64,000 nucleotides of DNA from Octopus vulgaris (taxonomy: Eukaryota): positions 62,001 to 126,000 of the forward strand of contig OX597817.1 in NCBI GenBank assembly GCA_951406725.2, read 5' to 3'. Made by a program: the position numbers and the translations under genes. The notes below the pieces were generated by a model that ran no database searches, had not been told where the DNA came from, and was given only the letters and a program-made list of their open reading frames with translations. Shown here piece by piece: positions 1 to 64,000 of the stretch (positions are counted from its first letter, which is position 1; every line of letters starts with the position of its first letter).

Positions 1-88
1 ATGTCTCTCCATCTGTCTGTCTGTCTCTCTTTCTCACTCTTTCTTCATCCTCCCTCCCTCTCTCTGTGTCTCTCTCTCCTGCTCCATC

Positions 89-149
<61 letters not shown>

Positions 150-204
150 AGTGAATGGAATAAATGGAGTTGAACGAAGATTGTACAGAATACCTTTTAT
201 TACA

Positions 205-284
205 TTCTACACATGTTTTGAAGGCCACAAATTTCCAAATTCTGTTTAAATAAGGGTACCATATTGCGGCTTTCTCTTCAGGAA
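205..284 (-). ncRNA. Hammerhead copy in the inverted pLTR, core mutated (GAAA to AAAA)
   Basis: Reverse complement of 1655-1734, but reads CAAAAC instead of CGAAAC (G12A). Confidence 0.6.
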
Positions 285-449
285 AAAACAGGAATTCCGT
301 TGACAGGACAAATCAAAACAGATGCACAGCAATTCGAACGAAGATGCTCCTTAGGAGCCCATGGCTGAACTGTTTATCAATGTACGTTGAAATCGGGGAT
401 TTGGTGCGTTGAAGATATCTACAGGTCAGGCGGCGGTCAGATCTAGTCG

Positions 450-1073
450 GTGGAAGCAAGGGGTGTGGGGATGCTCTGTGTGACCAACACTAATGTTTCC
501 GGGAATAGCAGGTCTACGGATACTAGCAATTACAGCGCTCTCAGTGATAGGGAAGACACAGGGGTTGGTCCGTTAATTAATAATGAGGAATATAAAGTAG
601 TTAGCGGCCGCAGTTCTCACAATCAATATAGTAACAGTAACGCAGTTTTAATATCAGAAGCTAATCCCAATAGGATAAGGTTCTTGTCGAGTAACTCCAA
701 GATCAGAAATGCCATTTACCAATGCAAGATTTACACGGATTCAGATGTCTACTCGTATGTCGGGGCCTCAACGTCAAAATTGGCCTTGAGAATTTCGAAC
801 CATTTCGCAACTTTTCGCGACGTGAATAAATACCATGCTACGGGACTTAGCAAGCTTATATGGCGTTTGAAGAACGCGAATTCAGCTTTTAGGCTGGAAT
901 GGTCGATTTTGTCGGTGGCCCTCCCATTTGATAGGGGCAGAAGGCGATGCAATCTTTGTATCTCTGAGCTTTTCCACATATTGTTCGCCAGAGACCGGTT
1001 GGTGAATGGTCTTTTACAGTCGGCTTTTCGATGTCCCCATTGGAGGCGTCATACATATCTTACATATAAATGA
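450..1073 (+). CDS. PLE GIY-YIG endonuclease domain (no RT; N-terminus reads out of the inverted repeat)
   Basis: AIYQCKI...YVGAS...LALRISNH..F...TGLSKLIWRLK...W.I......CNLCISE..HIL matches the PLE GIY-YIG C-terminal pattern. The start at 450 is a GTG inside the inverted pLTR, so it is not a true start. Confidence 0.75.
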   Translation: MEARGVGMLCVTNTNVSGNSRSTDTSNYSALSDREDTGVGPLINNEEYKVVSGRSSHNQYSNSNAVLISEANPNRIRFLSSNSKIRNAIYQCKIYTDSDVYSYVGASTSKLALRISNHFATFRDVNKYHATGLSKLIWRLKNANSAFRLEWSILSVALPFDRGRRRCNLCISELFHILFARDRLVNGLLQSAFRCPHWRRHTYLTYK

Positions 1074-1654
1074 TACCTAAGACAATTAACACCTAGTTTC
1101 CCTACTAAAATGAAAATAATCTTTGGAAATAATTTTTGAAAAAGCTTTTTAAGAAATCTATGAATAACCCTTGCAAGGGGAAATTACTCCCATTAGGCGT
1201 GGAACTATATATGCCATTAGGATTCTTTGACGATGTTAAATTTTGACAAGCAGGCCGAGTCGAACACACGAACACAAAAAATTCTTTCAGCCGCTTGACT
1301 GGTTTTTTCAGCAGTGGTCATTTTGTAGCCCCCCTCGCCAGCACACGACCACGCACACATAGGCCATCACACACATACATGCTTATAGGAGGCTTTTGAC
1401 TCGCCCCCCAAAATACACCCAGTATTCTTAAATTTTTCAGAACATTAGTGTTGGTCACACAGAGCATCCCCACACCCCTTGCTTCCACCAACTAGATCTG
1501 ACCGCCGCCTGACCTGTAGATATCTTCAACGCACCAAATCCCCGATTTCAACGTACATTGATAAACAGTTCAGCCATGGGCTCCTAAGGAGCATCTTCGT
1601 TCGAATTGCTGTGCCTCTGTTTTGATTTGTCCTGTCAACGGAATTCCTGTTTTT

Positions 1655-1734
1655 TTCCTGAAGAGAAAGCCGCAATATGGTACCCTTATTTAAACAGAAT
1701 TTGGAAATTTGTGGCCTTCGAAACATGTGTAGAA
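1655..1734 (+). ncRNA. Type I hammerhead ribozyme in PLE pLTR
   Basis: ttc-CTGAAGA-GAAAGCCGCAA...TTGTGGCCTTC-GAAA-C-ATGT-GTA-gaa: intact core, long stem II, minimal near-palindromic stem III and a GUA cleavage triplet. Confidence 0.75.
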
Positions 1735-1937
1735 TGTAATAAAAGGTATTCTGTACAATCTTCGTTCAACTCCATTTATTCCATTCACTAATAATATTAA
1801 ACTTCAATTATCCGCCCCAACGCACGGTTGCAACACCAAATGGTCTTATCTCCAACCGTGCTGTTTTCCGCTGTGATTTTTGCTACCCAGGTTAAACCTT
1901 TGAATAATCTGTTACAAGAAAATTCATCTTTCTATTT

Positions 1938-2000
<63 letters not shown>

Positions 2001-2149
2001 AACATGTTTATTTGTCTATCTATCTGAGTATGTGTGTGTATATATATATCATTTGACTACAAAAGAGTCTTTCATGACAGCACCAGTTTACTGGCTGAAA
2101 AAAGTAAAAGATAAAAAATAAAAGATATATATATATATATATATATATA

Positions 2150-2556
2150 CTCTTTTACTCTTTTATTCTTTTACTTGTTTCAATCATGTGACTGTGGCCA
2201 TGCTGGAGCGCCACTTTTAGTCGAGCAAATCGACCCCAGGACTTATTCTTTGTAAGCTTAGTACATATTCTATCTGTCTCTTTTGCCGAACTGCTAAGTT
2301 ACGGGGACGTAAACACACCACCATCAGTTGTCAAACGATGGTGGGGGGGTACAAACACAAACACACACACACACATATATATATACATATATACAATGGT
2401 CTTCTTTCAGTTTCCATCTACCAAATCCACTCACAAGGCTTTGGTCGGCCCGAGGCTATAGTAGAAGACACTTGCCCAAGGTGCCACACAGTGAGATTGA
2501 ACCCATGACCATGTGGTTGGTAAGCAAGCCACTTACCACACGGCCACTCCTACGCC
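2150..2556 (-). mobile_element. tRNA-derived SINE (cephalopod OK-like family)
   Basis: tRNA-like head (ggagtggccgtgtggtaag...gggttcaatc), CORE-like ccttgggcaagtgt, internal microsatellite and tail ggcgctccagcatggccacagtc..gattgaaacaagtaaaag. Confidence 0.8.
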
Positions 2557-2579
2557 TATATACATATATATATATATAT

Positions 2580-2647
<68 letters not shown>

Positions 2648-2712
2648 GCAGGCAGGCAGACAGACAGGCAGACAGACAGATAGATAGATGCATGCATGCA
2701 TGCATACATACA

Positions 2713-2743
<31 letters not shown>

Positions 2744-3479
2744 CCATAATATCCCAGAAACAGCTGTAAGACTATATCTCTATCTCTTTCCTTATAAATG
2801 TCCTGAAAACTCCTCACAGCCTTGGCTTTGTTATCTCTTTTTGTCTGATATATATATATATATATATATTTTACATATATATTTATATTTATATATACGA
2901 TGATGATGATGATGATGATGATGATATATATGACCAGATATAGCTGTAACCAAGGATATACTACTTGAATACATAAAAGTATAACTGCATAAAATTTTTT
3001 AGTGTGACTTTTTTTTTCTAACTTATGGACAACTGACTGATATACATGTGTCTGTGTATCTGTGTGTGTGCATGCGTGTTTGTGTATGTGTGTGTATGTG
3101 CATGTTTGTGTTTGTGTGTGTGTGTTTGTGCGTGCAACTGTTGTTCCTGTTTGGATATATTATGAATGCTTTTGATTTTGTTGTTGTTTCACTGTACGTG
3201 TTGCTATTGCTGTTTCTATTTTTGCTGTTATTATTGTTAAAATCAATGCTATCTGATTTCCTGCTAGCAGCAATATGTAACTCAGATTTTTCTCAGATTG
3301 TATCGACTTCCCTACACTGATCAATTGACGCAACTCTATCCCAGCAACCCTGCAAACCATCAATTATTCACTGCAGATCTCTAATACATTTCCCACTGGA
3401 TTTAGAAACAGAGAGGCACATGTCCCATCTCCAGGTACTGAAAGTTGTCTGTCTCTACCAACTAATGTCCAAGATCCAG

Positions 3480-3685
3480 CAAGGTGGCGAGCTGGCAGAA
3501 ATGTTAGCATGCCAGGCGAAATGTTTAGTGGTATTTCGTGTCTTTACATTCTGGGTTCAAATTCTGCCGAGGTCAACTTTGCCTTTCATCCTTTCGGGGT
3601 TGATAAATTAAGTACCATTTATGTACTGGGGTTGATCTAATCAACTGGCCCTTCCCCCAAAATTTCAGATCTTATGCCAAACAAA
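3480..3685 (+). mobile_element. Second tRNA-derived SINE family (OR-like)
   Basis: ggcgagctggcagaaatgttagc...gggttcaaattctgccgaggtcaactttgcctttcatcctttcggggttgataaattaagtacca. Related copies at about 18510-18680, 29450-29625 (-) and 62098-62315. Confidence 0.7.
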
Positions 3686-4615
3686 GTAAATGATTTTAAA
3701 GGAGCCTGCCCTTACACTTTGGTTTTAGCAAATTTTTTTGTGTGTTTGTGTCTATGTTTTTTTTTACTGAATCAAGGGATGAGTAAATAGTCATTGTACC
3801 TAGTGTATCTCAGTTTTCAAATAACTGTGAAGACTAAAAAGGGTAGAATTAGAAAGGGTATACAGTTGCACTGCCAAAAAATGTCTCAGCCCATACTAGC
3901 ATGGATAACACATGTGAAAAAAAATGATGAAGATTATGTAGAGGATGATGATGGTTGTGATGATGATGATGATGATGATAATGGTGGTGGTTGTGGTTGT
4001 GCTGATGAGGATGATTGTGATGAGAATTATAAAGATGATGGTGATAACAACAACATCAACTATGATGTTGATGACTTCAATGAAAATGACAATAATGGTG
4101 ATAAGTATGATGTCGATGACAATGATGTTGGCTAAAACGTCATGCAGGTTTTTCTTGCATCTGTCCATGTTCTGAGTTCAATATGGATGTTTCTCTTTTG
4201 TCTCTGTCATCTTTCCGTCATACTTCAAAAATTTGCAAAGACCATCTCATTCAACATTGTTTTTTATTCTTTTGGGTGTTGATAAAAGAAGTTACCTGTC
4301 TAAAGCTGTGGATTAATAGAACAGTAAGAATACCAGACCAGATACCTGCTAGAAATTATCCTGGCTCTTTGCATTCTGAGTTTAAATCTTACCGTGGCCA
4401 GCTCGGATGATAAATTTTATCTGTCACTTGATTTCACATCACCACCACTACGCATCCAGTATGCTCTGTAAAGTGGTTGGTGTTAGGAAGGGCATCCAAC
4501 AATAGAAACCATGCCAAAAAAAGGACTGGAGCCTGATACAGCCCTCTGGTTTTCCAGTTTTCCAGCTCATATCAAACTGGTCAACCTATGCCAGTATGCA
4601 TGAAAAACATGTTAA

Positions 4616-4837
4616 CCCTTTTGTTACCATATTATTGTTGAGGTGCTCTGCATTTCTTTCAATTAATTTTAAATGTAACAAAGAATTTAGTAAAATAACT
4701 CAGTAATCATTAAGTTAGTGTTAGGAACATAAATTGTGGCTAAGGTTTGGTGGAAGATTTTAATTCAAGACTTATGAAAACAAGACATTTGTACTACAGA
4801 GCCAGAGGCGGTTTCAGCTGGGTTGGTATCAAATGGG
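4616..4837. mobile_element. piggyBac-like MITE inserted in an RTE-type tail repeat
   Basis: TTAA-CCCTTTTGTTACCA...TGGTATCAAATGGG-TCAA terminal inverted repeats with TTAA-like target site. It interrupts a tail repeat that resumes as (GAT)n. Confidence 0.55.
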
Positions 4838-5365
4838 TCAAATGATGATGATGGCAGTGATGACCTGGAATATTAGGTGCCTTGGCAGAGGAATTTTCTC
4901 TGTTGCAAGCATTTGTGTTAGGTCTTTGGTTGACTGGAATGAAATGATTGGATGTGATTGTTTGGACACTGGTGATTTTGCATAGCTAATAGGACATTAA
5001 GCCTACTTTGGTGATAGTATTTTTTGGTACTGGAGGCAAGCACAATGCTCTTTGGCACTGGAAACAAACACACACTCATGCACATGCATGCAGAAATATA
5101 CACATATAGATCTATCTATATATATATATATCTATCTCTTTATTTGTCTGTCTGTGTATAAGTCTGCATGCATATCAGCAATGTAACTACACATGTGCTG
5201 TTGGCAGTTTCTTTTCCATCTTTGGATTTTTCATTTTCTCTTTTCCGATGAAGAGCTAAGCTCGAAACATCAAACTCTCTCCTTTCACAGAGTGTCAAGC
5301 TAATTCATCTGTGATGCATGTCCTCACAATAATTTTTTTAATCATTTTTTCCATTTATTTGAATT

Positions 5366-5419
<54 letters not shown>

Positions 5420-5644
5420 ATATATATATATATATATATAGGGATGGCATTATTAAAATACCACCACAAGTGGTAAGCGAATTATCAGCCGTACAGGCAA
5501 ATTAATAAAATATATACATACAATATTAGATATGTACGTATATACACAAGGGTACTACATGAGTACCTATATCGCTATCATTAGTGATATAGGTACTCAT
5601 GTAGTACCCTTGAGTATATACGTACATATCTAATAGTGTATGTA

Positions 5645-5686
<42 letters not shown>

Positions 5687-5688
<2 letters not shown>

Positions 5689-5851
5689 CGCAGGAGTGGC
5701 TGTGTGGTAAGTAGCTTGCTCACCAACCACATGGTTCCGGGTTCAGTCCCACTGCGTGGCATCTTGGGCAAGTGTCTTCTGCTATAGCCCCGGGCCGACC
5801 AAAGCCTTGTGAGTGGATTTGGTAGACAGAAACTGAAAGAAGCCTGTCGTA

Positions 5852-5883
<32 letters not shown>

Positions 5884-6096
5884 AGTGTGTGTATATGTTT
5901 GTGTGTCTGTGTTTGTCCCCCTAGCATTGCTTGACAACCGATGCTGGTGTGTTTATGTCCCCATCACTTAGCGGTTCGGCAAAAGAGACCGATAGAATAA
6001 GTATTGGGCTTACAAAGTCCCGGGGTCGATTTGCTCAACTAAAGGCAGTGCTCCAGCATGGCTGCAGTCAAATGACTGAAACAAGTAAAAGAGTAT
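5687..6096 (+). mobile_element. tRNA-derived SINE (OK-like)
   Basis: gcgcaggagtggctgtgtggtaagtagcttgct...gggttcagtccc, central (TA)n, tail ctccagcatggctgcagtcaaatgactgaaacaagtaaaag. Confidence 0.85.
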
Positions 6097-7419
6097 ATAT
6101 AGACACACACACAAAGAGATAGAGAGACAGAATGGGGGACATTAAAACGTCTGATGTCAAATAAGCCAGTATTGAATTAGTGATGTAATATGGGCAGTAC
6201 CAAAACAGCTGTGCCAAAACATCTCATATCTTTGGTTGAAAATACCTTCTTCCTCCCACCACTAATTGGACGCTATCTAAACGATCGTGGGTACTGCATC
6301 CTTTCCACACTAAAAGATGAAAAGCAAAAAAAAAAAAAAAAGAATTAAAGACCTGCATAGTTAAATTTCCAACTGAAAAGTGAGATAATAAAGTGTAACC
6401 TTTTTATAGATTCCTTCTCAGAAGGTTCGAAGTGGAAGCTTGAGATTGGTGTCATTAACAAAGTATTTGAAAAAAGAAAAGAAAATGTAGTTCTACTTTG
6501 AGTTCACAAAATGAATGAAGTTTGAAAGCTTCATTGATACAAAATAATTGTATATAATTATGTTTATGTATTGGGAGGGCATTGATTTTGCACCAATGCA
6601 CAATTTCAAAACTAACCTTATGGCATGGCTTACTTAGTTCTTAAATCAATTACAATAAATTTCACTCATATATAAAAAGACCTGCTCTATCCTGTGGCGT
6701 AATTTACATAATTTCTTACCAGCACGACATTTCCTAGTTTCATGATGTAACTTAGATGTCTTTTGCAAGCAAAGTTTTATAGTGAAGTTTATACTCATAA
6801 ATTCACATTACTAAGATTAATACTTTTATAATCAGCAATAACTGCAATAGTAGGCCTGTAGATACAGCTTCACAAACACACTAATGTAAACTACCACATA
6901 CACACACATGTGCATGTGTGTATGTATATATACATATACATACAAATATGTGTGTATACATCATATATATATATATATATGTGTACACACAAAAATTATA
7001 TATATATTTATATGTATGTGTATGTATTTATATTGTGTTGATTATAATAAAACAGACATTACATAATACAGCTAATATTCATTGATTTGTCATAAAGCAA
7101 CATCTAGTAATTTTTACTACTGGATAATTGTATTTTTGTCTCATGTTCTAAGTTGCCTTAGCAACTCAGGACTGGGATGCTGTAATTATTGTCTCCTAGC
7201 GCCATTCTGCAAGTTTTCTGTTTCCACACAGCTTTATCAGTTGATGGAACATTTTGTTCTTGGGGAAAGATGTAAGAATTTTATATATTCATTTATTGGT
7301 AATGGAGGATGATGTCATTAAAGAGAGTGAAAAAGATAGAGGGAGGGAAATAAAGAGAGAGAAGAGACAGACATACATATAACCACACACACACGCGCGC
7401 GCGCGCACACACATACATA

Positions 7420-8015
7420 TAGCTCTTCCTGTCCTAAACGAACTTACTTATCCAGCTCAAATTCAGTCAAGCGGAAAATACACTCCCTAACTACGCGCTA
7501 AAAAGCTATTTAAAATATCCACATGACGTCTACTGACCAGCCTGAACAATAAGAATTTTCAACAACGCTATTTTTGAAAATTCTAAACATTCACGTGACC
7601 TCTCTATTATGAGCACATCCACGTGACCTCTTTATTATGACCAATAAGAAATTTTAGGCGCGACACTAGCCAAATTTTAACTTCTCTGGAGCCTTTTTTC
7701 TTACCCCAACACCAACATCCATTCAAACATTCACGTGACCCCTTCATAATGACCAATCAAAATTGTATTGACCATTGTCCACAAGAAATTTTTGGCACGA
7801 AACCAAGCAAATCTTAAACAACTCTGGAGCCTCTTTTTTCACATATAAGAGACAGCAAACCCAACATAAAGTCAGATAAGAGGAAAAATCTATCAGAAAG
7901 GAACTCTAATCTTTTGATAAGCATAACAAATGCGCAACCGGTAAAAAGAACTTTCACCTAATTAAATTACTTAAATTACTTAAATTATTTTGTCAGCATT
8001 TTCTTCATTTCCTTT
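7420..8015 (+). mobile_element. Probable PLE 3' UTR/pLTR remnant with degenerate hammerhead
   Basis: Internal repeats (aaacattcacgtgacc) and TTGATAA-GCAT..ATGC-GCAA-CCGG-TA at 7914-7943 resembling the 61022 motif. Ends in (TA)n. Confidence 0.4.
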
Positions 8016-8031
8016 TATATATATATATATG

Positions 8032-8072
<41 letters not shown>

Positions 8073-8075
<3 letters not shown>

Positions 8076-9395
8076 TGATAAATAAAAAATATATGCATAC
8101 ATACAAACATATATGTACGTACCTACATCTACATGTATATATACATGCATATATAAATAATTATACGTGAGTACAGGATGCATGTATATATACATGTAGA
8201 TGTAGGTACGTACATATATGTTTGTATGTATGCATATATTTTTATTTATCACCTTATTGTCTGACAGCGCCCCGCATCAGGTTCGTTCCGATTCGTCGTT
8301 TCGTTCCACCTCTTGGTTCCTGTTATTTTTATATTATTATTATATTTAAGATGCGGAATTCTCTCCCTTTGCTTTACCCTCTTCACTCTCTCTCCCTCCC
8401 ACTCCTCCTCTCTCCTCCTCTCTCTCTCAGCCGCGTGTCCCCCTCCTCCTTCCTTCTTCCTTACTGCCAGCTTATAAAATAAAATTTCTTTTACACGTTG
8501 CTCTTACTACTGAAAAGACTGCCTCCACAGTATCCTTTGTCTATGCCAAAAAAAAGGCTTTTTCGTTCGTCCTCTTGTGTGTTTGATTTCCTGTATCGTA
8601 TTCTCTTTTTATTTTCTCGTTTTGTAATTATTTGTATTTTTTGTACATGTATTTTTATTTCTGCAGTTTTATTGTTACGTCCTGTTCGTGTTCGTACTCA
8701 TTTTGCCCCGCTGCTTGGAATTTTATTTTAATTCTCTCGCAGGAAGGCCTAGTGGATTAGTGTTCTGTCTCTGCCTTCGAAACATGCTTGACTCTACTAG
8801 CGACAGCTGATGACGGGGGTTATTTCCTTGTGTAGCTCGTCCTGTAACTGTTTTTTTCGTTTTCTTGTTTTTTTGTTTTTTCGTTTTCTTGTTTTTTGTT
8901 TTTTTGTTTTTCCCGTTTCTACGTCTTATTGTGGTGTCCTATACTCACGTATAATTATTTATATATGCATGTATATATACATGTAGATGTAGGTTCGTAC
9001 ATATATGTTTGTATGTATGCATATATTTTTATTTATCACCTTATTGTATGACAGCGCCCCGCATCAGGTTCGTTCCGATTCGTCGTTTCGTTCCACCTCT
9101 TGGTTCCTGTTATTTTTATATTATTATATATATATATATGTACATATATATATATATGCCACTGTCTGACAGCGCCCCGCATCAGGTTCGTTCCGATTCG
9201 TCGTTTCGTTCCACCTCTTGGTTCCTGTTATTTTTATATTATTATATATATATATATGTACATATATATATATATGCCACTGTCTGACAGCGCCCCGCAT
9301 CAGGTTCGTTCCGATTCGTCGTTTCGTTCCACCTCTTGGTTCCTGTTATTTTTATATTATTATATATATATATATATGTACATATATATACATGC
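8073..9395 (+). repeat. Non-coding PLE-like unit with inverted + direct terminal repeats and a 118-bp tandem array
   Basis: 8073-8177 is the inverted copy of about 8936-9040. 8179-8345 repeats directly at about 8964-9130. The unit tgacagcgccccgcatcagg... starts at 9049, 9167 and 9285 (period 118). Confidence 0.7.
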
Positions 9396-10670
9396 CACTG
9401 GCACTGGTATCACAACTACAATTTCCATTTATGTTGATCGATTTCGATTTTCACTTGCCTCAATAGGTCCTCACAAGTAGAGTTTTGTGTCCCAAGAAGG
9501 AAAGGCATGCACAAGTGGACTGGCTACATCCCAGGTAGAGGCCACGAGTTATGGTCTCACTTGTCCTGCCGGGTCTTCTCATGCACAGCATATTTCCAAA
9601 GGTCTCGGTCATTAGTCATTTCCTCGGTGAGACCTAATGTTCGAAGGTTGTGCTTCACCACCTCGTCCCAGGTTTTCCTGGGTCTACCTCTTCCACAGGT
9701 TCCCTCAACCGCTAGGGTGTGGCACTTTTTCACACAACTATCTTCATCCAATTCTCGCCACATGTCCATACCAGTGAAAACGTCTCTCTTGCACACCACA
9801 ACTGATGCTTCTTAGGTCCAGCTTCTCTTTCAAGGTACTTACACTCTGTCGAGTATGAACACTGACATTACACATCCATTGGAGCATACTGGCTTCATTT
9901 CTTGCGAGCTTACGCATATCTTCAGCAGTCACAGCCCATGTTTCACTGCCATATTGCATGGCTATTCGTACACACGCATCATACAGTCTGCCTTTTACTC
10001 TGTGCGAGAGGCCTTTTGTCACCAGCAGAGGTAAGAGTTCTCTGAATTTTGCCCAGGCTATTCTTACTCTAGCAGTTACACTTTCAGCACACCTGCCCCC
10101 GCTACTGACTTGGTCACCTAGGTAACGGAAGCTATCAACTATTTCTAGTTTTTCTCCCTGGAATGTGGCGGAAGTTGGTCTCAGAGCATTTTCAGTGTTT
10201 ATTGCTCCTGAGCATCTGCCACATACAAAAACTATTTTCCTAGTTAGCCTTCCTTTGACATTGCTGCACCTCTTATGTGTCCATAGCTTACACTTGGTGC
10301 ATCTTATAGAGTTTCCACCTACACCTTTTCTACAGATCGAGCGGGGCCATCTAGCTGAAGGCGTTTGTGATTTGTCTACCTTCCTACTTACTAGGACTTT
10401 GGTTTTAGCTAGGTTGACTCTAAGGCCCTTCGATTCTAAACCTTGCTTCCTCACCTGAAACTTCTCCTCCAGTTCTGATAGAGACTCAGCAATTAGAGCA
10501 AGGTCATCAGCATAGAGGAGCTCCCAGGGGCATCCTGTCTTGAATTCCTCCGTTATTGCCTGGAGGACTATGATAAATAGGAGGGGGCTGCGGACTGAGC
10601 CTTGGTGGACCCCAAGCTCTACCCGAAATTCTTCACTGTACTCGTTGCCAACCCTCACCTTAATCAATGT
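9391..10670 (-). mobile_element. 5'-truncated RTE-clade LINE (RT C-terminal half + 3' UTR)
   Basis: GVHQGSVRSPLLF, LLYADDLAL, FRYLG, YGSETW, WYGHVAR and RGRGRPRKTW motifs (ORFs 9744-10694 and 9557-9799, frameshifted). The 3' UTR is shared with 55248-55730. Confidence 0.9.
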
Positions 10671-10699
10671 TGTTATCGTACAATGCCTGTGCAAGAAGA

Positions 10700-11160
10700 T
10701 TTTTTTTAAAGTGAGGAAAGGCTGTGCACCGAGTCAATCCCACTCACTAAGCAACAGCAGCCATAATCCGAAAAGAAGAACAAGTCAACATCATCGGTAA
10801 CCACTGAGCCGCAGGTTTTAAGTCGGAGTTATCCCAATTACCTGAGTTGCCTTCTCCAAGAAGGATACCCTAACAATGGCTAGGAGTCGTTCACTCTCAA
10901 TGGTTTAACTGCGCGATCGGGTATTCAATCCGATTATTTCTATGTCCCCGCGTATGATACAGCCTTAAGACATTTATCGGATGGCCGTTGACTCTCAAGA
11001 GTTCCTCCGCCCTTTGACGGGTTTTGTTTTTCATCCTGCAGGGTGTCCAATAAACACCCTCCTCACCAAGCGAGCTTGGTGGGGGTTGCTGGTTTAGTCG
11101 CCGACGACCCGACCATACAACAGGTTGTACTGGGTTACATGTTACCAGTAGCACTCGAAA
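10700..11160 (-). mobile_element. Probable RTE-type LINE 5' UTR fragment
   Basis: GC-richer non-coding block with ggagaaggcaactc...aaaacctgcgg, similar to RTE 5' UTR motifs. It abuts the RTE RT fragment. Confidence 0.35.
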
Positions 11161-12168
11161 TATGCATACATACATAATTGCATACATACATACATACATG
11201 CATACATACATACATACACACATACATACACGCATACATACATACGTACACACTCACATACATACATACATACATGCATACATACACACATACATACATA
11301 CATACATACACACATACATACACACATACATACACACATACATACACACACACATACATACATACATGCATACATACATACATACACACATATATACACA
11401 CATACATACATACATACATACATACACACATACATACATACATACACACATACATACATACATACACACATACATACGCACATACATGCATACACACATA
11501 CACACACATACATACATACATACATACATGCATACATACACACACACATACATACATACATACATACATGCATACATACATACATACACACACACACACA
11601 TACATACATACATACATACATACATACATACACACACACACATACATACATACATACATACATACATACATACATACATACATACGTACATACATACACA
11701 CATACATACACACATACATACACATACACATACATACATAGATACATACATACATACGCACACATACATACATACATACATACATACATACATACACACA
11801 CATACATACATACATACGTACACACATACATACATACATACACACACATACATACATACACACATACATACACACATACATGCACACATACATACACACA
11901 CACATACATACATACACACATACATACATACACACAAACATACATACATACGTACATACATACATACATACACACATACATACACACACACATACATACA
12001 TACATACATACATACATACATACATACATGCATGCATGCATGCATACATACATACATACATACATACATACATACATACATACATACATACATACATACA
12101 TACATACATACATACATGCATGCATGCATGCATACATACATACATACATACATACACACACATACACA
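11161..12168. repeat. About 1-kb (TACA)n/(CA)n microsatellite
   Basis: Direct inspection; it is the source of the spurious MYVC/HTYI ORFs. Confidence 0.98.
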
Positions 12169-12268
12169 CTTTGATACTTTGATACTTTGATAGGTTTCGG
12201 CCATTATTGGCCCAGGCCATGTCCAACTTATTATTGGCCCAGGCCATGTCCTGGTGAAGTCTTTCAAG

Positions 12269-15200
12269 TCAGAATTTGGGCACTATGGCCCACTCAAGTA
12301 GAGAGTTATTGTTTACAGAGACATATCCGGGTGTAGGGGGTTTATCCGGGATTTCTTGAAGGAATCTGTCCAAAGACTTCTTGAACCCTATAGGGTCAGT
12401 TTCTGTTTTAATGTGTTTTGGTGTAATGTTAAAGAGAGTGGGGCCAATTGAGGTGAAACAATTGTGCCGTATTGTTGTTATGAGATGAGAGTGCGATTTT
12501 TGTTTTGGGCGGATGGCACGGGGCCCAAGCCTTGGATGTACCTTAAAGGTGATGCCAACATCATTTGGGCAATGCTGATGGAATATTTTCCACATCATGC
12601 AGATGATGTAGCGCTCACGACGACGTTGGAGAGAATAAAGTTTTAGCTTTTCTAGTCGACCCCAATAGTCGAGGCCTGTCATGCCATCTATCTTTTTTGT
12701 GATTGCCCTTTGAGGTGCTTCAATTTTTATGATACCTTGTATTGTGTGGGGAGACCACAGTGGACAACAGTATTCAAGGTGGGGTCGGGCAAAAGTGGAG
12801 AAGAGAAGGATAATGGTGTGGATATCTCTCGACTGGAAAGTTCTGAGAATCCAGGAACACATTCTGCGGGCCATATCAACTTTGGTGTTTATATGAGTGG
12901 CCCAGCTTATGTTGTTGTCCACAATTACTCCCAAGTCTCTGATGTTGTTGGACGCCGCGAGAGTTTCACCTGAAGGAAGGGAGTATGGGAGTTTCAGGGC
13001 ATCCTCTTTTCCAAAGTGGATTAGCTCAAATTTATCCTCGTTCAGCAGCATATTGTTTTTTTCTGCCCATTGGATAACAGCCAGTAGATCTGACTGAAGG
13101 CATGTCCGGTCACTCGCCTCATTTATGACCTTCTGTAGCTTGGAATCATCTGCAAAGATTTTTATGTTGCTGTGCTTGATGATGTCATTAATGTCATTAA
13201 TGTAGATGATGAAAAGAAGTGGGCCCAGCACAGTGCCTTGCGGAACGCCACTACTGACTTTGGCTGGGCTTGATTTTACCCCTTCAACTACAACATGTTG
13301 AGATCTGTCTGTCAGGAAACACTTGATCCATTTCAGTAACTTTCCAGAGACACCAATGTTGGATAGTTTTTTCAATAGGATCTTGTGATCGACCCTGTCG
13401 AAGGCCTTACTGAAATCAAGGTAGATGACATCGGTGTTGGAGCCCTCTCCCAAAGCTCTCAAAATGTCATCAAAGTGATGCAGGAGCTGCGTTAGGCAGT
13501 CCCTTCCATTACGGAACCCATGTTGGTTAGAGATCAGCCGTCTGTTGCTTTCCAGAAATTGGGTTATTCGAGATCTCACCACCCTCTCAAATACCTTGAT
13601 GATATGAGAGGTGAGTGAGATCGGACGGTAGTTCACTGCAAGGGACTTGTTTCCCTTTTTGAAAACTGGGACAACAGACTGGGACAGAAGGTTTTTTGGA
13701 ATATAGCCAGCATCCAGTGAGTTTCTCCACAGATTAGCAAGGGGAGATGCAAGTTGGTGTCGACACACCTTCAGGACACAAGCAGGGAACCTATCGGGGC
13801 CTACTGCTGAATTGTGTTTTATTTCGTTTATTGCCGCTAAGACATCAGGGGCACTAAACGTTATGTCCGATATAGTGTGTTGGGGGTTGACATCACTGAT
13901 ACAGCCCAGATCGGCCATATCAGGATTGCTGAAAACAGAGCAGTATTGTTTCTGCAGTATCTCGGCCATGGATTTGGCATTATCTTGGAGAGTGCCAGTT
14001 TCGTCAATTAGAGGGCCAAAAGTGGAGACAGTGACCCTGCGTTTCTTCGCAAATGAAAAGAACACTTTGGGGTTGAGTTTGATTTTTTTCAATGGCCCAC
14101 TTCTCCTCAGCTGATCTTTGGTTATTGATGAGGGTCTTCATGCATTGTTGGAGGTTATATTTTTTGGATTCAAGCAGTGCGATAGCCGTCGAATGTGTGT
14201 GTTGCTGTTGGCAGTACTTTAGTTTGTTAATTTTTTTGTTTGTTCTTTTTATTTTTCTGATAATGGTTTTTCTGTTTTGGGGGATTCTGCACTTTTTGTT
14301 CACAGGTCTTGGTGGGGAGTGTTTTGCACATATGTCTGTGACGGTGTCTACAAAGATCTGCCAAGATGTTTTATGGTTGGTGGAGATGTGTGTATGGGTA
14401 AAGGACCAGTCAACATGTGATAGCTCGTTCCTGATTGCATCCCAGTTGGCATTATGGAGATCCATGTTGTCAAATGGGTGGGCTGGAGGGAGGTCACTAG
14501 GATTAGCTTTCGGCTGGTGGAATTTCATGTTACAGAGAACCATGTCATGGTCTGAAAGAAGGGTTTTTTCCACTGTAACGTTATGTATAGTGTTAGTGTG
14601 GTTACTAAACACTAGGTCCAAAATGTTCTGATGTCTTGTTGGTGCAAGGACAAGTTGGGACAAGAAAAACTCATTCGTAAAGTCGAAAAGTGACTCTGCT
14701 GCTCTTTGTCAGCGGTTGAGGCGGGAGTGCTTGGTTTCAAACAGTTTGTAGTCCAGTCAATACAGGGTAGATTGAAGTCTCCCATCATGAGTATGTTGCT
14801 AGAATGGCACTGTTGAATAAAGCACTTAATGCTGTTGAGGCATTCTTTAAAGCACAGTATGGGTGTTTGGGGCGGCCTATAGAGCCCAATTACTGTCAGG
14901 TCATTGGCTTTGTTGTGCACGGTGACTGATTCACAGTAGCTGTTGGAGAATATACTATTTCCATCTGCCGTTAATGAATCATGCAGGAAAATGGCAGGTC
15001 CACCCTTCCTCCTGCCGATACGATCCGCGCGGATGGTTGTGAAATTCTTCACTCTCACTTCGGCTTCCAAGTGGGAGTTGTCAAGGTGGGTCTCAGTGAG
15101 AATGAAGAAAGGGATGTGGTGTGAATGGTTACCAACCCAGTCTTCAATGAATTGGACCTTCCATTTTTGTGCATTGATGGAAGGGCTGACACCTTGTGCA

Positions 15201-15387
15201 TTGAGTAGAAATGTGGAGGTTAGTGTAGTGGCTGGTTTTGACTGTTGCAGGGGGCTTGGATTTTTTGTGTGTGTTAGTGGCAGCAATGTGGGGAATTGGT
15301 GCACTGGGGTAATAGCATATGATGGTGTTGAGTGATGGCTAGAATGTTTTTGTGTATCTCTTTTGCCATGTTCAACATGGCTAAAAA
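12269..15387 (-). pseudogene. LINE family A ORF2: AP endonuclease + reverse transcriptase, 2 frameshifts
   Basis: LNAQG, LTETHL, LYRPP, MGDFN, LDLVF and SDH (APE); NYRPISL, YLDFSKAFDRVDH, GVPQGTVLGPLLF and FADD (RT); LYSLQRRRER C-terminus. Confidence 0.93.
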
Positions 15388-16489
15388 GAATTTTCCTGCT
15401 TAGGGAGCAGTTTTTGGCTGGAGGTGTGGTTGCACTGTTGGATAGGGTTGTAGTTTCCACTTTTGTTGTTGTTGTTTTTGTGTCTTCCTGAAAAGACTGG
15501 ACCAGCATTACTGCAGCATGGTGTGTTTCTATTTTTATTTTTATTCAGGTTTGTGTGTTGGTTTGAAGCCCCGTTTCTGTTTGTGCGTCGGGTCCCTGGA
15601 AGATGAGTGAAGGGACAGTCACTCATCAGACATGTTCTCTCACGTTGGGAATACCGGCAGATTTTGGGACTCCGAGTTGTGTGTGTTTTGAATTTCGATT
15701 TACTATTTGGTGGTGTTGATGTTATTGTGGGATGCGTGCTTTGGCCTTGGCCGGTAGTGCGTCTAGTGCCAGGTAGATGCGTGAGGATGCAGTCACTATT
15801 TGTGCAGAGTCTCTGGCGCAGTGAATAGCGGCATATTTTGGGATTTCTTGTTTGTGCCGTGGGGGGCGCATTTTCTTCCTATGTTTCTTTAAGTTTTTGT
15901 TACTGCAGTAGTATTGAGGTGGTGATGTGGGGGAAGAGGGCAGTGGTTTCTTATTTGGTTTTTTGTTGGTATTTTTGGTGATAGAAGACGATGGTGGCAG
16001 CGGTGGTGATGATGATGATGATAATTGTGGTGGTTGCCGTGAGAGCGGTGAAAAGATACTGGCATTTAGTGAATCATCTAGTAAGCTAGAGTTGAGGAGT
16101 GGCTGTTGTTCTTGTTGCTGTTGTTGTTGTTGTGCTTGACCTATGTTAGGGTCAGCCATTGTGCTGGGAACCAGGAGTGTCTCATTCTGTTGTTGTTGTT
16201 GTTGTGGCTGCTGATTTTCTAGCTGTTGCTGTTCTTGAACTGTGAAAATATAAAGAAGCTTTTCAAAATGGCCTTTTGTCAGTTTGAAAGATACTTCGAT
16301 ATGTTTCAGTTTGCTACGAATCTGTTTGACGGATCGTGTGTTGACCACTTGTGATGTTTTTTCGGCAATCTCATTCAAACACAAAACATTTAGATTTTCT
16401 GTTTGGGAAAGAGAGAACCAAGTGTTTATTAAAACATCAATTTCGTTATCAGACCAATTTCGTCTGTTGCAGGCCTGCAAGTTAGTCAT
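15381..16489 (-). pseudogene. LINE family A ORF1 (Myb/trihelix-like N-terminus, polyQ, two CCCH fingers), frameshifted
   Basis: Split into ORFs 15722-16489 and 15381-15626, colinear with the intact ORF1 of copy 2. Confidence 0.85.
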
Positions 16490-16883
16490 GTTTGTTTTTC
16501 TTTTGTTCGTTTTCCTTTTGATTTTTGAAAATATATATATTCTTTCTTGGGAGTTAAAGAAGTGTATATATATATAAAATGTTCTCTCTTAAGGGTGTGA
16601 GTTTTTGATTATTTGGTTGTTTGAGGATATTAAAAGAAAATGTTCTCTCTTAAGGGTGTGAGTTTTTGATTATTTGGTTGTTTGAGGATATTAAAAGAAA
16701 AACAGGTGTATATAACAATTTGTAGTTAAATAAAAACGTACTTACGGGTTTGTAGGCAAACACGTGGTTACAAATATATATATATTTAAGGTCAGTTAAG
16801 TTTTGAAGCTGTGTAGCTTGCTACTGACTTGGGAGAGAAACAAATAGACGTCCGTCCAGTTCAACAGTTCAGTATATATTTCA

Positions 16884-17087
16884 TACACACATACATACAT
16901 ACATACACACATACATACATACATACATACACACATACATACATACATACATACATACATACATACATACATACATACATACATACATACACACATACAT
17001 ACATACATACATACACACATACATACATACATACATACATGCATGCATACATACATACATACATACATACATACATACATACATACA

Positions 17088-17117
<30 letters not shown>
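16884..17117. repeat. (TACA)n microsatellite
   Basis: Direct inspection. Confidence 0.95.
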
Positions 17118-17118
<1 letters not shown>

Positions 17119-17975
17119 GTTGTGTTGTGTAAATCTTCAGCTGTCTGGACATCGATATGCGTATAAAAAAAAGAAAAGAAAGCGGACATTCATGAAACAT
17201 TGATAAGGTGTTTGCAAATCCAGTCCCCAAGTTACACTTTCAGCTTTGTATTATTGGAGCAAGAGGATGTATACTGACCAGTCTGGAGTGAATTATGGCT
17301 GAACTGGAAATCTTAAAGAGAGAATGTAAATCTTTCTTTCAGACCCATTATCCGGAACTATGAAATTTGTAAGACATTTGTATGATTACAAACGATGATT
17401 AACAAAGCAAGAGGCTTTCCCTCACAAACTAGCTTCCAAACAGATGATCCGCCAAACATCTTTCTAAATTAAAAAGACAAAAGGAACATACATAAATCCA
17501 TAAATCTATGCGTACATAATGACATATATACATATACGCGATCACTTGTCAATGCGGTGTGTAAACAGAGAGAGAGAGAGAGAGAGAGAGTGATTGCGAT
17601 TGATTGGGAAAGAGAGAGACAATAAGCGATAGAGAGATACTGAGCGAATATGCGTTACTTGTAAGAGAAAGAGGCAGAAAGAGAGAATGGCGCCAACAGT
17701 AGTAGGGAGTCGTCACTTGTTAAATGCGTGTGAATCGTCGACTTCTGTTAGGGATAAATCGGGAAGTTCTTCAAAGTAAGCAGAGTAATTTACTCGTTAA
17801 TTATTTCATAATGAAGCCAATTACTTCATATTATCACTAATTATTCATTCCGATTCAGCTATTCCGGACAGAGTTCGATCCTAGGAAGTAATTCCCTTGT
17901 GCCATATGAGTCATTATATCGATATCGATTTGGATATATTTACATATCTGTATCTAAAAGATATATCGATTTATA

Positions 17976-18313
17976 GGCGCAGGCGTGGCTTTCCAACCAC
18001 ATGGTTCCGAGTTCAGTCCCACTGCGCGTCATGTTCGGCAAGTGTCTACTACTATAGCCTCGAGCCAAAGTCTTGTAAGTGGATTTGCTAGATGGAAACG
18101 GGGAGAAGACCATCGTATACATCTATATATCTATGTGTGTCTATCTTTCTGTCTGTGGTTGTTACTCTCACTGCTTGACAACCGATGTTGGCGTGTTTAT
18201 GCCCTTGTAACTTAGTGGTTCAGTAAAAGGAACCAACAGAATAAGTTCTATTTCTTCGATTATAATCATTTATGGCGGTACTCCAGCATGGCCAAAGTCA
18301 ATTGCACGAAGCT
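17976..18313 (+). mobile_element. Diverged OK-like SINE
   Basis: ggcgcaggcgtggc...gagttcagtccc...ggcggtactccagcatggcc. Confidence 0.7.
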
Positions 18314-18324
18314 AAACACACACA

Positions 18325-18373
<49 letters not shown>

Positions 18374-19465
18374 CCACACACATATTTAAATATGTGTATG
18401 TGTGAAGGTGGGTGGCTGAGTGGTTAGGGCATTCGACTCACGATCGTATGGTTGTCAGTTCGATTCCAGGCAACGCGTTGCGTCCTTTAATTCACGTTTG
18501 AATTAAATGCTTTGCGGTATTTCGTCTGTCTTTACGTTCTGAGTTCAAATTCCACCGAGGTCGACTTTGCTTTTCATCCTTTCGGGGTCGATAAATTAAT
18601 TACCAGTTGCGTACTGGAGTCGATCTAATCGACTTCCCCTCCTCCAAAATTTCCGGCTTTGTTCCTAGAGAAGAAAAGAATATTTTTATATGGTTGTGTA
18701 TTGTGGAACTTGTAGTCAATAAAGCTATACATAATAGGGGCTAAATATTAGGTTAAAAACCCTCTCAATAGACAAAGCTGAACTCTGCCCGTATGACTCG
18801 ACCCAACATCTCCTGTAAATTACACAAGCGTTCTACCCCTGGACCAATGCAACCCAGCCAATTTCTGTATCCCCAATTTCTGTATCCAAAGTGGATATTA
18901 ACCAAGTATTAAAGCGCTCTTATTTACAGCATCATTTATTTTGGGACTAATTGTTCCATGAATGAATTATTTCACCTTCTCTCTGATTTTATAAGACATT
19001 ATTTTATGGTTTCATGCCGGGTTGACTGAATCACATGGATTCCTGCTCGTTTCCACTAAATGGCCCCTTGGGTGAGTGTCTTCTACTGTTGACCAAAGCC
19101 TTGTGAGCGGGTTTGGTTGACGGAAACTGAAAGGAACAAACCGAAACACAGAGATACACACACATACACACACACACGCACACACACACACATGCATACA
19201 TGTATGTGTGTCCACATACGCATGTGTGCGTGTCATATGTATGTATGTGTGTGTGTAGATTAGCTCTCCTTCATCCCTTAACAGCAGACATTGTATGATT
19301 CAAGAACCCCGTTTGTTAGGGATTTGGCCAAAAGAGATCAACGGAGTAAGTCATAGGCTTAAACATAAGTAGTGGGGTTGTTTTCGTGGGGAGCCAAATT
19401 CCCTCAAGGCGGTACCTAATAATAGCTGCAGTCTAATGATTGAAACAAGTGAAAGATAAAAGATA

Positions 19466-20247
19466 TACGAGTGTAGGCAGAAAAGTTCATAGGCTGACTA
19501 TGAAGGAGTGTTGCAAGAGCTGGGTAAAATTGTCTCTCTTCATTTCAACGATTTTTATTAATGACTGAATTGTTTCCTAAACCAGGATGAGTTTTGGGTT
19601 CACCTCTTTGAAGCAGAAACAAAGACACAATCCATGCAGTGGAGACACCCCTACTCACCTGCTTCAAAAAAGCTAACGTTGTTTCTTCTCCAAGGAAGTT
19701 GATGGCTTTCGTTTTCGGGATGGAAAAGGCATTGTGTTAATAGACTATCTTCTAAAGGGCCACACCATCAACGGAGAGTACTGTGCTAACATGCTGAGGC
19801 GGTTACGAAAAGATATCAAGACCAAACGGCCAGGCAACCTGCCAAAAGGGGTCATATTTCGCCAGGACAATGCCCCAGTACACAAGTCAGTCCTTGGTTC
19901 CAATGGCTACTGTATATGACTGTGGCTTTGAAGTGGTTGACCAGCTTCCCTGTTCCTCTGATTTTGCCCCTGGCTGTCATTTGTTTCCAAACATGAAAAA
20001 CTAAACCCCAAAAAAGCAACATCTGGCTGGGAAGCATTATCGCAGTGATGACGACGACATGTCTGCTGTTGATGACATTTTGGAGCAGCAGGAAGAAAGC
20101 TTGTTCATCAATGGGTCCCAAACACCACAACACTGATGGAAGATGCGTGTGGACCGTGAGGGGGAGAAGGTTGAAAAATAAAACTCATTTGGTCACATTC
20201 CATTAGATTTACTGATAAGCTAATGAACCTTTCAGCTGACTCTTGTG
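19466..20247 (+). mobile_element. Internally deleted mariner DNA transposon relic
   Basis: TIR tacgagtgtaggcagaaaagttcatagg vs reverse complement of ctaatgaacctttcagctgactcttgtg. Transposase remnants ETKTQSMQWRH and IDYLLKGHTINGEY..MLRRLR..IK.KRPG..QDNAPVH. Confidence 0.85.
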
Positions 20248-20249
20248 TG

Positions 20250-20570
20250 TGAGCATTGGAATCACAATCATGAGGTTGTGAGTTCGAATCCTGGTCCGAG
20301 CTGTGTGTTGTGTTCTTGGGCAAAACACTTTATCTCACGTTACTCCAGTTCACTAATCGATAGAAATGAGCTGTGACCCCTCACTGCTTCCAAGCTGTAT
20401 CGGCCCTCTTTGCCTTTCCCTTGGATAACATCGGTGGCGTGGAGGGGAGGGACCAGTATGCATGGGCGGCTTCTGATCTTCCATAAACAGCCTTGCTCGG
20501 ATTTATGCCTCCGAGCGGAACTTTCTAGGTGCAATCTCATGCTCATTCATGACCGAAGGGGGTCTTTAGC
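20250..20570 (+). mobile_element. tRNA-derived SINE (third family)
   Basis: cacaatcatgaggttgtgagttcgaatcctgg B-box-like head and ttcttgggcaaaacactttatctcacg core. A related minus-strand copy lies at about 21230-21480. Confidence 0.55.
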
Positions 20571-20609
20571 CTTTATACATACATACATACACACACACAC
20601 ACTCACACA

Positions 20610-20655
<46 letters not shown>

Positions 20656-20662
20656 GATATAG

Positions 20663-20711
<49 letters not shown>

Positions 20712-20887
20712 ATATATATATATATCTCGAGGTTATGAGAGGTAATGGTGTCAAGAGGACCCAAAGGTGTCAGGTAATGCTGAGTAAATGGAATGGACAG
20801 ACTATAGTTAAGCTCCAGGTTCGATGATTATAGGAATGAGGTTCCAACGTAGGTCATATATCAGCATGTGTATATATAAAAAAGATC

Positions 20888-21161
20888 ACAGAATGAGATT
20901 TTAAAAAAATCCAAGGCTATGAAAGATTTCAGAACATTTATAAAGAGGTCTTTCAGCTGTTTCCGGGATATTTATATATCTCTTCATCAGAGACGGTGCG
21001 AGAAAATGGTTAAGCAATAGTTATTATAGAGAATATTGCTTAACCATTTTCTCGCACCGTCTCTGATGAAGAGATATATAAATATCCCAGAAAAAGCTGA
21101 AAGACCTCTTTATAAATGTTCTGAAATCTTTCATAGCCTTGGATTCTTTATCTCATTCTGT
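20888..21161. repeat. About 130-bp-arm inverted repeat (PLE inverted pLTR) with a hammerhead-like motif in each arm
   Basis: Arms 20888-21019 and 21034-21161. gtct-CTGATGA-A-GAGATAT..ATATCCC-R-GAAA-MAGCTG-AA-agac at 21059-21105 (+) and 20948-20994 (-). Confidence 0.8.
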
Positions 21162-21875
21162 TAATTAACACACACACACACACACACATATACATTTTCC
21201 CGAGTATCTATCTATCTATCTATATATGATTGACTCTCCCTTCGAAGGCAACGTATGATTTGTCTATAGTGATCAAATGTTCGTGCCGCACATTAGCTCC
21301 ATCAAATCGACGTTGTCTGAACAGGTGCACAGTGTGCCACCCGTCACGTGTCGAAGTGATCGCAGAGCAGCGTGAGATGAAGTGTTTTGCTCAAGAACAC
21401 AACACACCACCCGGTCTGGGAATTGAAACCACGATCTCGCGATTGTTAGTCCAGCACCCTATCCACTAGGCCACACGCTCCTCATAAATATATGTGTGTG
21501 TGTATAAGTGAAGTTAAGCATTTAAACAATTGGCATGTGTCGTATCTGTGGACCCCGGCCTGATATTGGCTGACACTAACAAATATATGCGAACTGAGAT
21601 GAGTGGGCTCTGATGCCTTTCCAGATATATGATAGATCCGTGTTTAGTAGGAGTTATTTCTCAAGCACAGTCTGGAATCGAACCCGCGTCTGCTGAAGCA
21701 CACTGGAAATGTATAATTACAGCAAATAAGAAGATAAGAGATAATTACTGCTTTGATGTTTAACAGTATTGTACATTTGATTAAATTAAAAATTCAGGAT
21801 TTATTTAACAAACACTAAATATCACTTGTCTGTTGGCCTTTGTCTGTCTGTGAACAAAGCGGTAAAGAGAGAGGC

Positions 21876-21876
<1 letters not shown>

Positions 21877-21949
<73 letters not shown>

Positions 21950-22275
21950 AGAGATAGAGAGAGAGAAAAAAAGATAGAAAGAGAGAGATAGAGAGAGAAA
22001 AGAGATACAGAGAGAGAAAGAGAGAGAGAGAAAGAGATAGAGACAGAGAGAGAGAAAGTCATAGAGAGAGAGAAAAAGATAGAAAGAGAGAGAGAGAGAG
22101 AAAGAGATAGAGACAGAGAGAGAAAAAGTCATAGAGAGAGATAGAAAGAGAGTGAGAGAGACAGAGAGAGAAAAAGAGATAGAGGGAGAGAAAGAGATAG
22201 ACAGAGAAAGAGATAGAGAGAGAGTGAAATAGATAGGGAGAGAGACAGAGAGAGAGAGAGAAAGAGATAGATATA
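21877..22275. repeat. (TA)n/(GA)n low-complexity tract
   Basis: Direct inspection. Confidence 0.95.
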
Positions 22276-22919
22276 AACTCACAGGGAGTGTGATGACGCA
22301 TCCTCTTCATACCAGCATGAGAAAATATTATATGACGATGATGACGACGACGATGATGATGATGATGATGTTGATGATGATGAAACGTGCATAAACACAC
22401 GTCGCAGCTTTGATGTTCCTCCTGTCCAAATCTCTATATTTACAGATTGATAAACTCCGTGTGAAGGCATGTAATGTAGTTATACCCAGACATCTCAGAA
22501 GTAAAGACTAACCCCTCACTGTACCGTTTCATTCGTGACGGACCCTACTCAAAAGTTCCTCCCTTCAATCTGTTTTGGGTTCCCCTACAAAATCTTCTGC
22601 TTCTAGATTAACAGAACTCGAAGCTTCATTCCAAGATTTCTTATAAATACTTGTTACGTTATTTGAAAGAAGCCTTTCTTTTGTGCTCACGCCTCCGCTT
22701 TATACATTCCTTGTTTTATCAGAGGAAACAACGTGCAGCGTTTCTCATCTGTGTAGGTGCAGGCGTGGCTCTGTCGTCAGAAGCTTGCTTCCCAACCACA
22801 TGGTTCCGGGTTCAGTCCCCACTGCGTGGTACCTTGGGCAAGCGTCTTTTACTATAGCCTTGGGCCGACCAAAGACTTGTGAGTGGATTCGGTAGACGGA
22901 AACTGAAAGAAGCCCGTCG

Positions 22920-22985
<66 letters not shown>

Positions 22986-22988
<3 letters not shown>

Positions 22989-23390
22989 ACGCATATTGAG
23001 AGACAGTTTTGTGCCATTTATCCCATGGGCTCCTCGTGAGCGTTTGTCGAAAAGCTTGCTGTGCATTTTGTTGGAGAATTAAGTTCCTGGATTTTCCTGA
23101 AGAGAAGGCTGCAAAATGGACTCCTTATTCAATCCGAATTAGGGACTTTGCAGCCTTCGAAACATATGTAGAAAATAATAAAAAGGAATTTTGTTAAATC
23201 TTCGTTCAGCTCCATTTCTTCCTACACTTAATATATAAAACTTCAAAAATCCGCACTAAGGCACGGATTTTATGCCCCATGGTCGTAACTTCAACCGTGC
23301 TTTTTCTGTTGTGATTTTTGCTACCCAGGTATCGATTATCATTTGAATTATCCGTAATAAGATAATTCATTTATCTACTTCAATAATTAT
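22986..23390 (+). mobile_element. Solo PLE pseudo-LTR, diverged relative of 1545-1943
   Basis: Colinear similarity (cccatgggctcct, aatcttcgttca.ctccattt, aaccgtgct..tt...gtgatttttgctacccagg); flanked by (TA)n. Confidence 0.8.
23091..23176 (+). ncRNA. Type I hammerhead ribozyme
   Basis: attttc-CTGAAGA-GAAGGCTGCAAA...TTTGCAGCCTTC-GAAA-CATATG-TA-gaaaat: 6-bp stem I, 12-bp stem II and palindromic stem III. Confidence 0.82.
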
Positions 23391-23699
23391 ATATATATAT
23401 ATATATACGTATGTGTGTGTCTGTTTGTCCCCTCGCCATCGCTTAAAAACCGAAGTTAGTGCGTTTTAGTCACCGTAACTAACTTAGCAGTTCGGTAAAA
23501 CAAACGATAGAGTAAGCGCTAGGCTTACAAAGAATAAGTGCTGGGGTCGATTTCTTCGACTAACACACTTTAAGGTGGTGTTCCAGCATGGCCGCAGTCA
23601 AATGACTGGAACAAGTAAAAGAGTAAACGAATAAAATAATATATGAAATGTTCAGCTTTCTTTAGTTGCTGTTTTGCACTTAACAAAGACGGATCAATA

Positions 23700-24780
23700 T
23701 AATCGGTCTGATCAGGAATAAACATCAATTCGATTTCTCGACCAAGGACCTTCCAATTTCAAGGCGAATTATTACGTGAAATGTACGTTGGCAAAACACG
23801 GGATGCTTTATAAGACGATTGAGCTGGCCTGTTCATTGTTTTGAAAGCGGAGTGCCTGGGTGATAGGAAGATGAAGAAATGTGGCTTCAGAATATGATAC
23901 CAACTGAATAACAAATGGATGTTGGGAAAGTGAAAGAATGTGTTTTAAATATCTTTAAAAAGATTCATGTTTCATCAGATGCCAAATAGCTTCCAATGTA
24001 AGATGAACGAACAATTCATATATTGACACAAATCATATCAGTTACATGTTTCCGACGATAAAATAAAGAATTTACATAGTCAAGGGGTTTGTATATATAA
24101 AAGGGTTTCCTTTATTTATAAGAAATCTAGAAATGGAGCTTATATATCTATTAATCTAGAAACCAAAGTGTTTGCTACAAAACTACAAATAGATGATAGG
24201 ATAGACTATCTGGCACTCACGATCCTCTTTTCCAACGGTGAAGGACCATAAAGTAAACTTAGAGAATAGACCTTAGTGTAGATTGCTTAACCCAGCAAAG
24301 ACTGAGTTAGCTGTGGTGTGGAAAGAAATATTAGAAAGGACCATTTTCTGAGAAAAGGTAGGTTCCTTATTAAGGCTAGAAGAAAAACCGCCCTCCGCAC
24401 AAACCATAGAAGGGATTGATCATGTCAGAAGTTAGGCATGGAGGAGCGATTAATTTATGACATCCCACTTGAAAGCTATCTCCATGCAATTCAAAATCAA
24501 GACATCTCCGCCAAGTACCTACAGCATAGAAGGCAAAACACACTGACACACAACACATGTAGGCCGTACAAAAGCAAGACTGAACAGATCAACCACATTA
24601 TTGTCATTTGCGATACATCTTTTCTTATTTCGCTTAGGAATAGCAATACTACTAACCCGATCTTACAACGTAATATACATATGCTTCAGAGAAAAGCGCC
24701 ATTGAAGTGGAGGGAGTAACCAGTGTTGATATAAGTTACAATGGGAAAAAGCAATTATCTGATGAAATCCATAAATCCAT
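23700..24780 (+). mobile_element. Degenerate R4/Dong-like (RLE-type) LINE fragment
   Basis: ESYLHAIQNQDISAKYLQ...TCRPYKSKTEQINHIIVIC resembles the AIQDQ...CRxC..E.I.HI..C zinc-knuckle region; many stop codons. Confidence 0.55.
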
Positions 24781-24973
24781 TTGATTTCAGCCACTCCTGC
24801 GCCTCACACATTTTTTCTCCCTTTGTTTCATTCCTTGTTTTTATTTCTGTGTCCCTTCCTGTAGAAGAGCTCGAAACGTAAAACACTTTTTTTTATTCCT
24901 AAGCGTTATACTAATACATCTGTTTGTTTTCAACACCACATGTCTTCGTCTTTTGTTTTTTTTCGTAAACTCT

Positions 24974-25062
<89 letters not shown>

Positions 25063-25068
25063 CATTTA

Positions 25069-25447
25069 GGCGCAGGAGTGGTTGAGTGGTAAATAGCTTG
25101 CAAACCAACTACATGGTTCTGGGTTCAGTCCCACTGCGTGGCATCTTGGGCAAGTGTCTTCTGCTATAGCCCCGGGACGACCGATGCCTTGTGAGTGGAT
25201 TTGGTAAACGGAAACCGAAAGAAGCCAGTCGTATATATGTATATGCTTGTGTGTCTGTGTTTGTCCCCCTAGCATTGCTTGACAACCGATGCTGGTGTGT
25301 TTACGTCCCCGTCACTTAGCAGTTCGGCAAAAGAGACCGATAGAATAAGTACTGGGCTTACAAAGAATAAGTCCCGGGGTCGATTTGCTCGACTAAAGGC
25401 GGTGCTCCAGCATGGCGCAGTCAAATGACTGAAACATGTAAAAGAGT
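25069..25447 (+). mobile_element. OK-like SINE
   Basis: Full head-core-tail; a diverged partial copy follows at about 25470-25730. Confidence 0.85.
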
Positions 25448-25849
25448 ATATATATATATATATATGGTTGGGGGTTCAGTTATATTTCCACTTTGGCCAA
25501 ATGACCTCTACTATAGCCTCAGGCTGACCAAAGCCTTGTTTGTGTGTCTGTGTTTGTCCTCTCATCATCGCTTGGCAACCGGTGTTGGTGTGTTTGCGTC
25601 CCCGTAAATTAGCGGTTCGACAAAAGGAACCGATAAAATAAGTACTGCACTAGTAAAGAATAATTTCTGGTGTTGATTTGTTTCACCAAAAGACACCGCT
25701 CCATCATGGCGGCGGTCAAGTAAAAGAGTATACATACATACCTATATACATACACACATACATACATATACATACATACATACATGCATACATATATACA
25801 TATATGTGTATATATATATGTGGGGGTGGGGGTGGAAGAAAAGCTGTAT

Positions 25850-25963
25850 CTTCTTATTCACACAATTCGTTTCACAATTCTACATCTTACTCATTGGATA
25901 TTACAAAAATACTTTATTTTTTATTTTTAAAAAACCTTATTTTTTTCTCATATGTTCACACTG

Positions 25964-25994
<31 letters not shown>

Positions 25995-26465
25995 CCCCAC
26001 GTATTTCTAAATATAACCTGTATACCGTAACCCTTAAACCTAACCAATACCTACAACTTAAACCCTAACCTAAAAACTCAAACACTTGGCCTCTCTTTTA
26101 AACCCTTCTCTCGTTCTAAATCCCTAATAAAAGAATTTTTCCTGATACATTTGTCAACTGCTGTTTCTTTAGGTTTAGCCATATCAAATGTCCCTTCGTT
26201 TGTCCTGTTCCCCTAAACTTTATTAAAATAAGTTTCAAATGCAGTTGATTATGGAACCTCTAAACGGGAGAATACAAAGTGAGATGATGAATGAGATGAG
26301 AGGGTAATAATGCCTTTCCAGATATATAATAATCCCGTAAATGAAATAAAGAATAGTTTTCAAATATGAACAGGCTGAAATTAAGCCTGTGAGTAGTAAA
26401 GCACTTTGAAATTGCATAATTACAGCTAATTAGAAGTAATTAAAGATATAATTACTATGTTTATG
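25850..26465 (+). repeat. About 600-bp dispersed repeat, copy 1 (copy 2 at about 31490-32055)
   Basis: Near-identical core 26236-26461 vs 31826-32050 (cctctaaacgggagaata...gatatataataatcccgtaaatgaaataaagaatag...); degenerate taaccct motifs upstream. Confidence 0.8.
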
Positions 26466-26829
26466 CTGTATGTTTATACTGGTAAAAATGAAAGTGCTTA
26501 GCAGCAATACTTCCAAATTGAGGTTCTGAGTTCGAATGTCGCCTGGGTTGCTGCTACATGTCATCGTTTCGCTCGATAAAATAAATACTTATTAAGCACG
26601 AGGGTTGATATAATCCACTTAAATCCTGACTTGAAGTTGCTGGTCGAGTGCCAAAGTTTAAAACCGATGTGTGTGTGTGTGTGTGTGTATGTATGTGTAT
26701 GTGAGTATGTGTGTGTATTTGTATGTGTGTATGTGCCTGTGTATGTGTGTGTATGTGAGTATGTATGTGTGTGTATTTGTATTTGTGTGTGTATGTGTGT
26801 GTGTTTGTGTGTGTGTATGTGTGTGTATT

Positions 26830-26872
<43 letters not shown>

Positions 26873-26904
26873 CATTATGAATACCGTTATATTATGTATG
26901 TCTG

Positions 26905-27620
26905 TGTTTGTTCGGTTTGCAAAAAACTTTCTAGCATTTTGTAAGTAAAATTTTTTAATAGTCTTTAGATTGCCGTGCATAGCTTTACTCAAACCAAATA
27001 TTTCCCATTTTGTTCCACTATCTTTCGCCATCTTTGAGGCAGCTTCATGACCCTGTCCTTCCAGAACTTGGTATCTTTCTGGGTCATTAACTTGTCTAAG
27101 TGGCTTCTACACTCTTTTAAACAATCAAAGTTCTTCCCATTAAGAGAATTCTGCAAGGATCCCAATAAATTATAATCCGAAGGTGCAAGGTCAGGTTAGT
27201 ACGGTGTGGGGGGGGGGGGGTAAGACATCCCACCCAAGCTGCACCAATTTCTGCCGAGTCTGCAAAGAAATGTACTGTCTTGCGTTGTCCTTTCGGTAAG
27301 TCAGTTCTGGACGTTTTTCATAAATTACATCCTTTAATTGATGAAATCGGGGACAATAATAATTTGAATTTTAATGACTGATTTCATGGAAGTAGCTCAT
27401 AATAAACAATGCCCTTGCAGGCTCAGCAGATACAGGACATCACCTTCTACGGATACAGACCAGCTTTTGGAGAGATAGAAGACGGCTCATATCGTTTTCG
27501 CCTGGAGTTTTTCCATTTTACGTTGTAAATAATCACACGTGATCATTCGTTTCAAAAATGGATAATCTTTGTTTCATCTGATTAGTGAATTGCACATCGA
27601 AATGCGCTCTATTAATTTTT
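26905..27620 (-). mobile_element. Mariner transposase relic
   Basis: Minus strand reads PY*PDLAPSDYNLLGSLQNSLNGKNF (YSPDLAPSD motif) and DNARQ. ttcggtttgcaaaaa is TIR-like at the left end. Confidence 0.8.
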
Positions 27621-28540
27621 TTCCATTAAGTTATGACGCATCGAAAAGTATACATAACCTTATCGATACCATGCGCATATATCATTATGTATATTTATAA
27701 GGGGAATCAGTGCCAACCATCACGCTCCTCTACATACTTCTGTCCCCGTGCATTAGGTTTCCACTGTGCCAGAGTCGACCTTGTTCAGTGCCTCATCTTA
27801 TTACACCCACCTTTGTAAGTGTTGGTCTGATGTCCGTTTTCTCACCACGCACACCACCGGATATGCACAGTCATATCACAGAGAAACAAACCGGACAGAC
27901 AGACAAACAATCATACAGGCAGTCAAGCAGAAATTAAAACTTAGGTCATCAAGTTAAAAACAGAACCGGACAGATATTGTTGTGTAGGACCACAAGGAAA
28001 ATATATGTTAGGTTATCGAAATCAGCTGACCTCCCGACACCAATGTGGTTAGAAAAATGTAAGAAAAAGAGGACGTTTATTGACCATTGATAAGGAATTT
28101 GCAAGGCCATTACCCAAAATACACATTCCAGCTGCAAACCTGTTATTATTGTAGCAACAGAATATACACCGACCCGCCTGGAGCAAAGTATGTCCAAATG
28201 TGGAATATTGGGGAAAGAATAGAAACCTTTCATCCAAACTCTACAAGTGATCACGATATCTGGGACTAAAAACAGTTGGATGCAATGTCACTAAGCATTT
28301 CCGACCATCGTGACAATCATTCTGCCAGATCACTGCATTTTCACAGGCATCCGCTTCGATAAATAGATATAAAGATATCTAAATGCATGGAAGTACAATA
28401 GACTCATATGTGATAGCAATTATATTCCAAATTGAAAGCTTGTCTCTCTCTTTCTTCATATCTCTGTCTCCCTATGCCTGTCTGTCTCTCTTTCCCTCTC
28501 TCTCTCTCTCTATCTACCTATCTGTCTATTTATATATCTC

Positions 28541-28587
<47 letters not shown>

Positions 28588-28633
28588 TTGCATATTTAAA
28601 GTGCAAAAACCACTAGGTGGTCAGCCGTACACA

Positions 28634-28701
<68 letters not shown>

Positions 28702-28702
<1 letters not shown>

Positions 28703-29351
28703 GTAGTGGATCTTGCAAGCATGAAGTGGTTTCGATCCACCACAGTCAAATTTAAATTAAAACTGCAGCAGAACTTTTCCCACGGTGAAACAATGGTTTT
28801 TCTCTGACAGCAGTTTTTACATTTCCCAGATGCCCTTTAGCTCGGCCGAAATAATGTCTTCCCACTTGACCCTTTCTAACCAATTCTACATCACCAAAAG
28901 CTAGAATAGAAATAACAAGATCACCAACTAAATCTATTGTTCTCAATGGTATGTCTATCCTTCGGCAAAAATACACCAAGCAAAAATCAGTTATTCACAG
29001 TCGGTGACGACTCAATGAGGTCTGGCTGACCAGCCTTGGTCAGAGGGAGAAATGAAGTTTACTGTCAGCAACTGTGAGACAACGTCCCATACCCTACACA
29101 TCTCACCAGCTCTAATTCTCTTCTCTTACAACATCATTCTGCCGATATCTGTGGATTACTACTAACTATTCGTATACGCCAAACTATGTAAAGAAGCGGT
29201 CTACCCCATCAAACTTTACTTCGCATGCTTTTTATCTATTATAACCTGTTCATCGAGGCAAGGTATTGTAACGTAACGGTAAATAAAGATTTCCTTAAAA
29301 CTTCTTGCATTGTTCATCTTTCACATCCTACGGTATGCGATTAGAACAACA
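28702..29351 (+). mobile_element. Possible solo LTR
   Basis: Starts TGTAG right after (TA)n, AATAAA at 29282, ends CAACA. No target-site duplication resolved. Confidence 0.3.
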
Positions 29352-29735
29352 AATTTTTATCGTTGCATCTGCTGACTCCGACATTTTCATAATAATGTTT
29401 ACCAATCAATCTTACCCTTAACAATTTTATTTTTAACAACCCACAAACGGATTAAGTCGTTTACATCGACCCCAGTGCGTAACTGGTACTTAATTTATCG
29501 ACCCCGAAAGGATGAAAGGCAAAGTCGCACCTCGGCCGAATTTGAACTCAGAACGTAACGGCAGACGAAATACGGCTACGCATTTCGCCCGGCGTGCTAA
29601 CATTTTTGCCAGCTCACCGCCTTTAAAGAAAATGGAATGATCCACGTTTGTACAACTGGGTTGTATTCCTTACCAAATAAAATCCTTAACCGTTACAGAC
29701 ACACACACACACACACACACACATACATACATACC

Positions 29736-29788
<53 letters not shown>

Positions 29789-31268
29789 GTATGTTTACAC
29801 ATGTTTCCTACACTAGTGATCCCAAACGTGTGCATATAAATGTCTACATATGTCTACATAATCCCAGTTTAAAGTATTAATTTCTTTAATGCATCAAATA
29901 CGATTTCTTTATTTCTAGAAATAAATATTTCTAACATCATAGTGTTCAAATATTTCGGAGATGCCAGTTTGTGTAAGTATATTTGTATGTGTCTACGTAT
30001 ACGTGTGTGAACATCTATTTGTATGCATTCATGTATGAATTTATGTACACTAATTACATACACACACACATATTTATAGTTAGGGGTGGACTGGTGGAGC
30101 GGTGGTGGTGATGTTGGAGATGAGATCATCCTTACGGATGATGTCATCTCCAACACCATAAATTATTCACTCAAACACGAGAATGCTAGCTAACATTACA
30201 AAACATCGATAACTGTAATCAAATATACGCACCCACAGACACACACTACAATATACATACACAGAGATATTTACACAAGGCAACACACACACACACGGAC
30301 ACTACAGCATAATTGCGCAGAGAGACATTTAAACAAAGCGTCACACATATATACACACAAATGCCAAGTTAACACCCACTTATCTAAAAACTTCTTCCGG
30401 GTATGTAATAAAATTGAAACCTCGCATGATTTTCAACTCACAATTTGCTGACTGTTCGAACGAGCACAACTTGAATTTCTGAGACACAAACACCCAACGC
30501 TGAATTCGACATCTTAACGTTAACTAGGTAAATATTGTTGCTTTAATTATTTTAATTAACATATTTACATTGTAAAAGCATTCATTTGAACTATTTCAAG
30601 CCTAAATATTCTTTTATATTGTTCTATTTCCGGGCAGTAATATATAGACAAGAAAATATTAAAACGTTTTACAATGTTACATTACGAGCAAAATGTTTCA
30701 TTTACATTTACAAAATGAAATATATAGTTTGGTTATAAATATGTCAAAACTGTTAAGAGGGAAATTAACGGATCGAATAGCGGTATTTCGTCTGTTTCTA
30801 CGTTCTGAGCTGAAATTTCGCCAACGTCTATGTCGCCCCTTGGCGTCAATAAAATAAACAGCAGTGGAACACGGAGGCTGGAGTGATTCGACGGACAATT
30901 CTCCCAAAACTTTCGACCTTTTACCACGATTCGAAAACAATATTTCTTAAATCTTTTCGGCTATAAAACCTATTTCAGTTTTCGCTGGGTTTAAAAGTCC
31001 ACAAATGGGTTTATTGCTAAAGTCGGGTCAGCGATCTTTTAATTTTAGTAAATTTTCCTTTCCTGCTCCTCAGTATCATAAGCTTTCTTCAATAATTTTT
31101 CGTTTAGAAAGGAATTCATTAACGTCAATATATCTATGTATGTACATTTGCTAATCTCTGTAGCAACACAGACAGACACACACACCTGCATATACATGTG
31201 TGTGTGTGCATACACACACACAGACACACACATGTATATATATTTATATATATCTATCTATATATATG

Positions 31269-31305
<37 letters not shown>

Positions 31306-31310
31306 TTATA

Positions 31311-31359
<49 letters not shown>

Positions 31360-31364
31360 TTATA

Positions 31365-31405
<41 letters not shown>

Positions 31406-32145
31406 ATATATGCGCACATCTAACGCTTTATTTCTCTGTTTATTCACACACACATATGAATATACTACATATATTACAAGTAAAGATTATCTTCTAATTT
31501 TATTTACACATTTCTTTTCACATTTCTCTATTTTAATCATTGGATATTAAAAAGGCACCACTTCAACATTAATATTATTCATATTATTCTTCTCTCTTAC
31601 TCTCTCCATATGTATGTAAACATAACCTGTATAATGTAACCCTTAAATCTCACCCATAGCTACAACTTATAATCTAACCCTTTCCCTATTTCTCGTCCTA
31701 AATCTTTAATACGAATTCCAAACGATCTTTTCCTGGGATATTTGTCAACTGCTATTTCTGTTAGGCTTAGCGATACCAAAAGTCTCCTTCGATTGTCCTG
31801 TTCCCCTAAATATAAATGAAATATAAAATGCAGTTGATTATGGTACCTCTAAACGGGAGAATAGAAGGTGAGATGATGAATGAGATGAGAGGGCAATAAT
31901 GCCTTTCCAGATATATAATAATCCCGTAAATGAAATAAAGAATAGTTTTCAAATATGAACAGGCTGAAATTAAGCCTGTGTGCAGTAAAGCACATTGAAA
32001 TTGCATAATTACAACTAATTAGAAGTAATTAAAGATATGATTACTATGTTATGTTGTATCCTCAATTTGTCTAAACTGGGAAATTTAGGATGTATCTTAT
32101 AAAAACTTGCTCCCCCTCCTCTCTCACTTTGTCTCTCTTTCTTCA

Positions 32146-32176
<31 letters not shown>

Positions 32177-32187
32177 TCACTCATATA

Positions 32188-33027
32188 GGTGCAGGTGTGG
32201 TTGTGGTAAATATCTTGCTTACTATCCACAGGGTTTCAGGTTCAGTGCCACCGCGTGGCAAACTTGGGTCTCTTCTACTATAGCCTCCAAACGACCAAAG
32301 TCCTGTAAGTGGATTTAGTAGACGGAAACTGAAAAAATCCCGTCACATATATATGAATATATATATATATATATGTACACATTTGAAATATTATATACTA
32401 TATATGTATATGTGTACAGATATATATATATGTATACATACTTCTCTGTTTTTGCATCTGTTTGTCCTTCTATCACCCCTTGACAACTGGTGTTAATGTT
32501 TTTCCGTCCCGTAACCGGTGGGTTCGGGTAAAGAGAGCGATAAAATCATTACAAGTCTTCAGAATAAGAGATCCCAGTGTTGAATTGTTCCACAATATGT
32601 TGCTCCAGTATGGTCGTATGCAAATGACTGAAAAAAATAAGAAAATAAAAAAATATACATGGCTGTGTGGTAAGAATCTTGCTCCCCAACGACATGGTTC
32701 CGGGTTCAGTCTCACTGCGTGGCATCTTCGGCAAGTGTCCTATACTATATCCACGGGCCGCCTTGTGAGTCGACTTGGTAGAAAGAAACTGAAAGAAGCC
32801 TGTCGTATATGTATCTGTGTGTGTGTATTTGTATGTTTGTGGTTGTGCCCCTACTATCGACTAAAAAACCGATGTTGGTGTGTATATGTAACCGTAACTT
32901 AGCGGTTCGGCAAAAGAAACCAATAGAATAAGTCCTTGGCTTAGAAAGAATAAGCCCTGGGGTCGATTTGCTCGACTAAAGGCGTTTCTCCAGCGTGACC
33001 ACAGCCAAATGACTGTAACAAGTAGAA

Positions 33028-33030
<3 letters not shown>
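32188..33030 (+). mobile_element. Two tandem OK-like SINEs
   Basis: Heads at about 32188 and 32660, each followed by core and tail. Confidence 0.75.
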
Positions 33031-33102
<72 letters not shown>

Positions 33103-33103
33103 G

Positions 33104-33149
<46 letters not shown>

Positions 33150-33155
<6 letters not shown>

Positions 33156-34490
33156 TTATTTTAAGCAGCAGAAAATTCAACAAAATCTGTTACTCTGAGT
33201 TTCTCGTTGCCGTTCATCAGACAGTTTTTGCTAGAATGGAACATATATATTAATTCAATCTATACTCTTACAAACGCTACATCTTTAAAAAGAAATGGAC
33301 TTGTTTGATTGGCCCTTTAGAAAAAACGGTCAATCTTCGAGCGATAAACAAAAGGTCAAAAATATATGTATATATATATAAAAAAACTTATAAAAATTAT
33401 AAAATCCGAGGAAAAAACCGAGGAAAAAACCTATTGCCGTTAATGAAGACAGTACAAATTAATGCATAGAAATTAAACCTGTTATAAATACTGCAATACA
33501 TATTTATATTAAAATCCACATATATTTATATCAACATACACAAAAGGATGCGCGTAAACGCCATACATACATATACAGACGTATGAATATGAATCTAAAT
33601 TATACACATAAAAGCATGTGTACATATATTCACGCAAACCGTCTCGCACGCAAGCTAAAATTCATCTATGTAGCAATTCTCATATACTGAGCAAGGAGGG
33701 GGAACGAAAGAAAGGGAAAGAGAGAAAAAGGAACGAAGGAGGGGTGGGGAAAAAACTTGTAGCGATATTATTGCCATCTATAGAGGCCAGTATACATACA
33801 CAAGTTTGAATTGATACATATACATACCGTCGTGTGTATGCGTGCTTAAGCACAAGCATACTTTCACTTACACATACACAGATACGCATGCTTACAAATA
33901 CATATGCTTTGCTATACACAAACTTATATAAACATTCTAAATTTGACAACATTGCTTTTTTAAAAAAAACATTGCTTTTAAAAAATGGGTGCATTAATAA
34001 AAATATATACGAAAGACATATAAAATAAAATATAACATCCTATTTCGGGTCATTTATAAATAATCAAGGTAATATAAATAATCAAGGTAATCTTATGCAA
34101 TACAATAACATGAAAACAAAGTTTGTAGGTTTTTCCTAATATATATGTAGAAACAATAAGACTTTGCTATAGGTCCGTCGTAGCGCTCAAAAGTCAAAAT
34201 CAAAATCAAAAAATCAAAATACAAAATATATACTCTATCCATATGGTATATTTATATTCGACATTTTAAATTTAGCCGTGTGCCTACATAAGTTCATTAA
34301 TTCACTTATTGTCTTTGAATAATATGTGCATTTTTTCTAATAAGCAAAGCCTGCACTTGAAATTATATTTGTAAGCTCCATGCCTGTATGGTGCCGCCCT
34401 GTCCAGAATGCTCCATGTCACGTTGAAAGGTGGGGCTTCCTTTTCTTTTAGTTCCCAGACATATTTTGCTAGGCTGGTTTTCTTTATGTA
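33150..34490 (-). mobile_element. PLE 3' fragment: GIY-YIG C-terminus + 3' UTR + hammerhead-like motif
   Basis: 34302-34490 encodes [28 protein letters not shown]....[13 protein letters not shown], homologous to ORF 450-1073. HHR-like motif at 33187-33224; (TA)n on both sides. Confidence 0.75.
33187..33224 (-). ncRNA. Minimal hammerhead-like motif
   Basis: ctgt-CTGATGA-A-CG-GCAA-CG-A-GAAA-CTCAGAG-TA-acag; stem II is very short. Confidence 0.55.
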
Positions 34491-34618
34491 TATATATAAG
34501 TATATATATATGCATATATATGTATATATATAAGTATATATATGTATATATATACGTATATATATATATGTATATATATATGTATATATATGTATATATA
34601 TGTATATATATATGTATA

Positions 34619-34689
<71 letters not shown>

Positions 34690-35402
34690 ATACATATATA
34701 TATTTTCCTCTGTTCTCCCTTCTCTGGATCTTTCCTTCTTCTATGTTTCCGACGAAGAGCTCCGCTCGAAACGTTAAGCCCTCCTTCTTTCCTTTTTTCC
34801 TGAGCGTCCAATAATACTATATTTGTTCCACGTCCTCGCGTTGTGTTTTTTTGTGCTTTCTTGTTTGGATTAACTATATATATGTATATATATATATAAT
34901 AATCTACTGAAATAATCTACTGAAAGTAACAAAACGTAGAACTTTAACTCATAAAGTCTACTACAACACTTTAATTAAAAATATATTAATCAAAAACGCA
35001 ATATATTTTGCCTGAAGCCAAATGTAATACAGTAGATTTTTTTTCGCCGAAAACGCACATGGTGGCAACTCATTAAATTAATTTATCTCCTGTAAGAAAG
35101 AAAAAGAAACATTTTTCCTGTAACGGAAAAATAATTCCGTAAAGCACGAAAGTTCAGACTGCATCGTTTGTGATAAGTATCACTTTCATCTTCTATTTCA
35201 TATTTTATTTATTATGTTATTTCCCTTAACTTAAGCTAGCATCTCCGTTAAAATTTCTCTTTCAATTTCTGTTTTCGCTTTCATACCTCTATCTTCTTGT
35301 AATTAGTTTTAAAATTAAATAACCCCTTCTTTTCCACACTTTAATATATTTTAATATATTTTCCTCACTTTCTTTCTTCTACCTCCTCTCTCTCTCTCCG
35401 TT

Positions 35403-35447
<45 letters not shown>

Positions 35448-35743
35448 ACGTGTATATATATATATATATACGTATATATGCATAGACGCGAACTTTAATA
35501 ATCTTTCCGTCTTTATTTTAGAATCTATTATTTCCTATTTCTCTCTCTCCGTTTGTGTATATGTGTGTATGTATGTGCACGTGTATATATGTATATATAC
35601 GTATATATGCATAGACGCGAACTTTAATAATCTTTCCGTCTTTATTTCAGAATCTATTATTTCCTATTTCAGCTTTCCTGTTAATAATCTTTCATTTTCT
35701 TAATCTTTCATTTTTAGATAGATAAATAGATAGAGTATCCAAC

Positions 35744-36640
35744 ATGTCCAGAACCTGGAGACGTGACGAATTGGCGTTGTTCGTACGAGCCTGGAAATGC
35801 GCCGACGGAGATAACTCTAACAATATAATTACGGCTGCGCTGAAGAGCCGTAGTTATAAAAGGACAATAGCTCACATAGAGCGGAAGAAGCAGGAGTTCA
35901 TACTCTCCTATGCACTTGCACGAGCTCACATTGGCCCGCTTGATGCCATCTTTGAGAACGAACAGGGTAAAGATGGCAAGGATGGAGACGCGCGTGCTGA
36001 TGAAAGAAGTCACCCCCACCTGGTGGACACCCGGGAAGAGGTTTCGAGTGAGAAACCTGCCCGGGAAGTAAACCCAAGTGCAAGTGCTCCTACCAGCACC
36101 AAAAGCCATGGAGATGAAGAACCCAAAGAAGAAATAAAAGGAGGAAAAACTAAAAGAAAAACTCAAACAAAACCAAAAAATGAAACAGCCAAGAATAGAA
36201 GTAAAACTGACTATCCATATACCAAAAAGGATGGAAACAAACAGCGCACACGGGTGTGTAGGTTCTACCAGAGAGGTACCTGCTGGCATGGATAGGAAGG
36301 TGCAGGCTGCCGTTTTGCACATCGGGGACCTTGCCGCAGAGACACGAAACAGATCAGAAACAAACCAACAAAAGGAAAAGGGATGGACCACGCACCACCT
36401 GCCCCAAAACAGAGGTACGCAGATGTGGTGCGTGCCACAAACCGCCAACATGATGTTGTTGAAAGGGCAGCTGCTGAACAAGAATCTTTTTTGTGCATGG
36501 TACAAAAGATTGTACAGCAGCTAACCTGGCTTCATCAAACCCAAGCTCGCAGATGGGACTACCCACAATATACAAGATCACCACAGCAAACAGACCCAAG
36601 GTGGACACCGCCGGCAACAGCATACACCTCACCTCGATGA
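35744..36640 (+). pseudogene. LINE family B ORF1 (Myb/trihelix-like N-terminus, CCCH finger), one in-frame TAG
   Basis: ORFs 35744-36295 and 36383-36640 share a frame. The TAG at 36293-36295 interrupts CRFYQRGTCWHG*EGAGCRFAH. Confidence 0.8.
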
Positions 36641-39589
36641 TCCTACTGAACATCAGAGGACTGCAAACACTCAGTAACAGGACAAAAATCCCGTTCTTGA
36701 GAGACTTAGTTGCATGCAATCAAGCCTTATGCATAGCACTTACGGAAACGCACCTGAAACCGGACATAGCAGATGCGGAATTACACATACCACAGTATGT
36801 TGTACTACGGACCGACAGAAAAGAAAGGAGTCATGGAGGAGTTGCTATGTACATCCGTGAGGACCTCACACCCCAGGTCCTTTTGTCGTACTCAAACTCG
36901 GTGTGTGACACACTAATTGTACATATAAGGCAACTTGATGTAGGTGTGTGTGCTACATATAGCCTTCCAGATGCCCCAAGCCATGTAGGCAAGTTTGAAG
37001 ACTGCCTTATAAAAATAGAAGAAGTTCTAATCACATTAGAACAACACATAAGTGTACTTCTTATGGGAGACTTCAATCTACCCAATGTCAGATGGCCCGA
37101 GGGCCTTTCTCTCCCAGGAATGACAAGATGTGAACGAGGACAGGCGAGGTCCCTCCTGAACATCATCAACACCCTGTACATGGAGCAAGTAATACTCCAA
37201 GCAACCAGAGCAGGTAACACACTGGATCTCTGCTTCACAAATAATATGGATCTCATTCATATTGTGAAAGTGACACCGACACTACTCTCGGATCACAACA
37301 TGGTACAGCTGACCATGTACGGGCCAAATGAAAGCATGGACATGCAGCCTACAAGAAACCCTCAGAATCTTTCCAGCTTGAACTTCCATAAGGCAAACTG
37401 GAAACAAATTGAGAAAGAGATCCTCAAACAAAACTGGCCTGAATGTCTCTCCTCGCCAGACATCGACGTGAAACTTCAACAATTCATGTCTGTAATGCAA
37501 GCCATATGCTACAAATGTGTCCCAGAGAGAAAGGCCACTGTACACAAGAACAGAGAGAGGAAAATTTTAATGAGACGGCGTACAAAAATTTCAAATCGCC
37601 TAAACAAACAAATTGAAAGCAGTGAAAAGTCCCGCCTGAAAATAAAACTGTTGGAAATTGAAAAATGTCTGCAACACTCCCATGAAAAGGAAAGAGCAGA
37701 CAAAGAAGCCTGGGCTATAGACAACATAAAATCTAACCCCAGAGCTTTCTACAGGTATGCCAAAGAAACAGCTACGGTGCACTGTAGGATAGGGCCACTC
37801 CTTGAAAAGGATGGAACACTCACAGGAAAACCAATGAGGGTAAGTGAAATACTGAATGAGCAATTCAAGAGTGTTTTCACTCCACCCCTTGGGCATTTCC
37901 AAATCACCAATCCAACTGACTTCTTTACCGCTGCAGATATAAAATCAGAGGCGGCGACGATAAATTACATCGATATAAAGGAAGACGATGTAATAAAGGC
38001 TATAGATGAAATGAAAACAGACTCAGCTACTGGCCCCGATGGATTCCCGGCAATCCTCCTAAAAGTATGTAACAGAGTCCTAGCAAGACCACTGCAGTTC
38101 CTCTTTCAGAGCTTCCTTGCAACTGGCAAACTTCCAAGAAAAACTGAAGGAAGGTAAAATATGCCCTATTCATAAATGAGGTAGCAGAGCGGAGGCCAAG
38201 AACTACAGACCTATCTCTCTGACCTCACACATCAGCAAGGTCATGGAACGAATAGTCAGAAGGAAACTGATCACCTTCCTTGAAGAAAATGACTTGCTGC
38301 CTGACACCCAACATGGTTTCCGACCATGGAGAAGCTGCTTAACTCAGCTCCTACAACACTATGACTGGGTGCTGAAACGATTGCTCAACCACTCAAATGT
38401 GGAAGTGATATATCTCGACTTTGCAAAGGCCTTTGATAAAGTCGATCATGGAATGATATGTCACAAACTGCGTGATCTCAGCATAGTTGGAAAACTGGGA
38501 GAATGGCTTCATGACTTTCTGAAGAATAGAAGTCAGGTGGTAGTAGCCAATGGGGCCACTTCCATTAACACGCAAATAGTGAGCGGTGTTCTGCAGGGCA
38601 CTGTTTTGGGACCACTACTGTTCATAATGGCCCTCTCAGACATGCCCTCAGCCACGCAGAGAGCCACGATCACAAGTTATGCAGATGATACAAAGGTTTC
38701 ACAGGCAATACAGAACCCTGAGGACACTAAACGCCTGCAATGTGAGCTGGACAAAATATACAAGTGGACTGAAAAGAATAGCATGCAGTTCAATGCTGAA
38801 AAGTTTCAAGCTTTATGCTATCAGCATGCAAAACTAAATGCAATACCCAATAAATACACTGGACCTGGAGGGATTGCAATCCCAGAGGCACAATCAGTGC
38901 GAGACCTGGGTATTTACATGAGTGATGACGCAACCTTTCCTGTACATGTTGATAAATTGGCAATGAAATGTAGACGACTGGCCGGATGGATTCTCAGAAC
39001 CTTTAGAACAAGAGAACAAGAAACCATGATGGTCCTCTGGAGGACACTTGTCCTAAGCCACTTTGACTATTGCTCTCAGCTATGGTCACCATCCAGTGTC
39101 AAGTTGATCACAGAACTTGAGGCGATCCAACGTAGCTACACGAAGAAGATAGCCTCTATGCAGAATATAAGCTACTGGGAAAGACTCAAGAGATTAAAAC
39201 TCTATTCCTTGGAGCGTAGGCGAGAAAGATATGCCATAATATACATCTGGAAGATCCTGGAGGGACTTGTCCCAAAGTTTGGCATCGAGAGTTACACAAA
39301 TGCCAGAACTGGGCGCCACGGCGTGGTGCCTAGAACTCCAAATTTGCCATCAAGATGTAGGACAAGATACTGTGATAGCCTGGGCTTCCGAGGCCCACAG
39401 CTCTTCAATATCCTCCCGAAGAATCTAAGAGACCTGCATGGGGTGGATGCAGATGTCTTTAAAATGAAACTGGATCTCTTCTTGTCAGGTATCCCAGATG
39501 AACCAACTTCACGACAGGAGGTGCAGATGAGGGCAGCTGCATCGAACTCTCTCATGCACCAAATGGTAGTTGCTAAAAAGCATTCGTGA
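36487..39589 (+). pseudogene. LINE family B ORF2: AP endonuclease + RT (frameshift near 38140, stop near 38177)
   Basis: LNIRG, LTETHL, MGDFN, LDLCF, SDH; NYRPISL, YLDFAKAFDKVDH, QGTVLGPLLF, YADD, LYSLERRRER. Confidence 0.92.
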
Positions 39590-39827
39590 AGTAAAACCAT
39601 GTAGCAACACCAAATGGCGGTGCCCCAGCATGGCCACAGCTCATGAGCTGAAACTAGAATCAATCAATCAATCATATATATATATATATACATATATGTA
39701 AAGTTAATCCATATATATATACATATATATATACATATATATCCATATATATATATATACCCCAGCACGGCCACAGCTCGTGAGCTGAAACTAGAATCAA
39801 TCAATCAATCAATCAGTCAATACATAC

Positions 39828-44538
<4,711 letters not shown>

Positions 44539-45026
44539 AGGCACTATATATGTATATACATATATATATATATATATATTAGCTTAGTTTCCCATATGTT
44601 TGTCAGTATCTCAGTCTAATTGACTGTTTGATTTGTACCCCCACACGTACATGTATATGTATGCGTGTATGTGAGTTGTGTGCGTGTATATATACATATA
44701 AGTATATATACATATGCGTGTATATATGCATATAAGTATATATACATATATATGTATACATATATATATACACATTTGGTTATGTAATGATCTAGTTATC
44801 GTAGTTTTTTCTATATAATTATTAGATTTTAACTTTACGTTTATTCGTAAGACTTTACTTAGCCAAACAGATACATACATCGTTAACAGTTATACGAGTT
44901 TTTTTAAAGTTAATTTTCATGTATATACATGTATTGATAGCATAAAATTTAGTCTTAAATAACTATATTTTTTTTCTCTCCTTTTTTTTTCTCTCCTTGT
45001 TTCTCTCCGTGTTTCTGCTCTGTGTA

Positions 45027-45064
45027 TCTTTCTGTTGAAGAGCGTAGGCTCGAAACGTAAAAGA
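45027..45064 (+). ncRNA. Variant minimal hammerhead-like motif in a short (TA)n-associated element
   Basis: tcttt-CTGTTGA-A-GAGC-gtag-GCTC-GAAA-CG-TA-aaaga. Relatives at 5242-5274, 24856-24885, 34745-34779 and 46676-46710 (-). Confidence 0.5.
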
Positions 45065-46434
45065 CTTGTTTTATTTATATTCCTGAGCGCCATACTAATA
45101 CAATTGTTTGTTTGTATTCCACCTGCCTTCGTCTTTTGTTTATTTTCATAAAGCTTCCCGTTATATATTTTTTGATAGTTATTTTAAAATTTTATAATTG
45201 TTATTATAACTTATATATTGTTTTTTTTTAAATTGATAATTGGTAGTAATATTTTTTCCATTAGTAAATATATTCGTAGTATTTATTTGATGCTATATAA
45301 CTAAGGATTGATTATTTCATTAAGTATTTTATTATTTCATTTTAGTTTCTTAACTATACGATTTTTGAAAGTTATTAGCTCGCCAACGAGATATATGGAT
45401 CGTTAATTAGTTATAGCGTTCTTTTAAGATTGTTTGTTTGTTTACAATTAGCTATTTTATCTTTAATCTTTTAATATTTTTATAAGTAATAATGAATAAT
45501 TAATTTATTAGGTCTTTATTATACGTGTATATATATTTATTGATAGAGATAATTTTAGATCTTAATTCTTATATATATATATATATACATTTATATATTT
45601 TCATTGATAATTTAGTTATTATTCAAATATTATATAATTATTTGACTTGAAATTATATTTAATATTATGAACAGTAATTTTTTTGTAAAATATTTATGTA
45701 ATTAAATATTGACTATAACTGAGATTAAATTATTTGTGGGTTTCTTATCTTAAAAAATAATACTTAAAAGTTAATATTTAACATTATAATCGATTGTATG
45801 ACATAATTATAATCGTTAAAGTTTCTAGTTTGATAATAGAGTTATTTATTAAAAAAATTATTATTTTATTTATTTCTTAAAAAATATTGTTTAGATATTT
45901 TTGATTATTTATTTAACCATAATTCGAATTATTAATTGAATTTAAATTATTGTTATTCGAATTAGGTTATGGGCATGAAACGATCGTAGTGGTTTTACTC
46001 TTTATCTTATATAAACATTTTAATACTTTTTGATAGTTACATTTATTAAAAAAATTAAAATAATAATAATAATAATAAAAATTGAAATAATAAAATATAT
46101 ATATTTATATATATGTATAAAAATTTATAAGTATAAATTAATAATTTAAATAATTTTTAAAATTCTAACTTTAAATTTAAATGATTTAAATTTTAAATTT
46201 TATATTTTATATATTTTGTATATTATATTAATTAATTTTATTTCTATGTATTGGTTTATGCTTTTCACTGTTTGATTTGCCTAATAATGATTTTATCTCT
46301 AATTTAATATATATATATATATATAAAAGCAATTAAGATTCAAGTCTATTCCAATGAATTTACTTGAATATGGTACTTAACTTAGATGCACCAGAAAACT
46401 ATATGGTGTTGACCATACAGTAATGTGGGGTGAT

Positions 46435-46553
46435 TATAAACGAGAAAGAAGCAACAAGAATGGATTAGTTTTTAGTACAATTGTTTCATACAAATTGTAT
46501 GAAACAATTGTACTAAAAACTAATCCATTCTTGTTGCTTCTTTCTCGTTTATA
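46435..46553. repeat. Perfect 59-bp-arm palindrome with a 1-nt centre
   Basis: 46435-46493 is the exact reverse complement of 46495-46553. Confidence 0.95.
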
Positions 46554-46556
46554 TAT

Positions 46557-46594
<38 letters not shown>

Positions 46595-47494
46595 CAAATG
46601 AACAAAAAATGATATTAACAATAAGAGACAACACGAGGATGAGCACAAGGAATTAGTTTCAGTAAATAGAGCGAGTTTTGACGTTTTGAGCAAAGCTCTT
46701 CGTCGGAAAGGAGAAAAGGAAAAGCCCAAAGAGGGAGAAGAACCGCCAACAGTACTTGCGTATACATATATACATACATGCAAACATACATACATACATA
46801 CATACACACACATACATACACACATATTCATACACACACATACACACACACATACATATATATATACAGAGCGATCCGGTAGAATCGTTACTCGCCAGAG
46901 AAAGTGCTTAGCAACATTTCTTTCGACCAAACGTTCTGAGTTTAAATGTCGACTGAGTCGTCTTTGCATTTCATCGTTTCGGTGTCAATACATTAAGTAC
47001 CTCTTGAGTAATATGCATGGCTGTATGTATACATATACTTATCCAAATCCTACTCATATATCTTCATGTATATTTACATTGGGTATCAGACCCCCACCAC
47101 CACTCCCTTCTACACACTGTTGTCCCCTGCATTAGATCGGCAGTGGGCCATAGCCAATCGCATTCAGTCTCCCATTCCATTACACCCTATTCATGAGTGT
47201 GGGACCCAAGTCTATACACCTAGCTCCACCGGACAGCAACAATATCATATCACGAACAGACAGACTGTCAGACAGGCATAATGTGGAACTTCAAATATAA
47301 ATCAGTCAACAAATTAACAAACCGAACAGAATTTGTTGATTGGGATCTCAGTTGCCTTCGCTTTGGTTAGAAAACTACAAGAGAAAGAAGATATTTGTTG
47401 ACCATTGAAACGAAGTTTCCAAATCATGTAGTCAAGATACATTTTCAGTTTTATATATAACACCATACGACCCAGCCTGTCTTGAGTAAAAAAG

Positions 47495-47546
<52 letters not shown>

Positions 47547-50500
47547 GTCAGTAAAATCCTAGACCAGCTCATCTTCGTCGGAGCCCTCTTCGCTGCTTAT
47601 ATCAAAATAAGCAACAATGATATCCAGATGTAATGCAATACGATCGTTTCATGCAATTCCATGTAAGTGGGCAATGTCATCTTTACATCAATTTAAAATG
47701 CAGAGCAATCCTCAGCTGCACAAATACATAGAATTTAATTAAATTAGAAAAGTTGGACACATTTGTATAATTATACCTAAAGTCTCCAAGAAGTTAAAGA
47801 GATAGACAAAGAACATTTTGCTTCAACTTCACCATGGAAGTTATCTTCTGTATTTCTTTGTCTCTGACACTGCTGCCTGTCCTGCCTTTCTTCTTGTTTC
47901 CATAGACCTTCAACTTCGGGAGTGTTGGGCTTCAGATGATTGAAAAAATATTATGTTGTCTTCTACGCATCATACTTAATGTTCTGAAGTAAACTATCTA
48001 AAAAATCCACAATAAATCCCGAGTGTTCTCTTGACTGTCTGCACCTGTCTTTCTATGAATCCGTGACCTTTGGGGTTGTGTGGAGATGTGGTTATAATGT
48101 TGAACCCCTACCCACCGGCTAGCTTTTTGAATTCCTATGATGTGAACTGGGTTCCATTGTCACATATGATTTGCTCTGGTATTCCTTTCTCTGCTAGAAA
48201 TCCTCGACCCACTGTAGTTATTATTTTGGCTCTCAGGTCTTTCACTTTTCTCCCAAATGGGAATTTGGAGTGGTAGCAGACCATAATCAAATACCATTCT
48301 TGGTTCTCTGTGAACATATCTACTACAATCGTTTGCTATGGCCTTCTTGGAATGACACTGGATATCATTTCCTCCTTTTGTTGTGAGTTTCTGTACTTTT
48401 GACAGATGTGGCATATAGAAACCACCTTTTCTATATCTTTGTACATGCCTACCCAATATATAGATGACTTGGCTCTGAGTTTGTATTTTTCCATTCCCAG
48501 AGGCCCTTGGTGGATCTTGTCAAGGATCTCTTTTTGCATTGATTTGGGGGGCGTAATTATTCTCAACTGATATGTCATCATGGATGGCCCAATATTCACG
48601 AATGAGGGGCTGCACCTGATGTCTCTTCTCTGGCCACCCCTGAATCACCATCTGAGTAAGGAGCTGGAGTTCTTCATCTTTGCTGGTCTCCTCTCTGATT
48701 TGTTCAAGCTTTGTGTTTGTCACATTTACAATGTGGTGGACCTTTACACTTAGTCCTTCCATCTCCTGTTTATCATGTGAGGATAGTCTGGAAAGAGCAT
48801 CCGCCAATATCAGGTCCTTTCCTGGCTTGCACCTGATATTGTAGTCGTATTTCTGGAGCCTCGACAGTAGCCTTTACAGTTTGGCTGGTGCTTTTGTGAG
48901 GTTTTTTTCTGTATATTTGTTCTAGCGGACGATGGTCTGTTTCAATATTGAAATGTCTGCCATACACGTATGTATGAAACTTTTCACAGCTATATACTAC
49001 TGACAGGAGTTCCCTTTCAATGTTTGCATACCTTGTCTCTGTGGGTGAGAGAGCTTTCAAGGCATGTGCAATAGGTTTACCTTCTTGTATCAATGCTGCG
49101 CCAACTATTCTCATAGAAGCAGCGACTTGGAGTGTTACTGGTTTGCGTCTGTCATAGTACTGCAGAGTTGTCTCCTTACTGATGAGCTTTTTGATTGCGC
49201 TGAAATCCTGTGTGTGTGAAGCACACCAATCAAACTCTATGTCACCTTTGTTTAGTTCTCGAAGATTTACAGTGTGATCGGGCAGCTTGGGTATGAAGGC
49301 TCCCATGTAGTGGATGAGTCCCAGGAAGCTCCTGAGTTCCTTCTTGTCTTTGGGTTCTTTGATGTCCCTGACGGCTTCCACTTTAGCGAGGTCTGGTTTC
49401 ACCCCCTCTGCAGAGTATATAATTCCAGAGAATTTGCACTTTTTTGCTTTGATCACACACTTGTCTGCATTGAGTTTGATATCTGCTTGTCGGGTTTTCT
49501 CCATAGCTTCGTGTGAATTGAAGTCATGTGTGATCTCATCCTTGCCTTGCACTTGGATATCGTCTGCTATCCCAGTTGCTCCCTTGCAGCCTTGGTAGGT
49601 GTCATCTATTTGGTACCTTTAATCCAAATGGGAGTCGGTTGAATCGGTATCTGCCATATGGTGTGTTGAAGGTAGTTATCATCGATGATTCTTTGTCTAT
49701 CTTTACAGTCCAGTACCCATTACTGGCATCCAGTTTGCTAAATATCTTAGATCCAGCTAATGATGGTGGTGTGATTTCTTCAAGGGTTGGAATTGGATGG
49801 TACTCTCTTTTTAATGCCTTGTTCAGATCCCTTGGGTCGAGGCATATCCGTAGGGTACCATTGGATTTTCCTTTGATTACAATTGAATTCACCCAGTCTG
49901 TTGGTCGTGTCACTTTGGTGATTATTTCTTTTTTTCCATTCTGCCTAACTCTGCCTTCAGCTTCTCCTTTAATTCTAAACGCAGCGAGGTGGATGAACAA
50001 CTGGTTTGGCATTGGGGTCGACTGTTATATGGTATCGACATTTCTCAAAACACCCAACTGTATCGTTAAAACATTCCGGGTACATGCTTATCAGTTCCTC
50101 TTTGTTTGTGCTTGGTGGTCGGTCTTTGGTAGTCATATCTCTGTCAATCCTGCTCGGCGCTACCTTCACTTCACCATTGATTGACACAATATTAAGCTTT
50201 TGACAGGTATTAAGTCCAAGAATTGCTGGTCCTTCTGTTCTTGTAACTTTAAAAGAACATTTGATTATTTTTCCTTTGTGTGTCCATGTGATTGTTGTTT
50301 TGCCCAGTTGTGGAACCATGGTACCTCCGTATGCAGTGAGGATTACATCACTTGGTATGAGGATTCCTTCTTTGACTTTAACTTCTTGTGTCATGTGTTC
50401 TGGGAACATCTTTTTGTAGAAGTTGACAGGTAAGATATCACTCTTATCGCTCCAGTGTCAATCTTTAGGTTTAAGTCAATGTTTATTCGTTTCTTGCCTG

Positions 50501-51520
50501 ACTTCTTTTGTATTTGTATTGTTGTGTATGCCTCATTTTTTTTTCTGGTCGTCATTTCCCATCTCATGTACATTTATTGTGCCGACTGCCAAGAATTCCT
50601 CCTCTGAGGTGTTTTATTCCTTGTTGTTGGGCATGTATATCTCTTTGTCTTCTCTTTCTGTTCCTCTTTGAAAATTAGGGCTTGAATTTATGAAATTTTG
50701 TTAGTCTACACATTTTTCCCCAGTGTTTGGGCTTTCCATATGCTTTGCAGTGTGTACCGAATGCAGGACATTTCTTCCGGTCATTGAACTCATGCTCCGT
50801 ACCACAGTACTGGCATGTTCTCTGCTTGTGGGTATGTTTCATCTTATGTCTAGTTACAATATCTACACTGCTGCCTATTGTGTTTGTAAAGTAAGTGAGG
50901 TCATTTGTTTGATAGTGGCTTCGAATGCTCTTGCAGTATCTACTGCTTCTATCAACTGGAGAGCGTCCTTACCTATGAGGGACTTCATTATGAGCACACC
51001 CCTATATAAGTTGATCAACAATCCTTTCGACCTTGTCTTTGAATTTGCATTTCTCGGCAAAAAGTTGTCAATCATTTCTTGTGGGTCTTGTTTCAGGCAC
51101 TGGAATTCGTATCTATGAATTCTATGGTTTGATCTGGGCTCTAGGTGCCTTACAGATTCCTCTAAAAGTGTGTCTGGATTATTGCAATCCGCTTCTGACA
51201 TATCCCAGCTATTGAATAGGTTTAGGCCCTACTCTCCCGTCCATAAAAGGATGTAGCCTATCTTTCCAATGGCAGTTGTACCTTTCAGGAAGTTTTTGAA
51301 AGCCAGTTGAGTTTTTCTGTTTGAATTTCTTGAACGCTTCCACGATATCATCGGCGTCCCAGTTCAGGGTCGGATGTAGATTCATCTGTACGGTGACGAG
51401 GGCTGCCATTTCGGATCCTCGTGTGTGTGTCCGAAGACGAAGCGATATTCAGTTTGTTAAATTTCAGGTTTGTTGTATTTCTGTTTTGTTGTAAAGGCAC
51501 AGTTTCTGATTAATTATTTA

Positions 51521-51532
51521 CCGCTGCCACCA
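51521..51532 (-). promoter_or_regulatory. Primer-binding site, tRNA-Leu type
   Basis: TGGTGGCAGCGG directly 3' of the LTR's terminal CA. Confidence 0.75.
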
Positions 51533-51764
51533 TGTTATGCATTCTCTCGTTCGTGATGGGATGATAGACAACTCAATGAAGGCATTGTTGTTGTTTTACG
51601 TGTTTATTTTGCTTAACCTGTTTACGAACTGTCAATATACAGCAGAGTAATACACATTGTGTGCATCCGCCCTAGACGCAGTTTCCGCTGTTTACTAACA
51701 AATAGTGGGGATGCACTTATACATACGCACACCTACGTATACACATAGATATGAATTTGTAACA
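51533..51764 (-). repeat. 5' LTR of the Gypsy element
   Basis: Minus strand reads TGTTACA...AATAAA...GCATAACA and is followed immediately by the PBS. Confidence 0.75.
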
Positions 51765-52478
51765 CAGTGTCCAACAATTTCCGACCTGTGGGCTTATGTC
51801 GACAACTGCTGTCACGTTTGGGACGAGTCGGTTTATCAGCTGAGTCTATCGTCAATATTGTCACGCCTCCTTCCTTCAAACGGGAAGGAAGAGCTATTTT
51901 TATCATCCTTGTGGCTATGGCGAATGAATGTATCTGGTGGACGCGTCTGTAAGGATTGGAGACAAACACTTTCCTCTCTGGTCTATCTCTCATCAACTTC
52001 TTCAAGTATCACTTCAAAAGGAAAGTGAGAGTAGAGAGGCAAGTTTTGTCTAGCGAATATTTAAAAAAAATCGGTGAATGTAGCAAGGATGGCACGTATG
52101 AATGACGAAGCCACCTTGAGCATAATGCTATGAACCCGGAAAATTTAAAACAGAGGGTTACTTACTTGCAAACGAACGTGGTAACATGTAACATCATTGA
52201 CCGAGGCTACCGTGGTCTTTTCCATAGGTTTTTCTTTCCACGGATAAACCTTATCTGCTTCCCCCTTTACACTTTACATCATGAAATTTCTGTGATACAC
52301 GATCCCTATTGATCGTCTTTTCCCTTCTTTTTTTCTTTTGTTTCTTCTTTTTACTTTTCCCTTTTACGATCCCGTTTGATTGAAAACCCACACCACTTTT
52401 TTTCCTCCCCAAAAAGAAAAGCTCTACTTTGTAATCTGTCCCGTCTGTGTGCAGCCCTGTGTGGCTAATAAAGAAACA

Positions 52479-52480
<2 letters not shown>
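51765..52480 (+). mobile_element. Tx1/L1-clade LINE 3' fragment
   Basis: QCPTISDLWAYV...IILVAMANECIWWTRL...FFKYHFKRKVRVERQ...VNVARM C-terminus (frameshifted), pyrimidine-rich UTR, AATAAA then (TATC)n. An inverted partial copy lies at 52731-52808. Confidence 0.6.
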
Positions 52481-52567
<87 letters not shown>

Positions 52568-53255
52568 TTGAAAAATGGAAATTTTTTCACAATTTTTCCA
52601 GGATCCTCATCTTTTACTAAACAGAAAGAAAAAAAATCCGGTAAAAGTGTAAAAATTAAGAGGATCGAATCCTACTCCATTTTTTCACTTTTTCCAGAAT
52701 TTTCTCTTCTTACTTATTTTTTTATTTTCTATTTTCCGGGATCATAGCATTATGCTCAAGGTGGCTTCGTCATTCATACGTGCCATCCTTGCTACATTCA
52801 CCGATTTTCTTTTAAAAAGCCGCTAATTGACGGGGATGTAAACACCCCAGCATCGGTTGTCAAGCTTGGTACGCAAGCGTGAAATTAATTGGGACCCCAG
52901 ATACGTTGCTACTCTTTAAAACTAAACTGAGGTAAGGCATTTTAATTTCATTTGAGGCCATTTAACGCTTGAATGAACATCCTTTCATCTTAAACTTTGT
53001 CTGTGTGTCTATAAATTAATGATACGATATTAATTATCATAAATGTGCGTGATCCAATTATGAAATCAGGAAATTCTTGTTTTTGGTTTTCGTTATGAAA
53101 CTTACAAGGGCGTGGCCGCTTTGTGGGGGACAGAGATGGAGGTAACACAGAGTAGGGTCTCTGTTAAGTCAGCCTGAAATGGTAGGGTTTTGTGTATATG
53201 TTTTAACAAGGGTGAATGTCTCCGCTGTGGAAACTGGATACCATTTATTTAAGAA

Positions 53256-53438
53256 GAGTGGCCCTGGTGCGCGCACTCGTTTACTCGCGCAACCGCGCTA
53301 GATAGTCGTGACTAGTCAATCCTACAACGACTACCTAGCAAAGTAAATGAAACACAAAAACACAAAGTAAGGATCGACTAGTCACGACTAGCTGGCTCGG
53401 ATGCGCTTGTACGCGATTGCGCGCACCGGGACCACTCG
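53256..53438. repeat. GC/CpG-rich imperfect inverted repeat (MITE-like or structured element)
   Basis: About 70-nt arms: GAGTGGCCCTGGTGCGCGCA...TAGTCGTGACTAGTC / GACTAGTCACGACTA...TGCGCGCACCGGGACCACTC. Confidence 0.75.
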
Positions 53439-54382
53439 TTTTAGGTAGTACCCTGTAAATTAATGTGTGTCTATAAATTAAAACTTAATATGTGTGTGTG
53501 TGTGTAAAAGTGATAAAGTCAAGTTTCATGTATTTAGCGTCTGTAACTGTAACTCCCTCCCACTCCTTTTGCTGTTTTAGCTTTCTTTCTGAACTGTCTA
53601 TAAAATATCTTTACAACTTCCATACTTCCGAACTTCAAATTGTAAACCCAGTGTTTATTTCAATGCCTCGCTTCCTCCATTTCCTCCCTCTCTTATTCTT
53701 CTCTTAGCCTATGTTATTAAGTCTGCTACGCGCATGTATGTATGTGTGTGTATAATATATACGAGCAGTCCCCCGGCCTTTATCTCGGTGTGTAGTGTAC
53801 ACAAATGTATTCATAAAACATCTTTCGTAATGCTTATGTATTAAGATCTTAATTAAAGGTTAAAAGTCGATACTTTTCACAAGAAATAGTTTTAAATTCC
53901 AACCTTAAGTACACACACTCTAATAACGCTGCCCCTGCTGAACTAGGTTGCGTAAGGGCGAGTGTGCATTTAAGAAGGGTGTGTGGATGTGCATGTGTAA
54001 ATGGGGACGAGTGCGTGTGAATGTATGTATGGGGGAGCTTAAAATTATGTGGGCCTGAGTGTGCGTAAGGGAGCGAATGTGTGTGTAAATGTAGAAGTAT
54101 CCTAATGTGGGCTTTGTGTAGAATGGTGTTACGTGTATTTGTGTGTGTGTGCGCGCGTATGGGCGTGTGTGTGGAGCTGCATATTGCATGTGTTTGTGTG
54201 TATGTATTCAAACGTTTGTGTGTAGCAGTTAATGTATGTTTGTTTGAATGGTGTGTGCACATGGTCTGTTAGTGCATGTGTGTGGGAGTCGTTGTGTGCA
54301 TGATGGTGTGTGGTTTGGGCAGTGAGCTGAACAGTGTGCAGGGGTGTTCTGATAGTGGTGTGGGTGGTGATGTTGCTGATGA

Positions 54383-54429
<47 letters not shown>

Positions 54430-54495
54430 AAATTTTCTGTCTTCCTCTCCCGCTCTCCTATTTCTTCTTTTCTAAGTATTTTTATTAAATCATCT

Positions 54496-55134
54496 TCACA
54501 TTTGACTGAAGGTCTTCCTGAGTGGTCGCTTCTGTTCGCTCGGGTACCACCCTACAACTGCACGGGTCCACCGATCGTCTGTGAACCTTGCGACATGACC
54601 AGCCCATCGTAGATTTACTTTGTGGTTTTCGGCGATGATGTCCTTCACTCCAGTTCTATTCCAGATTTCCTCATTCCAGGTGTGATCTCTTAGCCAGATT
54701 CCCAACATCAGCGTTACAATGGATATCTGCACTGTAAAAAGATGTTCCCTCTTCTTCAAGGCTCAAGTCTAACATGTGTATAGCACTGCAGGAAAGACTG
54801 TACTGTTGAAGAGATTGGTGCCAATTGCCTTGTCTAAGTTCTAACTTTCGCTGACAACATAACGCTGACAGCAGAGAGCACCGATCACCTGTAGACCATT
54901 GCTGGATGAACTGGATTCCAGAGGTTCGGCACGTGGCTTGAAGATCAACCGTATGAAAACCAAGATTATATGGTCTGAAGGCGTATCAATCGGTCAGCTA
55001 GCAGTCGGAGGTGACGAAATAGAAGAGGTGGACAGCTATGTCTATCTCGGTCAAGAAGTGACTAGAGGCGAGAGATGGAGAATGAGATGTTGCTAAGCAT
55101 AAGAGCAGGATGGAGAACATTCACGGATGTGCTG

Positions 55135-55137
<3 letters not shown>
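54496..55137. mobile_element. RTE-clade RT fragment with internal inversion
   Basis: 54840-55137 (+) reads FADNI..GLKIN..KTK..YVYLGQ..AGW. 54836-54496 (-) continues with LFNSTV..RWAGHVAR..DDRW. Confidence 0.75.
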
Positions 55138-55203
<66 letters not shown>

Positions 55204-55247
55204 ATATACATACATACATGCACACACACACATATATACATATATAT

Positions 55248-55692
55248 TGGAAATATGCTGTGCGTGAGGAGACCTGGCTCGACAAGTGAGACCATAACCC
55301 ATGGTCTTTACCTGGGATGTAGCCAGTCCACTTATGCATAAGTTTCCTCCTTTGGACTCAAAAAACTCTGCTTGCGAAGACCTGTTGAGGCAAATGAAAT
55401 CGAAGTCGATCAAAAATCAATGCAAATTGTAGTTGCGATACCTGTGCCGGTGGCATGTAAAAGAACCATCCGAACGTGGCCGTTGCCAGCGCCGCCTCGA
55501 CTGGCCTCCGTGCCGGTGGCACGTCAAAAGCGCCCACTACACTCATGGAGTGGTTGGCGTTAGGAAGGGCGTCCAGCTTTAGAAACACTGCCAGATCAGA
55601 CTGGACATGGTGCAGCCACCTGGCTTCCCCGGTTAAACCGTCCAACCCATGCTAGCATGGAAAGCGGGCGTTAAACGATGAGGATGATGATG

Positions 55693-55730
<38 letters not shown>
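55248..55730 (+). mobile_element. RTE LINE 3' end/UTR with (GAT)n tail
   Basis: Matches the 3' end of the 9391-10670 element and continues to gttggcgttaggaagggcgtccagc...cgttaaacgatgaggatgat. Confidence 0.8.
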
Positions 55731-56210
55731 ATGATGATATAATCATGTAGTCAAATGATCGACTACACTGTCAGATGTTACACTTCACTTGTCACAATGT
55801 GCTTTGCATCGTTTTACGTTTTGAATGATGCCACTCCACTGGTTAGGAAAGCAGGCGAACCTTCGGAAGTCTTGGGAAAGGAAGGGCATTGCAAGAATCA
55901 AACCCATGATCTGGCTATTGTGAGGGTAACACAATATACAGCTACTCACACATGCACACGAGTATACACATACATAGACATATATATGTACGTATATGCA
56001 TATAAAGCAATCATTTTACACCTTTTGTCCATACTACCATGGGTTGTATGAGTATATTATCAATCCATTCTTTTTGTATCTGGATCCCCTTCATGTTATT
56101 AACCCTTACCTGGTTTGTCTATTGACAGGGAAAATGATAATCTAATCGTTCATAGCTGAGCAATTTTCAGTAAAAGCAAACGGAAAAATACACTCACACA
56201 TACACACACA

Positions 56211-56250
<40 letters not shown>

Positions 56251-56501
56251 GACTTCATTTTGGCTGTTTTATCTCTATTTAATCCACTCAGAAGCCTTGA
56301 TCAGCCATGGGATTTAGAAGAAGGTATTTGCCCAAGGTGTCATACAGTGGGACAAAACTGGTGGTTGGCGTTTGGAAGGGCATCCAGCTGTAAAATCCCT
56401 TCCAAAATAGACAGTAGCCCAGGGTAGTTTTTTATACCTGGCCGGCTCCTGTCATCCATCTTACTCATGAATGGATGAAAAGTTGACGTTAAGTGATGAT
56501 A

Positions 56502-56642
<141 letters not shown>

Positions 56643-56655
56643 TTATATATATATA

Positions 56656-57970
56656 CTAGCAGAATTTCCCGGTGATGCTCGGGGCTGAATTGCTTGAACG
56701 TACTGTTAATGATTGCACTGAATTATGATGATTATTCAGGCAAATATTGATATAAGTTTACGCTGGGAGATAAGGACTTAACGATCAAACGTGTGCCATT
56801 GCATTGTTTTGGAGGAACCAAATTTCTAATGAGCATTATAGGGGCACCAACTTTAAGTTTGAGAATGTGTGGTGGTAGTCCTGAGGGCTCAAAGGAATTG
56901 AGTACCTCTATTGGATAGTTGATCACGTCCTCTGGGTCAGGAGTTGTATCGATAGACTTATATACATAGACATCCCCAGGAATGAGTTTTAGCATTTCAT
57001 CATTAATATGGTGAACAGTTTTATTCCTCGGGGCCAGAATAGCCCTTTGGCCAATCCAATCCATATTCTGATAATTAGCTTGTAGATCTGGGAACACTGC
57101 ATCTCCGAGATCAGAAGGCGTCTTAACAATGGTACAAATGGAATCGATGGCAATATTACCATTTTCATCCCCTGATATTTTGCCTTCGCCAAGTGCAAGG
57201 AGGGTGTGAGAAAATGCTGCTGATGTAATATTACGTCGCATATGAGCACGCATATTGGTGTGAAGTTTGAGAGTCTTCACCAGTGGCCACAATGTGGATG
57301 ACTTAAGACACGCACTTACTGCATTAGTTCTAGTCCCTTTGGGAATAACGGGAAGTGTTTGTCGGAAGTCCCCTGAAAGAAGAAGTGTTATGCCTCCCAT
57401 GGGAGCTGAAGAGTGTTTGATGTCTCTGAGAGATCTATCTAGTGCCTCAAGAGCACATCTTTGGGCCATCGTGCATTCATCCTAAACGATAAGCTTGTAT
57501 CGTCTGAAGACTTCTGCCTGATCGGAGCTGTTACTGATGTTGCAAGTTGGTGTCTCAGTCTTCACTAAGTCAAGCGGAAGCTTGAAAGTGGAGTGAGCTG
57601 TCCTGTCACCTGGCAACAAAGTAGTCGCAATTCCAGATGATGCCACAGCTAGGGCAATGCCTTGTGTTCGCCTAATCTCAGCCAATATTAATTTGTTGAG
57701 AAAAGTTTTCCCAGTGCCCCCAGGAGCGTTAAGGAAAAATATCCCCACAGCTTTGGCCCGGACTGAATTAACCACGGAGTTGTAAGCGAACTTCTGTTCT
57801 GGAAGGAGCTTTGGCTCATTGTCGGCTATGTACTCGGCAAGCTCGTCAACATTAAAACATGTCTCACGCAGCAAATGTGAAGACAGAGTGTTTGTGCCTT
57901 CCCGGTTTGTTGAAGGTAGGCCATAGACCGACAAGGCACTACCGCCCATATCAAGTACAGTATCTTCGAA
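56656..57970 (-). mobile_element. Helitron 3' fragment with Pif1-family helicase remnant
   Basis: GGTGKT Walker A, ASSGIA, TAHSTF, IV*DEC, GDFRQTLPV, ILAPRN, LPPH.L.LKVGAP and CNGTRL. Terminal hairpin CCCGAGCATCACCGGG (56668-56683) followed by the CTAG 3' end (56656-56659). Confidence 0.9.
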
Positions 57971-59020
57971 CGTAGTTTGTTACCACACAGCCACACCTGC
58001 CCCTATGTATGTGTGTTTGTGTGTACGTGTGTGTGTGTATGGGTAGATATATTATGCATGTATATATGTGTATATATATATGCGTGTACATATTACATGT
58101 ACATCTATATATATATATACATCTACACATAAAATACAAAATAGAAAGTTATATCTTGATATCGCTAGTGATAACAATACTCAAAATATATAACAGACTG
58201 GAATTGTAGGCCCGTCTCTTGCAATTTCGATCAATTGGATCTTGTATAGAAGTGTACGGCTGCAGCGAAATTCATTTTTGGACTTTCTTCTATCGAAGGC
58301 ATTTTAACATAAATGCTTCCGTAAAGACGGTGAAAATATTGTCAATTTCCCCAACCAGGGACACAATTCAATTTTAAAACAATAACCAAAGGGTTACGAT
58401 TTACAATTATTTAACAAATGCAACACAACAACGTTTCCCTGACGAGGAACCAACAAACGTGATTACAATAGTCAAACAGTAATAATAATAACAACAAAGC
58501 TTTTTAATGTATCCCCATTTATGTGAAACCACTTATTCAAGTTCAAGTCATTGATGCAATTTTATACGAATTGCTAATACACACACACATAATAAGGGTG
58601 AAATATTGAATATTAATTTGATTAATATGAATTGAAAACCAGTGGTGTAGCATATAAGACCACAGCGGATCTTCTAGCAAAAAGGATGACCAGTATTAAT
58701 TGCTCATCCCTTTTATATAAATACTTTCACTTTAATTGTTGCACACTTGCAAAGAGAAAGGAGGAGAAAGTGTAGTGGTAATGGTAGGAGTGAAGCACTT
58801 GAAATGAAAGAGGGAAATCGTAAAATATTGAGTTTTCTCGAATTTTTGCTTAATTGGGGGTGAAATTGAAAAAACTTTACATGCCACGACCCGATAGAAT
58901 CTACTTGTAAAAATGATAGGTAAATTCCAATTGAAGAAATTCTATATTGTAGAATTGTATAAAAAACGAACGGTTTGGGAGGCAGAGAAAATCTGCCTTT
59001 TATCATAAGATATATATATA

Positions 59021-59416
59021 GGCGCAGGAGTAGCTGTGTGGTAAGTAGCTTGCTAACCAACCACATGGTTGCGGGTTCAGTCCCACTGCGTGGCATCTTG
59101 TGCAAGTGTCTTCTGCTATAGCCCCGGGCCGACCAATACCTTGTGAGTGGATTTGGTATACGGAAACTGAAAGAAGCCTGTCGTATATATGTATATATAT
59201 ATATATGTGTGTTTGTCCCCCTAGCATTGCTTGACAACCGATGCTGGTGTGTTTACGTCCCCGTTACTTAGCGGTTCGGCAAAAGAGACCGATAGAATAA
59301 GTACTGGGCTTACAAAGAATAAGTCCCGGGGTCGATTTGCTTGACTAAAGGCGGTGCTCCAGCATGGCTGCAGTCAAATGACTGAAACAAGTAAAAGAAT
59401 AAAAGAAAAAGTAAAA

Positions 59417-59419
<3 letters not shown>
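59021..59419 (+). mobile_element. OK-like SINE
   Basis: Full head-core-tail copy. Confidence 0.87.
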
Positions 59420-59486
<67 letters not shown>

Positions 59487-59490
<4 letters not shown>

Positions 59491-61228
59491 AATAGTAAAG
59501 TGTGAAAAAACGACAGAAGGCTTAAATGTTAAAAAATATATATATTTGTGTCAAAATGTCTGGAGAATATTGGAAAAATTTTTTTCCTTTCCTTAAAATG
59601 ACATAATTTTAAAATTTTTAAAGAAATTACCGGTTTCGCGTGTAGCTTTTCAAATTTCTTGTGACGTTATGTTTATATTGCATGGAGTTATCGTTGTCTT
59701 TATTTTTAGGAGATTTCTAAATAAGGGGAGGTAGTGAGTGATTTCTTCCGGTGTAAGGGAGATAATCGCTTAAAAATTTTTTCCCCCTTCCCTTGTTAAT
59801 TTCTCTGTGTCAGTATGTTCGGATGGTTGAGTCTGGGTTTGTACTTTTCAATGAAGAATGTTTCCTTGTTCAGTCTCATTTGTGTTGATGATCCGAAAGC
59901 ACATTGGTAAAATGGGAAGATTAAAAATTGTGGCAGTAGTTGCTTTGCGCATTTCTCAATGTGCTCACTAAAAGGTATCATTCTATATTCTGGGAATGCA
60001 ATCTGTTGTCGATGCAGTGTGCATCTACGCCTGAGTGATAGTCCCGTGGAACCCACGTAGTCTTGGTGGCAGCCCGAGCATTTAATGACATAAATTATGT
60101 TTTCAGAGGCACAAGTAAGTTAGATTTGATCTTGAATTTCTGTCCCTCTTTAAAGAAGAATTCTGATCCTTCCAATAGGTTAGGACATGTTGCACATTTC
60201 GATCTACCACATTTTTTTACTTTTGCATCCGTGATTTTAGAGGACAATTTTGCCTTTGTGAGAATCTTTTTAAGTGATTTAGGCTGTTTGTAGCTTTTAA
60301 TGATTTGGTGTATGTTTAGAATTTCCTTTAATTTTGGGTTTTTATGAAGTATTGGTAAATTCTGGGTGATGATGGTGAAGGCTTCTTTGTTTCTGGGGTT
60401 GTATGTAGATATGTAAGGTAGTATTTTCGGGGAAGGTGTGTTGTTGTGTTGAACTTTTCTTAAAGTTTCTATGTTGATTTCTGTTGCACGTCTGATCCCA
60501 TCCTCTATGAGTTGAGCTGGGTAATGTCTGTCAATTAGGGTGTTTTTGAGTTCTTGCAGTCTAAAGTTCCTGGTATTTTGTTCTGACACTATTGTGCATA
60601 TCCTTCTTGCAAGGTTGAAGGGGATGTTTGTTTTAGTGTGTCTTGGGTGGCATGCACACTACATCGACAACAGATTGCATTCCCAGAATATAGAATGATA
60701 CCTTTTAGTGAGCACATTGAGAAATGCGCAAAGCAACTACTGCCACAATTTTTAATCTTCCCATTTTACCAATGTGCTTTCGGATCATCAACACAAATGA
60801 GACTGAACAAGGAAACATTCTTCATTGAAAAGTACAAACCCAGACTCAACCATCCGAACATACTGACACAGAGAAATTAACAAGGGAAAGGGAAAAAATT
60901 TTTAAGCGATTATCTCCCTTACACCGGAAGAAATCACTCACTACCTCCCCTTATTTAGAAATCTCCTAAAAATAAACACAACGATAACTCCATGCAATAT
61001 AAACATAACGTCACAAGAAATTTGAAAAGCTACACGCGAAACCGGTAATTTCTTTAAAAATTTTAAAATTATGTCATTTTAAGGAAAGGAAAAAAATTTT
61101 TCCAATATTCTCCAGACATTTTGACACAAATATATATATTTTTTAACATTTAAGCCTTCTGTCGTTTTTTCACACTTTACTATTTTCTTATATATTCACC
61201 CACGTGCTTTACCAAACAAACTTTCTTA

Positions 61229-61230
<2 letters not shown>
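59487..61230 (-). mobile_element. 5'-truncated PLE (Neptune-like Cys linker) with about 540-bp inverted pLTR
   Basis: Minus strand encodes CHPRHTKTNIPFNLARRIC (RT thumb), CGRSKCATC linker, then IIYVIKC..C...YVGSTG..LRRR...H...E GIY-YIG (frameshift near 60117). Arms 59487-60024 and 60652-61188; (TA)n flanks. Confidence 0.9.
61015..61054 (+). ncRNA. Minimal hammerhead, U3-A8 variant (inverted twin at 59621-59660, minus strand)
   Basis: aagaaat-TTGAAAA-GC-tacac-GC-GAAA-CCGG-TA-atttctt: perfect 7-bp stem I and palindromic stem III. Confidence 0.65.
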
Positions 61231-61282
<52 letters not shown>

Positions 61283-61469
61283 GAAAATTTATTAAATAAT
61301 TATGAAATAGTCATAAACATATTTGCAAAAATCTATAAAGTAAGCACTTGTTGACAGTGTCTGATTTGATCTCATCTACTTTGCTAGTGTTTCGACAAAA
61401 ATCAACACAGGAGGTTTTATTGAACAAACTCTGTTTCAATAATTCTTTTACTATTTTTCGTAAATTTAC

Positions 61470-61639
61470 CTTTCTTTGGAGAATCAGTTTGTCTTTGATA
61501 TAAAGTGCCCTCCACCGTAGCTGGGGTATGATCCACAGATTTATAGCTCAACATGTACGCTGCCTCTACGTAGCTGATCAACAGCCTGTACATTCCAATA
61601 TTGAGTGTTTTATTGTAACCAGTCAATCTGTAATCTAAC
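61470..61639 (-). CDS. Candidate internal exon, unknown product
   Basis: tgtctctag acceptor, open frame LDYRLTGYNK...TDSPKK, AAG/gtaaat donor. Unique sequence with no recognisable domain. Confidence 0.25.
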
Positions 61640-61848
61640 CTAGAGACACAACACAATGACTGTTGTTAGGTTTATTAGTGTCAAGAAGAACATTCAGCTA
61701 TGAATAATACTTTAGATAAACTGAAGTTTACAATATCAATGTTATCTTGTGCAAGATTTTACAACCATCATCTTCTGTTTATTGTTGTTTACCTCATTTT
61801 AAAGATTTTAAAAACTGTTTTAATCTTTTTTTGTCATCTTTTATTCAG

Positions 61849-61931
61849 AAGACATGGACTCAATCTTTGATAAAATTAGAAATAATGATATGGAAGGATT
61901 GAAAACCTTATTAAAGGTGAAGCCAGGCGAA
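61849..61931 (+). CDS. Candidate first coding exon of a host gene (possibly an ankyrin-repeat N-terminus)
   Basis: Polypyrimidine tract + ttcag acceptor, ATG at 61854, MDSIFDKIRNNDMEGLKTLLKVKPGE, phase-0 GTAAGT donor. Confidence 0.5.
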
Positions 61932-62334
61932 GTAAGTTGTTCTGATTATTGCTTTCTCAAATTTGCCTATTTCTTTATTATTTTATACACAATTTGAAAA
62001 CTTCAAACTAACTGCATATATTTCTCCATAATATTTCATTTCTTTCTTCATCTCTTTCCTCTAATTGCCATTAATGTTATAATAAAATTCTTGACCAAGG
62101 CAGCGAGTTGGCAGAATCGTTAGCACACCAGGTAAAATGTTTAGCAGTATTTCGTCTGTGTTTTCGTTCTGAGATCAAATTCCGCCGAGGTCGACTTTTC
62201 TTGTCATCCTTCCTAGATCGGTATATTAAGTACTAGTTGCCTACTGCGGTCGGTCTAATCGACTGGCCCCCTTCCCCAAAATGTCAGGCCTTGTGCCTTG
62301 AGTAGAAAAGAATATTATTCTTGACCAAATTTTG

Positions 62335-62800
62335 AGCATGGCAAAGTAGATGGAATGTGAATGAGAGGGAAACCCATCATCACACACTGCAAGGGAGTAT
62401 TCTGACATGAAATTTTCAGAGAAAAGAGACAAATGGAGTCCATAGATGGATGGTGACTTTTTAAAGAAGTCCTCTTGTCATACGCAGTCGATGCTTTTAC
62501 TGATGTCAAGGGCTACACCATTTTATGCAGATTTTGTCAAACATGAAAACACTGGTGTGTCACACAGGTACCAAGCCCCTCTGGATCTGGCTTTATAAAA
62601 TTGTACTGGTGTTCATTGAATAATGAAAGATACCTAAAGGGACAAATATGATGGTTGCTTGTAACTTGGTACTTCATAATTGAAACATTGGAAGTTAGAA
62701 TGACTGGATGGTAGTCACTCGATAAGATATTGTCTGCAGGAATATTGAGCAAGATTTCCCAGTGAGGTCAGTACTACCCATGTGTGGGGGCGCTGTGAGA
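62335..62800 (-). mobile_element. Highly degenerate APE-type LINE RT fragment
   Basis: Remnant of V.LDISKAFD.V (gtagcccttgacatcagtaaaagcatcgactgcgt) and YHPV.LTS motifs. Confidence 0.45.
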
Positions 62801-63669
62801 AAATATTATATGAGGTTATGTATATATGAAACACAAAGAATGTGTACCTCAGTTTAACTGAAGCTATGTATCAATGGTTGGAGCAGTAAAGAAAACTAAG
62901 TGGTGAAGCATCAAGTATTCACTTATTCTGGTGAAGGTTCTGTGGTAAGTAGTCACCCATGTCAAGACTAGGATCGAGAGGGAAATTTATCTGATCTGGT
63001 ATTAATTGAAACGACATTAAATATGTGTTATATAGAGTCGTAACAAGGAAAGGGACATTGAGAAATCCTTGGTAAATGAAAAGAAACCACATTTAAAAGG
63101 TTTGAGAATCCCTGATATAAGACCGTCATGGTTAGGAAGCAGTTGGTAGAATGATTCTGTTAAATTTATAGAGATTCTGTTGGTAGGAGACCAGAAATTT
63201 TGGTTTTAAATTAGGAGTGAAGAGAGCTGACAGATGGTGAAATGCAGAAAGAAGCATCCTTTATTTTCTTGATGACCATCATACCTGTAATTCAATGGTG
63301 AGTGTATGTCTGCCACTTTGTGATGGTAGGTGTTTTCCTCCAGATGATGTTGTTATTGTTGTCTAAACAGATGTATTATAGTTGTGTATGAACAACTCAC
63401 ATCTTTTAACATTTTGTATGGCTACAAAGTACTAACGAAGCACTTAATTTAAAATGAAGCACTGCCTTATTTATGTTTTTATTCCCCCATCGTTTCCTTT
63501 CATTTGTATCCACTTTTTCACATTTTGAACATATCCAACAGAAATTGGTGTCATCCAGAAGTTCCCACGGATATCTAGTCTCAAATAATTACTTTGTATT
63601 AGATTCAGTAACAAACATAAAGTGGTTTTCTTTCTCTTCATTGAGCTTATGCATTAATTGAACCATCTT

Positions 63670-64000
63670 CCTAAGTGTTTCGAGGAGCATGGTAATCAGG
63701 GAGGGCAGTAAGGTAACCAACAAAATCAGGCTCCAAGTGCAAGGAGCATTCCATCAATAGAGGTAAATCCTAGTAAATGCCTTGAAAAGATGTTTGACAA
63801 GTCGCTGTCAGAGAGAATCAATGTCACCAAAATTGTGAAGCAAGCAGAGGAGTGGCTGATGAGGATTGATAGATCAGGGCTTCCAGGAAAGTTCAGGGCA
63901 TGGCTCTACCAACACAGACTGCTCCCAAGACTCATATGGTTGCTGACGTTGTATGATGTTCCACTTGTCATTGGAAAGGGTGGAGAGAAAGACAACTAAA
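63670..64000 (+). mobile_element. Hero/NeSL-like non-LTR RT fragment
   Basis: KCL.KMFDKSL...WL..IDRSGLPGKFRAWLYQHRLLPRLIWLLTLYDVP is typical of the post-RT region of Hero-like RLE LINEs. Confidence 0.6.

Follow-up and report, generated by a model that had tools for sequence, protein, structure and literature searches.

We have analysed a 64,000-nucleotide stretch of Octopus vulgaris DNA (the window, from contig OX597817.1), which is AT-rich and contains many microsatellites. On its plus strand lies a LINE of a family that we call family B, with an ORF1 from 35744, an ORF2 with APE endonuclease and reverse transcriptase (RT), and an (AATC)n tail. The APE and RT domains in ORF2, the upstream ORF1, the repeat tail and the many dispersed copies identify it as an APE-type non-LTR retrotransposon. 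Its assignment to the CR1 group is our assumption from its motifs, the RT tree described below holding no named CR1 references. The closest named relative of the family B ORF2 protein is a protein of Octopus sinensis (60% identity). The parts of the element are as follows (window coordinates, all on the plus strand).

35744..36640: ORF1 as it stands in this copy, with a basic linker, one CCCH finger and a C-terminal helix beginning S-F-L-C-M
36257..36322: CCCH-type zinc finger of ORF1, interrupted by a stop private to the copy
36475..36477: TGA, the last stop of the ORF2 (-1) frame before the endonuclease
36478..38157: 5' part of ORF2, with APE-type endonuclease (PF14529, E 2.6e-9; PF03372, E 1.8e-6), linker and start of the RT
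36487..36493: slippery heptamer U_UUU_UUG, phased for a -1 shift from ORF1 to ORF2
36494..36648: ORF1/ORF2 overlap, frame 0 being the ORF1 C-terminal helix and frame -1 a predicted trans-frame linker
36500..36515: 6-bp hairpin GTACAA-AAGA-TTGTAC, weak and broken in the family
36554..36558: UGGGA, 80-89 nt above the ORF1 stop, possibly a TURBS-like motif or merely Trp-Asp codons
36637..36640: AUG at position -4 of the endonuclease Asn, with the AUGA overlap in this copy only
36647..36649: ORF1 stop TGA in the family-majority reading, read by hand with C at 36640
38180..39589: 3' part of ORF2, the RT beyond a frame break (PF00078, E 4.5e-28)
39657..39673: (AATC)n 3' tail, read from the sequence

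The CCCH finger is a weak Pfam zf-CCCH match (E 0.0049, below the curated cut-off) and aligns with the first finger of multi-CCCH ORF1s. This copy of family B is decayed, with a frame break in ORF2 near 38157-38180. Directly behind the element lies a second family B 3' end with an (AATC)n tail (39623-39914, 80% alike), tail to tail with copy A2 of another LINE family. Further mobile-element remnants were read by eye from translations at 48773-50457, 56732-57979, 9744-10733, 60095-60658 and 447-1073; we take them to be LTR-type pol, PIF1-like helicase (Helitron-like), RTE-like RT and GIY-YIG/Penelope-like pieces.

This other family, family A, is present in two minus-strand copies that are 94% alike, A1 (12056-16905) and A2 (39820-44576), and it shares 38% of amino acids with family B over endonuclease and RT. 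Its junction sites are:

43121..43127, minus strand: A2 slippery site U_UUU_UUA in S-F-L, with six T
15382..15387, minus strand: the equivalent site of A1, with five T

Family A had been presented as a second case of the same signal. A2 indeed carries U_UUU_UUA in S-F-L, but neither copy shows an intact -1 join, and family A is therefore weaker evidence than had been implied. A1 has five T and five C, A2 six T and six C, and a single -1 step would work only from a form with six T and five C, which was not observed. The family A ORF1 (43016-44284, minus strand) has an N-terminal Myb/SANT-like match (PF13837, E 1.8e-5, just under the cut-off) in addition to two CCCH repeats.

The junction in this copy and in its family

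A preliminary description of the family B junction had located five features, and all five coordinates are correct in this copy. The TGA at 36475-36477 shuts the ORF2 frame; from there on, this frame stays open to 38157, into the endonuclease. TCT TTT TTG stands in the ORF1 frame, giving T TTT TTG at 36487-36493, and this is more than chance would give: under the codon usage of the element itself, the probability of the spelling NNU UUU UUR, given S-F-L, is 0.013. Taken in isolation, the length of the open -1 frame was rejected as evidence. Further upstream, between stops at 36259 and 36451, this frame has another open run of 63 codons, and accordingly the 53 open codons before the AUG are unremarkable by themselves.

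On the other hand, two of the five features belong to this copy rather than to its family. We aligned contigs of four DNA runs from four organisms (703 to 3002 contigs each) to 36200-36900, the resulting family fractions being contig depth and not copy number. At 36640, C makes up 99.89-100% of family depth, and the family therefore reads ATG CTC CTA CTG AAC, with its ORF1 stop at 36647-36649 by hand reading. Position 36501 is C in 99.85-99.98%, by which the second pair of the hairpin is lost and four contiguous pairs are retained. With C at both positions in more than 99.8% of depth, the AUGA and the 6-bp hairpin are both absent from the family. Accordingly, the ATGA at 36637-36640, which had been read as a termination-reinitiation signature, is present in the copy through a single-base change, and we rejected it as a family feature (about 0.1% of family depth). 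The hairpin does follow the heptamer after a 6-nt spacer, as had been described, but it fails as a canonical stimulator: it is worth -4.8 kcal/mol, is broken in the family and has no counterpart in the other CCCH families. The hairpin and the AUGA are copy-specific noise. The premature ORF1 stop TAG at 36293-36295 is likewise private to the copy, because 36293 is A or G in essentially all family depth. This case warns that signals read off one decayed repeat copy may be private mutations.

Among the variant rows listed for the four DNA runs, there is no substitution or indel at 36483-36500, and none at 36475-36477 or 36637-36639. This supports, but does not prove, that the heptamer is invariant within family B.

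Conservation of the slippery site among CCCH-ORF1 elements

Relatives were collected by a HMMER search (150 ORF2 relatives), by contig scans (160 LINE loci) and by genome look-ups, which gave more. Most of the DNA relatives come from host DNA that had ended up in bacterial bins. Near full-length animal LINEs are present as contamination in many bacterial and archaeal MAG records (loci L001-L080), and one bin alone has 42 endonuclease matches. Multi-CCCH ORF1s like those of A and B occur in four of the fetched families, L002, L003, L013 and L198, and among CCCH ORF1s the F-L-x-M helix is kept as a peptide.

The preliminary description had named the spelling of the F-L codons as the feature to compare, and the -1 frameshift that it proposed survives this comparison, while its supporting hairpin and AUGA do not. 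Five CCCH-ORF1 families have x-F-L at the junction, and in every one of them the spelling is NNU UUU UUR, with no synonymous variation of F-L beyond this pattern: TCT TTT TTG in B and L013, TCT TTT TTA in A2, ACT TTT TTA in L003 and CTT TTT TTA in L198, the first residue being S, S, T, S and L for B, A2, L003, L013 and L198. Inside ORF2, x-F-L is spelt in this way at 20 of 336 sites (6%), and at 1 of 17 in the six CCCH families. The per-site probability from the codon usage of each element is 0.013-0.075, and the joint probability for the three families outside the discovery set (L003, L013 and L198) is about 2e-4. These three belong to one RT subclade and are thus not fully independent; L198 has a frame break upstream of its slippery site.

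The five families share 32-51% of amino acids, with 27-40% codon identity at identical residues. Synonymous sites among them are near saturation, and therefore shared ancestry of such sites does not explain the junction spelling. In the same five families, none of three all-Phe columns is all TTT and none of 11 all-Leu columns is all TTR. Judged from this codon comparison, the slippery site is real and conserved at the nucleotide level.

A sixth CCCH family, L002, belongs to the RT clade of B; it has no F-L at the start of the overlap, but an in-phase A_AAA_AAC lies 21 nt into the open frame. In L003 and L013, the stretch from the upstream stop to the endonuclease Asn contains no Met, nor is there one in A2 or in most of the A1 overlap. 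Predicted proteins point in the same direction: of 17 relatives whose predicted ORF2 protein extends at least 45 residues upstream, six have FF at 29-74 residues before the endonuclease Asn (0.8 expected) and 11 are without it. In each of the six, an FF is at least once followed by R, I or S, as would be expected if the next base is A. The ORF1 of P0157 reads Y-F-L. Two further predicted proteins, P0005 and P0153, pass unbroken from ORF1, out of its CCCH region or the residues ahead of F-L, to the ORF2 frame and could be natural fusions or indel copies.

A rival reading is that only the F-L-x-M helix start is conserved, while the heptamer and the open frame arise by chance from T-rich codons and from few stops in an A/C-rich region. 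The conservation of the helix as peptide, the role-less 63-codon open stretch upstream in the same frame and the presence of three in-phase heptamers within 894 nt of the family B ORF1 would fit it. Considering that five of five stands against 20 of 336 at saturated synonymous sites, that L002 keeps a heptamer without F-L and that families without a usable Met need some recoding route, this reading is largely refuted by the comparison of codons, and we give it very little credence.

In the RT tree (midpoint root), A, B, L001, L002 and 17 proteins form one clade with FastTree support of 1.0. L003, L013 and L198 group together elsewhere (0.965), among families with other types of ORF1; RT neighbours carry esterase-like or PHD-like ORF1s, domain labels that were read by eye. 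By this placement, the CCCH ORF1 with the slippery site is found on two RT lineages, and exchange of an ORF1 module between lineages is one reading of the tree. A "clade-wide" signal, as had been claimed, thus holds for four families with DNA in or near the RT clade, for three outside it and for six proteins, which is short of a broad survey. No relatives were found in viral contigs and plasmids. Genome searches had matches in 2 of 251 genomes and in 1 of 52, each of them known beforehand, and gave no new in-clade element; a metagenome scan of 1 of 64 parts gave no in-clade junction. ORF1 protein searches added one new relative, all matches in an ESM Atlas search were under 0.9, and a PDB search gave one non-significant match.

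For a wider view of the junctions, 166 of 280 sequences had the endonuclease start, 132 of these were intact with 500 nt upstream, and they formed 78 clusters at 70% identity, 26 of which had no ORF1 of 150 codons. In the 52 families with an ORF1 of at least 150 codons, ORF2 is in the -1 relation in 20, in the +1 relation in 11 and in the same frame in 21. Six of the 20 rows of the -1 type overlap by less than 20 nt and were dropped; B was among these, shortened by its private stop. We then put in B, L014 and L009 manually and took L009 out again as a cluster duplicate. An in-phase heptamer is present in 11 of the 16 resulting -1-type junctions, where synonymous resampling expects 5.7 (P=3e-4). 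Leaving out B gives 10 of 15 families (P=0.004); leaving out the CCCH families gives 6 of 11 vs 4.0 expected, which is no significant excess (P=0.10). In all eight overlaps of at least 150 nt with a single relevant heptamer (L198 left out), the heptamer lies in the first quarter.

Other junctions in this survey take other forms. The L014 family and the related L028 have U_UUA_AAC right before the ORF1 UAG (F-L-N-stop and Y-L-N-stop), out of phase with ORF2 in L028, probably through an indel in a G run. In five +1-type overlaps (L015, L020, L102, L182 and L188), the sole Phe codon is CCC_UUU_(CCG/CAG/CCA/UAG) or UCA_UUU_CGC, a context that resembles the PA-X/amalgavirus +1 motif UUU_CGN; three others (L079, L174 and L179) have no Phe in the overlap. 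Seventeen same-frame families have one stop between ORF1 and ORF2 (UAG-G in 8, UGA-C in 5, UAG-C in 2, UGA-A in 1 and UAA-G in 1), examples being L035, L048, L060, L090, L132, L167, L169, L171, L186 and L229, and nine of the 17 have no Met before the endonuclease Asn. Taken as raw counts, these junctions resemble viral readthrough contexts. The junction type differs among close RT relatives (L035/L023 with L177, and L186/L174), being same-frame, -1 or +1, which suggests either switching of recoding routes or single-base contig errors. The ORF2 N-terminus of L223 (genome G004) carries a 2A-like LLLLSGDIHPNPGP, and a 2A-like sequence is described for CR1/L2 elements in a passage of PMC3708506.

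Predicted route of ORF2 expression

We consider programmed -1 ribosomal frameshifting at the U_UUU_UUG of 36487-36493 to be the probable source of an ORF1-ORF2 fusion in family B. Most ribosomes would complete ORF1 with its C-terminal helix, and a few would move back by one base at UUU UUG, translate about 50 linker residues and so reach the endonuclease. The product would be an ORF1-linker-endonuclease-RT fusion, which would serve as the working ORF2 protein in the manner of gag-pol.

The consensus for eukaryotic -1 frameshifting, in the outline given by PMC3542737, is a heptamer X_XXY_YYZ with A, C or U as seventh base, plus a stimulatory structure. The family B heptamer is in phase, with identical XXX and UUU as YYY, the -1 frame is open over 36478-38157, and the conservation goes beyond the peptide. 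The seventh base is G in B and L013 and A in A2, L003 and L198. As to the stimulator, expected as a stem-loop or pseudoknot 5-9 nt downstream, local folds show none: the 67 nt behind the family B site have z +0.53, with 137 of 200 shuffles folding as well, and no stimulatory local structure was found in the 40 nt behind the sites of the CCCH group (z -0.8 to +1.4), whose best score is z -2.8, for A2 at 60 nt. Judged by its letters and predicted folds, the family B site is like a retroviral -1 shift site but short of two canonical features, the stimulator and the seventh base. Strong hairpins at canonical spacing were found only in L009 and L082 (U_UUU_UUA, one cluster; -16 to -17 kcal/mol, z -2.3 and -3.2), and on predicted folding these two are the best canonical -1 signals among the families surveyed.

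Because no local stimulator is present, the shift rate would probably be low and basal, in keeping with the low level of ORF2 that part of PMC9115989 describes for L1. With somewhat less assurance, we suggest that the peptidyl-tRNA-Phe may slip as long as the Leu codon in the A site is still undecoded. According to a passage in PMC6547452, the HIV site is able to shift ahead of Leu addition when Leu-tRNA is in short supply, and by analogy such a route in family B would be independent of the seventh base.

The main alternative, which we regard as unlikely though live for family B only, is that ORF2 is made mainly by termination-reinitiation at the AUG of 36637, in the manner of SART1 or caliciviruses, with the slippery site inherited, active in sister families and secondary or vestigial in B. 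Among the rows listed, no variant stands at 36637-36639, UGGGA lies within the 40-90 nt TURBS range above the stop, P0002 (59% identical) also begins MILLN, and G as seventh base may weaken slippage. Against this, the AUGA is a private change and the family stop lies 10 nt downstream of it. Moreover, the AUG itself is not what relatives conserve: position -4 of the endonuclease Asn, a hydrophobic beta-strand position, is I in 24, F in 19, L in 10 and Met in 5 of 75 relatives, and among closer relatives the residue is I in P0001, V in P0030 and T in P0139, although these may be decayed copies. UGGGA occurs in the same window above the stop in 4 of 51 other families, a loose end in the family alignment shows TGGAAC in its place, and the -1 frame is open all the way from the heptamer to the AUG. 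It is possible that family B has both routes, frameshifting and reinitiation, considering the AUG, which seems fixed in the family, the nearby family stop and the UGGGA.

It is very unlikely that the six-T run has its effect ahead of translation, through slippage of RNA polymerase or RT that adds a base in some transcripts or copies and so fuses the frames. The T run does differ in length between A1 and A2, P0153 passes from the ORF1 to the ORF2 frame at the same spot, and RT slippage at the HIV U6A site is reported (PMC5737442). Nevertheless, no indel row was found at the run in the four DNA runs at the 8% threshold, the phase is kept in every family although polymerase slippage would not need it, and the C_CCU_UUA and U_UUA_AAC of other families are not long homopolymers. 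The least probable reading, non-AUG or AUG-independent reinitiation or internal entry as in L1, with the heptamer serving another role such as RNA packaging or ORF1 binding, would draw on the dependence of ORF2 translation on ORF1 translation that a part of PMC2881922 describes for L1 and SART1, but it does not account for the phase being fixed, for the heptamer lying where the open frame begins at its 5' end, or for the exchange of heptamer for heptamer.

Going beyond family B, we tentatively propose, with rather more doubt than confidence, that the ORF2 of invertebrate CR1/L2-group LINEs is commonly made as a gag-pol-like fusion, by recoding of the kind used by viruses, and that these elements change from one recoding route to another. 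The routes would be -1 shifts (U_UUU_UUR, A_AAA_AAC, U_UUA_AAC and C_CCU_UUA), +1 shifts (CCC_UUU or UCA_UUU_CGC, PA-X/amalgavirus-like) and leaky readthrough of a single stop (UAG-G, UGA-C), and a module of CCCH ORF1 and U6R would move from one RT lineage to another, its shift needing no RNA stimulator. With a conserved slippery site, animal LINEs would be able to set the ORF1:ORF2 ratio much as retroviruses do. If frameshifting is the route, ORF2 would be made as an ORF1 fusion, with a bearing on cis-preference and particle assembly, and many ORF2 starts would be mis-annotated at the first Met.

Comparison with known systems

Frameshifting may already have been suggested in older papers for LINEs with overlapping ORFs. 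In the open full-text literature, we found no demonstration of frameshifting at the ORF1/ORF2 junction of CR1/L2 or other animal LINEs. By term counts in the text available of PMC4120745 and PMC13343379, "CCCH", "frameshift" and "readthrough" are absent. Translation of the second ORF of LINEs is described as unclear in a passage of PMC3708506, and the studied cases, as summarised in part of PMC2881922, point to reinitiation.

Among CR1-group (Jockey-superfamily) LINEs, family B has the usual ORF1, APE-RT ORF2 and short tandem-repeat tail, and differs in its CCCH ORF1. SART1 (UAAUG translational coupling) and L1 (ORF2 reinitiation), as outlined in passages of PMC3708506 and PMC2881922, likewise have a bicistronic LINE RNA, and family B has an AUG near the ORF1 stop; in family B, however, the AUGA is private, the AUG is unconserved in relatives, and the junction is an ORF overlap of about 160 nt that carries a slippery site. 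In Drosophila HeT-A, a gag frameshift in a non-LTR retrotransposon is noted in part of PMC5009743, but this shift lies within the gag of an element without RT and not at an ORF1/ORF2 junction. The Dictyostelium elements TRE5-A and TRE3-A, which according to a statement in the review PMC5911963 require a -1 frameshift for ORF2, resemble family B as APE-type non-LTR elements, a likeness drawn from that statement; they differ in being amoebal and in targeting tRNA genes.

In the site itself there is a likeness to HIV-1 gag-pol, whose -1 frameshift site is given as U_UUU_UUA in a passage of PMC6547452. In both, a frame-0 Phe-Leu lies on a six-U run, and an upstream structural ORF is followed by an RT-bearing ORF in the -1 frame. 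Family B differs from HIV-1 in having G as seventh base and no stable stem-loop behind the site, and in being a non-LTR element, whose predicted fusion would be the counterpart of gag-pol.
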